Source: a bacterium (GTDB lineage Bacteria; Hinthialibacterota; Hinthialibacteria; Hinthialibacterales; Hinthialibacteraceae). Taken from it: a stretch of 64,000 nucleotides of DNA. A program made the position numbers and the translations under genes. The notes beneath the pieces are model-generated. The model searched no databases. It saw only the letters and a list, made by a program, of their open reading frames with translations, and was not told the origin of the DNA. The stretch lies in assembly GCA_963662285.2 (NCBI GenBank), contig CAXXMV010000002.1:96001-160000 (forward strand), written 5' to 3'. Position 1 is the stretch's first letter, and each line of letters begins with the position of its first letter. This document shows, piece by piece, positions 1 through 64,000 of this stretch.

Positions 1-1097
1 AAATCAGACCGGAGAAGTTGAAAATTACCGGACAGCGAGTTCAGGCGGCCTTCTATTCCGGCCAGATTCTCCAGCGTCAATGAGTTTTCATTGTTTCCCG
101 AATCAGCCAAACCTACCAGAAGATCATCCATACGCCCATCGAGATTGTAACTCATTTCAGAGACATCCGATTGCAGCGCCTCAAGTTCACCTTCTCCTTC
201 AGCAAAACTTACCTGCATATCTTCAGCAAGTATTTCTAATTGTTTAGATATTCCTGAAACAGTTTGGCTTATCTGTTCTGTGTTAGACATACTGCTTTGA
301 ATGGATGATGCGGTATTTCTTTGATCAGTAAATCCGGCATTCATAACATCTACCGCCGCATCAATATGACGCGCCAGACTATCGCGGGATGAAGTATCCT
401 GGATGCTATTATCTATGTCAATTAATTTTTGTTCGACGGATTCTAAACTCTGCTGCGATGCATTTCGTAAATCCATCAGTTGGCCGTTCAACGCCCTGGT
501 CTTTTCATCCAAACTTACGGCGACTACCTGGCTCATTTTCTCACTCAATTGCGTAAGTGTGGTGAATCCCGATGCTAAATCACCGGATACCTCCTGCAAT
601 TGGCCGCTCAGCGCAACTAACTGTTTTTCTATTGAGTCGGTCTTTGTTTTAGCCTCTAAGGCCGCCTGGCGAGTTGATGTCATCTCTTTCGAAATATCCG
701 CCATAGCTGTTTGCAAGTATTCTGCTTGGTTTTTATCTTTTTTCTCAATGGCTTTGGTTAACTGCAGAGTCTGCTCTGAAAAGGCATTTACTGTCTGGGT
801 CAAAAGCGCTGAAACGTCTTTTAATGTATCGGAGAACTTCTGCGCGAAAGCTGCTGATTCCCGCCGGTTTCCCAAAACCTCTTTGCGCGTTTCTTGCAGA
901 GCAATCAAAGTGGATTCGGTAGTTTGAGTCAGCACTTTCTCTTCAAAAGAAGCCAGGCGCAAATCTAAATAATAACCCGTGCCGGCTAATCCGATTAACA
1001 TGAAAAAGATCAGCCAGAACACCATCCAGCCTTTAGAACTGTTCGCCGTTGATCGCTTTGAGGCGGATTGTTGGGATATTGCTACTTTCTCTTCCAT
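1..1097 (-). CDS. Membrane-anchored long coiled-coil protein (runs off the window edge; absent from the ORF track)
   Basis: Read manually on minus strand: GGAG SD then ATG at 1097, MEEKVAISQQSASKRSTANSSKGWMVFWLIFFMLIGLAGTGYYLDLRLASFEEKVLTQ..., one TM helix followed by heptad-rich Q/E/S/L sequence; no stop seen in the portion translated. Confidence 0.8.
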   Translation of the reverse strand, partial: MEEKVAISQQSASKRSTANSSKGWMVFWLIFFMLIGLAGTGYYLDLRLASFEEKVLTQTTESTLIALQETRKEVLGNRRESAAFAQKFSDTLKDVSALLTQTVNAFSEQTLQLTKAIEKKDKNQAEYLQTAMADISKEMTSTRQAALEAKTKTDSIEKQLVALSGQLQEVSGDLASGFTTLTQLSEKMSQVVAVSLDEKTRALNGQLMDLRNASQQSLESVEQKLIDIDNSIQDTSSRDSLARHIDAAVDVMNAGFTDQRNTASSIQSSMSNTEQISQTVSGISKQLEILAEDMQVSFAEGEGELEALQSDVSEMSYNLDGRMDDLLVGLADSGNNENSLTLENLAGIEGRLNSLSGNFQLLRSD

Positions 1098-1142
1098 AAT
1101 TCAAATCTCCTCATTCAAAAACCGTTGCCTGTTTTGGATTAT

Positions 1143-1193
1143 TAGAGCGGTTCTCAAAAAATGCGGGTCAACGCATTTTTGAAAACTACTCTA
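1143..1193. repeat. Short palindromic MITE/REP-like element (TAGAGCGGTTCTCAAAAAATGCG...CGCATTTTTGAAAACTACTCTA)
   Basis: Imperfect ~22-bp inverted repeat; the end motif AACCGCTCTA recurs at about 9913, 39059 and 57394. Confidence 0.55.
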
Positions 1194-1288
1194 TGCATGA
1201 AAATAGGTCAAAAAACTGCAACTCAATTAATTCGAGGGAATTATGGTAAGAGGATAGAATTTGATAAGTAGAGAATGGATGATAAAAG

Positions 1289-1297
1289 TTATCCACA
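1289..1297 (+). promoter_or_regulatory. Perfect DnaA box TTATCCACA
   Basis: Exact consensus in the intergenic region, with degenerate boxes nearby (TTATACCAA 1318, TTGTCAACA 1381). Confidence 0.45.
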
Positions 1298-1419
1298 ACA
1301 GATAATAATATACGAACTTATACCAATCTCCCTCAACCCTATGGATTTAGATAAGTTCATATTGCACCTTCTTAAACATCTTGTCAACAGGTTTTTTGGG
1401 GAAAGATCGATTTAATTTT

Positions 1420-1845
1420 TTACGGTAATTTCGAGCCGGTTGATGTTATTACCAATTGCCCATGCTTGACGCCGCGGGTTCCAATCAACCGGTCAGCGAA
1501 AAAGCGCAGAGTTTTGCCCTGCCCCCGCGCCACAATTACTTCAAGACAATTATGATGATCCAAATGGACATGCATACTTGAAATAACTTCCGCTTCGCTG
1601 CCATGCTGTTGTTCGATCAGCTTTTCGGTCAATTCCCGCACATGATGATCGTATACCAGAGAAACAACGCCAACCACTTCAGCGTTTTCTTCCACTTCCT
1701 GTTGAACCAGAAAATCGCGTATCAGGTCTCTGATGCCTTCCGAGCGGTTCGAATAACCTTTTTCATCAAGCAATATATCGTACTTTTTGAGCAGCTCTTC
1801 TGAGAGAGAAACACTAAAACGTATCGCGCCAGCCATTTTTTTCAT
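1420..1845 (-). CDS. nikR: Nickel-responsive transcriptional regulator NikR
   Basis: Ribbon-helix-helix start RFSVSL..NRSEGIRDLIR, then YDHH and HVHLDHHNCLEVI Ni ligands, GVKHGQL end. Confidence 0.97.
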   Translation of the reverse strand: MKKMAGAIRFSVSLSEELLKKYDILLDEKGYSNRSEGIRDLIRDFLVQQEVEENAEVVGVVSLVYDHHVRELTEKLIEQQHGSEAEVISSMHVHLDHHNCLEVIVARGQGKTLRFFADRLIGTRGVKHGQLVITSTGSKLP

Positions 1846-3761
1846 CCTAAGAAATTTATTGTTATTATACCGCCAGAATGCAATCCTCTTAATAAGATAA
1901 CAAAACCTAACAGCGTAACCAATATTGGAGAAGCGATTTGAAGCCAGGTAAATGATTGATCGCCCTTAAAATATTTATCCAGCAAATGTTTTGCGCTAAC
2001 CATAGTAATACCTATTGCAATTAAGACGGATGATAGGCCAAGGCTGAAAAATAGAATCAATAGCATCCCGAATATAGGACGATGCAAGCCTATGGCGCCC
2101 AGCAGGACAACCAATGCTGTCGGGCAAGGCACAATTCCCCCGGTTACGCCTAATATCAGCAGGTCTCTCCAATTGGCGTCTGCGGGGATTTCGTGAGTAT
2201 GGGTATGAGGACCATGCCCGTGTCCCGCATGGCTATGGTGGTCATGGTTATGATGTTCATGGGCGTGGTGATCATGATCGTGGCTATTGTGTTCATGGCT
2301 GTGGTGTTCATGGCTGTGATTTTCATGACTATGGTGCTCATGGTTCTCATGCTCATGGTGATGGTCATGGTCATGAGAATGATCGTGATCATCTGGTTTA
2401 TTTAAACTTAGCAGAACTTTTTTTGCTTGGTAGGCGCCATATCTTCTGAAAAATATCATCCCGCCTATGAAGATAATAAGCGCGCCGGATAAAGCTTCTA
2501 TAATTGGATAAAGCGTCTCTGGAAGGATATATTGAGAGAAAAACAGCGTTATAGCGCCCAAAGCCAAGACGCTTGAAACATGAGTCAATGTCACAACAAT
2601 ACCTAAAAAAATTGCATGGAGCACGGTTCCCCTGGAACCAACCAGGTATGCTGCGACAACCGTTTTACCATGACCCGGTGAAAGAGCATGAGATGCGCCA
2701 GCGATGAGAGAGACGAAAATGGCGAAGAATACTATTGTCGGACTAAGAGTGTCCACCCCGATCAAATTAGCCCATTGAGCATCATACCCGCCCGGTTTGG
2801 TCGCAAGAGTAGTCTGATTTTTATCCAAAGAGGAATCCTCAGTGATTGTTGTCGTAGAATCGGTTAGAGCATTTGGTTCTACCAGACCAGCCAACACCCC
2901 TGAAGCGCTGATTATATTCCGGGGCTGCAACATCTCGACTTTCTTTTGCACCTCCGGGCTGGGGCCGACGGGCGATTTTAATATCTCGTAATTACCTTCA
3001 GAATCTGGATTTAATGGGTATATAGGTATCGAAGCGGGAGCGATGAAAGAGAAGAATTCGATTTCATCCTTTGTAGAAGAAGGTTTCTCTATATCCTTAA
3101 TCTCGTAAGAAATCACTGCATCCATTCCCGAAAGGATGAAGGTCGTATTATCCAATGGAATCGGTGCGGATATCTTGCTTGAGGTAATATTTTCCTGAAG
3201 AAGTTCCACTCCAGCAGCGGTTTTAACGCGTATTTCTTTAACACCCTGCCTACGCGGCAAATAAGCGTCATTAAAAGAAAAGTTTTTGGCGCCTTTTGGG
3301 ATTAATAATTCATGCCGCATTTCACATGCGATTTTTACCTGGAGACATGTCAGAGAGCCTTGGCCTCGTGAAAGCACCACTTCATGATGAAATATTTCTG
3401 GTTTTAAATATATCGGTTTATTATCTTTACCGACCAACGAAAAAGTGAAATGTTTTAAGTAGAGTTCGTAGAGATTATCTTCAAATGATCTCATTTCACG
3501 GCTGGAAATAATGTTATCATCATCTATATCAAGAGAGGAAAGTTCCTTGTAAGATGGAAATTCTGCAAAATCAAGGATATGCTGAGTGATGATGCGGTCT
3601 GATTTTAACTCAATTAAAGTATAATGGTTAAGCGAGAAATTACCCAAAGGATGAGCGGAACATATCGCAGCGATATTCAAAAGTAAACATATTAGACCAA
3701 GTTGTATGTAGATTTTGTTCGTCATTTTTATTGTCGCATTCTGATTATGATAATATTTCAA
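1842..3761 (-). CDS. Ni/Co transporter (RcnA/NiCoT-like) with extracytoplasmic N-terminal domain and long His-rich loop
   Basis: Signal peptide then HPLGNFSLNHY; HALSPGHGKTVVAAYLVG and GGIVPCPTAL motifs; ~65-residue His-rich loop; overlaps the annotated nikR start by 4 nt. Confidence 0.88.
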   Translation of the reverse strand: MKYYHNQNATIKMTNKIYIQLGLICLLLNIAAICSAHPLGNFSLNHYTLIELKSDRIITQHILDFAEFPSYKELSSLDIDDDNIISSREMRSFEDNLYELYLKHFTFSLVGKDNKPIYLKPEIFHHEVVLSRGQGSLTCLQVKIACEMRHELLIPKGAKNFSFNDAYLPRRQGVKEIRVKTAAGVELLQENITSSKISAPIPLDNTTFILSGMDAVISYEIKDIEKPSSTKDEIEFFSFIAPASIPIYPLNPDSEGNYEILKSPVGPSPEVQKKVEMLQPRNIISASGVLAGLVEPNALTDSTTTITEDSSLDKNQTTLATKPGGYDAQWANLIGVDTLSPTIVFFAIFVSLIAGASHALSPGHGKTVVAAYLVGSRGTVLHAIFLGIVVTLTHVSSVLALGAITLFFSQYILPETLYPIIEALSGALIIFIGGMIFFRRYGAYQAKKVLLSLNKPDDHDHSHDHDHHHEHENHEHHSHENHSHEHHSHEHNSHDHDHHAHEHHNHDHHSHAGHGHGPHTHTHEIPADANWRDLLILGVTGGIVPCPTALVVLLGAIGLHRPIFGMLLILFFSLGLSSVLIAIGITMVSAKHLLDKYFKGDQSFTWLQIASPILVTLLGFVILLRGLHSGGIITINFLG

Positions 3762-3990
3762 AGGAGATTTATGTAAACCCGGTATAACTGAACACGTTAA
3801 AACTATGAAAGTACATCAATAACGATACCCAGACATACGCATGAATAGAAGATGCAATAAATAAGTATCCAGTAAAAATATTTTGATATAGTCGCCAGAC
3901 TATTGAGTATATCAATTTTTTAACTGATAATAATAGGCTTATTTCGTATGTTTTTTTTTGTAAGAAGTTGTCTAGAAATCAGATAACGAC

Positions 3991-4018
3991 TTGACAGAAA
4001 GCGCATCGTTCATAAAAT
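3991..4018 (+). promoter_or_regulatory. Sigma70-like promoter for the ABC operon
   Basis: TTGACA-16nt-TAAAAT about 60 nt upstream of the ATG with a GGAGGAG SD. Confidence 0.5.
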
Positions 4019-4078
4019 CAAAAATGAGTGAATCCACCGATACCAAGTAAATAAATGATCGGCGGAGGAGAGAGATAA

Positions 4079-5005
4079 ATGTCGATCCTTCGGATAGAAA
4101 ATCTGACAAAAGAGTATTCCACGGGGTTTTTCGGCCGCAAATTCAGAGCTTTAAACAAATTGAATTTGGAAGTGGAAGAAGGGGAAATCTTCGGATTTCT
4201 TGGCCCCAATGGCGCAGGGAAAACGACCACAATAAAAATTTTATTGCAGATTATTTTTCCCTCGGACGGAACAGCCTGGCTGCTGAATAAAAAACTGGGC
4301 GACTCGCCGGAACTGCATAAAATCGGTTATATGCCGGAAAATCCATACTTTTACCGATTTTTAACCGGCAACGAGTTCCTCATGTTTTACGCCAGACTAA
4401 TTGGTCTGTCATACGAAGAAGGACAAAAGAAGACTGACCGTTTATTGGATGTCGTCGGGCTGGCTACCGCCAAGAAGACCCGTTTAAGCGATTATTCCAA
4501 AGGCATGGTGACCCGCGTAGGTTTGGCGCAATCACTGATTACTGATCCAACCCTATTATTGCTGGATGAGCCGATGTCAGGCCTGGATCCAATTGGTCGA
4601 CGGGAAATACGCGACCTTATTGCTGAATTAAAAGAGCAAAAAAAGACTATTTTCTTCTGCTCGCATATCCTGGCGGACGTTGAGATGCTTTGCGACCGGG
4701 TTGCGATACTCAATAAAGGCAACCTGATTAAATTAGGCGCCGTTCAGGATCTGCTCGATTCGGGTACCAAACATTATACCCTGTCACTGGATGGACTTAG
4801 TCAGGAAAAAATCGATCAAATAAGTTCAACAGCCATCAAGCATGAGGATATCGGCGGAATACATCATTTCACCGTTGCCAATCATGAAGACGCTCAAAAT
4901 ATCGCCCAGAACGCTATAGCAGATAATGCGCGTATAATTGAACTGCGGCCTGAACGTGGGACTCTGGAAGATTACTTCGTTCGGGAGGTGAGTACCCATG
5001 AATAA
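4079..5005 (+). CDS. ABC transporter ATP-binding protein (PilH/XapD-like)
   Basis: Walker A GPNGAGKTT, signature YSKGM, Walker B LLLLDEP, H-loop CSH. Confidence 0.93.
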   Translation: MSILRIENLTKEYSTGFFGRKFRALNKLNLEVEEGEIFGFLGPNGAGKTTTIKILLQIIFPSDGTAWLLNKKLGDSPELHKIGYMPENPYFYRFLTGNEFLMFYARLIGLSYEEGQKKTDRLLDVVGLATAKKTRLSDYSKGMVTRVGLAQSLITDPTLLLLDEPMSGLDPIGRREIRDLIAELKEQKKTIFFCSHILADVEMLCDRVAILNKGNLIKLGAVQDLLDSGTKHYTLSLDGLSQEKIDQISSTAIKHEDIGGIHHFTVANHEDAQNIAQNAIADNARIIELRPERGTLEDYFVREVSTHE

Positions 5006-5783
5006 AATTCTTACCATCGCATTTAATACATATCGGGAATCCATACGCAACAAGGTTTTTTATATCATCATCGTTTTCGCTATGTTTTTGCTGAGTTGTT
5101 CGTTAATATTGGCGACCCTGGCTCTGGGTGAAGATGACCGGATAATTAAACATGTTGGTTTGTCGGCCATCAACATTTTTGGCCTATTAATGGCGATATT
5201 CGTCGGCGTTAATCTGGTTTACGATGAATTGGAAAAACGTACAGTCTATACCATAATCGCCTCAGGCGTTAAACGTTATGAGTTTTTGTTTGGAAAATTC
5301 CTCGGATTGTTCTTCACCGTTGGAGTGAATATTCTGATAATGGGATTTATGCTTTGCCTCTTAGTTATTGCATGGCCGGATTGCTCTTTATCTGCAACAT
5401 TAGTATTGGCCATATTGCTGTTCTTGCTGGAAATGCTGGTTATAAGCGCAATCGCCATTCTTTTTTCGTCATTCTCCACCCCGATTCTTTCAGCTGTATT
5501 AACCTTTATGTGCTGCGTGATCGGACACATGTCAGAAGACCTTCTGGAATGGAGCAAGCGCCTTTCCGAACAGGGATCAGCCGTATTCGCCAAGGTTCTT
5601 ACGGTCATATATTACATACTTCCCAATTTGGAAATATTTAACTTGAAAAATCAGGTTATTTACAGCGAAGACATCGGTTCAATCGGACATCATTTCATAA
5701 CGTACCCGATATACGCTATTGTATATTCAGGTATTTTGATGCTAATCGCAATACTTTCCTTTTCCCGGCGGGATTTCAAATGA
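4998..5783 (+). CDS. ABC-2 type permease (PilI-like)
   Basis: Six TM helices, IAFNTYRESIRNK start, ELEKRTVYTI..R.EFLFGKFLG, FSRRDFK end; translationally coupled. Confidence 0.88.
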   Translation: MNKILTIAFNTYRESIRNKVFYIIIVFAMFLLSCSLILATLALGEDDRIIKHVGLSAINIFGLLMAIFVGVNLVYDELEKRTVYTIIASGVKRYEFLFGKFLGLFFTVGVNILIMGFMLCLLVIAWPDCSLSATLVLAILLFLLEMLVISAIAILFSSFSTPILSAVLTFMCCVIGHMSEDLLEWSKRLSEQGSAVFAKVLTVIYYILPNLEIFNLKNQVIYSEDIGSIGHHFITYPIYAIVYSGILMLIAILSFSRRDFK

Positions 5784-7351
5784 GAAAACACACTTGGATT
5801 TCCGTAATATTATTAGTCGTCTTTTCTATTGGCGTAGTAAAACTACAGTCCTCAATTATTGATGAACGTCAATCCAGGCGTATGGAAGAGAAGATTTTGA
5901 TGCTCTCCAATCGCCCGGAAGTCACCAAAATACTAGCTCTTGGTCACGACTCCACTCTAGCCGACCTTTTGTGGATTCGAGCTATCCAATATTTTGGCGG
6001 TAACTTCAGCACTCTAGACAATGCCATCAAACGCGAAGGAATGATCAATTTATTCAGGAATATGGTTGCTTTAGACCCCAAATTCCATGCCGCCTTCAAA
6101 TTCGGCGGTTTTGTAATGAATGAATCTATGAAAGATCCTGAACTGGCCATAGATTTTCTATTAGAAGGCGCCGATGAGAATCCCAGTCAATGGCGTTTGC
6201 GTTTCGATGCCGGTTTTATCGCATTTTTTCAGTTGAAGGATTATGATTTTGCAAAAAGATTATTCATCCAAACCGTATATGGAGAAAATTTTTCGCTTAA
6301 CAGTCAGATAAAATCGGAAGGTTTGGTTGATGGTTTTTCAGCTGATGCGCTGATAGATGACGATGCTATAACTGATGTTAAATTTTCACCGCAAACAGGT
6401 TCAATTCTTGTCGACCTGGAAGAAGCTAAGCAAATCGGGCGTATTTATCTTATGCAGGAATCACAGGATAAACAGTCTTTTCGCCTCTCTTTTGCCAACG
6501 CTTCAAAGACTGAAGCAGAACCTGCCTTTACCGAGTTCCCCCAAATTACTTCGAGCGGGATACACTCAGTTACACCGGCTATTACGGCTCAGATGATCCG
6601 CATCGATAATATGACAACCGAAGCTGCGGATGGGTTTTTCGCGCTTAATGAAATTCAGGTGCAAGGCCCTCGAAATGTTGAAGTTCCGTCTTATGTAGAA
6701 CGAATGGCTTATGAGATGGACCGTGCAGCAGGCCGGTTTAGAGCTGCATGGAACCAGTACCTGCGCTACTATCAGGAATTCACTACCAAAGGCGACCAGA
6801 TCAATGCAAATCTAGCAAAACAAAAACTAGATTCTATTTTTACCAGCACGGTTACAGATATACTTGGCCAAGCCATTTTATTGTATAAAGAAGCGGAAGG
6901 CAAACTACCATCTCCTCAAATGCAGGAACTGGTTAAAGGTGAATTTGTTCACCAGGTTCTTCGCAAAAAAATGCAGGAAGAAGAACGATTTGCCGAAGAT
7001 GTTCTGCCTATTTTAATAGGACCTAACCTTAACATTTACAACATGCTAACCACATGGGATAACAGCTCGCAATATGTTTTGGTAACTTATCCCGTGAAAG
7101 ACGGGAACGATGAATGGGTAATTGCCATCCGCAGCGACCTGGAAGCGATGCAGAAATCCTCTATCGAGGCTCTTCAAAAGCTGGTTAATCAATATAAACA
7201 GGAAACCGGGCATTTCCCCCAAAAAATTGAAGACCTCAAAAAGGGCCGCTTATTTACCGCACCGGAAAACATATTTGAAGATCCACTCGGAGGAGACCTG
7301 ATTATTAATCAGGAAACAGGGGAAGTTGAATCAATTAATCCTAAATATTAG
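5780..7351 (+). CDS. PilG/XapA-like membrane-anchored TPR-like protein with discoidin-like insert and GspG-like C-terminal segments
   Basis: N-terminal TM, LADLLWIRAIQYFG motif typical of the partner of this ABC class; C-terminal LVNQYKQETGHFP...EDPLGG resembles a pseudopilin globular domain. Confidence 0.55.
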   Translation: MRKHTWISVILLVVFSIGVVKLQSSIIDERQSRRMEEKILMLSNRPEVTKILALGHDSTLADLLWIRAIQYFGGNFSTLDNAIKREGMINLFRNMVALDPKFHAAFKFGGFVMNESMKDPELAIDFLLEGADENPSQWRLRFDAGFIAFFQLKDYDFAKRLFIQTVYGENFSLNSQIKSEGLVDGFSADALIDDDAITDVKFSPQTGSILVDLEEAKQIGRIYLMQESQDKQSFRLSFANASKTEAEPAFTEFPQITSSGIHSVTPAITAQMIRIDNMTTEAADGFFALNEIQVQGPRNVEVPSYVERMAYEMDRAAGRFRAAWNQYLRYYQEFTTKGDQINANLAKQKLDSIFTSTVTDILGQAILLYKEAEGKLPSPQMQELVKGEFVHQVLRKKMQEEERFAEDVLPILIGPNLNIYNMLTTWDNSSQYVLVTYPVKDGNDEWVIAIRSDLEAMQKSSIEALQKLVNQYKQETGHFPQKIEDLKKGRLFTAPENIFEDPLGGDLIINQETGEVESINPKY

Positions 7352-7385
7352 GTAATATGCGTAAATAGTTCTTTATCAAGATTCG

Positions 7386-7412
7386 AAAAGCCCGTTATAC
7401 GGGCTTTTTTTT
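7386..7412 (+). terminator. Intrinsic terminator (bidirectional-type)
   Basis: AAAAGCCCGT-TAT-ACGGGCTTTT followed by a T run. Confidence 0.85.
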
Positions 7413-7634
7413 ATTGATTATCACTCAAGTTATTCGTCTAACCCGTTTTGCCGGGGGATGTCTTAAGATTCACCCTCACCCTAACCCGGCATAGAAGGAG
7501 AGGAGATTTGCTTACACATAATTTACGGTTGGTAAGAAGATCAGCCTTTCTTTTTACTTGGCTGTAAATAAATTTTAGTATATACTTTAATGAATTATGG
7601 TTTTTGCTCAAATATTTTCATGGGAGAATTTTAA

Positions 7635-7994
7635 ATAAATAATAAATTATTATCAGTTGAGCATCTTGCCCGTAGTGCAGCCGAGGCATTGGCTGAAGTA
7701 AAAGGCAAAGATATTCTTCTGCTTGATTTGACGCATCTTTCAACTTTCACTGATTATTTCGTTATAGCTACGGCTGAAAGCCATGTTCAGATGAAAGCAT
7801 TGGCGGATAGCGTACGAAGCAATATGGCTTTAGAAGGATCAAAGATACATAATGCTGAAGGACAAGATAGCAAAACCTGGATATTGCTTGATTATAGCCA
7901 TGTTATTGTTCACATCTTCAGTCCGGCGGCTAGGGATTATTATGGCTTGGAACATTTATGGGGAGATGCAAAAGAAACTCCTTATATCTCGTAA
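7635..7994 (+). CDS. rsfS: Ribosome silencing factor RsfS (Iojap); start probably ATA at 7635 rather than TTG at 7689
   Basis: KGKDILLLDL, TDYFVIAT, WILLDYSHVIVHIF, RDYYGLEHLWGDA motifs; frame extends upstream to an ATA preceded by a GGGAGA SD. Confidence 0.93.
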   Translation: MNNKLLSVEHLARSAAEALAEVKGKDILLLDLTHLSTFTDYFVIATAESHVQMKALADSVRSNMALEGSKIHNAEGQDSKTWILLDYSHVIVHIFSPAARDYYGLEHLWGDAKETPYIS

Positions 7995-8025
7995 GTTTAA
8001 TTTCCTCAAATAAGGAGAATACCTC

Positions 8026-8442
8026 GTGGCATTAGCAAATTGTCCCCGGTGTGGGGCATTATTTAATAAAATTACAACCGATTACTGTAAAAAATGTTAT
8101 GAAGAAGAAGAAAACCTTCTTAGACAAACACAAGATTTTCTACGCAAGAACCGGGCTGCAGCAGTGTTTGAGATTTTAGAAGAAGTTGAGCTTGAACAAT
8201 GGATGCTTGAAAAATGGGTAGCTGAACAGCGGATAACCTTGAGCAATCCATCTGATCTTCAAGCAATCCCGCGGTGCTCATCATGCGGCAGAGAAATAAA
8301 GATTGGTCAGAATATGTGCTCTACATGCAAGTTTAAAAAACTTGCAGCAAAAAAACCCTCCTCCACTCAAAAAGATAAACCAGCTGAAGAGGAAAAAGAA
8401 AAAACAACGCGATCAGGAATGCATTTTAAAACCCGAACATAA
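8026..8442 (+). CDS. Flagellar operon protein YvyF-like (TIGR03826), zinc-ribbon
   Basis: LANCPRCGALF...CKKC, DFLRKN, second CxxCG...CxxC, GMHFK end; AAGGAG SD with GTG. Confidence 0.8.
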   Translation: MALANCPRCGALFNKITTDYCKKCYEEEENLLRQTQDFLRKNRAAAVFEILEEVELEQWMLEKWVAEQRITLSNPSDLQAIPRCSSCGREIKIGQNMCSTCKFKKLAAKKPSSTQKDKPAEEEKEKTTRSGMHFKTRT

Positions 8443-8531
8443 AACGCTTCTCGAAAATTCATTACCAAAAAAATACTCTACATCCATTCAATGTAGAGTA
8501 TTTTTTAAATAATGCTCTGATTAAAATCCAC

Positions 8532-9836
8532 CTATAAAAACCGCAGTAACGATTCAATTCGTTGTTTGGCTGCGTCTGATTCAATCAAACCATTCTCTGA
8601 TAACATAGATAGGGTTCTGGCCGAGGTTTGAAACGCTCTGGCTCTATCATAAGAATCAATGTGATGATGCGGCGCGAATTGGTGAATGATCGCAAGAGGA
8701 TTGCCATGCAGAACCAGTTCCAGATTGCGCAACCAATCAATCAGTCGTTTGGCGCCTTCCTGTACGGTCCGGGCATTGTTGGTCAGCAACATATATTGCG
8801 CGGAACCCCATGATTGAGTCGTGCCCCAATTGCGCCCGATCATGAAAGGCGCCAGGTGCAAAGCGGAGATAACCTGTTCACCGATGGCCTGAATACTCTC
8901 TGACCATTGTTGAAGACTGCCATTGGGGCCGATATATTGAACTTCCACATTATCAAATGTTACCAGGTTGCTATCTGTTTTTTTATCCTCAAGCTCTTGA
9001 TTGACCGCGCTGAGTTCCTGCTGCATGCGCACATTGTAACTGCTTAAGCTTTCTCGCGTTTCACGTTCAGGGACGGTAAGTTTGAAATGAATAGTCGGGT
9101 AACCGGCATTATGCTGAGCTCGAGCCATATCGTTAATCAGTTGCTGTTGCAGTTTAACAACCAGAGGAAGAGACAACAGAGGCGACCGTCCGTATGGAGA
9201 CAACCCATCCGTATCCAAACCAAAATAGAAGAAAGATGCTGAATTGAGCGCGACAAGACTGCCATCAGACTGAATTTGGAATGGAGTATATTTGCGGGTG
9301 ATTGGATTCATCTTAAAGCGTATGGTTGCTGGATCGATAATGATAAAGCTTTCTATTCTTCGGTGTAAATCATCTAGAACCACTTCACCGCAAAACGCCC
9401 CATAAGTGAAAACGGAGAGGAAAAAACATTGCGTCAATGCTTCTACGCCTTTTTCCCGCTCGTTCTGAAAGCCATATATTCGCCTATCTAAACTCTGGAG
9501 AATTGTTTTGGCTTCCTGTTGACTAACCGCACTGCCCTCTTCAAACGAATATGAAAGCGGCGTAGTACAAAGCCTGACCCATGCCCAAACTCCGGCTGAT
9601 ACATCAGGAATATAATCTCGAAGCCGCCGAAGAATCGGGAAAAGAATGCGTGGATCCAAACCGGAGGGTAATAAATAACTGGATTCTGAATCTAGCAGCA
9701 TGCGCGGCTCACTGGGAAAGGGAAGTGAGAACGGCTTACTCGGCATAGTGGATTGTGGAATCCAGGCTACAGATCGTTTGTGATGCGGTGAAGATACAGT
9801 ATCTCGATTAAACCATTTACGAAGCGTATGTAACAT
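8532..9836 (-). CDS. Phage portal-like protein (orphan)
   Basis: TYGAFCGEVV, IIIDPATIRF, PYGRSPL, EQVISALHLAPFMIG portal-type motifs; start reassigned to ATG 9836 (GGGAGG SD). Confidence 0.75.
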   Translation of the reverse strand: MLHTLRKWFNRDTVSSPHHKRSVAWIPQSTMPSKPFSLPFPSEPRMLLDSESSYLLPSGLDPRILFPILRRLRDYIPDVSAGVWAWVRLCTTPLSYSFEEGSAVSQQEAKTILQSLDRRIYGFQNEREKGVEALTQCFFLSVFTYGAFCGEVVLDDLHRRIESFIIIDPATIRFKMNPITRKYTPFQIQSDGSLVALNSASFFYFGLDTDGLSPYGRSPLLSLPLVVKLQQQLINDMARAQHNAGYPTIHFKLTVPERETRESLSSYNVRMQQELSAVNQELEDKKTDSNLVTFDNVEVQYIGPNGSLQQWSESIQAIGEQVISALHLAPFMIGRNWGTTQSWGSAQYMLLTNNARTVQEGAKRLIDWLRNLELVLHGNPLAIIHQFAPHHHIDSYDRARAFQTSARTLSMLSENGLIESDAAKQRIESLLRFL

Positions 9837-10215
9837 TTTTTCCTCCCGAAATGTATTTAGGATTATTGGTTGGAACAAATAGAATGATTTGTCTGACAAA
9901 CTCTATTCCAGAAACCGCTCTAATTTTTCCGTAATTCTAAAATAGATCCCTCTACTAATAGGAGAAAAACCGCAAAAAACGACCTCTAAAATGCATTTTG
10001 GTAAGGAAATGACCTAATATCAAATAGTTATAAGTCTTATTTCTAACCTTAAAAAAATCCCAAAATCATTCATAATTGACATCGCGGCAAATAATACAAC
10101 TCGTCAAAAAGACAAAATGTTGATATCGTGTATTTTACTTAGGCGTTATACAAAAGAAATAAACAACACAAAAATTCATTATTACGAATAAAAAAGAGAT
10201 AGGACGGTCAAAAGC

Positions 10216-13200
10216 ATGTCTTCCTCGTCAAATGACGCTATAAAAATATCAAATTTCGCTTTAGTAGTGATTGCTATTGTGATTCTCGGTTCGGTATTGC
10301 GATTAGTTTATTTAGATAACATGGCGTTTCATCATGATGAATCGATACATGCGTATTATTCGCATGATATGTATAAGGGAAACCTTGGCAACCATACCTA
10401 TGATCCAACCTATCACGGCCAGTTTCTTTATCATTATGGCGCTTTATTTTTTCTTCTTTTTGGAGACACCGATACAGTAGCCCGTCTGCCTTATGTAAGT
10501 TTCGGGATTTTGATGTTTTATTTCGTGTGGCGCCTACGTTCATATATTGGTTCAACCGGAGTTATTGCCGGATTATTATTTATTGCGTTTTCGCCGACCT
10601 TAACCTATTTTTCCCGCTTCGCCCGGAACGATATTTATATGGCGACCATGGCTTTGGGAATTTTGCTGTTCTCGCTGGATTATTTAAAAACCTTAAAAGG
10701 ACAATATTTGGTATTAGCGGCCTTTTTTCTCGCGCTGATGTATACCTGTAAAGAAAACTCTTACATGACGGGATTCGTATTCGGCTCGTTCATCGTTTTC
10801 TACGGAATATATTATGTAATAAGTTATCCGCGAGAAGTCCGTAAACTTGCATTGACTGCTATATTCAAAGACCGGGCGCCTTTTACCAAGTTATTGACTT
10901 TATATGGTCTTTTTTCCTGCACGGCTTTTTCCTTAGTGGCATACGTATCTCATACCACAGAGTTCCGCGAAACCGCCCTATTATTCAAGGAACAGCGTAA
11001 TAGAGAAACCTTTGAAATATCCATATTGCGAGACGCATGGACCAGTTTCATGCAGAATCATCCCTGGTTCGCCGGTTGGGGTCAGTTTTTATGGGTATTA
11101 ATACCGGTAATAATCGCCGCCATACTATTTGTTCTCTATGGATATATATCCCGTAAATCTTCTACCAAGCCGGAAGAAGGCAATTGGTTTTCACGGTTCG
11201 CCAAAGAAAATATTGCTCTAGTAGCCAGTCTATTGGTTATCTTTACCGTCTATACCATGATGTTCACCAATATGGGGACGCATACCGCCGGTATGAAATC
11301 CGGCGTAATTGATTACCTGCTCTATTGGATGGGTCAACAGGGAGCGCCGCGCATCGCCGGACCACCGGATTACTACATTCCAAGATTACTTATTTATGAA
11401 CCAGCCTTGATTATATTCGGCCTACTGGCGTTTGTGATATACACCTGGAATGGATTAGGCCTAGTCAATTTTGTCGCCTTCCAAGTATTTTTCGGAGTAT
11501 CCGTTTATGCATATTGGAGCGTCGCCTTAGTGAAAACAGGTTCTCCGAAGTCTGCTCTATTGCTATGGTTGGTAGGAATATGCATTTCTATGGCGATTGT
11601 ATTATCCCAGAAGTTGGCCTCGCTTTTCTCCTTTATTCCTAAAGATTTAGAAAACAATGATAACTCAATTGATCCAAGAAATGATTCTTCCCTGGTTCCA
11701 AACGGCCTGCGCTGTTTCTTGATTTATTGGAGCGTTCTTTCAATATTGATTTATGCGCTGCTGGAAGAGAAAGTACCCTGGTTATTAGTGCATCAAGTGC
11801 TTCCACTGGCGTTACTTACAGGAGTTTTTATCAGTGATGTGTGGAAGAGACTGGGGCCGGGCGCTTTGCGTAACTTCTTCGCCATTGTTGTAGGCTTATT
11901 GGTAGTATACGAAGCCCGGACCGACCTGATATTGAATGTATATCATCCGGATGATCCACGGGAATTAATGATCTATACCCAAACCGATCATAGCGCAATC
12001 AAAGTCGTTGAAGAGATCAAGGAGGGCGCCGCGCAATTAGGAGCGGAATATATGCCCCCCAATCCAACCAAGACTATCGCATTTTTCCAAGGTCATTCGG
12101 TTTGGCCGTATGTTTGGTATTTTCGCAACTATATGACAGCCTCATCAGATAAAGGATTGCCTACGTCCGATATCCCCTTCACTATTGTTAACACAGAACT
12201 TGAAAGGAATATGACGGTTTGGGCTAAAGGCAATTACACCAAGAGGAAGATATTTCACCGCAGCTGGTGGCCTCCAGCGCTGGATACGCCTTTGAGAATA
12301 TCCACGCCCTCCATGCGCCATGAGATGCCATTCGCATACGCCAAAAGTAGAGGCCTAAAACCAATTGATGGATGGCGCATGTTATGGAAATACATCCTTT
12401 ACCGTGAAGTCTGGGGTCACCCAGGCGGTGTAAACGTCACCTTTTATAAACGGTCGCCATTAGTAGAGAATGAAGCCTCGCCAAAGGTTGCTGAAGGTTA
12501 TAACAATCCGGTAAGTCCATTGCGAGTCATTAAGACTATCGGGAAATATGGAAAAGCCGAAGGCGAGTTCATTGAACCAAGGGGCATTGCATTTTCTCCA
12601 GACGAATCCCGTTTATATGTTCTCGACGCCCAAAATGGCCGAATTCAGGTATTTGATAAAGAGCTTAATTTCGTCGGTTGGTTCGGCGGCCCCGGAAAAG
12701 AGCTGGGTCATTTAACCGTTGACGAAGGTGACGGACCCAATGGAGGAATCGCGGTCGGCCCGGATGGAACCATCTATGTCACCGATACCTGGCATGCAGG
12801 AACCGGCAGGATTAATAGATATACCGCCGAAGGAAAAGCCCTTAGCCCGCTTGTTCCAAGCAGGGGTGATTCATTCTACTTCCCCAGAGGATTGGCTATT
12901 GCCAGTAATGGTATGCTCTACGTAGCCGACACTGGGAAGCACAGAATTGTTCAATTTAATCCAGACGGTTCATACGCCGGCGCCTTAATAGAAAATCAAC
13001 TTAAAGAACCCGTCGGCGTCACGGTTGGTTCTAATGGTTGGATATACGTATGCGATGTCGGCATGCACCGTGTGGCGGCATTCAGCCCCCAAGGCAATTT
13101 CATGAGGCAATATTCGATTTTGGGCTGGAATCCGGAGATTGCAGGCGATATGGTTTGGATTGAACCCTATGTCGCCGTAGATCGAGTAGGCAATGTTATT

Positions 13201-13392
13201 GCATCCGATTCAACAACTCATACTATTTACCGCTTCGATCCTCTCGGAAAAAAGGTGACTCAAGCTGGTGGTGAAGGCAGCGGATTGAGTAAACTGCGTA
13301 AACCAAAAGGCATAATTATCGATTCGCATGATTACTTATATATCGCGGATAGCATGAATCATAGGATAATCAAAGCGCAATTCACTCGATAG
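10216..13392 (+). CDS. TIGR03663/Agl23-like GT-C membrane glycosyltransferase fused to a C-terminal NHL beta-propeller
   Basis: FHHDESIHAY, YDPTYHG, YFSRFARNDIY, KENSY, EKVPWL motifs; repeats F.EPRGIA, LYVADTGKHRI, LYIADSMNHRI. Confidence 0.85.
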   Translation: MSSSSNDAIKISNFALVVIAIVILGSVLRLVYLDNMAFHHDESIHAYYSHDMYKGNLGNHTYDPTYHGQFLYHYGALFFLLFGDTDTVARLPYVSFGILMFYFVWRLRSYIGSTGVIAGLLFIAFSPTLTYFSRFARNDIYMATMALGILLFSLDYLKTLKGQYLVLAAFFLALMYTCKENSYMTGFVFGSFIVFYGIYYVISYPREVRKLALTAIFKDRAPFTKLLTLYGLFSCTAFSLVAYVSHTTEFRETALLFKEQRNRETFEISILRDAWTSFMQNHPWFAGWGQFLWVLIPVIIAAILFVLYGYISRKSSTKPEEGNWFSRFAKENIALVASLLVIFTVYTMMFTNMGTHTAGMKSGVIDYLLYWMGQQGAPRIAGPPDYYIPRLLIYEPALIIFGLLAFVIYTWNGLGLVNFVAFQVFFGVSVYAYWSVALVKTGSPKSALLLWLVGICISMAIVLSQKLASLFSFIPKDLENNDNSIDPRNDSSLVPNGLRCFLIYWSVLSILIYALLEEKVPWLLVHQVLPLALLTGVFISDVWKRLGPGALRNFFAIVVGLLVVYEARTDLILNVYHPDDPRELMIYTQTDHSAIKVVEEIKEGAAQLGAEYMPPNPTKTIAFFQGHSVWPYVWYFRNYMTASSDKGLPTSDIPFTIVNTELERNMTVWAKGNYTKRKIFHRSWWPPALDTPLRISTPSMRHEMPFAYAKSRGLKPIDGWRMLWKYILYREVWGHPGGVNVTFYKRSPLVENEASPKVAEGYNNPVSPLRVIKTIGKYGKAEGEFIEPRGIAFSPDESRLYVLDAQNGRIQVFDKELNFVGWFGGPGKELGHLTVDEGDGPNGGIAVGPDGTIYVTDTWHAGTGRINRYTAEGKALSPLVPSRGDSFYFPRGLAIASNGMLYVADTGKHRIVQFNPDGSYAGALIENQLKEPVGVTVGSNGWIYVCDVGMHRVAAFSPQGNFMRQYSILGWNPEIAGDMVWIEPYVAVDRVGNVIASDSTTHTIYRFDPLGKKVTQAGGEGSGLSKLRKPKGIIIDSHDYLYIADSMNHRIIKAQFTR

Positions 13393-13653
13393 AAACAATG
13401 CTATGCTGATGTATATGCCGATTGTCAACGCTGCATTTGTTCAAAAGCTCTTATCCCACAGGGAGAGAGGGCAGAGTAAGCGTAAAACAAGTTTGGCGCA
13501 TTATGAAAATTTTTCATGAAAATTATGACAAGGAAATTATTCTTCGATGCAATAATGAAAAATAATTTGCTCCTTTGACAATATAAATGATAAGATAAGA
13601 TATAGTTACTATTTAACATATATGATCCTGATAGTACTAGGAGAGTTGAATCT

Positions 13654-14649
13654 GTGCAGGGCAAATCAACGATATCGTTCGTTAATACCTTGAACTCCTT
13701 GGAAGAACCGCTAACGCTTATCGCAGCAGGCGTATCGGATGCCAACGGAGATTACCTTGTTTTTTTGCGCAAACAAGGTTTTATCATAGAAACATATCCC
13801 ACTATCAAAGGACTCCAGGAACACATCCTTGCTAATATTCCAAATATATTGTTGCTCGATTTAGATGCATTAGGGCAAGATATAATTCAGATTATCGCCC
13901 GCTTAAAAGCAAATCCGATGACCTATACCAAACCGGTCATTATTGTTGTTGGAGAGCGTGATTTAGAGAGCGAAATAAGAACTCTGGAAGCTGGCGCCGA
14001 AGATTTTATCGAGAAGCCTTTTCCCAGCCAATTGCTGTCCGCCCGCATTCAAACCAGCGTTCGACGCAATATCCGTTTGCAGGTATCTAATCCTTTAACC
14101 GGCTTGCCCGGCGCCGTTTATATTGAGGAATTGACCAGCAAGCGCTTGATCGAAAAAGACAAAGTTGCGATGTGCTACACTGATATAAACGATTTTAAGG
14201 CCTTTAACGACAAGTATGGATATAGACGCGGAGACAATGTTCTCCGCATCCTGGCTACCATTCTAAACGAATCGATAGGCATGTTCTCTAATGAGGGCGA
14301 TTTTGTCGGCCATATCGGCGGAGATGATTTTGTATTGATTGTGGATTATGAAAGAATTGACGAATCCTGTGCATATGTAACTCAAAGTTTTGATACATTG
14401 ATACCCTATCAGTATGACCAGAAAGATAGAGAACAAGGATATATAATCTCTAGCAACCGCCAAGGTGAGGAGATGCGCTTTCCTATCATGACCGTATCGA
14501 TAGGCATTGTAACAAATGAAACCAGAGATATTCAAAGTTATTTGCTAATGACAGAGTTAGCTGCTGAAATGAAGACATTCGCCAAAAACCACAGTAAATC
14601 TTCAAATCCCCCCAAGAGCCTTTATAAGATAGACAAACGAGTTGAATAG
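13654..14649 (+). CDS. Response regulator / diguanylate cyclase (REC-GGDEF)
   Basis: REC (LLLD, GAEDFIEKPF), NPLTGLPG, DINDFKAFNDKYG, HIGGDDF. Confidence 0.92.
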   Translation: MQGKSTISFVNTLNSLEEPLTLIAAGVSDANGDYLVFLRKQGFIIETYPTIKGLQEHILANIPNILLLDLDALGQDIIQIIARLKANPMTYTKPVIIVVGERDLESEIRTLEAGAEDFIEKPFPSQLLSARIQTSVRRNIRLQVSNPLTGLPGAVYIEELTSKRLIEKDKVAMCYTDINDFKAFNDKYGYRRGDNVLRILATILNESIGMFSNEGDFVGHIGGDDFVLIVDYERIDESCAYVTQSFDTLIPYQYDQKDREQGYIISSNRQGEEMRFPIMTVSIGIVTNETRDIQSYLLMTELAAEMKTFAKNHSKSSNPPKSLYKIDKRVE

Positions 14650-14816
14650 AAGAGATTAGAGCAATTATCAAAATTATGTTTGTTTATTATCACCTTTGGT
14701 CTTCGAATAAGCCAATCTTTTCTGTCTTTTCCGAATCGCCAAAAAGAACATTACTATGAAAAATACGCTAGTTGAGCTACGGTTAAAGATGTGTTTGTAA
14801 ATTTTCTCTGTGAAGC

Positions 14817-15872
14817 CTATTTTTTCCTTTGATGAAAAGCCATACGCTTATAATCATCATTTCTTTGCGTTGCAACATCCGGAGTAAAATCTTCATATCC
14901 GGTTTCAGAAGGCGGCCGGGTTAACTCCGGATGCACCTGATCCACTTCTTGAAGATGTTCATCCATTTTTTGAATAAATTCACTGTATTTTTTAGTCGGA
15001 GGCGCTTTGCTATCATCTCTGAAAGCAACTCCCATAGTACGGAGAATCTCTTCCATCGTGCCATGCCGCACAGCTTTATCCACTTTGATTATAATCCGCT
15101 CAGCGTCCTCATGAGATAAAGGGCATAGGTCGCCATCGCCTTCTCTCAAAAGAGTAGAAACCACTGGAGGAAGCAGATTATCTTTAATTGCCTTTAACCA
15201 ATATTCAAGATAATGTTGTTGCGCCTCATAAAGCCCATATTCCCAGGGCATTATGTCAAAATCATCCCAGCATTCGATCATCTCTTCTGGCCGGGTAGTA
15301 AAGGTTTCAAAAGTATTAAAAGCGACGCAGACCATCTGAGAGTCTGCATTTTTACGCCAATAATCAATCGCAAGCCTTAAAGAGCGATTCTGGATAAGAC
15401 CGATACATGCATCTGACAATATTTTCCGCTCCCTAAGAGAGGGAATAGTTCCAACAAAACAGATAAAACCTTTATAATAAGATTTTATTTTCGTACTACT
15501 GCAAAAGGAAGAATAAGCTTTATTAAGAGCGGCTTTAATCCGCCCCTGGTCAGCATCATCTGTAAGAATATCAGCGACATGAAGTTGCTTAAAAAGAACC
15601 TGGATTAAGTTCGGCTGCGGTTGCGATAAAATGGGTATAAATTCACACTTCCATTGAAGACGCCCGATCATCTTAAACATTTTATTATCTTTTTCTGCAG
15701 AATCACCGCAACGGAAAAAAATAATATTTGGACGAAAAGAGTGAATTGCGGCGGCTGACTGATTAAGAGAGACCACGCTTTGTACATCCAATGATGGAAT
15801 ATCTTTTACAGTATCGATTACTCTCTCGCTCGTAGCTGTATCATTATCAATAACAAGACATCGAGTACGCAT
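14817..15872 (-). CDS. Atypical receiver-domain protein with unknown C-terminal domain
   Basis: CLVIDND...PNIIFFR REC-like fold lacking the phosphoacceptor Asp. Confidence 0.55.
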   Translation of the reverse strand: MRTRCLVIDNDTATSERVIDTVKDIPSLDVQSVVSLNQSAAAIHSFRPNIIFFRCGDSAEKDNKMFKMIGRLQWKCEFIPILSQPQPNLIQVLFKQLHVADILTDDADQGRIKAALNKAYSSFCSSTKIKSYYKGFICFVGTIPSLRERKILSDACIGLIQNRSLRLAIDYWRKNADSQMVCVAFNTFETFTTRPEEMIECWDDFDIMPWEYGLYEAQQHYLEYWLKAIKDNLLPPVVSTLLREGDGDLCPLSHEDAERIIIKVDKAVRHGTMEEILRTMGVAFRDDSKAPPTKKYSEFIQKMDEHLQEVDQVHPELTRPPSETGYEDFTPDVATQRNDDYKRMAFHQRKK

Positions 15873-16180
15873 TTACTAATTCCCATTCTACGATAGATAA
15901 TAAAAATTTAGACGATTTCATATTTATAAAGATTATACCTGTTCGAAAACGACTTTAAGTCATAATTACTTAAATGATTAGAGGGATTTCGAAAAAAATG
16001 TTATTTTAATTTGGTATTGTCTTTATTAAGCTCTTCTTTACAGGTTTGTTAAACATTGACAAGAACCTTATTATTCAAACATCTCTAATATAAAATCATA
16101 AAAATGATCCTGCTGATACAAGGTTTATGTTTGAGAAAACTTAAAAATCAATCAATTAATTATTAATTAGGGATAATTCC

Positions 16181-17167
16181 ATGCGGCCAAATATATATGT
16201 AACACGCTCTATACCCCAACCGGCGTTAGATAAAATTGCGGATGCGGGATTTGATTTCGACGTTTATCCCGAAGATAGAGTAATTCCCCGTGAAATATTG
16301 CTGAAAAATGTGGGAAATAGAGATGGCATTTTATGCATTCTTACTGATACAATCGATAAGGGCGTTTTCGATAAAGCCCAAAAAGCCAAAATATTCGCAA
16401 ATTATGCTGTCGGTTACAATAACATTGATATTGACGAAGCCTCTAGAAGAGGAATTGCCATAACCAACACTCCCGGAGTATTAACCGATGCAACCGCCGA
16501 CCTGGCCTGGGCGCTTCTTTTTGCCGCCGCCAGAAGAATTCCTGAATCAGACTTATTTTTAAGAGAAGGAAAATTTGAGGGATGGGGTCCAGAGCTGCTT
16601 CTTGGCCAGGAAATAACCGGCAAAACTCTTGGAGTCGTCGGTTTAGGCCGTATAGGACAGGCTTTCGCTGGAAGAGCCGCCGCATTCAGGATGAAGATAC
16701 AATATTTCTCACGCTCGCGAAATGAAAACTTTGAAAAAGCATATCATTATGAGACAAAATTTGTTAATTTAGATAAATTATTAAGTACCAGCGACTTTGT
16801 AAGTCTACACGTTCCCCTGAAACCGGAAACCATCCATCTTATTGGAGAACGTGAATTAAAGCTAATGCAGCCGCACTCTATACTGATAAACACCGCTCGC
16901 GGTCCAATAGTAGATGAACCGGCCTTAGTTAAAGCGCTACGCGAGAAATGGATTTGGAGCGCCGGGTTAGATGTGTTTGAAGAGGAACCAAAAGTTCACC
17001 GGGATTTATTAAAGCTGCCTAACACGGTCTTACTTCCTCATTTAGGCAGCGCAACCATAGACGCAAGAACCAGGATGGGATTAATCGCCGTACAGAATAT
17101 GATAGAATTTTTCAGTGGGATGAGACCGACAAACCTTGTAAATCCAGAGGTTTGGAGTAATAAATAG
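16181..17167 (+). CDS. gyaR: D-glycerate dehydrogenase / glyoxylate reductase (D-2-hydroxyacid dehydrogenase family)
   Basis: AVGYNNID, TNTPGVLTDATAD, GLGRIG, INTARG, LDVFEEEP, LPHLGSAT. Confidence 0.88.
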   Translation: MRPNIYVTRSIPQPALDKIADAGFDFDVYPEDRVIPREILLKNVGNRDGILCILTDTIDKGVFDKAQKAKIFANYAVGYNNIDIDEASRRGIAITNTPGVLTDATADLAWALLFAAARRIPESDLFLREGKFEGWGPELLLGQEITGKTLGVVGLGRIGQAFAGRAAAFRMKIQYFSRSRNENFEKAYHYETKFVNLDKLLSTSDFVSLHVPLKPETIHLIGERELKLMQPHSILINTARGPIVDEPALVKALREKWIWSAGLDVFEEEPKVHRDLLKLPNTVLLPHLGSATIDARTRMGLIAVQNMIEFFSGMRPTNLVNPEVWSNK

Positions 17168-17243
17168 TATCGGGACGGCATAAAAAAATTGGTCATATTA
17201 CAGTGGTTTTAATAATAACGATAAATTTCACATAAGGTGTTTT

Positions 17244-17771
17244 ATGATGGATATTATAGAAAAAGGCAAAAGACTGGCTCAAGATGGTAAATATGAAGAA
17301 GCTTTGGATACACTGGCAACAGCGCTTAAAAATGATAAAAACAATCCCGATTTACATTTCTATCTTGGTCTTTGTTACAGTTCAATAGAAGAATTCGCAT
17401 ACGCAAAATATCATTACGAGATAGCGCTCACCCTAAAACCCGACCATGACAAAACCAATATGGTTTTCGGTAGTTTAATTGACGTCGATGCCGCAAAACC
17501 ACCTGAGCGGCTTTTGAGTATTCAAACCAAAGAAAATGTCCGACCACCCGAAAACGCAGAATACGCTATTAAAAACAAGGCGAAAGAACCACCACACAAA
17601 AAATTAAACCCTAAATTAAATTTAAGCGAAAAGAAATGGGAAGAAGCATTTCCAGACAATCTTATAATAGCAGAAGAAAAATCCAATTTATTATGGAAGA
17701 TGATCTTCATGGTTATTGGAATCGCAATCGTGGCTTCTATAGTATATTATGGATTAAACTATTTTGCGTGA
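17244..17771 (+). CDS. TPR protein with C-terminal membrane anchor
   Basis: Two TPRs (GKYEEAL..., HFYLGLCY...A..HYE.AL.L.P) and a hydrophobic C-terminal helix. Confidence 0.8.
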   Translation: MMDIIEKGKRLAQDGKYEEALDTLATALKNDKNNPDLHFYLGLCYSSIEEFAYAKYHYEIALTLKPDHDKTNMVFGSLIDVDAAKPPERLLSIQTKENVRPPENAEYAIKNKAKEPPHKKLNPKLNLSEKKWEEAFPDNLIIAEEKSNLLWKMIFMVIGIAIVASIVYYGLNYFA

Positions 17772-17870
17772 TTTGCATAACAACATTCTTTTAACCTTAA
17801 AAAGTTCTGTTAACCGCTTTATCACAAAAAAAGTCTACTTTTTGATTATTTTATCGATTATCCCGGAATT

Positions 17871-17960
17871 TTATATGACAATGACGATCAATAATGATAC
17901 CTTCAATAAGTAAGCTTTTTTCGCATTATAAAGAATCAATTCTAGAGCGCCTTTCATCAT
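17871..17960 (-). CDS. Candidate small hydrophobic peptide (28-29 aa)
   Basis: Full SD AGGAGGTG immediately before ATG ATG; MMKGALELILYNAKKAYLLKVSLLIVIVI*. Confidence 0.35.
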   Translation of the reverse strand: MMKGALELILYNAKKAYLLKVSLLIVIVI

Positions 17961-18402
17961 CACCTCCTGATACAAGATTCCAAATATAAGCCAAAAAAGT
18001 TCGGATTTTTTAAGACCACGCATGATTATAAACCAATATAATTTTGATATTCACTCTGGAGCTTGCCTCTAATATAGAATTGGTTACGATATTTCCAGAG
18101 CAGTTTATAAGCGGAAAACAGGTAACATGCTGAATTATCATGGATTGTACTAATTGGAGAGATAAAATACCCTCGCAAGATCGGTCTTGCCAAGAAATTA
18201 TTTCGAAAAATAAAAAAATCCTAGCCAAATATGTTTTAAATACGATATTAAAAATGTGGTACTCTATCTTTTATGTTTTTACGAATACGTAATACTTTTG
18301 TAGCATTTATAATGAGGTTTTTTTTGATTAAGGCATTAAATTATAATCTTTGATATATATATAGTAAATTTATTTGTTTTAACTATCCTTTGAGGTGATA
18401 AA

Positions 18403-19551
18403 GTGAAGAATTTTGAATCATTACGCGTCCCCAAGTACGTACAACTTATGCTTCGTTTGCGTGACCAAATTGAAAACGGTTCTCTGAAACATGGAGATCC
18501 TCTCCCTACACGGGAGAAATTGATGAAGGAATACGAATTAAGTCTAAGTACCGTTACCAGAGCAATTTCAGAGTTGGAAAGACAGGGCTGGTTAATATCC
18601 CGGCAAGGCAGCGGAACATTTGTGGTTAAAAGAACCGAAACCAGCGATGAGGGAGTATCAGAAGGCACGACAGTCGGACTCCTGGTCCCTATTAACCGAT
18701 CTGATATTCAGCCGTTTGTTTTAGAATTTGTTCATGAATCCATCGAGCAGAATATTAATGTAGTTGTAATGTATGCTCCTGAGGATGAAGAATATGAGTT
18801 AAACCAGGCCAAGTTGCTGCTTGAAAAAGAAGTTAAAGCCTTGGTTTGGTTCCCTATTGAACCCAAAAGACATGTTAGCGTCGCTTCTCTTTTCCGCAAA
18901 AACCAAATTCCTGTAATTATTTGTGAAAAAGTGACGGACAAATTTGAACCTCCCTGGATTTGCGTAAGGAATGATTATTACGGCGGTACCAAAAGCGCTC
19001 TACAGCATTTCCTCGATCAAGGCCATAAGAGAATCGCTTATATTGGCCCAAAAGGTGGAGAGTCCGGTTTTGGTCCCATTATCGAAAGATGGAATGCATA
19101 TAAAGACACTATGAAAGAACACAACCTGTGGAATCCTGAAGAATTGGTGTTTACGCCATCTCTATTTAAGGATTTAACGGTTCATGCTCAGCGGCTGGAA
19201 TCAATCTTCAACCGTCCCAAATCTCCTACTGCAATAATCGCTTATGACGATACTACTGCATTGGATGCCGCCCATGGTCTTAAATCAATTGGATTGCGCG
19301 TTCCTGAAGACATCGCCATAATCGGGCATGGAGATTTCAGCAGCGGCAGATATTGCACTCCCCGCTTATCTACTGTATCGAATAGTTGGTCTGAGTATGT
19401 TGATTGTTTAATGAGATTATTGATGACAAAAGAGAGTAATGACAATAATCAGGAAACTGCTCAAAACGAGTGTGAAATTGTTATTCAACAAAGGTTGCTG
19501 ATTCGAGAATCAACTACTCAATCAACCGATGAAATGATGGCGGCAAGTTAA
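18403..19551 (+). CDS. GntR-HTH / LacI-type ligand-binding transcriptional regulator (AraR-like)
   Basis: PKYVQL..LPTRE.L...TVTRAISEL..QGSGTFV, then GHKRIAYIG, VPEDIAIIG.D, LSTV. Confidence 0.92.
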   Translation: MKNFESLRVPKYVQLMLRLRDQIENGSLKHGDPLPTREKLMKEYELSLSTVTRAISELERQGWLISRQGSGTFVVKRTETSDEGVSEGTTVGLLVPINRSDIQPFVLEFVHESIEQNINVVVMYAPEDEEYELNQAKLLLEKEVKALVWFPIEPKRHVSVASLFRKNQIPVIICEKVTDKFEPPWICVRNDYYGGTKSALQHFLDQGHKRIAYIGPKGGESGFGPIIERWNAYKDTMKEHNLWNPEELVFTPSLFKDLTVHAQRLESIFNRPKSPTAIIAYDDTTALDAAHGLKSIGLRVPEDIAIIGHGDFSSGRYCTPRLSTVSNSWSEYVDCLMRLLMTKESNDNNQETAQNECEIVIQQRLLIRESTTQSTDEMMAAS

Positions 19552-19592
19552 ACAACGCCATTTGTTTTATTATCATACCCTTTGAAACAAAC

Positions 19593-19628
19593 GAGGCTCC
19601 TGTATACCTACAGGAGCCTCTTCTATTT
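19593..19628 (+). terminator. Intrinsic terminator
   Basis: GAGGCTCCTGTA-TACC-TACAGGAGCCTC then TTCTATTT. Confidence 0.8.
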
Positions 19629-19632
19629 ATCT

Positions 19633-19726
19633 AAAAACGGCAGTTAGATAATGATGAAAACGACAGATGCCAAAATCTTCAGGTTTCGAAAACAACCCCC
19701 TTTTGAATTCTCCCCCAACTTGGGGG
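19633..19726 (+). repeat. Dispersed ~95-bp repeat (copy 1; copy 2 at 54291-54414; partial inverted copy at about 57670-57725)
   Basis: AAAAACGGCAGTTAGATAATGATGAAAACGACAGATG identical at both loci, followed by GAAAACAA.CCC..TTGAATTCTCC.CCA. Confidence 0.85.
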
Positions 19727-19764
19727 CTACTCTCCAGACACAAATCAGGAGAGGAGAATGAAAC

Positions 19765-20120
19765 GGAGAACATCATAGAATAGGAAACATCATAGAATGG
19801 GGAGCATCATAGAGTGGGGAGCATCATAGAGTGGGGAGCATCGGCTTCTAGCCGGTGTGTCAAAGAAACCTATTAACCAGTCAACCAATTCCGAATGTCT
19901 CGTAGAATCCTTCCTCACATGCATGTTTGTGTTGTGATGTCGGATCACGTGCACATCCACCTGACGCCATTGGAAATTTCAAACCTTGGATATCACATTC
20001 GATCACAACAATACTTAATATTTGTATGAAGAGAACCGAAGGTATTGGCGCACCGGCTAGAAGCCGATGCTCCCCTTTTTTACGCACCCCTTTTTTATGC
20101 GCCCCTTTTTGATGCCCTCT
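19765..20120. mobile_element. Non-autonomous REP/RAYT-type element: 25-bp inverted REPs (19833-19857, 20051-20075) around a deleted transposase, flanked by tandem end-duplications
   Basis: GGGGAGCATCGGCTTCTAGCCGGTG ... CACCGGCTAGAAGCCGATGCTCCCC perfect inverted pair; 17-nt tandem units on the left, 15-nt units on the right. Confidence 0.8.
19895..20029 (+). pseudogene. Internally deleted REP-associated tyrosine (HUH/Y1) transposase remnant
   Basis: MSRRILPHMHVCVVMSDHVHIHLTPLE...: RRxLPH N-terminal motif joined directly to the VVMxDHVH HUH motif; no catalytic Tyr helix recognisable. Confidence 0.7.
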
Positions 20121-20210
20121 TGATATTAGTAGAGTGTTTTTTTAGTTTATCAGAGGTAGGTGCATTGCCACTACTTCAATTCCACAACAATGTGTACGGA
20201 GAGTAGACTT

Positions 20211-20253
20211 GGGGGAGAGGCTGGGAGAGGGTTGATAATAACCACTCTCTCAA
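20211..20253. repeat. CCCTCTCCC/GGGAGAGG-family palindromic repeat (also at about 7472-7505, 33684-33718, 46632-46667, 54380-54414, 57524, 57761)
   Basis: GGGAGAGGCTGGGAGAGGGTTGATAATAACCAC matches the reverse complement of the 57524/57761 unit start. Confidence 0.8.
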
Positions 20254-20255
20254 AG

Positions 20256-20289
20256 AAAAAACCGCCCTCTATGATGATGAGGGCGGTTT
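20256..20289 (-). terminator. Intrinsic terminator of the 20320..22971 gene
   Basis: AAACCGCCCTC-9nt-GAGGGCGGTTT with an A-tract on the left (U-tract on minus strand). Confidence 0.75.
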
Positions 20290-20319
20290 GTATAATTGTC
20301 TTATACTGTTTACTGCAAC

Positions 20320-22971
20320 TTATGGCGTGAAAGTTACTGTTTTTGTACTTTCAACGAAAAGACCTGAATCAGGATTTGTTACGCGAAGTCTATATTCGCG
20401 CGTTTCACCTTCCGGGATGGAAATATAGCCGCTTGAAATTTCCTGATGGATGATATCTTTATCAACTTCATTATCAACAAAGATTAGCGGCGCAATCTCT
20501 ATATCGAAGGTACTGGTAATTTCAGGAAGCGCAATGGCGTCTCCACCATCGACCGGAAGCAATTCGAGACGTGATATCGATTCTCCTTCGGCGCCGAAGG
20601 TTGAAAGACCACGGAAATTATCTCCATAAACGTCAAATGGATAAATAGTACTCGACAAAGACCATTCTTGAGAACTCCAATCGAGCGCATCCTCATAGAG
20701 TATAGGCGCCTGCGGTTCGTTTAATGCGAAGGTTGAATTAACCGGCTCGCCATTGCTAATACGAATGCCGGCGGTGATGGTTCCCGTAACGCTTAAGATC
20801 ATCGGAGAAAGTTCTAACGTAACTCCAGAGAAACCAACAAATACATTGGCTTTTCCTTCGACGCTTTCATTTACACGGCCAAGTTCGGCAAGTCTTTCAG
20901 CGATGACAATCTGGTTGATTTCTCCATTAACCACAAAGGGGATGCCGGAAATATCGATATTTAGCTGATTCGAAGAAACTCCATTTACCGTCCACAATAA
21001 AGAAAAGGCTTGATCCTGCTGAAGAGGATAATCCTCTGTCGCGGGATTAAACAGATATGCGCCAGCGCCCAGTTCGATATCGAACTGCGAGACATTAAGA
21101 TCACCGGAACCGGTTTGCAGATTCAAGTTATAGACATTGCTGGCATCATTTTCCAAACCGGAATATTCATTCTTAACCGAAATGGTTACCAGACCTGGAG
21201 AGAGCGTCTTTAGCTGTGCAGCGTCAAATACCAATTCATTCTCCGTCCGTTTCAGAAATTCACCCGGGAACTCGAATTTAATAGGATCATCCAGCCCTAT
21301 ATCTATAATCACGCTTGTACCGCCATTATCCGTCGCTCCAGAGAATGCCGGACGGAAGTTCTTGCCTAAAATACGGATAGTGGAATTGCTGGCGTTCAAG
21401 AAAAATGGCGATGGGCTAACCGTATCGATTACAGGCGTCGGCGCAGCGTTCATACGGAAGGTAAATGGCTCAGAAGAGGCTTCATCCGAACGAACAACTT
21501 TCAGTACTGCATTATCTTCTTGCGTCGGATTAGATAACCTGGGCAATGTAACAGAAATGCCATCAGCTGTTTCGCTGAAGCCCAGTTCAACATCAGCGCC
21601 ATCACGGGAGGTGAAGAGCACCTTCTCTATAGGCGTCAATCGGCTTCCCTGAATTATTATGCGGTTCTCGGTATCAACATAAATATCAGAACTATCCTGG
21701 CTGTAAACGCGTCGGATTATCGGCGCTCCACCGGTTCCTGAATCTGCATCGAAGATGCGAATATTATCAATGAAAATGCCTTCTTCATTAATCGACGAGT
21801 CGCTCTCAAACCGGAAAGCAATGCTCAAAGCTGCATCCTTCGGCAAACTGACTTCTATAGGAATAAAATCATCTTTGGTTAAAGGCCCATCTATATTGTC
21901 AGGATTGGAGTAAGCGAATAAACCATCAAATGTATCGGGCAGCAGAGACTGAGGATTATTTTCATCAAAGGCGAGCTTATCTGTGATAATCTTACCGTCG
22001 TTGTTGATATCAAGTATTTCCCAAGTATCTGAACCGGAGCGTTTGACTTCAATCACCATGAAGTCGCTGATATTTATAAATGGTTCTTCAAAGATAAATG
22101 CGGCTTCAAAAGAGAGCATAGGATCACCAGCTTGAGAGGTATCCATAGGCGAGCCGATTTCCATAACTGATGTCTGTCCGTTGTTGTATGAATATCTATT
22201 GGGATGTAGGGCCGCGCTTTTAGGATCGCTTAGCGCGATGCCTCTTTCCAACAATGGATCTAACTGATCTGTATTCAAGACGAACCAGGGTTCAATAAAA
22301 TTGGAATTCGGCATCCGGTCTTCAACAATTAGCTGATCTTCGTATGTGTAATCTAATGTTTTCATCCCGGCGTCTTCTAGTGAATCGGCTGTATCAAAGT
22401 TTGTGTAAAAGAACAAACCAACCGGCGTTGGAGTTGGCGTCCAGCTGGGGTCCACAGTCGGGGTTGGCGTAGGAGTAGCGACATCCGGCGTATAGGTTGG
22501 CGTCGGGGTTGGCGGCGCCTCTATTGTTGGCGTTGGCGTAGCTGTTGCTGTCGGAGTAGGCGTGTCCTCACCCGGTATTGACGTAGGCGTAGGCGGTTCA
22601 ACATCTATTGTTGGCGTCGACGTCGGCGTCGGTTCAACATCCAAGGTTGGCGTAGGCGTCGGTTCAATAATAGAGTTAAACCCATCGAGAAAAAGGAGTA
22701 AATCTTTGGCGCCGACAGTGCCATCGGCATCGAAATCAGCGGCGCTGTCGCTTGCTTTCCATAAGGTCATGAATAAAAATAAATCATGTTTGTCAACAAC
22801 CGAATTATTATTAAGGTCAAAAGTTGCGGTTAAGGGAATTTCCTGGCTATATCCACTTGTAATCCCAACTGTTAACAAAAGTGCGCCAATAAGAAAGTAG
22901 TGCGATAATGAGTCCTTAAATAAGAATGCTTTCCTGGTGTTTTTAGCCATTTGTTTCCCACTCCTCGGCAT
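20320..22971 (-). CDS. Secreted surface protein: dockerin/EF-hand-like domain, Pro-Thr linker, beta-sandwich and IPT/TIG-like domains
   Basis: Signal peptide; FDLNNNSVVDKHDL / ADFDADGTVGAKDLL paired Ca-binding loops; (PT)n linker; FRFESDSS...GIFIDNIRI; PVIDTVSPSP. Confidence 0.75.
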   Translation of the reverse strand: MPRSGKQMAKNTRKAFLFKDSLSHYFLIGALLLTVGITSGYSQEIPLTATFDLNNNSVVDKHDLFLFMTLWKASDSAADFDADGTVGAKDLLLFLDGFNSIIEPTPTPTLDVEPTPTSTPTIDVEPPTPTSIPGEDTPTPTATATPTPTIEAPPTPTPTYTPDVATPTPTPTVDPSWTPTPTPVGLFFYTNFDTADSLEDAGMKTLDYTYEDQLIVEDRMPNSNFIEPWFVLNTDQLDPLLERGIALSDPKSAALHPNRYSYNNGQTSVMEIGSPMDTSQAGDPMLSFEAAFIFEEPFINISDFMVIEVKRSGSDTWEILDINNDGKIITDKLAFDENNPQSLLPDTFDGLFAYSNPDNIDGPLTKDDFIPIEVSLPKDAALSIAFRFESDSSINEEGIFIDNIRIFDADSGTGGAPIIRRVYSQDSSDIYVDTENRIIIQGSRLTPIEKVLFTSRDGADVELGFSETADGISVTLPRLSNPTQEDNAVLKVVRSDEASSEPFTFRMNAAPTPVIDTVSPSPFFLNASNSTIRILGKNFRPAFSGATDNGGTSVIIDIGLDDPIKFEFPGEFLKRTENELVFDAAQLKTLSPGLVTISVKNEYSGLENDASNVYNLNLQTGSGDLNVSQFDIELGAGAYLFNPATEDYPLQQDQAFSLLWTVNGVSSNQLNIDISGIPFVVNGEINQIVIAERLAELGRVNESVEGKANVFVGFSGVTLELSPMILSVTGTITAGIRISNGEPVNSTFALNEPQAPILYEDALDWSSQEWSLSSTIYPFDVYGDNFRGLSTFGAEGESISRLELLPVDGGDAIALPEITSTFDIEIAPLIFVDNEVDKDIIHQEISSGYISIPEGETREYRLRVTNPDSGLFVESTKTVTFTP

Positions 22972-23194
22972 TAATTGTGCATCTTCGCCATTTAATTGTT
23001 AAAAAAATTTTGGGGATGGGTGGTTTTTCGGTTCAGATTTCAAGCCTAATACCACCATATTGAGAAACTATAGCAGAGCCAACTCGTTTTGTCATGTTTT
23101 ATGGCAGTCTAACAAAAAAAAGAGCCAAGGCTTTCTTTGTGTGATTGGAAGGGTAGAATCCATTTAGTTGAAGTAATAAGGATTAATTTTATCA

Positions 23195-23698
23195 ATGAAT
23201 GAAAATAAGTCTTTTACCAGAATTGGCGTATTAGCTGATACTCATTTGCCGGAGTGCGGCTACTTATCTCTACAACTTTTAAGCGAATTGGAAAAAGTTG
23301 ATATCATCATCCATGTGGGCGATTTTTGCAATGAGCAGACTCTTAAGGATTTGCAGCAAATCGCTCCAGTCATCGCAGTCTATGGTAATATGGATGATGA
23401 CAATCTTAGAACGCTTCTTCCTGAGAAGAAAGTCATAGAAATAGAAGGCTTTAGCGTCGGGATTATTCATGGTTGGGGGCCGCCGAACGGTATCGAAAGA
23501 AGGATTCTTGGCGTCTTTAAGGATGTTGATATCATAATACATGGTCATTCACATATCCCTTGTTTTCAAAAGATCGAGGGGGTTTATATATTCAATCCAG
23601 GCAGTACTTCCATGAACCGGGATGGAACAGCCACTTTCGGGATTCTTGAACTTGGTGAAACGATCAACCATCAAATTATCCGGTTGGATGTTGTTTAG
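23195..23698 (+). CDS. Metallophosphoesterase (YfcE/MJ0936 family)
   Basis: DTH, HVGD, GNMD, HG, GHSH, FNPGS motifs. Confidence 0.92.
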   Translation: MNENKSFTRIGVLADTHLPECGYLSLQLLSELEKVDIIIHVGDFCNEQTLKDLQQIAPVIAVYGNMDDDNLRTLLPEKKVIEIEGFSVGIIHGWGPPNGIERRILGVFKDVDIIIHGHSHIPCFQKIEGVYIFNPGSTSMNRDGTATFGILELGETINHQIIRLDVV

Positions 23699-23761
23699 AG
23701 AGTTTAAATCTATAATTTGATTGTTTTCGCATGTTGTCACGAAAAAATCAAGATAATTTCA

Positions 23762-25822
23762 TTATTTGTTTTTTCTGGATATAACCAGAATCGTATCTCC
23801 AATATCTAAACGCATCACTACCGAATCTAAAATAGGCGTAATGGAAAAATCCCTCCAACATTTGAAGGTATGTTGTAATTTATTTGCTTCCAGATAACTC
23901 CGGGTGCCGATTATCTCAAATCCGGCGTCGCTTAAGCCTTCAAGAAGGCTGCGGCGGGTGAAATATAGAAGATGCGTGTCGTTGGATAACCATTGCTGGC
24001 CATATTGATAATGAATAATGCTTTCAGCGCATGGCGTCTTCAGTTTTAACACACCCCCTGGTTTCAATAATCCATACAATTTTCTTAAAACCGGCTTATA
24101 GTTCGCTACATGCTCAATAACATCCATCATAGTTATCAAGTCAAAAGATTCATTTTCATAATCAGCTGCTTCAAGGGTTGTAAGGTAAACATCCAAACCA
24201 ACTGATTTTGCAATGCTTATCGCATTTTCATCCAAATCTATACCACTGACTGACCATTCCCGGCATTGATAATTAATCATAGTGGTTCCCACAGAGCATC
24301 CGACATCCAGCATTCGTCTATTTGAACCACATTGGTTTTCAAAATCCGCCAGTGAATATTCGGGTTCCCACCATTTTTCGTTTCTTTCTAACATAGCAGC
24401 CAGTTCATCCTTGGGTTGCGCAAGCGCTTGATCCAGTGTTTGGCGGAAAAAACGCTGCAATGAGCTGGCTTGAGCGGCGTCATTTGAATAGAGACCGGGA
24501 ATGGTTTCCGGCATGGGCTGTGGGTTGGCGTAATGAAAACCACAGGCAGCGCATTTTACCCGCACCCATTGCGACGCCGAATCAAAATAAACTGGTTCAA
24601 ATCCCTCTGATTGGCAATGAGGACAGGGAATAATGCGGTAACGAGATGTGCTAAGTAATTGATCGGTATGAAATTTCCAGTCAGTTCTTTTTTCCCGGAT
24701 ATTTTGAGAAAATTGTATATCTTCGGCATTCTTTTGCAGTATCTCATCAAGAGTATTTGCGTCTGGCATGCCTTGGGCGGCGCCTTCTTTGATTACCTGG
24801 TGGAAAAAAGCAGCCATTGGTTGAGCAGGATCAATCCTTAAAGCGTCTTCGAAATCAATCAGCGCTTTATCATATTGCTGGTCATGAAGCTGGACAATTC
24901 CGGCATTGGTGAAATGGATCGCATTGTTATTTCCAAGTTTTCGATAAAACAATGCTGCTTCTTGGTTTCTTCCGGTTGCGGCTAATGCATGAGCCAGAAG
25001 CGATTCTCCTTCGACCGGGAGAGAGGTTTCTTTGGATAAAATATCTAGCGCTGTTTTGGCGTGACCTGCATGTAAATGCGCCCTGGCTAATTGTACGGAA
25101 GCATTTTGCCCACCATTTTTTAAGGCAATGTTTCTCCAGATAATTTCTTTGTCGTATTCCGGAAAGAAAAAGTCCCTCTTCCGGTAAAGCGCATCAGCCG
25201 CGTTTGCAGCCCATGTTCCGTTATGGTTATCGATAGCGGCTATGCTGCGAGCCAGGATAAATGCCCATCCCCAGCGATTGTGCAGAGTGAATTTTTTGAA
25301 TAACCATCTTGCCAGAAGATTCCTGATAGATGGAATGAATAGAATATAAGCAAAAACCGTCGTAATAATGCCGGCGATTATTTTCTTGAATAGATTTCCC
25401 GGGATTGGATGCTCTGCAGAACAGGATTTTCTTAAACGAAAATATACTTTAAGCGCGGCGAATGATCGTCCCGCATGCAACAATGCTTCAACGGTCTCGA
25501 TTAAATAATCGCATGGCTCAATAGCAAGATTAACCGCGTTTTCAAAGGATTTAACGGTTTGGTCGATTAATCCTTTTTGAAAACAGATTCGTGCATGTAA
25601 ACGGTGTGCATCGGCGGAATCAGGTAATAGCGTCAACAAATGGTTTGCGGCCTGGTAGGCCTCTTCAATGAAGCCGTTACCATTCAAATTCCATGTGAGA
25701 TGCGCCCAGGCGTGTTCTGATTTCTGATGGTGTTCAGCATACTTGCGTAGTTCATCCAATGCGGTCGGTCCATCTTTTTGCAGCCGGATAAGGATAGCAT
25801 CAAAATTTGAAAGTTTATCCAT
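23762..25822 (-). CDS. TPR protein fused to a zinc-ribbon and class I SAM-dependent methyltransferase
   Basis: N-terminal TPRs, CPHC...CAACG...NPQP, MLDVGCSVG, FDLITMMDVIEH, LKPGG. Confidence 0.85.
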   Translation of the reverse strand: MDKLSNFDAILIRLQKDGPTALDELRKYAEHHQKSEHAWAHLTWNLNGNGFIEEAYQAANHLLTLLPDSADAHRLHARICFQKGLIDQTVKSFENAVNLAIEPCDYLIETVEALLHAGRSFAALKVYFRLRKSCSAEHPIPGNLFKKIIAGIITTVFAYILFIPSIRNLLARWLFKKFTLHNRWGWAFILARSIAAIDNHNGTWAANAADALYRKRDFFFPEYDKEIIWRNIALKNGGQNASVQLARAHLHAGHAKTALDILSKETSLPVEGESLLAHALAATGRNQEAALFYRKLGNNNAIHFTNAGIVQLHDQQYDKALIDFEDALRIDPAQPMAAFFHQVIKEGAAQGMPDANTLDEILQKNAEDIQFSQNIREKRTDWKFHTDQLLSTSRYRIIPCPHCQSEGFEPVYFDSASQWVRVKCAACGFHYANPQPMPETIPGLYSNDAAQASSLQRFFRQTLDQALAQPKDELAAMLERNEKWWEPEYSLADFENQCGSNRRMLDVGCSVGTTMINYQCREWSVSGIDLDENAISIAKSVGLDVYLTTLEAADYENESFDLITMMDVIEHVANYKPVLRKLYGLLKPGGVLKLKTPCAESIIHYQYGQQWLSNDTHLLYFTRRSLLEGLSDAGFEIIGTRSYLEANKLQHTFKCWRDFSITPILDSVVMRLDIGDTILVISRKNK

Positions 25823-25950
25823 ATTTCTTATTCTTTCAGGTGGAATTTCCGTTGTGAACCAAAAAATAACTAGTCTAGTATCTTAGATTATCTGATATAT
25901 AGTAGTCTTAGGAAGAAAATAAAAAAAAGGCTCTTTGGATAAAAGAAATC

Positions 25951-26985
25951 ATGAGTGACTGGTTTGAAGATTTACCCATCGAAGTAGTTAAAGGTGGAAA
26001 GAAGAAGGAACTTCCCGATTTCAAATTCAATTGGCGCAGCGGCGGCATAATCGGCTTGATTGCTCTTTTTCTACTGGTGCTTATAGTCTTCCAACCCTGG
26101 TTTACGGTTGGTCCGGGAGAGGTCGGCGTGGTGTTGCGCCTGGGGAAAATGAACCGTATTGTTTCTCCGGGATTTCATTTCCGGCTGCCCCGCCCGATAG
26201 AAACAGTCTATACCCCGAATATTAGATTACAAAGACGGGTAGAAATTGGTTTTCGCTCGAATTCCAATAATCCTGGAGCAACTTCTAGAGACGTCGCGGC
26301 TGAGAGCATCATGCTGACCGGGGATGAGAATATCATTGTAGCCAAGATGATTATTCAATACAAAATCGCCGATCCGGCAAAATACCTTTTCAATATTTAT
26401 GATGTAGAAAATACTCTGACCGATATCTCTGAAGCAGCTTTGCGCCAGGTAATAGGCGACTATCCCATTGAATCGGCGCTTACCGGCCAGCGCGATCAGC
26501 TGCAAATTGAAATCCAAAAAATTATTGAAGAAATCTCAGACCAATATGAAATTGGATTGTTAATTGATCAGGTGCAATTGCAAGAGACTCATGCTCCTGA
26601 TCCGGTTGAACCTGCTTTTGCGGATGTGTTCAACGCCCGTGAGGATCAAGCCCGAATAGAACGTGAAGCCGAGGCCTACCAGAATAAAGAAATGCCAAAG
26701 GCGGAAGGCGCTGTCAGAAAAATTCTTCAGGAAGCAGCATCCTATAGCGCTGAGCGGATCGCCAAATCAAAAGGTGAAGTCGAACGGTTCTCTGCAATCC
26801 TGAAAGAGTATGAGAATGCGCCTCAGGTGACCCGGCAAAGGCTTTATCTGGAAACTATGGAGAAAGTTCTGGCGAATAAATCGAAAGTCATTGTCGATTC
26901 CGATGACGGGCTGCTTAAATTGCTGAATGTGACTCCGAACGACCTGGGTTTACCTACGTCGTTGGATAGAAAGGAGTCAAACTGA
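25951..26985 (+). CDS. hflK: FtsH modulator HflK
   Basis: SPFH domain, MLTGDENI, AFADV..ARED, RQRLYLETMEKVL. Confidence 0.95.
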   Translation: MSDWFEDLPIEVVKGGKKKELPDFKFNWRSGGIIGLIALFLLVLIVFQPWFTVGPGEVGVVLRLGKMNRIVSPGFHFRLPRPIETVYTPNIRLQRRVEIGFRSNSNNPGATSRDVAAESIMLTGDENIIVAKMIIQYKIADPAKYLFNIYDVENTLTDISEAALRQVIGDYPIESALTGQRDQLQIEIQKIIEEISDQYEIGLLIDQVQLQETHAPDPVEPAFADVFNAREDQARIEREAEAYQNKEMPKAEGAVRKILQEAASYSAERIAKSKGEVERFSAILKEYENAPQVTRQRLYLETMEKVLANKSKVIVDSDDGLLKLLNVTPNDLGLPTSLDRKESN

Positions 26986-28061
26986 TGAAATCACAAATTG
27001 GTTTAATTATCGCGGGAGTTGTTGCTCTCTTTATATTTATTGTCATCATCTCTTCAGCCTTTATTATCACTGAGGTCGATCAAGCCATTATTATTCAATT
27101 GGGTAGACCGGTTCGGGTTATAGCTGGAGATTCAGCCTTTACCGATAAGGTTGAATTGAAAAAAAGCGTTGAAGAATATTCCAGCCAAAGCAATTCAAAT
27201 GTTAAACTGAGTTTTGGCGCCGGGCTTTATTTCAAAATTCCCTTTTTGCAGCAAATAGAATATTTCGAGGATCGCATCCTCGAGTCAGACGCAGATCCGG
27301 CCCGCATTACAACAGGCGACCAGAAGAGAATTGTGGTCGATAGCTTTGCGCGTTGGCATATTGCCAATCCGCTTAAGTTCAGGCAGACGCTGGTTAACAT
27401 GCCGACCGCCTTGAACCGTCTGGATAATATTATCCGATCCGAACTGCGTAACCGTTTGGGTGAATGCAATTTCATTGAAATTATTCGCAGCACCAATCAA
27501 TTGCTGGATACGAAAATTGAAATTCCCGAACAAAAGAAGGTCTCAATTAAAATCGGGCGCAGCAAGATCATGGAAGATGTGACCAAGGTGTGCCGGAAAA
27601 CCGCCAAAGACTTCGGCATCTATATAATCGATGTTCGCATCAAGCGGGCTGATCCCCCTGAACAGAATATGAATGCCATTTATGAAAATATGAAAGCGGA
27701 GCGCGACAGGATCGCGGAAAAATACCGTGCGGAAGGGGCGCGCCAGGCGACATTTATTACGGCTAATACGGATCGTCAGGTTAAAATCATGCGCGCCGAA
27801 GCTGAAAGAGACGCCCAGATCATTATGGGGCAGGCGGATGCTGAAGCAGCCCGCATTTATGCCAGAGGATTCATCAAAGACGTCACGGGACAACCACCAA
27901 TTCAAATTCATGGTTTTGAAAGCGACCCTGAATTTTTCCGGTTTACCCGGTCCCTGGAAGCGCTTGAAAAATCGATTGATAACAATACTTCGCTGATTCT
28001 TAATACTAATAGCGATCTTTTACAGTTTATGAAAAGCCCGATGAGCGGGATCAACAATTAA
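26985..28061 (+). CDS. hflC: FtsH modulator HflC
   Basis: GLYFKIPF, VDSFARWHI, DVRIKRAD, MKAER.RIA..YRAEG, DPEFF.FTRSLEA. Confidence 0.95.
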   Translation: MKSQIGLIIAGVVALFIFIVIISSAFIITEVDQAIIIQLGRPVRVIAGDSAFTDKVELKKSVEEYSSQSNSNVKLSFGAGLYFKIPFLQQIEYFEDRILESDADPARITTGDQKRIVVDSFARWHIANPLKFRQTLVNMPTALNRLDNIIRSELRNRLGECNFIEIIRSTNQLLDTKIEIPEQKKVSIKIGRSKIMEDVTKVCRKTAKDFGIYIIDVRIKRADPPEQNMNAIYENMKAERDRIAEKYRAEGARQATFITANTDRQVKIMRAEAERDAQIIMGQADAEAARIYARGFIKDVTGQPPIQIHGFESDPEFFRFTRSLEALEKSIDNNTSLILNTNSDLLQFMKSPMSGINN

Positions 28062-28097
28062 TTCGTTTTTGTAATAATTTTGCAATAAAAGAGTTGA

Positions 28098-28454
28098 TTA
28101 TGCAGGCGGTTGAATTTTTTCAACCGCCTCTTTTATTGTTTTATAAACCGGCGCCAGTTCTATAGCGCAGGTTAATTCCAGTAGATACCGGATTCTATCT
28201 GAAGGATTTACAAAGGCGAACGCGTTTTTGTCCTTTTTGCTGATATTCTGAATGTGTTTGATGATAACGCCAATATCATGGCTGTTTAGTAGACGGGTTT
28301 CAGATAAATCAAGCAAGCAATAGTAGTTTTTCTTCTTTGCCATCTTGCCAAAAAGCTTTTCCAGCTTATTAATATCATTTGGATTCGATGAACCTTTGAT
28401 TTTTATAACCGTTACATTCCCAAGTTCTTCAGTTTCGAGCAGAAATCCTTCCAT
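28098..28454 (-). CDS. STAS domain protein (anti-sigma factor antagonist-like)
   Basis: VIKIKG, LLDLSETRLLNSHDIGVII, FVNPSDRIRYLLELT pattern. Confidence 0.75.
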   Translation of the reverse strand: MEGFLLETEELGNVTVIKIKGSSNPNDINKLEKLFGKMAKKKNYYCLLDLSETRLLNSHDIGVIIKHIQNISKKDKNAFAFVNPSDRIRYLLELTCAIELAPVYKTIKEAVEKIQPPA

Positions 28455-28632
28455 AATAACTAAATCCTAGTTTGATTAATTCGTAATATGGCCGATAATA
28501 AAAAATATTGTTTACTGGCCGTTACCTACATTCGTATTACTATAGCGGAAGTCTATTATATTTCTTATTGTTATTGAAAAGAAATTTTATTCCCGTTTAT
28601 TATACATTAAATATTACTATGAGGGACAATTA

Positions 28633-29823
28633 ATGAATAGCACTTTATGGAGAAGCCTCTTTGTTGGATATATATGCGTGATCTGCTCAGCGCAAATATC
28701 TATTGCCGCTGAGAGAGGGATATGGGTAACGCGCTACGATTTTAAGACCGCCTCAGATATTACCAAAATAGCTGAAAATGTGCGTTATCTGGGAGCGACG
28801 CAGGTCTTTTTTCAAGTTCGGGGCAACGCAACAGTATGTTATCCCTCAAACATCGAGCCTTGGGCATGGGAAATGACCGGTGATTCTCCAAAAACCATTG
28901 GCAATGATCCCGGTTGGGATCCTCTTGCAACTGCATTGGAAGAAATACAAAAAAACGGCATGGAATTACATGCCTGGTTAAATGTCTTTCCCGGTTGGAG
29001 AGGCGCCATCCCCGCCCCTCGTGGAACCAGTCATCCCTGGGTTAATCATCGGTCATGGTTTATGATCGATCATCGCGGCGTTCTGCTTAGACCCTCTAGC
29101 GCTTTCTATTCCTTTATGTCTCCCGGTCATCCTCAGGTTAGAACTTATATAGCCTCAGTTTTTGGAGAAATCGCGAAAAAGTATCCTAAACTTGATGGAA
29201 TTCACATGGATTATGTACGTTATCCGGGGCGTAATGAGGTGGGACGCCTTAGAGACTTCTCTTACGATACAGAAAGCGTTAAGGCTTTTCAGCGCCAATA
29301 TGGCAAGAAGCCCCATTTTGATCAACCTGAATGGCAAAGGTTCAAGTGTGAACAAGTAAACGCCACTATAAAATCTATCCGCGAAGCTATTCGCCTCTCT
29401 TCGCCCACAATAGAATTATCCGCAACCTGTTTTGCTAACATCGATTCGGCTACAGAAGAAAAAGGCCAGGATCCAAGGGATTGGTTTGAAAAGGGTCTGG
29501 TCGACTGGGTAATGCCAATGGCGTATGAAAGAGATTCTAAAACACTGGTTTCACGATTAGAGAAATGGAATGAATTTTTTGATCCCAAATGGCGAAAACA
29601 GATGCTTGTAGGCTTAAATGTCGATTTTAATAAGGAATCCGAGATTCGGAGTCAATTGAGTTCTGTTCAGCAACAGAATTATGGAGGAGTGGCGGTTTTT
29701 GCGTATAATTCTTTATTCCCGAATCATAAATCTAATAATAAAGCGATAATGATTCGTGATCTGTGGCATGAAGAACAACTCAAAGATCTATTACGCAAAC
29801 CATCGGCGCCATCAATAGAATAG
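28633..29823 (+). CDS. GHL10 (DUF187, YddW/DigH-like) glycoside hydrolase
   Basis: RGIWV, VFFQVRG, WDPL, MELHAW, DGIHMDYVRYP, MPMAY. Confidence 0.88.
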   Translation: MNSTLWRSLFVGYICVICSAQISIAAERGIWVTRYDFKTASDITKIAENVRYLGATQVFFQVRGNATVCYPSNIEPWAWEMTGDSPKTIGNDPGWDPLATALEEIQKNGMELHAWLNVFPGWRGAIPAPRGTSHPWVNHRSWFMIDHRGVLLRPSSAFYSFMSPGHPQVRTYIASVFGEIAKKYPKLDGIHMDYVRYPGRNEVGRLRDFSYDTESVKAFQRQYGKKPHFDQPEWQRFKCEQVNATIKSIREAIRLSSPTIELSATCFANIDSATEEKGQDPRDWFEKGLVDWVMPMAYERDSKTLVSRLEKWNEFFDPKWRKQMLVGLNVDFNKESEIRSQLSSVQQQNYGGVAVFAYNSLFPNHKSNNKAIMIRDLWHEEQLKDLLRKPSAPSIE

Positions 29824-29929
29824 AGCGAACCTCTATATCAACATCATAATCCGTCTGCTATTTTGACGCACCAGGTTTTATCTATCGATCTAAATAAAAC
29901 CAATTAAAAAGCCTATCCAATAAACTATA

Positions 29930-31474
29930 TTGAAATTTTGTCGATATATATTGTATACAGCGATATATTACAGGGAAAAGTGCGCCCGGATTTCAAATGC
30001 GTATGCTCGGATTATGTTATTTAATAAGAAAATAAACAAAATTGTTTACGCCATATTTCTGTTGGCTGCGGGAATCGCAACCACCGGTTTTGCACTGTCT
30101 CCCAAAACATGGATTCAGGATATATCAAAGTTCTGGTCTCGCACCACGCCGAGCGTCGAAAATGTAACTTTTTGGGATTTTGAAAAAGAGGAAATGCGGG
30201 GTCTGCGCACATTTTTTTACACTATCCCTAAAGAACGGGTAAACCGTATGGTTGATCTGCGCCTGCATAATAAAATGGCGCAGTTTCTTTCTTATATCTG
30301 CCGTGATGTTATAACTTTAGACGATATAGAAGACATCTCCTTAAAAAAAATCGCTGAAGAGAAAATGACGCAGATAATCGATGAATGGAAATTAACCGGC
30401 CAGATTAACCCCAATACTCTTTTTTCTTCTCCTTATGGAAAAGAGGATCCAAGACCATTTATTGATATTGATATTTTAGTTCTTATCGAACGCATTCATT
30501 ACGATCAAGTCTGGCGGGGAGACAACAAACGCCTGGTCGTCGGCATCAGCGCCGTAGCTTTTGAGATGGACTTCGGAACCCCGGTTTATCAAGACAGAGT
30601 AATGGTTGAATCTCCCTGGTTTGGAGAAACAGGAAACTATGACAAAGCCGAACACGCCGCATTACTGCAAGTAGCCGATGCCATGGGGCAGCAGTTACAG
30701 ATTTTAGCTTCGAAGATTAATAGCACGCATGACGAACTGGAGCGGCAAAAAATCGCCGCCCAAAAAGAACAACAGGCTCTGTTTCTCGCTCAAGTTAAAG
30801 AAGAGGCTCTTTCTATTGAACAACTGGTTGAAAAAGCCGAAGAACTTGTCTCACAGGGAGAAGGACCAGAATCCATATTGCAGTCATTGCAAACCAATGC
30901 CAATGAGATTAAACCTTTACTAAAGAAAAAAACCAAACAAGAAGCCTTGTTCCCTTCATCAAAAAAGAAAACCCTTAAAACTGAGCCTAAAGTATCTAAA
31001 AATCTCTCCCCGGAGGATTTAGAAAACCGCAGGTTACTATCTCAATCCTTACAGGATAATCTACAAGCATTAGACGACTGGAAAACAGCAGAGGCGGAAA
31101 GAATTAAACAAGCAGCAATTGCAGCGCAACCATCATTAAAACAAGAGGGCGTAAATATTCCAGGTAAACCACAAGACGCCCAATCACTGGCTCAGAACGC
31201 TATACCTAGTGATCAATTAATCGGCCTCCCCAAAATCGATTATCCCAAAGGTAATTTATTTGACCGGGGCTGGCTGCTTCCATCACAACGCGCTCTGAAA
31301 CCCGGCTCTGTACCCATAATTCCAAACTCCATGACGATTGACCGCCCCGATATAGAGTCAACTGCCATACCACAAAACATCCCGGACTCATTCAAAAAAC
31401 TGCAAACGGGAAAGATGCCTCCTTTACCTACATCGGCTGACATCAAATCGTCCACTTCAGCAAATGCAAACTGA
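29930..31474 (+). CDS. Exported hypothetical protein: CsgG/TolB-N-like domain, coiled coil, Pro-rich tail (real start likely MLFNKK at about 30014)
   Basis: Signal-like segment, alpha/beta domain ending VGISAVAFEMDFGTPVY, long E/Q/K helix. Confidence 0.6.
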   Translation: MKFCRYILYTAIYYREKCARISNAYARIMLFNKKINKIVYAIFLLAAGIATTGFALSPKTWIQDISKFWSRTTPSVENVTFWDFEKEEMRGLRTFFYTIPKERVNRMVDLRLHNKMAQFLSYICRDVITLDDIEDISLKKIAEEKMTQIIDEWKLTGQINPNTLFSSPYGKEDPRPFIDIDILVLIERIHYDQVWRGDNKRLVVGISAVAFEMDFGTPVYQDRVMVESPWFGETGNYDKAEHAALLQVADAMGQQLQILASKINSTHDELERQKIAAQKEQQALFLAQVKEEALSIEQLVEKAEELVSQGEGPESILQSLQTNANEIKPLLKKKTKQEALFPSSKKKTLKTEPKVSKNLSPEDLENRRLLSQSLQDNLQALDDWKTAEAERIKQAAIAAQPSLKQEGVNIPGKPQDAQSLAQNAIPSDQLIGLPKIDYPKGNLFDRGWLLPSQRALKPGSVPIIPNSMTIDRPDIESTAIPQNIPDSFKKLQTGKMPPLPTSADIKSSTSANAN

Positions 31475-31609
31475 ACTACGATAAAAAGTCCTTAAACATA
31501 GCTTAGCCAACGGTGTAAATTCCCTTACAACTCAAACTGCGGTAGAATACATTATCCAGCGTTTTAACAAACGCAAAAAAAAACTAACTTCAACTTTGCA
31601 GGTTTTTTA

Positions 31610-33523
31610 ATGCCTATAATTAATATGTACAAATCCACTCCCGGTTCATGTCTGTTATTAGCGATAATTGCATTTCTGGTTTACGCGCCGTCGCTGGGTG
31701 GAGAGTTTGTTTATGACGACAAAGCCATAACCGTCGAAGATAACCCCGCGCTTACCGGAGAAGCATCCATCCTGGAGGTTCTAGCCTGGGACAGGCCATT
31801 GCGTGAATTCACCTACATACTGGATCATGCGATATGGGGATTCAATCCGGTTGGCTACCATCTACAAAACATTGTGTGGCATTGCGCCAACACCATATTG
31901 ATCTTCTTGTTATTAATCCAAATCGGCATTAATCGACAGCAATCATTCTGGTGCGCCCTGATATTTTCCATACATCCCATAACCACCGAGTCAGTGGCAT
32001 GGATATCAGGCCGTAAAGAATTATTGTGTCTCTTTTTCGAACTCGGCGCCTGCTTATTATTTGTACGGACTTTAGCTAACCCAAAAACCTCACCCTGGGT
32101 ATATGTCGGCTCTTTGTGCTGTTGCATCCTGGCGCTTTTATCCAAACAGGTCGCTGTGGCATTACCGCTAATGTTATACGCTGCGGCCTGGCTGCATCAG
32201 CGCTGTCATGACAAACCGCAGGATATCAAACGTACATTTTATTTTCTTATAGCGCCTACATTAATAGTGATCGGTTTCGTCTTATTTAAGTATCCCATCC
32301 TGGATCAACTTAGTTTCTTCCGCGACCAGGGAACCTTCTACGACCCCGCATCGCGCGATGTGGCTTACACGCCTTTTTCCGCCATCTTAACTCCCTTTGC
32401 GACTTTACAGAAATCCGTCTGGCTCTGCCTCTGGCCCATTGATCTAACCGTCGAACATGCTTTTCCACCAATAGAATCCTTAATTGATTACCGATGGATG
32501 CTTGGCGCCATTATTCTTTTGGTTATGACGTTTATGTCATTACGCTTAAAAAGCGCCCGACCGGAATTATTGTATAGCTGCATCTGGTTTCTGGTCGCCT
32601 GGGCGCCGGTATCAGGCGCAGCGCCAATCGCGTATCTTGTAGCTGACCGGTATTTGTATATCCCATGCATTGGATACTGCATTATTACAGTCACATACAT
32701 TTACCCGCTACTTCAAAAAAAACTCTTTAAATTCCCTGCACTCTCCACCAGTCTCGTAATAATTTTCTGCATATTTTTTTCCACGCGTACTATTGTTAGA
32801 ACCCTGGATTGGCGCGACGAAATCACCTTGTGGAAATCAGCCATACAAGCCCGTCCCGACTACGCCCAGGTACATGCCAGCTTGGGAAATTCCTACGCTG
32901 ACATAGGAGAAATTGACAACGCCTTCAAATCATGGAATACAGCGCTGGAGATTGATGACAATCTCCCCCGTGTATGGATCAATATGGGAAACCAGGAAAA
33001 AAGACGCGGCCAGATAGAAGAGGCGGAACGCTGCTTTCGCAAAGCGCTCGAATTAGCCCCGAACTATGGCGTGGCGCATTATAATTTGGCGCTCCTACTG
33101 GAACAACAGAATAAACCAGATGAGGCATTACAGCATTTCAAGATTGCTGCCAAACATATTTACCACCGCCGTAATACCAAGCGCAGAAAAGGATTAGCTA
33201 ATTATCACATCGCACGGCTTTTGTTCGCCAAGGGAGATAACCAAACCGCCCTGTTTTATCTTAACCACGCCGAAAATCTGGCGCCGCTCCATGCGCCGCT
33301 TTACATTCTAAAGGGTATGCTTTACCAGCATAATCCAGCTATCGCACAGCGGGCTTTTGAAACAGCGATTACATTGGATCCAAAAGCGCCTGAAGGATAC
33401 TACAACCTTGGCGTATTGTTCTGGAGTCAGGGAAACCATGCAGAAGCAGAAAAATCATGGCAAAAAGCTATCCAGCTAAATCCTGAATTATTAAGTAATA
33501 TTGAAGGTATTAAAAAATCCTGA
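31610..33523 (+). CDS. TMTC-like (GT105-type) protein O-mannosyltransferase with TPRs
   Basis: FVYDD, RPL, GYHLQN, HPITTESVAWISGRKELL, ADRYLYIP, W.DEITLW, multiple TPRs. Confidence 0.88.
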   Translation: MPIINMYKSTPGSCLLLAIIAFLVYAPSLGGEFVYDDKAITVEDNPALTGEASILEVLAWDRPLREFTYILDHAIWGFNPVGYHLQNIVWHCANTILIFLLLIQIGINRQQSFWCALIFSIHPITTESVAWISGRKELLCLFFELGACLLFVRTLANPKTSPWVYVGSLCCCILALLSKQVAVALPLMLYAAAWLHQRCHDKPQDIKRTFYFLIAPTLIVIGFVLFKYPILDQLSFFRDQGTFYDPASRDVAYTPFSAILTPFATLQKSVWLCLWPIDLTVEHAFPPIESLIDYRWMLGAIILLVMTFMSLRLKSARPELLYSCIWFLVAWAPVSGAAPIAYLVADRYLYIPCIGYCIITVTYIYPLLQKKLFKFPALSTSLVIIFCIFFSTRTIVRTLDWRDEITLWKSAIQARPDYAQVHASLGNSYADIGEIDNAFKSWNTALEIDDNLPRVWINMGNQEKRRGQIEEAERCFRKALELAPNYGVAHYNLALLLEQQNKPDEALQHFKIAAKHIYHRRNTKRRKGLANYHIARLLFAKGDNQTALFYLNHAENLAPLHAPLYILKGMLYQHNPAIAQRAFETAITLDPKAPEGYYNLGVLFWSQGNHAEAEKSWQKAIQLNPELLSNIEGIKKS

Positions 33524-33737
33524 TTATTTCGGAAAAAAATGAAATCAAAACCTCATTTTCATGATATATACAGTTAGATGCTTTTTATATAGCTTTTACC
33601 CAAGTTAATACCACTACCAGTGGTAGTTTTATTTGGAAAAACAACTAGTAGTACGACCAAATCATTATGTCGGACAACCAAATCTCCTTTCCCCACGGGA
33701 GAGGGCTAGGGTGAGGAGTAATTGCAGAACACCTTAA

Positions 33738-33763
33738 GTAGGGCGCGCCCCTCGTGGGCGCCC
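33738..33763 (+). repeat. GTAG-type REP family B (also 42972-42997, 47872-47896, inverted 57640-57664)
   Basis: GTAGGGCGCGCCCCT(C/T)GTGGGCGCCC hairpin with GTAG foot, intergenic. Confidence 0.85.
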
Positions 33764-33849
33764 GGCAAAATGAACGTTAATATGTAAAGCTCAAAAAAAG
33801 GCATCCATTTTGTAACACATTAACAGTAGCTCACCCCAGGAGGGTAAAG

Positions 33850-36800
33850 ATGTTAGAAGCGCGAAAAATAACATTATTTTTTTCTATTGCATTACTGGTT
33901 ATCTGCAACGTAAATGCAGACCCTATCCAAAAGATAGACTTTTCAAAAGCTGCTTTTGATCATGAAGCCTTTTTCTCTATCCCGGTAACAGGTTATGAAT
34001 CCCCGGATTCTTCAGCTGGCGTTTTCACTACTGGCGACTCTTATGAAGAAGGCTACCGCATCGATCTTAATCCGGGAGAAGCCATTCTCCTCGCCAGCAA
34101 GAATCCTGTTCAGACGAAGGGTAATCCAATTGTTATTTCTTTGGATTACAGCATTTTGGATTCAACTACTGACCAACCCCAGGTTGCGGTTGTCGGTCTG
34201 AATGCTCCCGGTGGAGCGCCTGACGGGCAATTGGGATATTTTTATTCTTCAAAAGCGCAAACTGAGGCATCTAAAAATCTATTGCACTTGGTTTATACGC
34301 CGCCATCCGGATCATTTCTGCCAGCGGTTCAGGTCTCTTTAGACAAAGAAGCCGAAGCCTCATGCACCATTGCGGTTTATTCACTAGCCGTTTATCCATT
34401 TGTTCCGCAAAATTTACAAGAGACAACCAGCTATGATTTCGCCCATCCCATTGATCCTCTGGTATCAAATGTGAATGGCGACGCTGGTATTGTTCTGCAA
34501 GACAGCGATAAAGAAGCCTTGGTTCTATCTACAGCAGGAAACGGGGAAGCAGCCAATATTCAATTAGACGCCACTAACGGCGACCTGACCGAAAAGATTG
34601 TTACGGTCTCTTTCGACGTTGCCCGTAACGCAGGACAAGATGGATACACCGCAGCTGTTTTAATACATGCCATGCAGACTATGGGCTTGTTCGTTAAAAA
34701 CAGCGCCCTTCCCGAAGAACAACAAGCAGCTAATTTGCTAATGGGCGCCAATTTAACCAAGTACCGCTCTCCCACCTATCTCTACCTGCAAAATGGCGGG
34801 GGACAAACCGGTTCTGAAACAATCATCGATAATGTAAAAGTTTACTCTTATTCAATGGACTCTATCCAGGGATTACCCATTGTCGAAACCAGCGATTTGC
34901 TGCCGCGCACTCTGGCCGCAGCAGTCGTCATGCCCAAAACGCTCTTCAGCGGAAGTAAAAGTTCAATCTCCATAACCAGCTTAAACAGTGATAACCAATC
35001 TCCGGTGATTCTTCCCTTCTCTGTTTCTCTTAAAAATGACGGTCAGGAGATTCAACTGGCCAAGGGAAGCACCAACAGCCGGGGTTTTGCTTCCAAGACT
35101 TTTTCTGTACCCCAGATTAATGTCGGCGCCTGGAATGTTGAAGTAAAAAGCGGCCAGAATGTTATTCTCAAAGGTCAAGCAGCAGTAAAAGATACCGGCG
35201 TGCTGATCATTAATACAGACAAACCGATCTATAAACCGGGACAAAAAATCCAAGGCCGCGTTCTTCTTATGAATAACGCTCTGCAACCTCTGCCAGGCGA
35301 GATTGTTCTATCTATAGCCGACGCCAAGGGAATAAAAATTCACAAAGAGACTCTCACCGCCAACCAATACGGCGTTGGCTCTTTTGAACTTCCCCTGGCC
35401 ACCGAACTGAATTTTGGAACTTGGAAAATATCAGCCACATCCGGCAGCGAATCAAAATCAGAATTGGATGTCGAAGTCGATAAATACGTCCTTCCCGCTT
35501 TTGAGGTCAATGTGAATTTAGAGAAGGACTGGTTCCTGGTTGACGAACATATCACAGGAACAGTCGATAGCAAATATTTCTTCGGCAAAACCGTTAAAGG
35601 CAAAGTTCATATCTCTGCACTGCGTTACGTCTCTACCTGGGAAGAATACGCCACGCTTGATGGAACCCTCGAAGACGGCATCTATGCCTTCGATCTTCCA
35701 GCCGTGGAATACATCGCCGGAACCCAAAGCGCCGAAGGCGCCGGAACGGTTCAAATTAAAGTGACCGTCACCGATGATACCGGCAAAGAAGAATCAACCG
35801 ATTTCATCGCCTCTATCGTCGATGCTGGCGTAATGCTCAAAATAATTCCTGAATCTCCCGTGGTTAAACCGGGATTAAACCAGCAAATCATTATTATCTC
35901 AGAAACCCCCGGCGGGGCGCCTCTTTCTTTATCCACTCAAATTGAAATTAATTTCATGAATGAATCTGGTGATGATATTTCAACCATTAAGGATACCGTC
36001 GAAACCATTAACGGCATGGCGCTTTACAGCTATGACGCACCAGCGAAAACCCAAATTGTTGTCATTACATCTATCGCCACGGTGGATGGCAATAAAAAAG
36101 AAGAGACCATGCTGCAGTACGCCGCTTACTCGCCTGGCGCCAATTATATCCATCTGCGCCAAAAAACGGATGGCGTGTTAAAAGCAGGCGACCAGGCTGT
36201 CTTCGAGCTATTGTCAACCAACCCGGGTACGCTCTTCTACGATGTCTATGGAGATGGCAGGACGCTCTTCTCCAACGCAACTGAAACCAACGAAATTCGT
36301 TTCACCGTAACACCCGACATGAGTCCGAAAGCCAAAGTCGTGGCCTACATGATTCAACCCAACAATGAAATATCGGCTGACGTCCTGCCCTTTGACGTAG
36401 AACTGGCGCCATCCGCATCTTTAGATGTGGCCTTCGACGCAGAAGAAGTAGAACCGGGCGACGCAGTTGGTTTGAACATTACCAGCGATGGTCAAGCCAT
36501 GGTCGGCGTCTCTATAGTAGATGAATCAGTCTTTGCTTTAGTCAAAGGCCGCTTGAATCTAAAAAATGTTTTCGCCGAACTCGAACGCATTTTCATGGAG
36601 CCGCAAGCGGAAGTTCATGCCAATCCCGACGCGCCTTGGATGGATAGCCCCGTCACCGGCGGCAAAGGCGCTGATGATATCTTTCAGGAAAATAACCTCC
36701 AGATATTAACAACCACAGAACTGAATGCGCCCAAAGCCAAAAAATTGGATCCTTGGCTGTTATGGAACAATCAAAGACTGCAAAAGAATATGCCTTTTCC

Positions 36801-38982
36801 TATGCCTGTTTTTGATGACAATTTAGAGGCCGTCGCAGGAGGCGCCGAAGATGATGCTTATCAAGAACCGGATCGCGTACGAACCTTCTTCCCCGAAACC
36901 TGGTTATGGCTTCCAGAATTATTAACCGATGAAAACGGCCTGGCCTCATTAGACCTCACCGCGCCGGATAACATCACCACCTGGAAACTCCAAGCCGTTT
37001 CCACCAACAACAATGGCCTAGGTATTGCAAGCGGTTCATTAAGGGTCTTCCAGGATTTCTTCGCCGAACCAGACCTGCCCTACTCAGTTATTCGCGGAGA
37101 TGAATTTCCACTGCGCGTCCGTATCTTTAATTACGTCGATGAAGAACAAACCATCCGCGTAACTCTCGAAAACCCCGAAACGCTCGGCTTCGATGGAGAA
37201 GCAGTTCAGAATGTGGTTATCCCCGGACAGAGCGCCGGATCGGTCAGTTTTACCCTCAAACCAACCAAAGTCGGCGTATTCCCGGTTTCGCTGATCGCTC
37301 AATCAACCAAACGCGCCGACGCCATTCGCAAGGATCTTCTTGTCGAACCGGAAGGCATGAGACGCGAACAAGTGCATAACGGAACCTTGAAAGATGCGAC
37401 GGAAAGAATAATCCCCTTGTCCTTCCCTGATATTATTTTCGAGGAAAAACCAGTTGATGGCGACAGTACATTGCCTCCGATTGAACCGCCATTATTTGAA
37501 ATTGTTCCGGATTCTGAAACCCTGCGCGTAGCCATCACGCCAAGCCTGATCGGACAATCCATTGACGGACTCGACGACCTGCTGGGTATGCCCTATGGCT
37601 GCGGCGAGCAGAACATGATCTTCCTGGCGCCGGATATCGAAGTCCTACGCTACCTAAAAGCCACCGCCCAATTAGCGCCCGAAATCAGAGCCAAGGTAGA
37701 GACTTTCATAACCACTGGTTATCAGAGAGAACTAACCTATCGCCGCGACGATGGTTCCTTCTCCGCCTTCGGCCAGCAGGATGATGAAGGCAGCCTCTGG
37801 TTAACTTCATTCGTCCTTTCCACTTTCAGCAATGCCCGTGAAGTAAGACACATCGACGAAACAGTTCTATCCAGCGCCGCTGATTGGATCACCAGCCATC
37901 AAAACGCCGATGGCTCCTGGGATCCAGTAGGCTTCGTAATTCATAGCGAATTGGTTGGCGGTATGGAAGGGAATCTTGCTCTCAGCGCTTATGTAACCAT
38001 TGCGCTACTCGAGTATGGCCAGGCAGATTCAACAGCTATGCAAAAAGCCATCGCGTATCTGGAAAGTAATATCACCAATGAAAAAGCCGATTCCTATGTA
38101 CTATCCCAAATCGCCTACGCCCTGACCAAAGCGGATAGCCCGCAAGCTGGCGCCGCAATTGATCAGTTACTGGATTCAGCCATAGTAGACGGCAACGGTA
38201 TGCACTGGGAACCTCATTCCTTAGAGTCCACTGGTTATGCAACCCTATCTCTGATACTGCAAAATCCCATTCAGGCGCAATCCGCCCTGCAATGGATCGC
38301 GTCCCAACGCAATGGCTTGGGAGGATACGGCAGCACCCAGGATACAGTGGTCGCTTTCAAAGCCATGACCGCAGCCGCCTCAGAACAAAGCCGTGATTTG
38401 AACGCCCAAATCGATGTTATCGTAAACGGCGAAACCGTTCATGCTTTCACCGTCAATAAAGAAAACTTCGATGTTCTTCAGTCATTAGAGTTGCCTCCTG
38501 CTGAAGAAATAACGTTAAAAATGACCGGAACCGGAACCGTCATGTATCAAGCAGTTCACGGCTATAACATCCCGGCGCAATCAGAACCAATCGGCAACGA
38601 TATGATCTTGAAAGTTACTTATTCTTCTGAACATGTCGCAGTGGATGATATCGTCGATGTAAACGTCACGGTGGATTACATGGGATTTCAAAAGGAAACC
38701 GGCATGGCCATCGTCGATGTATCCATCCCCACCGGATTCGGCATAGTCCAGGACTCCATTGAAAAAGTCAAGTCGATGGAAATAATCAAACGAGTCGAAC
38801 AAGCTGGCCGTAAGATGATCTTCTACATCGATCATTTCACCAGCGGAGAAACATTGGAATTTTCCTTCCAGGTCAACGCCCTGTTCCCCGTTAAAGCAGA
38901 TGGTGGAATCCATTCCGCCTATCTGTATTACAACGCGGAAAAACGCGCCGAGACCGGAGGAACCAAAATCCAGGTTGATTAA
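33850..38982 (+). CDS. Secreted alpha-2-macroglobulin/thioester-containing protein of metazoan CD109/TEP type
   Basis: TDKPIYKPGQ, YVLPAFEV, RTFFPETWLW, PDNITTW, LPYSVIRG, MPYGCGEQNM, GYQRELTYRRDDGSFSAFG, VIHSEL, STQDTVVA, MAIVDVSIPTGF. Confidence 0.93.
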   Translation: MLEARKITLFFSIALLVICNVNADPIQKIDFSKAAFDHEAFFSIPVTGYESPDSSAGVFTTGDSYEEGYRIDLNPGEAILLASKNPVQTKGNPIVISLDYSILDSTTDQPQVAVVGLNAPGGAPDGQLGYFYSSKAQTEASKNLLHLVYTPPSGSFLPAVQVSLDKEAEASCTIAVYSLAVYPFVPQNLQETTSYDFAHPIDPLVSNVNGDAGIVLQDSDKEALVLSTAGNGEAANIQLDATNGDLTEKIVTVSFDVARNAGQDGYTAAVLIHAMQTMGLFVKNSALPEEQQAANLLMGANLTKYRSPTYLYLQNGGGQTGSETIIDNVKVYSYSMDSIQGLPIVETSDLLPRTLAAAVVMPKTLFSGSKSSISITSLNSDNQSPVILPFSVSLKNDGQEIQLAKGSTNSRGFASKTFSVPQINVGAWNVEVKSGQNVILKGQAAVKDTGVLIINTDKPIYKPGQKIQGRVLLMNNALQPLPGEIVLSIADAKGIKIHKETLTANQYGVGSFELPLATELNFGTWKISATSGSESKSELDVEVDKYVLPAFEVNVNLEKDWFLVDEHITGTVDSKYFFGKTVKGKVHISALRYVSTWEEYATLDGTLEDGIYAFDLPAVEYIAGTQSAEGAGTVQIKVTVTDDTGKEESTDFIASIVDAGVMLKIIPESPVVKPGLNQQIIIISETPGGAPLSLSTQIEINFMNESGDDISTIKDTVETINGMALYSYDAPAKTQIVVITSIATVDGNKKEETMLQYAAYSPGANYIHLRQKTDGVLKAGDQAVFELLSTNPGTLFYDVYGDGRTLFSNATETNEIRFTVTPDMSPKAKVVAYMIQPNNEISADVLPFDVELAPSASLDVAFDAEEVEPGDAVGLNITSDGQAMVGVSIVDESVFALVKGRLNLKNVFAELERIFMEPQAEVHANPDAPWMDSPVTGGKGADDIFQENNLQILTTTELNAPKAKKLDPWLLWNNQRLQKNMPFPMPVFDDNLEAVAGGAEDDAYQEPDRVRTFFPETWLWLPELLTDENGLASLDLTAPDNITTWKLQAVSTNNNGLGIASGSLRVFQDFFAEPDLPYSVIRGDEFPLRVRIFNYVDEEQTIRVTLENPETLGFDGEAVQNVVIPGQSAGSVSFTLKPTKVGVFPVSLIAQSTKRADAIRKDLLVEPEGMRREQVHNGTLKDATERIIPLSFPDIIFEEKPVDGDSTLPPIEPPLFEIVPDSETLRVAITPSLIGQSIDGLDDLLGMPYGCGEQNMIFLAPDIEVLRYLKATAQLAPEIRAKVETFITTGYQRELTYRRDDGSFSAFGQQDDEGSLWLTSFVLSTFSNAREVRHIDETVLSSAADWITSHQNADGSWDPVGFVIHSELVGGMEGNLALSAYVTIALLEYGQADSTAMQKAIAYLESNITNEKADSYVLSQIAYALTKADSPQAGAAIDQLLDSAIVDGNGMHWEPHSLESTGYATLSLILQNPIQAQSALQWIASQRNGLGGYGSTQDTVVAFKAMTAAASEQSRDLNAQIDVIVNGETVHAFTVNKENFDVLQSLELPPAEEITLKMTGTGTVMYQAVHGYNIPAQSEPIGNDMILKVTYSSEHVAVDDIVDVNVTVDYMGFQKETGMAIVDVSIPTGFGIVQDSIEKVKSMEIIKRVEQAGRKMIFYIDHFTSGETLEFSFQVNALFPVKADGGIHSAYLYYNAEKRAETGGTKIQVD

Positions 38983-39011
38983 AACTTCAAATTATCAGGG
39001 GTTGAATTGGA

Positions 39012-39043
39012 AACGGGACGCCATTCGGCGTCCCGTTGTTTTT
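39012..39043 (+). terminator. Intrinsic terminator
   Basis: AACGGGACGCC-ATTC-GGCGTCCCGTT then GTTTTT. Confidence 0.85.
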
Positions 39044-39109
39044 ATGGAGTATTTATAGAACCGCTCTAGACCTCAATATCTCCCTATAAATCAGTATAAT
39101 TATTAGGTT

Positions 39110-39757
39110 ATGAAAAAATCCTTACTAAAAATCTATAAAACTCTATTAAAACATTTTGGATATCGCAACTGGTGGCCGGCACGAACCAAGATAGAAATCA
39201 TCATCGGCGCTATACTCGCCCAAAACACAAATTGGAAAAATGTCGAGTTAGCAATTAATAATTTAAGGGATGCGAAGGTTATATCATACAAGGGATTACA
39301 AGAAATTCCGTTGGATCATTTGGCCGAACTGATTCGCCCATCAGGCTATTACAATGTAAAAGCCCAGAAGTTAAAAGCGTTTGTAGAATTTCTATCAGAG
39401 GAATACAGCGGCAGCCTGATGATGATGTTTCGTGAAGAGACCTCAATCCTGCGGGAGAAACTATTAAACGTCAAAGGCATCGGCCCGGAGACCGCCGATT
39501 CCATTCTACTCTACGCCGGACAGCATCTTATCTTTGTATCTGATCTTTATACTTATCGAGTCGTAACGCGCCATAAATTACTGCCGGTAAACGCCGATTA
39601 TCACCAGATACAAAAATTCTTCCAGGATAATATCCCGGAAGATGTGGAACTGTACAACGACTTCCACGCTCAGATAGTCACCGTCGGCGCCAAATACTGC
39701 AATAAAACGCCCAAATGCGAAGAATGCCCGCTGAGAGACATGCTTCCTATTGAGTAA
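39110..39757 (+). CDS. Endonuclease III-related HhH-GPD protein with 4Fe-4S cluster
   Basis: WWP, GAILAQNTNWKNV, IRPSGYY, LLNVKGIGPETADSILLYA, C-x6-C-x2-C. Confidence 0.9.
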   Translation: MKKSLLKIYKTLLKHFGYRNWWPARTKIEIIIGAILAQNTNWKNVELAINNLRDAKVISYKGLQEIPLDHLAELIRPSGYYNVKAQKLKAFVEFLSEEYSGSLMMMFREETSILREKLLNVKGIGPETADSILLYAGQHLIFVSDLYTYRVVTRHKLLPVNADYHQIQKFFQDNIPEDVELYNDFHAQIVTVGAKYCNKTPKCEECPLRDMLPIE

Positions 39758-40955
39758 TCAATATCAAAGTTCCTCGCGATAATCCTTCCTGAACCACAAA
39801 TCCAAATCCTACGGAAGCGTCGCCGGGCAGCATGATGGAATATTTCCATCCGTCTTGAACGCGTTCACCGAGAAGAGTCAGTATCTCTCCGCCAATATAC
39901 GAAAATGCCGTCTCTACCGGAAGTCCGGCATTCACAATAGATGGGGCGTTGGCTAATCGATGCCGCTGCAAAATCCCTTCGCTGACCGGGGACATTTCAG
40001 AATTGGTGAACTGCGCCGGATCACGGTAAAAAACAATTAAATTAGTTTTCCCCGACTGGACTATATCGTCATTGCGCACGATAAAATCAATGGACTGAAA
40101 TCCCGAAGCATCCGTTTTGCGCTCAATAACAATGGGCATTCCACTGTCTGCGTTACTGGTGGATCGCATCGCCGGTCGATAAATTTTTTCATCGGTCAAT
40201 GGCAGAAGATAACTTTTACTGCACCATCCCGCAACAGAATCGTTGAGAAGAACAAACCACCAATCGCCGTATTCTTTTAACTTGACCACAACATCTCCGC
40301 GACGCAGTCTCGCCAGAGAACGGGTAAGTTCATCAGCGCCCTCACGGATATGAACACGGTCGCCAGTAACCAGGCAAGGCAGATTTTCCAACGCACGGAT
40401 TTGACCAGGATGTACCCAGCCTTCAACGCCATTAATCGTTTTTGCGTGCAGCCAATTATCCCGTAACTCTATCTCCAGTAAAATACTCTGACCTGATAGC
40501 GATTCAATTATATCGTAATCCAAACTTGGACCCTTGCGAAATCTAACTCCTTGTCCGATCACTTGATATGTTTTTCCTTGTGGTAATATTACAGGAAGCA
40601 ACGGTTGAGGAGTCGAATCGCGAATTAACTCTGAATTTATTGTTCCCTGATTTGGCGTCCATGGAATTATTTGAGATGGGATGATTTCTGAACCGGTAGA
40701 GGATTGGATAGTTTCGGGAAAAGAGGGTGTAGTAAAATCATCTACAGGAGTTTCTTTACGGATAATCTTTATAACATCCGAGCGTTGTACGATTAAAGAT
40801 ACCCCATTCACATTTATTACGATGGCTTCATCGGTCTCTGAAGTAATGTTTCCTATTATTTGATCTCCGCTCTGCAATAATAACGTATCCGCGCAGGTCA
40901 TTAGAGGAAGAGAAATAGTCAGAATTAAAAAGAAAAGAAAAGATGCAAACTTCAT
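39747..40955 (-). CDS. Exported protein with two bacterial SH3 domains
   Basis: Signal peptide, VRFRKGPSLDYDII...W....EGWV and VHIREGA...GDWW....AGW repeats. Confidence 0.8.
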   Translation of the reverse strand: MKFASFLFFLILTISLPLMTCADTLLLQSGDQIIGNITSETDEAIVINVNGVSLIVQRSDVIKIIRKETPVDDFTTPSFPETIQSSTGSEIIPSQIIPWTPNQGTINSELIRDSTPQPLLPVILPQGKTYQVIGQGVRFRKGPSLDYDIIESLSGQSILLEIELRDNWLHAKTINGVEGWVHPGQIRALENLPCLVTGDRVHIREGADELTRSLARLRRGDVVVKLKEYGDWWFVLLNDSVAGWCSKSYLLPLTDEKIYRPAMRSTSNADSGMPIVIERKTDASGFQSIDFIVRNDDIVQSGKTNLIVFYRDPAQFTNSEMSPVSEGILQRHRLANAPSIVNAGLPVETAFSYIGGEILTLLGERVQDGWKYSIMLPGDASVGFGFVVQEGLSRGTLILITQ

Positions 40956-41149
40956 GGAAAACCTCTTTATTTTTATTTTTTGACAAGATAAAAATAGCTG
41001 CCGTATAATAGAATGACGATGAAATACAATAAACTATTCAATTATACTTGCGATTATGATAAAGATAATAACCACCCGTATATTTTACATTAGAAATCCG
41101 TATTATGATATTTCTATGAATAATCCATGTAAGAGTCCAAGCGAAAATA

Positions 41150-42895
41150 ATGAAACTAAATAATCCTAAAATCGGTTTTCCCGCTATTTATGCCTATCTG
41201 TTGTTTTTCATAATAATATATGGAAATTACTGCATAGCTCAAGAGAATAAAGAGAAAAGCGTTACTCCGATCTATGTAAATCAAATCGGTTATCTTCCCG
41301 CCGATCAGAAAATCGCCCTTGTTTCTGCACCGACGGGGATATCTTTCGAACTTATCAACCAAAATTTGAAAAAATCTGTATTAAAAGGCATGTTGAACAT
41401 AGCCGAGCCAGGCGATGCCGCTAGCGGTTCAGATTTATGGCAGGCCGATTTCAGCGTTATCAGCGCAACCGGGCAATATATCCTCCAGATTCCCGGATTG
41501 GGAGATTCTTATTCGTTCCAGATACAAGATAACCTATATACAGAACTGATTAAACAATCCATAGCGGTTTTCTATCTTCATAGAAGCAGCTCCGCCATTG
41601 GACAGGCCTATGCCGGTAAATGGGACAGAGAAGCCTTTCACTTGTCAGATGGCCTCATACACACAGCCACCGCCATAACGGATATTCCACACAATGCCAC
41701 AGGCGGTTGGTTCGATGGCAGTGATTATGGTAAATACTCCGTCAGCGGTATTTATTCAGCTGGAGTCTTATTGATGCTTCATGAACATTTTCCAATTCAA
41801 TTCGGAGATGGAACCCTGCTTATTCCAGAACAGGCTAATAGCATTCCAGATATATTGGATGAAATTCGGTGGGAAATTGATTTTCTACTCCGTATGCAGG
41901 ACGCCAATGGAAGCGTCCATCATAAATTAACCTCTTTAGACCCCCCCAAACCCGAACTCCCCAATAAAAACGATTCTCCCAGATACGTCTTTCCAAATTC
42001 AACCTCCGCTACAGCTGGCGCATGCGCCTTATTCGCCAAAGCATCCAGATTATATTCCGTTCATGACGCAACCTATGCAGAGATTTGCAAAAACAGCGCC
42101 CTTTCCGCCTGGAATTACCTCCAAACGCATCCATCCGATAATGGTTTCGTTAATCCCGGTAATGTTAGAACCAAAACGTTCCTCGATGCCGATGATTCCG
42201 ATGAAAGATTTTGGGCGGCCATAGAACTTTTTATCACAACAGGAGACCAGCAATATCAAAGCACAGCCTTATCCATTGAAAATAAAAGAGTTACTTTACT
42301 TTCAGCTTCTGGCTATTGGGGAAATGTAATGCCTTTAGCTGTGGGCGCCATTTTGAAAGCGACCCCTGAGATGTTCGACGAAAAACTACTCCAGACAATC
42401 AGCAAAGACCTCATTTCTTTAAGCACTATTATCTCTGATGCGATTAATGCTGACGGATTCAAATTAAGCCTGAAAGAGGGAGATTTTGCCTGGGGTTCTA
42501 ATGGAGCTTTGCTGGAAAACGCTATGATTCTTTGTTTGGCGGATATTTATAAATCCAACCCGGTTTACCGGCAAGGCGCCAAAGATCAATTACACGCCGT
42601 ACTTGGCCGAAATCCACTTTCGATGTGTTACGTAACCGGATTCGGCAGCCAGTCTCCCAAGCATCCATATCATTTGATTTCAATGGCCGACAAAATTGAA
42701 GAACCTCTTCCCGGACTTATTGTAGGAGGCCCTAATCAGTTTCTGGGAGACAGCGCCGTGAAGAAAATATTCTCCAAAACCGCCGCACCCGCCACAATAT
42801 ATCTCGATTCAGCGGAAAGCTATTCTTCTAACGAAACAGATCTGACCTGGAACGCGGTACTAGCCTATGTCGCTACGTATATATCTTCGAAATAA
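41150..42895 (+). CDS. Glycoside hydrolase family 9 with N-terminal CelD Ig domain
   Basis: YVNQIGYLP, GGWFDGSDYGKY, PDILDEIRWE, LGRNP...YVTGFG, YSSNETDLTWNA. Confidence 0.9.
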   Translation: MKLNNPKIGFPAIYAYLLFFIIIYGNYCIAQENKEKSVTPIYVNQIGYLPADQKIALVSAPTGISFELINQNLKKSVLKGMLNIAEPGDAASGSDLWQADFSVISATGQYILQIPGLGDSYSFQIQDNLYTELIKQSIAVFYLHRSSSAIGQAYAGKWDREAFHLSDGLIHTATAITDIPHNATGGWFDGSDYGKYSVSGIYSAGVLLMLHEHFPIQFGDGTLLIPEQANSIPDILDEIRWEIDFLLRMQDANGSVHHKLTSLDPPKPELPNKNDSPRYVFPNSTSATAGACALFAKASRLYSVHDATYAEICKNSALSAWNYLQTHPSDNGFVNPGNVRTKTFLDADDSDERFWAAIELFITTGDQQYQSTALSIENKRVTLLSASGYWGNVMPLAVGAILKATPEMFDEKLLQTISKDLISLSTIISDAINADGFKLSLKEGDFAWGSNGALLENAMILCLADIYKSNPVYRQGAKDQLHAVLGRNPLSMCYVTGFGSQSPKHPYHLISMADKIEEPLPGLIVGGPNQFLGDSAVKKIFSKTAAPATIYLDSAESYSSNETDLTWNAVLAYVATYISSK

Positions 42896-43039
42896 TATTG
42901 TTTTAATGTTTATTAAAGAGTCATACATAGCGAAGGATGGATAAGTTTTACCAATACTTCCCCACCCGCATGTAGGGCGCGCCCCTTGTGGGCGCCCGGA
43001 ATTTGCAAGACCTTCGATCCCACAAAATACCCGATGGGC

Positions 43040-43076
43040 GCCAAGGGCAAGACCGCATTGCGGTCAGCCCTTGATA
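43040..43076 (+). repeat. REP family C (also at about 47933-47968 and degenerate 48063-48092)
   Basis: GCCAAGGGCAAGACCGCATTGCGGTCAGCCCTTGAT hairpin, paired with family B at both loci. Confidence 0.8.
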
Positions 43077-43091
43077 AAACCACCTTCAATT

Positions 43092-44945
43092 CTACCAAAC
43101 CCCGGACAATTCTAAAACATCCAGAATTCGTTCATACCTTCCAAACGGAGGGAAAATATAGGCGCCTTGAACTGCGGGATATTCTTTTGAATAGCGCAAT
43201 GCCTCCGCAGCTATTTTAATTCCCTCTTCACGCTGTTTATCTTTGGTTGAACACATGCCAATGCGTTTCATTATTTCAGCAGGAACCTGCATTCCCGGAA
43301 CATTATCATTAAAGAACTCGGCATTTTTCAAGCTCGACAACGGCAACACGCCCACAAAGAATGGAATCGGTTTAACATGCTTTATTCTATTTAAGAAATT
43401 ATCCAAAATCTCTGAATCATATATTGGTTGCGAAAATACAAATTCCGCGCCCGCGTTCACTTTTTGTTCATATCTTTTAACTTCAAGATCTATATCCGTC
43501 GCGCCGGGATTACAGCCAACGCCGATCACAAAAGAAGTTTGACCCTTTAATGGACGTTTTGCGAAATCCAGCCCGCGATTTAAGAGAGAAACATTATCCA
43601 CCAGACCGATTGAATCCAGATCGAACACGGCTGTAGCATCTGGATAAATCCCCATCTTGGGAGGATCGCCGGTTATGATCATAAGATTACGCAAACCCAG
43701 AGCATTTGAACTAATCAGGTCCATCTGCAGAGCCAACAGGTTTCTATCCCGGCAGCAAACATGAATAATTGATTCAATTGGAACAGCCCGTCTTACCAAT
43801 TGAGATAAAGCGATGGGAGACATTCTTCCGGAAGCGCGCGGCCCGTCAGCAATATTGATAGCGTCAATGCCGTTTTCATAAAGGAATTTGGCGCCTTCCA
43901 CCGATTTAGTTGCATCAATTCCCTTGGGAGGGTCCAATTCAACCGAAATGACGAACTTCTTCCCCAGCGAGCGGCCAAATGTAGAACGGCCAGCTACCGG
44001 AATTGGCGTCATCGCATTTTCGCCATAACTCTCTTCTTTAGGTTCTTCCAGTATTTCAACTATATTCCTGGGCTGAACCGAACGAAGAAATGACGACATT
44101 TCACGAATCATTTTCGGGGTGATTCCAGCATTGCCGCCAACGATTGCAACGCCTTTCTGCACCAGGCGTTTGGTGTATTCAGCTAAATATTCCGGAGAAT
44201 CCATAAAGATGGTGCGGCCATCAACTATTTCCTGCGAGCAGGCATCCGGCATAACAGAAAGCGGCAGAATGTCACCAGCAGTCTGTTTCATCTTCGCGAT
44301 CATTTCCAGAATATCTTTCACGCCTCCACCACTGACGCCGCCCAGCTCCGCGCCCCAATTTTTCAAGACCGCCAGGTAGGCGCCCAGAGCATCTTCCTGA
44401 TCTGTTCGCAGACAAGAAAAAGAGATGGAAGGAAGAATCGGTATCGACGGATTCAATGAATTAACGGCGTCAAAGCATAGTTTCAAAGTTTCCAATGAAG
44501 GAAAAGACTCCAAAATTAGAATATCTATACCCGCATCCAGCAGAATCGACGCTTGTTCTTTTATAATCTCCTGATAGTTTTCCACTTCTTCAGAAGATTC
44601 CGTTCGCAGAACAGGTCCAATAGAACCTGCAACATAGCGGGAGTCTCCCGCAGCCTTGCGGGCAATTTCCACTCCCGTGCGGTTTATTTCTTCTAATTTA
44701 TCGGATATGCCATAGGCCTCTAATTTCAGACGATTGGCGCCAAACGTGTTTGTAGTTATGATCTCCGCACCGGATTTAGCATATTGAGAATGTATTTCTT
44801 CAATAATTGCAGGATTGGTAAGGTTCAGCTCATCGTAACAACGATTGACGAAGAAACCACGGGAATATAATTCCATGCTTATCCCGCCATCAGCCAAAAG
44901 TACTCGTTTTTTTAGTATATCTTTAATTCTATCAACCATTTCCAT
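43092..44945 (-). CDS. yitJ: Bifunctional homocysteine S-methyltransferase / methylenetetrahydrofolate reductase (Hcy domain degenerate)
   Basis: LLADGG, TTNTFGAN, VAGSIGP; MTHFR part SVELDPPKG, NIADGP, CRDRNLLALQ, TGDPP, FSQPIYD. Confidence 0.92.
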   Translation of the reverse strand: MEMVDRIKDILKKRVLLADGGISMELYSRGFFVNRCYDELNLTNPAIIEEIHSQYAKSGAEIITTNTFGANRLKLEAYGISDKLEEINRTGVEIARKAAGDSRYVAGSIGPVLRTESSEEVENYQEIIKEQASILLDAGIDILILESFPSLETLKLCFDAVNSLNPSIPILPSISFSCLRTDQEDALGAYLAVLKNWGAELGGVSGGGVKDILEMIAKMKQTAGDILPLSVMPDACSQEIVDGRTIFMDSPEYLAEYTKRLVQKGVAIVGGNAGITPKMIREMSSFLRSVQPRNIVEILEEPKEESYGENAMTPIPVAGRSTFGRSLGKKFVISVELDPPKGIDATKSVEGAKFLYENGIDAINIADGPRASGRMSPIALSQLVRRAVPIESIIHVCCRDRNLLALQMDLISSNALGLRNLMIITGDPPKMGIYPDATAVFDLDSIGLVDNVSLLNRGLDFAKRPLKGQTSFVIGVGCNPGATDIDLEVKRYEQKVNAGAEFVFSQPIYDSEILDNFLNRIKHVKPIPFFVGVLPLSSLKNAEFFNDNVPGMQVPAEIMKRIGMCSTKDKQREEGIKIAAEALRYSKEYPAVQGAYIFPPFGRYERILDVLELSGVW

Positions 44946-44974
44946 ATCTCGATCTTTTTTATAGTTAGCAGTTC

Positions 44975-45011
44975 GTAGGGTGGGCTAAAAGCGAAGCGTA
45001 GCCCACCAAAA
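44975..45011 (+). repeat. GTAG-type REP family A (also 50394-50430, 57827-57864; variants 50353-50380, 57594-57620)
   Basis: GTAGGGTGGGCTAAAAGCGAAGCGTAGCCCACCAAAA near-identical at three intergenic sites. Confidence 0.9.
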
Positions 45012-45272
45012 CCACTCTGCTACTAATAAAAAATTAGCTCTTTCCCGCACAACAACGATAATATATAGACAGTCAAAATAATAGCAATCTTAATGTCAAA
45101 CGGAACCGTAGACAAAATAGAAACGGCAAAAATCAACAACCTCTTTCATGACCACAACACCTGGTAGATATTCCACAGAATTTTCTACAAGATATAGCGT
45201 GATTTTGTAATACTTCAACTTTTTGTCGACTTATAATTTCTATGTTATAATATTCCTAGGGAGAACTTACCG

Positions 45273-46625
45273 ATGAGACGCTTAATTTTTTGTCAATTAT
45301 TGCTGTTGATTGGTCTAACTTTAACCCTCGTTGCGCCTGCCCAGAACACTGAATCCAAGACGAATATAAAACCGATGCAAGAAAATCCCGGCAAACCGGA
45401 AAAACCCAAAACCTACCGGGAAAAATATGTTGAATTCTATAATCCCAAGGATTACGCCAAGAACTATAAGGAAAGATACAAACCAGAAAATTATAAAGAA
45501 TATTATCATGATCTTCATCGGGAAAATTTTCAACAATTCAAAAATTCCAGAAAATATCTAGAAAGTATAAGTAAGAGCACCGATAAAATAATTGATAAAG
45601 CAACACGCCTGGATCCTATGGCTGAAGATATTTTTAATGTTGATAAATATGGCAAGACAAAAGTAGATAATTCGCGCAATTATATTCCCATGCCTTTTTA
45701 TAATCCCTATGAGTACCGCGACTACCAATATTCTAAACGCGGCTACGGCTCCAGTCTGCCGCCAAAACCTTATACAAAATACGATAATCCAGATTATTGG
45801 GTACAGGAACCAAGATTAGCTACTGTATACGGCGAATGGCAACCCAATGCATTAACAGATTTTGCCTATTCAAATCAACGAAAATTGAATGCTCTTCCTC
45901 ATACCAATGAAGTATACCTTCCCGTACCAATGCCCGGATCGGCGCCAGTATATGGAGGATCTTATTTCCCTCAGCAGAATCCATACCTTAAATATTTAGT
46001 CGGGCCGGGACAACCCCAAATATATTCTCCCCAAACCGGGAACGGGCCAATAGCGCCGGATGACTCAAGCCAGAGCCTCCCCAAAGCGCAACAGGTCAAA
46101 GAAAAACCAGATGAAATAACCAGTGATTCCACCAATACTGTTTCTCCTCAAAACAATGATATCAATCAAACAACAAACGGATACTCTCCCCAACCAATAC
46201 AGAGACCTCCAGAGACCAGTAATCCCCCCGCTCCGGTACATCTCTCACCGGCGCAGCTTCTTTATAAACAAGGTTTACAATCTTTCGCCCAGCGCAATTA
46301 TACTAAAGCCGGACAGACTTTTCAGAATCTGGTCAAAATGAATCCCGGCGCCCCTTATGTACAATTCGGTCATGGGCTTTCACTTTTTTATAGCGGAAAC
46401 TACAACGACTCATTGCAGGCTTTTCAAACAAGCATCGATTTATCAAGACAGAAAGCCATGCAACAACCAACCCTTTGGCAAATGTACACCCAACCCAACG
46501 ATTTCCGCTATCACTTTAAAAAACTAGCCAAGTATGCCGAGCAGCATCCCAAAAATGAATCAGCCAAAGAACTCTTATTTTTATTAAGCAAAATTTCTTC
46601 CAAACCCAAAACGATAAACAGGTAA
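45273..46625 (+). CDS. Exported Tyr/Pro-rich protein with C-terminal TPR domain (paralog 1)
   Basis: Signal peptide, low-complexity Y/P/K region, TPR pair LYKQG...FGHGLSLFYSGNY. Confidence 0.75.
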   Translation: MRRLIFCQLLLLIGLTLTLVAPAQNTESKTNIKPMQENPGKPEKPKTYREKYVEFYNPKDYAKNYKERYKPENYKEYYHDLHRENFQQFKNSRKYLESISKSTDKIIDKATRLDPMAEDIFNVDKYGKTKVDNSRNYIPMPFYNPYEYRDYQYSKRGYGSSLPPKPYTKYDNPDYWVQEPRLATVYGEWQPNALTDFAYSNQRKLNALPHTNEVYLPVPMPGSAPVYGGSYFPQQNPYLKYLVGPGQPQIYSPQTGNGPIAPDDSSQSLPKAQQVKEKPDEITSDSTNTVSPQNNDINQTTNGYSPQPIQRPPETSNPPAPVHLSPAQLLYKQGLQSFAQRNYTKAGQTFQNLVKMNPGAPYVQFGHGLSLFYSGNYNDSLQAFQTSIDLSRQKAMQQPTLWQMYTQPNDFRYHFKKLAKYAEQHPKNESAKELLFLLSKISSKPKTINR

Positions 46626-46729
46626 CCAAGTCCCCTCTCCCACCGGGAGAGGGCTAGGGTGAAGGGGAATTTTTAAAAAACGCCTGACAAAAAAATTGGT
46701 CGCACGACTCTAAAGATTAGGTAATAATA

Positions 46730-47842
46730 ATGAGAACTATAACCCTGATATTATTAATTATTACTTTCTTAACGCCTGATTCATCCGCCCAATATGAAAA
46801 ACGAAGCAAGCCGAATTACGGATATGTCACCAGAATGCCATTATACGGTGATATACGTACTATGAAATACATTACTCCAGGAAAAATCCATGTCAGGGAA
46901 ATTTTTGAGGCTCAGATTGAAAACTTTTTCCATAACCAGGGGTTTACAACTTACGACCATCTTATAAATAAGGCCTATAAAGAACACGATCCACGTTCTA
47001 ATATGAGTAATTCTAGCACCCCGCAATTTATCACTCCGTTATACAGTAAAAAGAGAAAACAAAATATGGAGCTACCAATAGGCCCCATGCTGCCTCCCAT
47101 AGTTTTACCAGAACCAATGCCCACCCCGAAAGCAAGGCTGTTTAAACCATTTATTCCATCAATTTTTTATCAGAATTCCTATCCACTGGATTCTCCATAT
47201 CAAGAGAATGCGCCGCCGGTTGATGACGCCACTGATACCGTTAACGACCTCCCGCCATCAAATGAACCGCCGGAGAATCCCTATGATCTTCCGGTTTTGA
47301 ATCCTCCCGGCTCAGTAGAAGCCGGGCCGGACGACTCGCAGGAAACCGGTGATATAGAATCTAATCAAAAAAACCAGGCGCATCTATACCGCCCCTTTTC
47401 TCTTCCAGGATGGAATAATTTAGCAAGCTATAATTCACCGCAAAATCTGCTTGCCAGGGGATGCGGTTATTTCCAAGCCAGAAATTATCCTCAAGCCAGA
47501 AAAACATTCACCAAATTCGCTCAAATCCAACCCTATTCACCCCACGCTCATTTTGGCAGAGCCATTTGTCTTTTATATTCTGGAGAATATGATGCTGCGC
47601 TGGAGGCTATCAGCGAAAGTTACCGCATAGCACGGGAAAATAACCAGCCCAAGCCAACCGTCTGGGAGATGAATATCCACCCCAAAGACTATAGAAAGCA
47701 CGTAAGAAATCTTCTGCTATACGTAAACAATAACCGTCACAACAAAAAAGCCGGAACGCTGCTAATGCTAGTATCGCACGCCGGATACGCCCCCCGACCA
47801 GGGACAAATACTCAAACGGTCGCCTCTGCAAACAATCATTGA
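46730..47842 (+). CDS. Exported Pro-rich protein with C-terminal TPR domain (paralog 2)
   Basis: Signal peptide, C-terminus aligns with paralog 1 (RNY..A..TF, FG....YSG.Y, PT.W.M, P.D.R.H). Confidence 0.75.
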   Translation: MRTITLILLIITFLTPDSSAQYEKRSKPNYGYVTRMPLYGDIRTMKYITPGKIHVREIFEAQIENFFHNQGFTTYDHLINKAYKEHDPRSNMSNSSTPQFITPLYSKKRKQNMELPIGPMLPPIVLPEPMPTPKARLFKPFIPSIFYQNSYPLDSPYQENAPPVDDATDTVNDLPPSNEPPENPYDLPVLNPPGSVEAGPDDSQETGDIESNQKNQAHLYRPFSLPGWNNLASYNSPQNLLARGCGYFQARNYPQARKTFTKFAQIQPYSPHAHFGRAICLLYSGEYDAALEAISESYRIARENNQPKPTVWEMNIHPKDYRKHVRNLLLYVNNNRHNKKAGTLLMLVSHAGYAPRPGTNTQTVASANNH

Positions 47843-48181
47843 TATATAAATTTAACACGAAAGAAACAACTGTAGGGGCGCCTTTCATGGGCGCCCGATA
47901 CACTAGGCGCCAAGGTCAAGACTGCATGGGTGCCAAGGGCAAGAGCGCAATGCGCTCAGCCCTTGATCAAACCACCAACGATAGAATGAAATTCCTTAAC
48001 TTAATGACATTGCCTTTCATAGGAGCCCGATATCCCAGACGCCAAGGCAGAAACAAAAAGGGTGCCAAGGGCAGTGTCCTTTCTGCCCTTGATTGAATTC
48101 ACCTCATGTATGTCTATAATGTATGTAAACAATCCACCCGAAAGACAGAATAATTGAACAGAATATTATCAAGGAACATAA

Positions 48182-48979
48182 ATGGATCGCAGAAACTTCA
48201 TTCAATGTTGCAGCGGCATAGCGGGCGTCTCATTTACCCATAGCGGCAAAATACCCAAACGGTATTTCGGCGCCAATAAAGATGCCGTATCCATTCTTGG
48301 ATTCGGCGCCGGAGACCTCTACCGCCTGCCGCAGAAGGATGCGACGGACTTAGCGCAAACCGCCCACGCCAACGGAATCAACCTCTTTGACGCAGCCGCC
48401 GCATATGGCGATGGCCTATCAGAAGAACGCCTCGGCGCCGCATTGCAGGGCGTCGCTAGAGATGACGCCTTTCTCATTTCCAAAACTCTGGGCCGCACAC
48501 AGCAAGAGGCTCAAAAAGACCTACGCTCTTCCCTACACCGCCTACGCACGGACTACTTAAATGTATGGATGATCCACGATCTGCGCAACATATATGAATG
48601 GCAATCCATCTCCTCACCACGAGGCGCCCTGCAAGCGGTTCACAACGCCAAAGCTGCTGGAGACGCCCAATACATCGGGCTATCGGCCAACCGTAATCCT
48701 GAGCTGGTCTTAAAAGCAATCAGAGAGTATCCCTTCGACGTAATAATGATTCCCGTCACGCCGGATGATGCTTTTGTAACAAAAGTCCTGCCGGAAGCGT
48801 TAAATAGAAACATAGGGGTAATTGGAATCCGCGTTTTTGATCTACCCAAAAAGAAAAAGAAGAATACAGCCTTTGTTCATAAATCAATTAACCGCGCTCT
48901 CTCTTATCCCATAGCTTGCGCTGTAACCGGCTGTGAAGACATTAAACAACTTAGGGAAAACATCGGCGCCTTACGGTAA
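48182..48979 (+). CDS. Aldo/keto reductase with Tat-like N-terminus
   Basis: MDRRNFI, VSILGFG, GINLFDAA..YG.G.SEE.LG, SL.RLRTDYL, YIGLS. Confidence 0.85.
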   Translation: MDRRNFIQCCSGIAGVSFTHSGKIPKRYFGANKDAVSILGFGAGDLYRLPQKDATDLAQTAHANGINLFDAAAAYGDGLSEERLGAALQGVARDDAFLISKTLGRTQQEAQKDLRSSLHRLRTDYLNVWMIHDLRNIYEWQSISSPRGALQAVHNAKAAGDAQYIGLSANRNPELVLKAIREYPFDVIMIPVTPDDAFVTKVLPEALNRNIGVIGIRVFDLPKKKKKNTAFVHKSINRALSYPIACAVTGCEDIKQLRENIGALR

Positions 48980-48982
48980 ACA

Positions 48983-50341
48983 ATGAGAAAAAAAACCAAA
49001 CGCTTGCTTATCGAGATATCTATCGCCTCTGTCGTCTTATGCCTTCTTTCCGCTGTTATGATTCCTAAATTTATCGCCTCGCAGAATATCAACACCCCCA
49101 AACATTTCCCCGATCCCAACTTCCACAAAGCAGTCCGCCGATTTATGAATGTTTCACCAGAGGAAAGATTCACTTCCTTTGACGCCGCGCAGAAAAAGGG
49201 AATCCTGAATTGTGAACACATGAACATTAACGACATAAAGGGTATAGAATATTTTAAGAATATTGATGAGATACGTTTTGGAGGTAATAGAGTTAAAGAT
49301 TGCGACTTATCCCGAAATAAAAATTTAACCTTAATATCTTGCTCTCCAAATCTGCTAGAGAATCTTGATGTTTCCCATAACAAAAATCTGGAAACGCTTA
49401 TTTGTAACTCAAATCGACTTAACAAACTGGATTTATCTGAAAACAAAAATCTATTAAAACTTTTTTGCGCGATCAACCAGTTAGAAGCAATTGATATTAC
49501 AAATAATATTTATTTGTATGAACTGTACTGTCCGACAAACAATTTGAAATTTTTAGATACGGCTTCCAACAAAAAACTGCTCCACCTTTCATGCGATAAA
49601 AACAGATTGGAAAAACTTAATCTTGAAGGCAACCCAGAGTTAAGTCAATTATCATGCATGGACAATAGAATTTCCCAAATCAATCTTACTAATAATCCAA
49701 AACTGAAATTATTAAAAATAGATAAGAACCTCTTAGAAACAATTGATCTAAGTGAATTATCAAAACTAGATATTTGTTCAATTATAGGAAATAAATTATC
49801 CCTTATAGACATTTCTCAAAATAAAGAACTCCAGCATTTATCATGCAGCGCTAATAAATTACAAGAGTTAAATTTAAGTTCGAATAAAAAATTAGAATCG
49901 CTGGATTGTTCAGCTAATCAACTGGAATCACTGGATGTTTCGGATAAAAAATCATTAAGAATTTTGAACTGCTCATCCAATAAATTAAAGAAACTCGATA
50001 TATCCCATAATCAACAATTGAAACAATTGCATTTAGCGAATAACCAAATTGAGAAAATTGATTTATCGGATAAACCTATGTTGACAATCGTTGATCTGTC
50101 AAATAATCATCTTGATTCAATTCCAATATTCAAAAACAACCGAGAACTTAACACTATGGATTTACGCAATAATTTATTGAACCGGGATGACTGGGTGGAT
50201 GTGTACGACATAATAAAAAAGATGCCCCGGCCTAAATATAACAAAAATGGACAACTAACTCATGGATTCGCCTTTTCGCTTATACAGGGAATAGACCTGG
50301 GCGAACTAATAAACGGCGCCACCACAGAGTTAACCAACTAA
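48983..50341 (+). CDS. 21-residue (IRREKO-type) leucine-rich repeat protein with pilin-like N-terminal helix
   Basis: Cap FPDPNF, then roughly 13-14 LxxLxCxxNxLxxLDLSxN repeats. Confidence 0.9.
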   Translation: MRKKTKRLLIEISIASVVLCLLSAVMIPKFIASQNINTPKHFPDPNFHKAVRRFMNVSPEERFTSFDAAQKKGILNCEHMNINDIKGIEYFKNIDEIRFGGNRVKDCDLSRNKNLTLISCSPNLLENLDVSHNKNLETLICNSNRLNKLDLSENKNLLKLFCAINQLEAIDITNNIYLYELYCPTNNLKFLDTASNKKLLHLSCDKNRLEKLNLEGNPELSQLSCMDNRISQINLTNNPKLKLLKIDKNLLETIDLSELSKLDICSIIGNKLSLIDISQNKELQHLSCSANKLQELNLSSNKKLESLDCSANQLESLDVSDKKSLRILNCSSNKLKKLDISHNQQLKQLHLANNQIEKIDLSDKPMLTIVDLSNNHLDSIPIFKNNRELNTMDLRNNLLNRDDWVDVYDIIKKMPRPKYNKNGQLTHGFAFSLIQGIDLGELINGATTELTN

Positions 50342-50461
50342 CCAACATAAAAGGGTGGGTCACGCCTCACCGACTCACCAAAACCACCAACGCGTAGGGT
50401 GGGCTAAAAGCGAAGCGTAGCCCACCAAAAACCACCTATGTATTCAAAAGGAGTCACCCAA

Positions 50462-51571
50462 ATGAAACGACGAACCAAAAATCTAATCATAGAAGCCTTC
50501 ATCGTTGGCATCATATTAACCGCGCTTACAATATTAATAATTCCAAAATTCCTCGCCGCGCAAAACATCAACACCCTCAAACATTTCCCCGATACGAATT
50601 TTCGACGTGCGGTTGAGAATTTCATGGGTGTAAAACAATTCACTGCGGAAGAAGCAAGCAAGAAGAAAGGCTCTTTCTATTGTTTACAAAAGAATATTCA
50701 CGATATGACCGGGATAGAATATTTCCCAAGTATTAACCATATTGATTGCCAGGCGAACCAGATCGAAAAGCTTGATCTGTCCAAAAACAGGGATTTGTTT
50801 GTTTTACAATGTTGTAGTAACAGACTTAAAAATTTAGATATTTCACAAAATTTTCTGTTACAAGAAATTACCTGTTATGATAATAAATTAGAACATATTG
50901 ATGTTTCTAATAATAAAAATTTAACCCGCCTTTCTATCTTTGATAACAACATAAAGGAATTAGATTTATCGCAAAACCGTAAATTAAATATTCTACAGTG
51001 TACAAGAAATAATCTTAGAAAAATTGATCTAACAAACAACCCCAATCTTGCCCATTTCGATATTAATGGTAATGAAATTTATGAAATCAATCTAAAAGAG
51101 AATATAGTATTAAATAGTTTTTCATGCAGTGACAATAAACTAACAAGCCTCGTATTAGATAATCAAAAAAAGTTACGCTCTCTGAATTGCAACAACAATC
51201 AAATAACAAAATTAGATCTCCGCAATAATCCAAAATTAAAATCTCTTGAATGCAACCAAAACCAGATCACTGAAATATTGTTACCTGATAAGTGCAACCT
51301 ACTGACCGTGAAATGCGCAAATAACCAACTAGAAGACCTCTCTGAGTTGCTTAAATTAAAATTCTTCCAATACCTGGATATCCGTCACAACAATCTGGAT
51401 ATAAAACAACTGGAGGGCGCACGGGAAATGCTGAAAAATATGTACGAGAATGGATTTGCCACTAAGGGAGTTGAATACTTGCCGCAAAAGAACGTGAGCT
51501 TTGCAGATGCGCCGGAATCATGGACCGGCGATTTAAGCTTCGAGACTGAAGTTGATGCCATTAAGCCATAA
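50462..51571 (+). CDS. Paralogous IRREKO-type LRR protein with pilin-like N-terminal helix
   Basis: Start moved to ATG 50462 (AAGGAG SD); IPKFLAAQNINT.KHFPD.NF shared with the upstream paralog; roughly 10 repeats. Confidence 0.9.
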   Translation: MKRRTKNLIIEAFIVGIILTALTILIIPKFLAAQNINTLKHFPDTNFRRAVENFMGVKQFTAEEASKKKGSFYCLQKNIHDMTGIEYFPSINHIDCQANQIEKLDLSKNRDLFVLQCCSNRLKNLDISQNFLLQEITCYDNKLEHIDVSNNKNLTRLSIFDNNIKELDLSQNRKLNILQCTRNNLRKIDLTNNPNLAHFDINGNEIYEINLKENIVLNSFSCSDNKLTSLVLDNQKKLRSLNCNNNQITKLDLRNNPKLKSLECNQNQITEILLPDKCNLLTVKCANNQLEDLSELLKLKFFQYLDIRHNNLDIKQLEGAREMLKNMYENGFATKGVEYLPQKNVSFADAPESWTGDLSFETEVDAIKP

Positions 51572-51821
51572 TATCGATTAACTGACCCATACCCTGCGGA
51601 TTTAAGCGGGGTTCATCATTACCCTCCAAAGAAGAGAAATTTCGTTTTGAAGCAGATTTGCCCGCATCATCCATTTCTAACATTTCTTTGAATTTCTCAT
51701 TGATAAAACCCGATGTCTTTTGATAGTGCTCCGACAAATTCTGTTGCAGCTTATTCATCGGAACAGGCCGGTATAGCGAAGTGGAATTTGTTAATTGGTT
51801 TGAAACTGATCCTAAATCCAT
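51561..51821 (-). CDS. Small protein with YjfB-like (putative motility) C-terminus
   Basis: Ends LNPQGMGQLIDIMA, matching the G.xxD.xA tail of YjfB-like proteins; GAGGG SD. Confidence 0.55.
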   Translation of the reverse strand: MDLGSVSNQLTNSTSLYRPVPMNKLQQNLSEHYQKTSGFINEKFKEMLEMDDAGKSASKRNFSSLEGNDEPRLNPQGMGQLIDIMA

Positions 51822-51855
51822 GATAATCCCTCAATAATTTATTATCATGAAGCAA

Positions 51856-51872
51856 AGCAACCAGTGTGCCAA
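51856..51872 (-). promoter_or_regulatory. Sigma54 -24/-12 promoter
   Basis: Minus strand TTGGCACACTGGTTGCT = TGGCAC-N5-TTGC, about 35 nt upstream of ATG 51821. Confidence 0.8.
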
Positions 51873-52096
51873 CGATATAACATAAATAAAAACAGTAACT
51901 TATACGACAATATCCCTGCATTAATACCCTGCATCAGGCATATATTTCCTTTTGTCATGAATTTGATGGAAAAATTTCCCTTATTTGCATTAATTTCTTT
52001 GTTCCACTGGAAAAGTAAGGCCTAAATGAGTTATCTTCTTAAACGATATATTTAGTAAATTTGTTATTTATATAGAAGCGTTTATGGAGGATTATC

Positions 52097-53653
52097 TTGG
52101 AAACAGTCGGCATTCGTGGTTTAGACCTTGCAGCTCTCGTTATATATTTCGTGGTAACAATCGGTATTGGTTGTTGGTGCTCGATAAAACTGAAAACAAC
52201 CGAAGGTTACTTTGTGGGAGGAAGAAAAATCCCCGGATGGGCGGTCGGCATATCCATGCTGGGAACCGCCATCAGTTCCGTAACATTCCTGGCCTACCCG
52301 GGTTCCGCTTTCCAGGGGAATTGGAGCAAACTTGTTCCGGGCCTTACCTTGCCTATTGCCGCAGTAGTCGGAGTCTATGTATTTGTACCTTTTTATCGAA
52401 GAATAAAATTGGTCAGCGCTTTCGAATATGCTGAAAGGCGCTTCGGAGCATGGGCCAGAGTTTATGGATGCATAACCTGGGCGCTCAACGCTGCATATAG
52501 AATGGGCATAATCCTCTTCCTGGTATCGCTCCTGGTAAGAAAAATGACCGGCTACGACCTATACACCACAATCATTGTAATGGGCATACTGGTAACCATT
52601 TATACCGTAATGGGCGGTATAGAAGCGGTTATCTGGACGGACGTAATCCAAACCATCGTGCTCTTGATGGGGGGTTTGTTGTGTATCGTTATTGTATTTT
52701 TTCAGATTCCCGGAGGCGTCGGGGCTGTTTTCTCTCAAGCAATTGAGGGACAGAAATTCAATCTGACGGTAAACTGGGAAATGTCTCTCTATATGGAAAC
52801 CGTTTGGGTGCTTATGTTATATGGCCTATTCCAGAACTTACAGGAATTCGCCTGTGATCAAACTAAAATCCAACGCTACTGCGCCGCCTCAAGTGAAAGA
52901 GGCGCCAAGAACTCGGTTTGGATCGGTGGTATTGGATGCATCCCAGTTTGGATTATTTTTATGTTTGTTGGCACATCAATCTGGGCTTTTTATCAGTCAA
53001 ATCCAACTTTGTTACCCAGCGGCATCATGCCGGATGACGTTTTTCCTCATTTTATTTTAACCCAGTTGCCGGCGGGATTGTCGGGATTGGTTATTGCCGC
53101 ATCACTGGCGGCCGCCATGTCGTCTATTGATTCATGCATGAACGGCGTCTCTACCGTGCTTACAACCGATATCTACCAACGTTTTATGAGCAAGAATAGA
53201 GATGACAGCCATTACTTAACTATAGCCCGGTTAATCACTGGTCTCTCCGGCGTTCTGATGATCTCTGCATCATTGTTTTTAGCCTGGATTGTTACCAATG
53301 AAGTAATTGAACTAGAATCCATTCTCGGCCTGGGATTCTTCATATATTCAGTTCTAGCGTGTGGCGTTGGTGGATTGTATTTCCTCGGTTTCTTTACTGT
53401 TTCATCAAACAGCAAAGGCGTTATGGTTGGAATCGCTTTGGCCATGATAATCACAATCTGGATGCTGATAAGCGAATTAGGATTTTTACCCAAATTCGCC
53501 GAAAGCCAATTCCACAGATTAACCATTAATGTATTCAGTAATGTCGCTTCTTTTGTTGTTGGATATTTATTCAGCTACTTATTCGAGGCGCCAAGAGAAG
53601 AACAACTAAAAGGTCTAACCGTATGGACCAATAAAGACGAAGCTGTAAATTAG
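52097..53653 (+). CDS. Sodium:solute symporter (SSS, SiaT/YidK-like)
   Basis: YFVGGR.IPGW, ISSVTFLAYPG, GGIEAVIWTDVIQ, DQ..IQRY, AAAMSSIDS. Confidence 0.93.
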   Translation: METVGIRGLDLAALVIYFVVTIGIGCWCSIKLKTTEGYFVGGRKIPGWAVGISMLGTAISSVTFLAYPGSAFQGNWSKLVPGLTLPIAAVVGVYVFVPFYRRIKLVSAFEYAERRFGAWARVYGCITWALNAAYRMGIILFLVSLLVRKMTGYDLYTTIIVMGILVTIYTVMGGIEAVIWTDVIQTIVLLMGGLLCIVIVFFQIPGGVGAVFSQAIEGQKFNLTVNWEMSLYMETVWVLMLYGLFQNLQEFACDQTKIQRYCAASSERGAKNSVWIGGIGCIPVWIIFMFVGTSIWAFYQSNPTLLPSGIMPDDVFPHFILTQLPAGLSGLVIAASLAAAMSSIDSCMNGVSTVLTTDIYQRFMSKNRDDSHYLTIARLITGLSGVLMISASLFLAWIVTNEVIELESILGLGFFIYSVLACGVGGLYFLGFFTVSSNSKGVMVGIALAMIITIWMLISELGFLPKFAESQFHRLTINVFSNVASFVVGYLFSYLFEAPREEQLKGLTVWTNKDEAVN

Positions 53654-54274
53654 TTAACCATGCTCTATATAAACAACACGGTTAATATCAGTCTGAGTAA
53701 TAATCCCCTCCCGCAAAATTGCGGGGGGGGTTTTTCTGCAATCAACCACCGTCGATGAAGATTTCCGGGGAAGAACTCCGCAATCAATCACTAAATCGAA
53801 GGAATCCAGGAATTCGTGCATTCCCGATAGAGACCATACGGGCTTTTCACCGCTGACATTTAAGCTGGTATTGGCCAATAGAGACCCGCACTGCGATAAA
53901 ATTGATTGAACAATGTCATCCATCGGGCATCTAACGCCAACGGCGCCCTGATGGACGCAGGGGCATTCATCCTGTGCAGCAACAACAAGCGTAAGCGGCC
54001 CTGGCCAGAATTTCTCTGCTAATCTAATTGCGGCGGTGTTGGGAGATACCGCCTCTTCTGCAAAACGCTCCCACGATGGCGTAAATAGAGCAAAAGGTTT
54101 ATCATCTGGCCTCTTTTTTATGTGAGCCATTCTTTCAATCGCCGATGGAATACTTGCTGAACAGATTATTCCATAAACCGTATCGGTTGGAACGCAGACT
54201 ATCCCCCCTTCCATTATTATTTCAGCTGCTTTTTCAATAAGAGATGGATCGGGTTTAGAATTATTTGTTTTCAT
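53654..54274 (-). CDS. tsaC: L-threonylcarbamoyladenylate synthase (YrdC/TsaC)
   Basis: PTDTVYG, K.RP..KP, FWPGPLT, TSLN.SG, STVVD, ILREG. Confidence 0.92.
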   Translation of the reverse strand: MKTNNSKPDPSLIEKAAEIIMEGGIVCVPTDTVYGIICSASIPSAIERMAHIKKRPDDKPFALFTPSWERFAEEAVSPNTAAIRLAEKFWPGPLTLVVAAQDECPCVHQGAVGVRCPMDDIVQSILSQCGSLLANTSLNVSGEKPVWSLSGMHEFLDSFDLVIDCGVLPRKSSSTVVDCRKTPPAILREGIITQTDINRVVYIEHG

Positions 54275-54290
54275 GTTTTTTAGATTTATT

Positions 54291-54414
54291 AAAAAACGGC
54301 AGTTAGATAATGATGAAAACGACAGATGTTAGAATCTTCTGTTTACGAAAACAATCCCCTCTTGAATTCTCCGCCAGTCTTGGGAGAGAGGGTTGATATT
54401 AACCACTCCCTCAA
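54291..54414 (+). repeat. Dispersed repeat, copy 2 (joins the two halves seen at 19633 and 20211)
   Basis: Contains the 19633 unit followed by GGGAGAGAGGGTTGATATTAACCACTCCCTCAAA. Confidence 0.8.
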
Positions 54415-54463
54415 ATAAATAACAGAAAATATGGTATTTACCTTTCAGGTGAAACAAGATAAA

Positions 54464-55450
54464 TCAGGATAATTGCGCATCTATAGGAAGAAAAACGCGG
54501 ATAAATTCATTTAAATATAGATCATCCAGTTTATGAGGCGTTTCTTCTTTTTTAAGAATATTAAAAGCATCAAAAGAGCTGCGTCGCTCCTGAAAAGAAC
54601 GATTAGTGCTTATCGCGTCAAACGCATCAACTATTGCGCATATTCTAGCTGACACCGGGACATCCCTTCCTTTTAATCCTGCCGGATATCCAGAACCATC
54701 CAACCGCTCGTGGTGGTATAAAATCATTTCTCTTGTTTCCTGAGTAACACCCATAAAGCCTTCTACCATTTCAAGACCTTTTTGTGGATGTTCTTTAATA
54801 ATCGCCATCTCATCTTCCGAGAGAGGTCCCGGTTTAATTAATATTTCATGATCCACTGATAATAAACCAATATCATGCAAGAGCAATCCCGGACCAAATC
54901 GCGTCAGGGCTTCTTCCTTGGATATATCCAGCGCTTTCCGGGCTAGAGCCATTCCATAAAGACAAACATTAACTGAATGGCTATAAAGATGATAATCCAT
55001 GGAAGCAAGAGTTATAAAACTATGCGCAGCATTGGGATCAGCGAAAATTACCTCAATAATATTATTCAAGACGCCTTCTGAATGCTTCATCACTTCTATA
55101 GGATCAGCTGACTTATAAACCTGCTCCATCAAATCAACTGACAAATCATAGGTTATGGAACATCGTGAATAGATTGGAACATTGGGATCGCGGATAATGG
55201 AAGCATAATTACGATTGAGGTAGCGCTCAAACTCTTCAAAATCTTCTTCGGAAACCCAAAGTTGCTTGATTTCACTCTTGGTAATATTGGTTATTACACG
55301 ATGATCAACCCTCAAAGAGCGACTAAGAAATAATATCGGCGTTTCATCTGATTCACGCTGAATATACAGGTCTATAGCAGGCACGCGTCCTTCTTGAAGC
55401 GAACTGGCCTGAATGGGATGAAATGTATCCAGAGTTACAGAATCTGACAT
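54464..55450 (-). CDS. HD-GYP domain c-di-GMP phosphodiesterase
   Basis: HSVNV, LLHDIG, HHERLDGSGYP, IVDAFDA. Confidence 0.92.
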   Translation of the reverse strand: MSDSVTLDTFHPIQASSLQEGRVPAIDLYIQRESDETPILFLSRSLRVDHRVITNITKSEIKQLWVSEEDFEEFERYLNRNYASIIRDPNVPIYSRCSITYDLSVDLMEQVYKSADPIEVMKHSEGVLNNIIEVIFADPNAAHSFITLASMDYHLYSHSVNVCLYGMALARKALDISKEEALTRFGPGLLLHDIGLLSVDHEILIKPGPLSEDEMAIIKEHPQKGLEMVEGFMGVTQETREMILYHHERLDGSGYPAGLKGRDVPVSARICAIVDAFDAISTNRSFQERRSSFDAFNILKKEETPHKLDDLYLNEFIRVFLPIDAQLS

Positions 55451-55565
55451 CGCCGTGCTATCCAGTCTCTTAAGAGTAATGGAAGATTGGTTTATTTGTT
55501 TCTAATATCTCCAGCAACATCTTTAATATATTATAGTTACTATAATTATGCAAGTAAAAATTTGT

Positions 55566-56456
55566 TTACACGCGAACTTTCCACTGGGATAATAATGAGT
55601 CTAATTGATCCAGATCATAAAACTGTATCTCAATGGAGCCTTTCTTTTTGCCTTTCATTTTAATATTAACTTTGGTTTGGAAGGCGGTTTCAAGACTTTT
55701 TACCAAGGCTGCTATATGGATATTCTCTTCTTTTTGGGCTGGTTTAACGGCGCTTGCTTCATTTTTTGGCGCCGGATCAGTAATCTCACGAACCAATCGT
55801 TCCGTCTCCCGAACGCTTAAAGACTCTTCAACAATCCTCTTAAAAAGAGAACTTAGCAAGGGAGAATCTTTCAGAGACAACAACGCTTTGGCATGACCAG
55901 CGGAAACCAGCCCAGCGTCAAGCGCACCTAATATTTCCGGAGGAAGTTGCAGGATGCGCAGAGAATTTGCAATTGATTCACGGCTTTTTCCAACTTTTTT
56001 AGCTATTTCTTCCTGAGTAAGAGCGAACCGGTCAGCCAGGTGCTTATATGCATAGGCTTCTTCAATAGGAGTCAGGTCGGAGCGCTGAATATTCTCAACC
56101 AGTGCAATCTCCATAACCCTTGTTTCATCAGCGTCTAACACAATACACGGAGCGCTTGGCAGTTCAGCCATTCTGGCGGCTCGCAGACGCCGTTCACCAG
56201 CCAAAACCTGATACCCATCAGAATTATCCGGCAAGGTTCTAACTAAAAGGGGCTGCAGGATGCCTTGAGAACGGATAGATTCAGCCAATTCAGCCAGTGC
56301 ATCCTCATTAAAATACTTCCTGGGCTGCATTTTGTTAGCTTCAATGAGATAGAGAGGTATTTCTTCTATCTTCTTTCCCATTTCATCAGATTCAACCGGG
56401 GCATCAGAGAGAAGGGCGGATAGGCCACGACCGAGCGCTTTTCGCTTCATGATCAA
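55566..56456 (-). CDS. parB: Chromosome partitioning protein ParB/Spo0J
   Basis: ALGRGLSALL, QPRKYF, GERRLRA, ENIQRSDL, HTH. Confidence 0.97.
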   Translation of the reverse strand: MIMKRKALGRGLSALLSDAPVESDEMGKKIEEIPLYLIEANKMQPRKYFNEDALAELAESIRSQGILQPLLVRTLPDNSDGYQVLAGERRLRAARMAELPSAPCIVLDADETRVMEIALVENIQRSDLTPIEEAYAYKHLADRFALTQEEIAKKVGKSRESIANSLRILQLPPEILGALDAGLVSAGHAKALLSLKDSPLLSSLFKRIVEESLSVRETERLVREITDPAPKNEASAVKPAQKEENIHIAALVKSLETAFQTKVNIKMKGKKKGSIEIQFYDLDQLDSLLSQWKVRV

Positions 56457-57222
56457 TCACTTCCTGAGCTAATTCAGAATATGCGACAGCCCCGACCGAT
56501 CCAGGATCATAAGTAATAATAGGCAATCCATGACTGGGGGCTTCGCTAAGCCGCACGCTACGCGTAATAACGGTATTAAAGACTACTTTTCCATAGGCTT
56601 GACGGATATCCTCTTCAACCTGACGGCTCAAATTAAGACGCCGGTCTGACATGGTTAACAATATTCCATCAAGCGATAATCGTGTATTAAAGTTTTGCCG
56701 GAGAAGGGTGGTTGATTTCAATATTTCCGTCAGACCCTCCAAAGCATAATATTCGCATTGAACCGGAATAATCAAAGAATCAGAGGATAAAATTGCGCAA
56801 AGAGAGAGCAGACCAAGAGATGGAGGGCAATCTATCACAATATAATCAGGTCGATTACTTTCTTCTTCATTCCACAAATAAGTTGATAATGCCCGTTTGA
56901 GAATCCATTTACTCTCTTGATCCATCCCCACCTGCCATTCAGCGGAAAGCAAATCACTATTGGCGGGAGCAACTTGCAGAGTCTCCATGACATGGGGCGT
57001 CAAGACATCAGCAAAGGGCGTTTCATCAATAAGAGTGTCATATATAGTCTTTTCGACGTTATGTTTATCGATGCCCAGGCCGCTTGAAGCGTTACCCTGA
57101 GGATCCAAGTCGATCAAAATGGTTTTTTGCTTACTATGCGCGAGACATGCCGCCAAATTGATGGCCGTTGTTGTTTTACCAACTCCGCCTTTTTGATTTA
57201 CGATGGAAATAATGCGTACCAA
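56404..57222 (-). CDS. parA: Chromosome partitioning ATPase ParA/Soj (start probably TTG 57222)
   Basis: NQKGGVGKTTT, DLDPQGNA, IDCPPSLG, PVQCEYYALEG, VRLSEAPSHG. Confidence 0.97.
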   Translation of the reverse strand: MVRIISIVNQKGGVGKTTTAINLAACLAHSKQKTILIDLDPQGNASSGLGIDKHNVEKTIYDTLIDETPFADVLTPHVMETLQVAPANSDLLSAEWQVGMDQESKWILKRALSTYLWNEEESNRPDYIVIDCPPSLGLLSLCAILSSDSLIIPVQCEYYALEGLTEILKSTTLLRQNFNTRLSLDGILLTMSDRRLNLSRQVEEDIRQAYGKVVFNTVITRSVRLSEAPSHGLPIITYDPGSVGAVAYSELAQEVIDHEAKSARSWPIRPSL

Positions 57223-57444
57223 AATATTTTCCGATCTAGATGAAAATGATGAGTCGGTAAAAAGTGAATGAAAGACGAAACTCACGCTATATCTTGTATA
57301 TAAGTCTTAAGAATATCCACCAATTATTATGGCCAAAAAAAACAGTTTTTGACTTTTTACCGTTTCGTCCAAGATGCCTGTTATTATTCAGAAAACCGCT
57401 CTAAAGCGGAGATTTCAAGTCTTGTATACGGTGAAATGGAATAT

Positions 57445-57460
57445 TGTTCCACGTGGAACA
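57445..57460. promoter_or_regulatory. parS centromere site
   Basis: Perfect palindrome TGTTCCACGTGGAACA upstream of parA. Confidence 0.95.
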
Positions 57461-57523
57461 TCTTTAACTTATTATAATTTAGCGTATTTAGGCTTATAGT
57501 GTTCATACAATCGCTTTTCTTGG

Positions 57524-57864
57524 GTGGTTATTATCAACCCTCTCCTAACCTCTCCCAATCTTGGGAGAGGAATGCGTATCCACCCACGCGTTAGGGTGGG
57601 TCACGCTTCACCGACCCACCAAAAGAAACTGGTTTATTCGGGCGCCCATAAAAGGCGCCCATACTTTTTAAAAACTCCTCTCCCCCAAGCTGGGGGAGAA
57701 TTAAAGAGGGGTTTGTTTTCTGTTACTTTATCGTCTATTTATGGTCTTTCTTACGCAAAAGTGGTTATTATCAACCCTCTCCTAACCTCTCCCAATCTTG
57801 GGAGAGGAATGCGTATCCACCCACGCGTAGGGTGGGCTAAAAGCGATAGCGTAGCCCACCAAAA
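57524..57864. repeat. Composite REP cluster with a ~77-bp direct repeat (57524-57600, 57761-57836)
   Basis: GTGGTTATTATCAACCCTCTCCTAACCTCTCCCAATCTTGGGAGAGGAATGCGTATCCACCCACGCGT twice, interleaved with REP families A and B. Confidence 0.9.
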
Positions 57865-57914
57865 CCCACGACAGACTTGCAACCTACATAAATATTCTCA
57901 GGTTTATCAGAAAA

Positions 57915-58641
57915 TTATAAGGGCTGTTTTTTAATCTTCCCAGGTTTTCGGGGATATTTAACGTCTAGATTCTTTTTTTTCTCAAAAATTACCGCATTAA
58001 ACTCGCTGTCTCTTCCAGGTAATTGATATTTATAAACCTTTTGAAACTGGCAACCTAATAATTTGGCTGGGTTTTGTCGCTATTTCAGTGATATTTTCTT
58101 CGGCGCCCCTCGGTAACAACAAAATTCCGTTCTTTCTAACAAATCCCGCTGTTAACTCTAATGCTGTGGATAACGAACCTACCGCCCTCGCGACGGCTAT
58201 ATCTCCCTTTTCTCTATATAGTTCACTATGAGCCGCGTCCTCCGCCCTACTGTTGATTATATAACAATTATCCAACCTAAGATCTATTATTACCTGTTCT
58301 ATGAAATCGCTTTTTTTGCGGTTTGATTCAACCATGTTTACGCTAATGTCTGGTCTTAGCATGTTGAACAATAAGCCGGGTAGACCCGCCCCTGATCCTA
58401 TATCATATATTACGCATGCTTGAGGAGGATCAATAATATCCAAGAGTTTGATCGCGTCTATCAGGTGAAAATCGACAAAATCTTCAACTTTATTATATCC
58501 AGTGAGGTTTATCTGCTCGTTCTTAGATAGCAGCGTATAGAAATAATCGCCGATCAATGCTCTTGATTGATCCCTGAGCTCTATTGACCGGCGATTTAAT
58601 GAATCTTCAAAAGTATTGTTAAAATCAGTTTTTTTAATCAT
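57915..58641 (-). pseudogene. rsmG: 16S rRNA m7G527 methyltransferase RsmG with an apparent +1 frameshift near 58070 (or sequencing error)
   Basis: INLTG, H..D, DIGSGAGLPG, RAE, ARAV; conserved tail LPG...FEK..KYPRKPGKIKKQPL* lies in another frame ending at 57915. Confidence 0.85.
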
Positions 58642-58643
58642 GT

Positions 58644-59378
58644 TCAGAACAATAGGTTATCTAAACCGTATATAAGCCCTTTTCTTTTCATCATTTCCCT
58701 TACGCCTAGAAGGATTCCCGGCATAAAGCAGCCTCTATTAAGTGAATCATGCTTTAGGGATAAGGTTTGTCCTTCACCACCGAATAATACTTGTTGATGA
58801 GCCAAAAGCCCAGGCAACCTGACGCTATGAACCGCGATTCCACCATAAAACTCTCCACGGGCGGGAGGTTCGGATGTTCCACGTGGAACATTACTGTTTC
58901 CACGGGCTTTTTCTATCAATTCAGCGGTTTTTATGGCTGTTCCCGATGGAGCATCTTTCTTGGCCGGGTGATGCAACTCAATGATCTCTACATCAGGCAT
59001 GTGTTTAGCAATAATCTGGCTGCAATGCATCATTAACACGGCGCCTATCGAAAAATTTGGAGCGATTAATATGGCTGGGCTTTTGTTTTCCGCCTTTTTG
59101 GTTAGTTCTTCTATTTGTTCTGCGGTAAAGCCCGTTGTTCCAATAACGCCGCCAGCTGCTGAATTGAGTATTATTTGGGCATTATCATAGGCGCATGATG
59201 GCGCGGTCAAGTCGACCACGATATTTGCCTGGGTTGATTTAATCTCTTTTGCTAAATCATCTCCCAGATCGGTTTGACCAACTAATTCCATATCTGGCGC
59301 GTTATTTACTGCATTAATGGCTTCGGCGCCCATTTTTCCCTTGGCGCCGTTTACTATTACTTTTACTACTTGCGTCAT
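58644..59378 (-). CDS. dapB: 4-hydroxy-tetrahydrodipicolinate reductase
   Basis: GAKGKMG, IGTTG, APNFSIG, ELHHPAKKDAPSGTA, HSVRLPG. Confidence 0.97.
   Translation of the reverse strand: MTQVVKVIVNGAKGKMGAEAINAVNNAPDMELVGQTDLGDDLAKEIKSTQANIVVDLTAPSCAYDNAQIILNSAAGGVIGTTGFTAEQIEELTKKAENKSPAILIAPNFSIGAVLMMHCSQIIAKHMPDVEIIELHHPAKKDAPSGTAIKTAELIEKARGNSNVPRGTSEPPARGEFYGGIAVHSVRLPGLLAHQQVLFGGEGQTLSLKHDSLNRGCFMPGILLGVREMMKRKGLIYGLDNLLF
58875..58890. promoter_or_regulatory. parS site inside dapB
   Basis: Second perfect TGTTCCACGTGGAACA, encoding (N)VPRGT. Confidence 0.9.
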
Positions 59379-59413
59379 TTTATTTCCTCCTGTTCAATTA
59401 GGCTTGCATTATA

Positions 59414-62338
59414 ATGTTTGGTCGCTTAGGATACGGTTCCAAATATACCAGGTCAATTGTCATGTTGGGAAACCTTATATATATCCTATCTTTCTTTTCA
59501 ACCTGTGGATTGATGATAATTCCTTCCATCAATCTATCAACACGCATCATTATATTTATCTTTTCTCTTTCAATACTATTTCTTAGTTGGTTAAACTTTC
59601 ATCTTCGTGGAGAAGAACCGTTTTTACTCTCTTTTCTTTCATCTTCTAAATGTAAGACATATATGTTTATTATTGCAGGATTATTTTTTACCTCCAGTCT
59701 TTTTATCCTTCATTCAATACCTGAAACGGGAATAACATTAAAACATAGTAATAATAATGGTGATATTACCGGGGAAATCACTATTAAAGCAAATTCCTTT
59801 AACATTACTCCAGATTTACACCCCGTAGATTATCTTCAAAAGAAATCCGGTTCTTTTCACTATTCAGCGTCTTTTTCTATAAAAGAACCGATGGATTCTT
59901 TATTGTTTTATACCAGTCATGGAGATTCTGTTTGGAAAATTGATGGAAAAGAAGTTGTTCATCAGTTAAAAGAATCCTCTGTAAGGAATAGTTTAATTCC
60001 ATATAATCTTTCCCCGGGTTCACATAATATTGAGTGTCTGGTTTCCTATCTGAATCCACCCCCGCATATTTCGTTTGTTTCGGGTAAAGAAGAACCTATT
60101 AATGGTCCCTTTTATCATATATATGATGTTTATCCAAAGTTATTCTATGGTTTTTTTACGTTTATTTCTTCTTTATGCATACTTATAGGTTCTTTCTTTT
60201 TAATTCCTATCATTAATTATATTCTATTGAAAGTTTCACCATTTATTGTACGTTATAGAAGAGGCGTATTGTTCATTCTAATTTTGGTTGCCTTTTTTAT
60301 TTTTGGATCAATTAGGATTTTGTTTTCTACTAATACGGATTCTTTCTTTGAAGCAGACGAAGCCTCTTTTGGAATCATGTCTCAGAGGCTGCTAGTGGGG
60401 CAATCTCCGCCTTTATTTCATTATGGGCAATCTTACCAAGGTACGGCGGAATCTATCCCCCTGGCCTCTATATTCTCACTTTTCGGTTTTTCTGCTGATA
60501 TCCTGCATACTCTTCCTTTAATCTTTGGAATCTTATTTTTACTTATTACTGTTTTAACCGTGGGGATGATCGGCGGGCGATATCCCGCAATTTTCGCTCT
60601 ACTGGTTTTGTGCGTGGGAGGATTGCATTTTCACTGGATAATATCAAAAACCTGGTTTGGTTACTCTTTTTCTCTCTTTTGCGGCGCTATTCTCATGTTT
60701 TTATCCTTTTATAGTTGTAAAAAGGATCGTTACTCTCCAGGCGCCTCTTTGTTGTGGGGCGCCATTGCAGGTTTATGCTTCTATGAATTGCCTTTATCTT
60801 TTCCTTTTATCTTTGTAAGTTCATTTCCTTTCTTCTATTTTTGTTTTAAGGGGATATTAATTGATTTTATCCGGCTTGAAAAATTGGCCTATTTTTATAA
60901 ATCCATATTGCGAAGAATCTACCGTTCCGGCCTGGCATTAGCATTTCTTGGTTTTTCAATATGTTCCTTGCCCTATTTACTGAATATTATTTATGAAGCA
61001 AACAATCAAACCCTTAAATTCCTATTGGAAGGCCGCAACCTTTCTTCTTCTATTTCTGATACAAAAGCAGCGCTGTTTGATCGATTTTTTGGAGAATGTC
61101 TGCCGGTTCTATTAGGCGCCCGTACTAATTACAATCAGGTTTATGATATTCCAACGGTTTTTGCTCCATCTTTTCCATCTTTGTTGTTCATTTTATCAAT
61201 CTTTATCTTTCCATTTGTTTGTTATAAATATTTTCCAAAAACAACCATTATTAAAAATTTATTGCCATTAATAATGGTTTTTTGCCTTACTATTATTACT
61301 ATTATCGCGGTAACCTTTTCACCTTTTGGAATATGGCCCTGGTATGCAATATCTCTATTTTGGTCAATTCCTTTTTTATTTTATGTTTCTATCCGTTTTA
61401 TTTGGAAATTATCTCCTGCTTTATCATTTTTATCTGTTGTTATATTTTTATTATCAACTTTAACAGGTTTTATTGATTATAATTTTTTGAGTCATCAGGC
61501 ATCCAGTATATCCAGCAATGGTATTTCTCTTCCTCCTATTAGCGATGATATTCTCCCTATTTTAAGTAAACATAATGTACGTTATCTTATTTGCGATCAG
61601 GGCTTTGATCAGTCTTCAACTGTTTCTGGAAAAGATTGGATTGGAGAGTGTCTGTCTTATAGTGGAGATCGAAATATTATTTCGGTAGATAGAGTTTCAC
61701 GTAGATTTACAGATGATTCTCAAGAACTTATCAATAGTTCACGAGTGGGTTATTTATTTCATAAGGATTATTATTTTAACAATGCAACTTTTGCAGATAT
61801 TACTGGCGCCAATTATTCTCCCATATTTTCAAACGGTTTAATAAAACTCTTCGGCGCAAATAACCTAGGTTATAATCGCTATAATATGGAACCATATATT
61901 CTTTTTCTACCTAATATTGGTACATCCGGCATTAATAAAAATAAATGGCGCCTGGATTCTACAAATCCTATATTTCTTTCTGCAGCTGTTGATCATAATA
62001 TAAGTCCAAGAGGATCAGGCCGGGATTGTTATTGGTCCAGTGACATTATTCCATCATCCGGTAGTAAATTATCCATCTCGTTTCCAAACAAAAGGGAAAT
62101 TTCTAAGATATTTTTGTTTCACAGTATAAAATCATCTGATAAAACAAAAGATAATGAAATTTTTTATAGAGATAACCTAGGCGTTTTCAGGCCTCTAGGT
62201 TCACTTCATTATGAAGGGGATATTCATTGCAGCGTCTTACGATTAGATAATCCTGTCAAGACAGATCTGTTAGAAATAAGGGTATCTAAAACGGATGATG
62301 GAAGTTGGTGGACTATTTATGAAATGTGGATATTTTAG
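59414..62338 (+). CDS. Large GT-C (ArnT/PMT-like) membrane glycosyltransferase with PA14-like and discoidin-like domains
   Basis: ADEASFGIM...PLFHYGQSYQG motif, many TM helices, C-terminal W..D...WTIYEMWIF; start may be ATG 59462. Confidence 0.7.
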   Translation: MFGRLGYGSKYTRSIVMLGNLIYILSFFSTCGLMIIPSINLSTRIIIFIFSLSILFLSWLNFHLRGEEPFLLSFLSSSKCKTYMFIIAGLFFTSSLFILHSIPETGITLKHSNNNGDITGEITIKANSFNITPDLHPVDYLQKKSGSFHYSASFSIKEPMDSLLFYTSHGDSVWKIDGKEVVHQLKESSVRNSLIPYNLSPGSHNIECLVSYLNPPPHISFVSGKEEPINGPFYHIYDVYPKLFYGFFTFISSLCILIGSFFLIPIINYILLKVSPFIVRYRRGVLFILILVAFFIFGSIRILFSTNTDSFFEADEASFGIMSQRLLVGQSPPLFHYGQSYQGTAESIPLASIFSLFGFSADILHTLPLIFGILFLLITVLTVGMIGGRYPAIFALLVLCVGGLHFHWIISKTWFGYSFSLFCGAILMFLSFYSCKKDRYSPGASLLWGAIAGLCFYELPLSFPFIFVSSFPFFYFCFKGILIDFIRLEKLAYFYKSILRRIYRSGLALAFLGFSICSLPYLLNIIYEANNQTLKFLLEGRNLSSSISDTKAALFDRFFGECLPVLLGARTNYNQVYDIPTVFAPSFPSLLFILSIFIFPFVCYKYFPKTTIIKNLLPLIMVFCLTIITIIAVTFSPFGIWPWYAISLFWSIPFLFYVSIRFIWKLSPALSFLSVVIFLLSTLTGFIDYNFLSHQASSISSNGISLPPISDDILPILSKHNVRYLICDQGFDQSSTVSGKDWIGECLSYSGDRNIISVDRVSRRFTDDSQELINSSRVGYLFHKDYYFNNATFADITGANYSPIFSNGLIKLFGANNLGYNRYNMEPYILFLPNIGTSGINKNKWRLDSTNPIFLSAAVDHNISPRGSGRDCYWSSDIIPSSGSKLSISFPNKREISKIFLFHSIKSSDKTKDNEIFYRDNLGVFRPLGSLHYEGDIHCSVLRLDNPVKTDLLEIRVSKTDDGSWWTIYEMWIF

Positions 62339-62590
62339 TTATTTTCTTCTTCAATATCCTCAAGTTCCCCTGGCTTCATATACGATGTAATAACGATGGT
62401 AGAAGGTTCTCTTAAACCATTTATCGGGCATGTTTCACAAATATCCAAAGGGGGTTTTGGAGCATCGCAAACAAAAATATTCCTGAATACGTATTTTACT
62501 TGGGCTATAGGATGGGCAATAGCATGCTCTTTCAATCGCCAGTTCCCTATCTAATTTCGGATCGTTCTTATACTCTTGATCCATCTTCAT
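62335..62590 (-). CDS. Small Cys-rich hypothetical protein, possibly split by a frameshift at A5 62473-62477
   Basis: Two overlapping frames: 62590-62435 (MKMDQEY...CYCPSY...EYF) and 62535-62335 (...VCDAPKPPLDICETCPING...). Confidence 0.45.
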
Positions 62591-62695
62591 CTTACTCTTC
62601 TTTTTATCTTTATTTTTTGGTGTTAATAATAAGCCTATAAATAATTATAATTCCTAAAATTATTATAACAAGAATTTGTTTTAATAATTAAATTT

Positions 62696-63811
62696 CTATT
62701 CCTTTTTTATATCAGGGGGTCTCATCGGCATAATTATATACTTAAATTCATTATTTTCATAACCTCTTAAAACAACAGGCCTTTTGGCATCTCTTAATTC
62801 TATTTCAACTTTTTCTTCATCCAATATTCTCATTAAATCATAAACAAATTTATAGTTAAATCTGATTTCTAATAATTCGCCTTCATATTCAGCATCTATT
62901 TGATCTCTTCCTTCACTGCCTGTTTCTTCTCTTTCACCAAAAATATCAACTACGCCTTTTTCGAGTCTTAAAATAACCATATTTGTTTCTACGCTGGTTA
63001 AATTAGAGGCTCTTTTAATTGCTGCAGACAATTCTTCGCGTTTCATTATTGCTTTTATATCGCCATCGGGTGGAATAATCTTTTGATATTGCGGGAAATT
63101 TTCCATTAGCAAATTGGAAATTATGGTAATATCCTTGGATTTAATCTGGATTTTTCTTTCAGTAATAAAAATCTCAGCATCACCTTCTTCAGGTAATATC
63201 CTGACGACTTCGTCCAAAGTTTTTACTGGTATTAATGCTGACAGTTGTATATCTTTTAGATTTTCATTCAAATATTCGAATACCGCCAACCGTCGTCCAT
63301 CAGTTGAAACGCAGGTCATTTTTCCATCTTTAATATCGAATTTTACGCCATTTAATTCGTATCTGGATTTTTCTACAGTTGCGGCAAACGTAGTTTTTTT
63401 AATAATTTCCTTTAATTTTTTTAATTCTATTATTAATTTCTGACCCTCAGCAACAGTAACAAATGGAGGAAACAGTTCTGCAGACTGTCCTTTCATTTTT
63501 CCCTTAAATTTTCCACATTCTATTCGTACATTATCTTCTTTTGTTTCTAACTTAACATCATTATCAGATAAATCCTGTATTACGTTGATAATATCATTTG
63601 ATGGGAAAAGTAGTTCACCCGGTTCATCGACAGTTGCTTCTCCCTCACATCTGATTGTCAAATTAAGGTTTGTAGCCAAAAAGCAAATTTTACCATCAGA
63701 GCAGGATATATGGATATTATCTACAATAGGATTTGATATAGGGCTGCCTACTGCATTTCTAACGGCTGATATTCCTCTAACCAGTGTTTGATGAGAACTA
63801 AGAAATTTCAT
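62696..63811 (-). CDS. dnaN: DNA polymerase III beta sliding clamp
   Basis: ATNL, RYELNGV, STDGRRLA, FPQYQKIIP, FNYKF, YIIMPMR. Confidence 0.97.
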   Translation of the reverse strand: MKFLSSHQTLVRGISAVRNAVGSPISNPIVDNIHISCSDGKICFLATNLNLTIRCEGEATVDEPGELLFPSNDIINVIQDLSDNDVKLETKEDNVRIECGKFKGKMKGQSAELFPPFVTVAEGQKLIIELKKLKEIIKKTTFAATVEKSRYELNGVKFDIKDGKMTCVSTDGRRLAVFEYLNENLKDIQLSALIPVKTLDEVVRILPEEGDAEIFITERKIQIKSKDITIISNLLMENFPQYQKIIPPDGDIKAIMKREELSAAIKRASNLTSVETNMVILRLEKGVVDIFGEREETGSEGRDQIDAEYEGELLEIRFNYKFVYDLMRILDEEKVEIELRDAKRPVVLRGYENNEFKYIIMPMRPPDIKKE

Positions 63812-64000
63812 TGAATTTCCCCATATAGTATTATATATAAATACCTTTAAAATATGCTTTTAAAGCTTTAAATGTTTAAAAGGGTGTTGATAAGTCATAA
63901 AAATGCTGTAAATATTTGTTTCCTTTATATTTACGTGTTTGTATTCCTGTTACTAAGTACTTGATTATAAATAGCGCTTTGTTAACTATATTAAAATTTC
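63812..64000. other. AT-rich region upstream of dnaN; probable edge of oriC (dnaA-dnaN spacer)
   Basis: Very AT-rich, DnaA-box variant TGTTGATAA at 63885-63893; position inferred from common dnaA-oriC-dnaN synteny. Confidence 0.5.

Follow-up and report, generated by a model that had tools for sequence, protein, structure and literature searches.

A predicted animal-type thioester protein of a Hinthialibacterota bacterium and its widespread prokaryotic family

The window analysed in this study, meaning the whole 64-kb stretch of DNA (C2:96001-160000), is part of a 1,848,149-base contig, and it carries an intact ORF of 1710 aa with an ATG start at 33850-38982 (+), which encodes the thioester protein (TEP) described here. 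A Shine-Dalgarno-like AGGAGG read from the sequence (33838..33843, +) lies 6 nt 5' of the ATG. An intrinsic-terminator-like hairpin with a T-run (39012..39047, +) follows 30 nt past the stop; its stem (39012-39037) contains 11 pairs, 8 of them G-C, and its tail is GTTTTTATGG, which agrees with the terminator that an initial annotation of this DNA had assigned to the gene. The GC content of the gene is 0.478, slightly over the genome mean but within 1.3 sd of it, at the 92nd percentile among 2903 same-length genome windows. Rfam and tRNA scans of the 64-kb window found nothing.

Bacterial genes surround the TEP gene on this 1.85-Mb contig. Upstream lie P0147 (29930..31474, +), a 514-aa protein matched by neither a Pfam nor a PADLOC family and found at 5/10 orthologous loci, and P0146 (31610..33523, +), a multi-pass membrane protein with C-terminal TPR repeats (Pfam matches at aa 408-626), which stands upstream of the TEP gene on the same strand in 6/10 of these loci. 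The N-terminal 405 aa of P0146 gave no Pfam match; their language-model features resemble PMT_2/TMTC-type GT-C clusters with a score of 0.98, a likeness that we treat as a lead only. No conserved neighbour of the TEP gene at the 10 orthologous loci is a protease gene or otherwise informative, and pbpC is absent from the 10 neighbouring ORFs scanned, as the initial annotation had noted; the pbpC of this genome is located on another contig (C6).

The N-terminus of the TEP consists of MLEARK, a hydrophobic core and VNA|DP, and by our reading it is a signal-peptidase-I-type signal, with a predicted Sec signal peptide at aa 1-23 (33850..33918, +) and cleavage after VNA, assigned by eye with no predictor. 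The N-termini of the full-length orthologues likewise resemble Sec signals by eye. No lipobox was seen by eye in the TEP: Cys19 is preceded by L-V-I, the resulting LVIC departs from the lipobox consensus, and the Cys is not kept in the N-termini of the orthologues, all of which is in line with the Sec signal lacking a lipobox that had been proposed before. Neither a C-terminal GPI or membrane anchor nor a hydrophobic/small run of at least 18 residues is present anywhere in the TEP, and among 143 relatives a C-terminal hydrophobic tail occurs in 5 and a lipobox-like N-terminus in 8. In a diderm bacterium, such a signal peptide would account for export to the periplasm only, and the crossing of the outer membrane is assumed here. 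The TEP has 3 Cys in total, against the disulphide-rich TEPs of animals, and one of the three is within the signal peptide; therefore, the mature protein allows at most one possible disulphide pair.

Pfam analysis of the TEP identified MG2, MG3, A2M_BRD, A2M, TED_complement and A2M_recep in the order of the A2M family. MG2 (aa 454-543; PF01835, 3.2e-20) and MG3 (aa 545-603; PF17791, 2.4e-12) together span 35209..35658 (+), followed by the A2M bait-region domain (aa 772-897; 36163..36540, +; PF07703, 1.2e-23), A2M or MG7 (aa 1017-1106; 36898..37167, +; PF00207, 1.9e-27), the thioester domain, TED (aa 1233-1507; 37546..38370, +; PF07678, 3e-71), and a C-terminal MG8 or receptor-binding-type domain (aa 1616-1701; 38695..38952, +; PF07677, 5.9e-15). 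A TED_complement match at E 3e-71, together with five other domains of the A2M family in the correct order, is far from anything expected by chance. None of the bMG models (bMG3, bMG5, bMG6, bMG10) matched the TEP in Pfam, nor did anaphylatoxin (ANATO) or NTR/C345C at E<=0.01, and NCBIfam returned only sub-threshold squalene-cyclase matches (22-29 bits vs cut-offs of 323-851). Before MG7 lies a variable, Cys-free linker at aa about 925-1005 (36622..36864, +), which we name a putative bait region from its position only; within it, aa 931-990 have a mean identity of 0.37-0.41 to 17 orthologues vs 0.6-0.8 in the flanks and are likewise Cys-free, and this low-conservation stretch occupies the C3a-equivalent position.

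The thioester motif GCGEQ was read at aa 1250-1254 (37597..37611, +), with Cys1251 and Gln1254 as the residues that would presumably form the thioester, and the codon of His1365 (37942..37944, +), homologous to the catalytic His of CD109, lies 114 residues past Cys1251. These and the other quoted motifs, namely WDPVGFVIHSELVGG (aa 1357-1371), FPETWLW (aa 1014-1020), PDNITTW (aa 1039-1045), LPYSVIRG (aa 1076-1083), GYQRELTY (aa 1290-1297) and STQDTVVA (aa 1495-1502), were all found where the initial annotation had placed them (7/7). His1365 aligns to the His of VIHSELQGG in CD109 and to an Asn in A2M, which upholds the earlier assignment of a catalytic His. In the order, 18/18 sequences keep both GCGEQ and this His unchanged. 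In the tree alignment described below, the column holds His in 35/35 type-A, 4/4 type-B and 7/8 animal rows and a gap in 4/4 YfhM-type rows, and among motif-bearing loci of other phyla 100/101 have the His (93 by pattern and 7 by eye). A His-assisted, hydroxyl-reactive thioester has been stated for A2ML1, C3 and C4B (PMC9156758).

The comparison with solved structures demonstrated a clear affinity to animal proteins. Among the PDB matches of the full-length TEP, CD109 (414 bits), A2M (391) and A2ML1 (330) are the best solved relatives, followed by C3, C4 and TEP1 (283, 275 and 268 bits), and no bacterial chain is among the 60 matches listed; the TED alone matched CD109 best (2.4e-61), with bacterial A2M absent from 54 matches. 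An AlphaFold2 model of aa 1006-1710 (pLDDT 73.1, pTM 0.53, moderate confidence) best matches native CD109 (E 3.9e-46, TMq 0.64), A2ML1 (0.65) and A2M (0.64), with native C3 also among the fold matches, vs a TMq of just 0.36-0.46 to activated forms, so that the structural comparison suggested by the initial annotation likewise points to CD109. Human CD109 (8s3o, 9fx2) is thus the best match in both sequence and fold, with 31% identity over 703 columns and a TMq of 0.64. Both proteins have GCGEQNM, a His in VIHSEL.GG, a bait-type linker and MG8, and neither has an anaphylatoxin domain, whereas CD109 is without the 320-aa N-terminal CBM-like module that the TEP has. CD109 is GPI-anchored and A2M forms tetramers. 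CD109 is described as a cell-surface protein (PMC12927315), whereas the TEP has no C-terminal hydrophobic tail, and A2ML1 is described as a monomeric inhibitor needing covalent capture (PMC9156758). An MG/CUB/TED/MG8 core with GCGEQ and the catalytic His is common to the TEP, C3/C4 and insect TEP1; the TEP nevertheless has no ANATO or NTR domain and is farther from these proteins than from CD109 or A2M. As neither ANATO nor NTR is present, the likeness is to the monomeric inhibitors of the CD109/A2ML1 type and not to complement; complement proper was thereby ruled out, and the label 'complement' in the initial annotation has to be given up.

The same genome contains a YfhM-type gene on contig C6, with GCVEQ and bMG3/5/6/10, located directly upstream of pbpC. 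E. coli YfhM/ECAM and Salmonella A2M (type I), which are protease traps with a CxEQ thioester, belong to the same superfamily as the TEP. The YfhM-type paralogue matches 4u48 and 5a42 at 323-327 bits, and 8/8 of its PDB matches (E<=1e-5) are bacterial, whereas its match to the TEP reaches no more than 53 bits at 21% identity. A third, more distant thioester-protein type is also encoded in this genome, and the TEP scores 330 and 53 bits against its own paralogues, both below the 414 bits for human CD109. Membership of the TEP in the YfhM type was ruled out by the missing bMG domains, the missing pbpC linkage, the 21% identity and the PDB relatives. The earlier classification as metazoan-type rather than YfhM/ECAM therefore stands, with TED_complement, A2M_recep and MG3 present.

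At the N-terminus, no Pfam match was obtained over aa 1-450. The AlphaFold2 model of aa 24-350 (pLDDT 91.6, pTM 0.90) contains two beta domains, and from this model and Foldseek we describe aa 24-340 (33919..34869, +) as a predicted tandem beta-sandwich CBM-like module. The best Foldseek matches, all near E 1e-8, are the CBM-like domains of GH101, the tandem CBM22-1/CBM22-2 of 4xup and SGBP-B of 7kwb; this CBM likeness is one of fold only (about 12% identity, TMq about 0.3, Atlas scores all <0.9). The modelled fold suggests that the module may bind glycans. It was matched by only 71 representatives in 1.84 billion and is common to at least 8 other secreted proteins of the genome, 6 of which were scanned and have C-type lectin, Laminin_G_3, Big_9, FGE-sulfatase or M4 peptidase domains between them. 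TEP relatives in other phyla bear Laminin_G_3 or dockerin (Pfam) in place of the module, which fits extracellular targeting. The N-terminal module is a lineage-specific addition that marks the TEP of the window vs the rest of the family.

Orthologues of the TEP are present in 25/25 genomes of the order with 41-66% identity: full-length orthologues in the same family are 51-66% identical and the longest ones in the same order 43-47%. A homologue search, in which the 8000 candidates sharing most words were scored, returned at least 4428 of them at E<=0.001, and a motif scan for P[YF]GCGEQNM found at least 112 GTDB-species loci, distributed over Chloroflexota, Planctomycetota, Actinomycetota, Acidobacteriota and several archaeal phyla. 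Proteins of this type, here called type A, are present in free-living prokaryotes, both bacterial and archaeal, from at least 8 named phyla and, in addition, in the lineage of the window. The TEP is therefore no oddity of one bacterium; it is one ordinary member of a large, widespread and uncharacterised prokaryotic family, and databases already name such proteins 'alpha-2-macroglobulin family' or 'CD109 antigen'. Proteins of Methanolobus/Methanosarcinales are about 49% identical to the TEP over aa 1000-1710 and fall in the same clade. TED proteins with CxEQ were reported in 24 archaeal genomes by Makarova et al. 2021 (PMC8416519), with some of those in Methanomicrobia, e.g., Methanolobus psychrophilus, near bacterial A2M homologues; the passages of that paper on these proteins do not split the animal-like from the YfhM type and leave the His and the affinity to CD109 unmentioned. 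Our literature search found no paper on an animal-like prokaryotic TEP clade, although the supplements of PMC8416519 may list members, and the words 'macroglobulin' and 'thioester' have 0 occurrences in the main text of the Hinthialibacterota paper (PMC9324843).

In the phylogenetic tree, prokaryotic type A and 8 animal TEP units are joined in a single clade (100/99), with the YfhM type outside it as the outgroup, so that the grouping of the TEP within the YfhM clade, an outcome considered in the initial annotation, was not obtained. The clade of type A and animals has two successive prokaryote-only outgroups, type B and then the YfhM type, and the sampled animal sequences constitute a single branch among type-A lineages. 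The animal rows come from 5 records (Hyla, Anopheles cruzii, Anopheles epiroticus, Cyprideis and Lepeophtheirus). Each of these is a fused gene model of the CD109/insect-TEP kind, and together they were divided by coordinate into 8 units; the tree covers animals through these records without C3, C4, C5, A2M or early-branching animals. The bacterial protein P0135 is sister to the animals (100/99), a placement that may be due to long-branch attraction, and a constraint that unites the 35 prokaryotic type-A rows is 16.7 lnL units worse without being rejected (p-AU 0.076), so that the animals may be either nested within type A or sister to it.

Based on the likeness to CD109, A2ML1 and A2M, the gene product is probably a secreted, and presumably monomeric, animal-type thioester alpha-macroglobulin that would serve as a protease-triggered covalent trap aimed at glycans. 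In the resting state, the Cys1251-Gln1254 thioester would be buried between TED and MG8. Cleavage of the exposed variable bait (aa about 925-1005) by a protease would cause the TEP to rearrange, upon which His1365 could attack the thioester to give an acyl-imidazole; this may then acylate a reachable amine or hydroxyl, so that the attacking protease or a nearby glycan would become covalently tied to the TEP. The CBM-like pair may place the trap on a polysaccharide, either the surface layer of the cell itself or the plant/algal detritus being digested, where it would keep foreign or runaway proteases away from the envelope and from secreted enzymes. A free-living, polymer-degrading way of life with many secreted hydrolases and proteases has been described for the lineage (PMC9324843).

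An unlikely alternative function is that of a complement-like opsonin, in which the activated TEP would deposit covalently on the glycans of an attacker (a predatory bacterium, protist or phage) and mark or immobilise it with no inhibition of proteases. The catalytic His that enables hydroxyl esters is strictly conserved, and the CBM-like module could recognise foreign glycans; moreover, insect TEPs that bear these motifs are described as opsonins that presumably work in the manner of complement, with protease inhibition not demonstrated for them (PMC9156758), so that the motifs cannot decide between trapping and tagging. This idea is nevertheless opposed by the missing anaphylatoxin and NTR domains, by the lack of a conserved convertase-like, receptor-like or lytic partner nearby, by the fact that the TEP matched no PADLOC defence family, and by its nearest solved relatives being inhibitors, while means of reading such a tag are not known for a free-living bacterium. 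Rather improbable, too, is a covalent adhesin, in which the thioester would fasten the cell or its enzymes to polysaccharide detritus and the CBM-like module would select the substrate, on the same general principle as the thioester-domain adhesins known from Gram-positive cocci. The sharing of the module with other secreted proteins of the genome, the suitability of His-assisted hydroxyl reactivity for sugars and a lineage living on polysaccharides (PMC9324843) speak for it, but the complete A2M machinery (MG ring, BRD, bait-like stretch and MG8 shield) is conserved although it would be needless for a simple adhesin, and the TEP has no cell anchor.

That the gene is an artefact of animal contamination, a chimeric contig or a very recent animal transfer is exceedingly improbable, even though the TEP is nearer to human CD109 than to its own paralogues and its GC is slightly raised. 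Contaminating or chimeric sequence was ruled out by the 1.85-Mb contig with its bacterial neighbours, which also answers the chimerism raised in the initial annotation, by the orthologues throughout the order and by a GC content within the genome range. The orthologues and the GC content likewise ruled out a very recent animal transfer. The gene further has a Shine-Dalgarno sequence, a signal peptide and a terminator, it is without introns, and the few Cys of its product differ from animal TEPs. Of the two origins offered by the initial annotation, horizontal or ancestral, acquisition from an animal in recent times has thus become unlikely, since orthologues are found in 25/25 genomes.

In the reviews and structural papers that could be searched, the bacterial A2Ms described are all of the ECAM/YfhM or MagD type and belong to Gram-negative colonisers; an origin from animal hosts is considered probable for them, and their structures are said to differ from those of the animal proteins (PMC5764988, PMC9156758). 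The TEP is a member of a third prokaryotic type that, judged from sequence and modelled fold, is near CD109/A2M and keeps the catalytic His, and this type is frequent among free-living microbes of sediment and water, cultured methanogens among them. As the tree joins it to animal TEPs and leaves the YfhM type outside, the origin of animal thioester proteins can be tested by a proper tree. Tentatively, and with more doubt than confidence, we suggest that animal TEPs (CD109, A2M and ultimately C3/C4) might come from type-A stock by an ancient prokaryote-to-animal-stem transfer, and that in prokaryotes the type-A proteins might already work as extracellular, protease-triggered devices for covalent capture, which exchangeable lectin-like modules direct to glycans. 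If true, such a transfer would overturn the prevailing idea that animal hosts were the source of the bacterial A2Ms. With 2 Cys when mature, a bacterial signal peptide and no known glycosylation, the TEP may offer a simple model protein for this family.

The gene under study (type A) is an uninterrupted forward-strand reading frame at 33850-38982 that starts with ATG and encodes an animal-like thioester protein (TEP) of 1710 amino acids. An AGGAGG read from the sequence lies 6 nt 5' of this ATG on the same strand, and a strong hairpin with a T-run follows the frame at 39012-39037 (+), in agreement with the separate terminator noted in the initial annotation, whose seven motifs were likewise all found where it had placed them. 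The thioester motif GCGEQ covers residues 1250-1254 (37597-37611, +), and His1365 (37942-37944, +) stands 114 residues C-terminal to Cys1251, one of only three cysteines in the protein (C19, C172 and C1251). The N-terminus, judged by eye, is signal-peptidase-I-like, with a hydrophobic core and then VNA|DP; by the canonical lipobox consensus, Cys19 lies outside a lipobox, and it is not kept in orthologues. No hydrophobic or small-residue run of 18 or more was found along the whole protein, which therefore has no C-terminal anchor. With a GC content of 0.478, the gene ranks at the 92nd percentile among windows of the genome.

The domain make-up and the closest solved relatives of type A are those of animal proteins. 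Pfam identified, in canonical order, MG2, MG3, A2M_BRD, A2M (MG7), TED_complement (3e-71) and A2M_recep, and matched neither the bacterial bMG models nor ANATO or NTR domains. Against all PDB chains, human CD109 (414 bits), A2M (391) and A2ML1 (330) ranked highest, followed by C3 (283), C4 (275) and mosquito TEP1 (268), with no bacterial chain among the best 60 of 77 matches; a TED-only query returned animal TEPs or squalene cyclases in 54 of 54 matches. The His of VIHSELQGG in CD109 occupies the column of His1365, where A2M has Asn. An AlphaFold2 model of residues 1006-1710, built from an 18-sequence alignment and of moderate confidence (pLDDT 73.1, pTM 0.53), provided the comparison that the initial annotation had proposed, and its closest fold was native CD109 (E 3.9e-46, TMq 0.64, 31% identity). 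Native A2ML1, A2M and C3 came next (TMq 0.61-0.65), activated C3b, CD109 and A2M reached a TMq of just 0.36-0.46, and bacterial A2M was absent among the 49 structural matches listed.

The assembly (7.29 Mb in 8 contigs, 92.5% complete, 3.5% contamination), in which the window sits within a 1.85-Mb contig, holds three A2M-superfamily genes. Type B (G000:C1:44408-49981, +; L010:4409-9982) encodes 1857 aa with the motif MPYGCFEQ, has a Pfam set identical to that of type A and retains the His; it shares 31% identity with type A across the C-terminal 721 residues, and its top PDB matches are CD109 (251 bits) and A2M (227 bits). The third gene, of the YfhM type (contig C6), encodes 1894 aa with GCVEQ and bMG3/5/6/10, and pbpC (TIGR02073, 574 bits; cut-off 494) lies directly 3' of it on the same strand, the pair being at G000:C6:1178320-1186601 (L011). 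All eight of its PDB matches at E<=1e-5 are from Salmonella or E. coli, with full-length chains at 323-327 bits, and it matches type A with only 53 bits and 21% identity. The organism thus carries three A2M-superfamily types, and the previously claimed contrast between type A and YfhM is real and visible within a single genome. Judged from sequence, type A is nearer to human CD109 than to either own-genome paralogue.

Type B itself lies directly 3' of two genes (L010:1853-2506 and L010:2503-4149), for an ECF-type sigma factor and an anti-sigma-like zf-HC2/TPR protein. The anti-sigma gene was found 5' of type B in 3/3 other loci examined and the sigma gene in two of them, the remaining locus being cut at its edge. 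This arrangement suggests control by an envelope-stress-type regulon.

Type A is conserved throughout the order. Among 40 related genomes (25 of the same order, 9 of other families of the class and 6 more distant), matches of 41-66% identity were present in all 25 of the order, namely 19/19 of the same family and 6/6 of two other families, although some were split at contig ends. Full-length matches within the family were 51-66% identical, and the longest in the other two families 43-47%. In the nine genomes from other families of the class, the query matched just type-B-like or YfhM-like proteins, and in the six more distant genomes it matched nothing. GCGEQ and the His were unvarying in 18 of 18 aligned sequences. 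Residues 931-990, inside the linker at 898-1016, showed an identity of 0.37-0.41 against 0.6-0.8 in the flanks, low conservation as would be expected of a putative bait.

Beyond the order, a protein search with residues 1000-1710, in which the 8000 candidates sharing most words were scored, gave at least 4428 proteins at E<=0.001. Relatives of about 50% identity occur in Planctomycetota, Omnitrophota-labelled MAGs, and Methanosarcinales and ANME-2 archaea, and that in Ca. Hinthialibacter antarcticus is 58% identical. A DNA-pattern scan for P[YF]GCGEQNM, using one genome per GTDB species, revealed at least 112 loci: at least 55 in Chloroflexota, 21 in Planctomycetota, 16 in Methanobacteriota, 6 in Actinomycetota and 3 in Acidobacteriota, at least one each in Hadarchaeota, Hydrothermarchaeota and Thermomicrobiota, and at least 8 without a named phylum. 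Among the matches listed are three isolates: Methanolobus halotolerans, Methanolobus sp. WCC5 and Methanococcoides seepicolus. The His was found in 100 of the 101 motif loci with enough downstream sequence (93 by pattern, 7 by eye), the remaining one being apparently frameshifted. Among 143 relatives checked, 5 have a hydrophobic tail at the end and 8 a lipobox-like start; the others look soluble.

The phylogeny was computed with a careful IQ-TREE search (LG+C20+F+G4 by PMSF; 51 rows, 696 columns, MG7 to the C-terminus) from 35 prokaryotic type-A sequences, four each of type B and the YfhM type, and eight animal units. The animal units were cut from five fused gene models (2 frog, 4 Anopheles, 1 ostracod, 1 copepod), a narrow sampling without C3, C4, C5, A2M or early-branching animals. 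With the root on the YfhM type, type B splits off first (100/100), and type A and the animals form a single clade (100/99); a place for type A inside the YfhM clade, raised in the initial annotation against its own reading, was thus examined, and type A lies outside it. Archaeal and bacterial lineages form a polytomy at the base of the joint clade. The animal units group as monophyletic (100/100) and adjoin P0135 (100/99), a 1651-aa protein from a MAG labelled 'bacterium', with the motif MPSGCGEQNM. Its position may reflect true close kinship or long-branch attraction; long branches are flagged in the tree. A topology holding the 35 prokaryotic type-A rows together was not rejected (delta lnL 16.7, p-AU 0.076). 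The animals may be nested in type A or may be its sister group, and the direction of any transfer depends on which of the two holds. Among the prokaryotic types, type A is the closest to the animal TEPs sampled.

What sets the present protein apart is a tandem beta-sandwich module at residues 24-340 (33919-34869), in which no Pfam family was matched. Its predicted fold, of high confidence (pLDDT 91.6, pTM 0.90), consists of two beta-sandwiches and is closest to GH101 CBM-like domains, the xylanase tandem CBM22-1/CBM22-2 and Bacteroides SGBP-B, with E of about 1e-8 but only about 12% identity and a TMq of about 0.3; language-model neighbours are CBM families too, all below 0.9 and thus leads only. 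The module is rare, with 71 matches at E<=0.001 and 25 at E<=1e-10 in 1.84 billion representative proteins, and in most top-scoring matches other than TEP orthologues it makes up the very C-terminal end of a secreted protein. The same genome has it in at least eight other secreted proteins, including those at L042-L047, and six carriers scanned bear between them C-type lectin, Laminin_G_3, Big_9, FGE-sulfatase or M4 peptidase domains. Three of these loci, L043 (G000:C6:1736184-1739534), L044 and L045, encode bacterial secreted C-type lectin proteins fused to the tandem module, L043 with Laminin_G_3 and four Lectin_C stretches and L045 with an FGE-sulfatase domain. Type-A relatives of other phyla bear Laminin_G_3, Laminin_G_2 or dockerin instead. 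The module may define an as yet undescribed family of binding or anchoring domains.

Two genes recur upstream of the TEP gene: one for a TPR-repeat protein with a multi-pass membrane part (31610-33523), linked at 6 of 10 orthologous loci, and one for a 514-aa protein without known family (29930-31474), linked at 5 of 10. The membrane part of the former had no Pfam match and resembles PMT_2/TMTC-type GT-C glycosyltransferases in language-model features only (score 0.98). The surroundings (25951-28061, 28633-29823 and 41150-42895) hold ordinary bacterial genes: a pair of SPFH/Band_7 genes, one resembling GHL10 hydrolases, and one for a GH9 cellulase with CelD_N. The cumulative GC skew climbs to its maximum near 30 kb and falls steadily to the window end, and a switch in strand bias or replication may lie at about 28000-30000.

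Concerning function, homology makes type A probably a covalent trap that proteases trigger, like the monomeric CD109 and A2ML1. Bait cleavage would change the conformation of the protein, the predicted thioester would pass to an acyl-imidazole via His1365, and this would bond covalently with amines or hydroxyls; the CBM-like module would hold the trap on polysaccharide. PMC9156758 describes such His/acyl-imidazole chemistry for A2ML1, C3 and C4B. An opsonin-like protein and a covalent adhesin were also considered, since the hydroxyls of sugars would suit the conserved His and since insect TEPs that share these motifs are not known as inhibitors according to that paper. Both readings are unlikely, the adhesin slightly more so, and neither partner genes among neighbours and orthologous loci nor defence-system matches support the opsonin. 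The nearest named homologues assign the organism to the OLB16/Hinthialibacterota lineage, and over the region compared one same-family orthologue is identical to the protein named for Ca. Hinthialibacter antarcticus. PMC9324843 describes this lineage as free-living, diderm and degrading polysaccharides and proteins, in a main text with no mention of 'macroglobulin'.

Many relatives already carry the database labels 'alpha-2-macroglobulin family' or 'CD109 antigen', and archaeal members are mentioned in passing in a section of Makarova et al. 2021 (PMC8416519). The literature searched, PMC9156758 and PMC5764988 included, covers just the ECAM and MagD types of bacterial A2M in Gram-negative colonisers, thought to be derived from animal hosts and structurally distinct from the animal proteins. 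With supplements and Budd et al. 2004 outside its scope, that literature yielded no account of a prokaryotic TEP clade that is animal-like and bears the His. The gene is thus a variant within a known family: an ordinary member of a large uncharacterised prokaryotic TEP branch, plus an unusual added module. The main value of this prokaryotic family lies in its bearing on the origin of animal thioester proteins.
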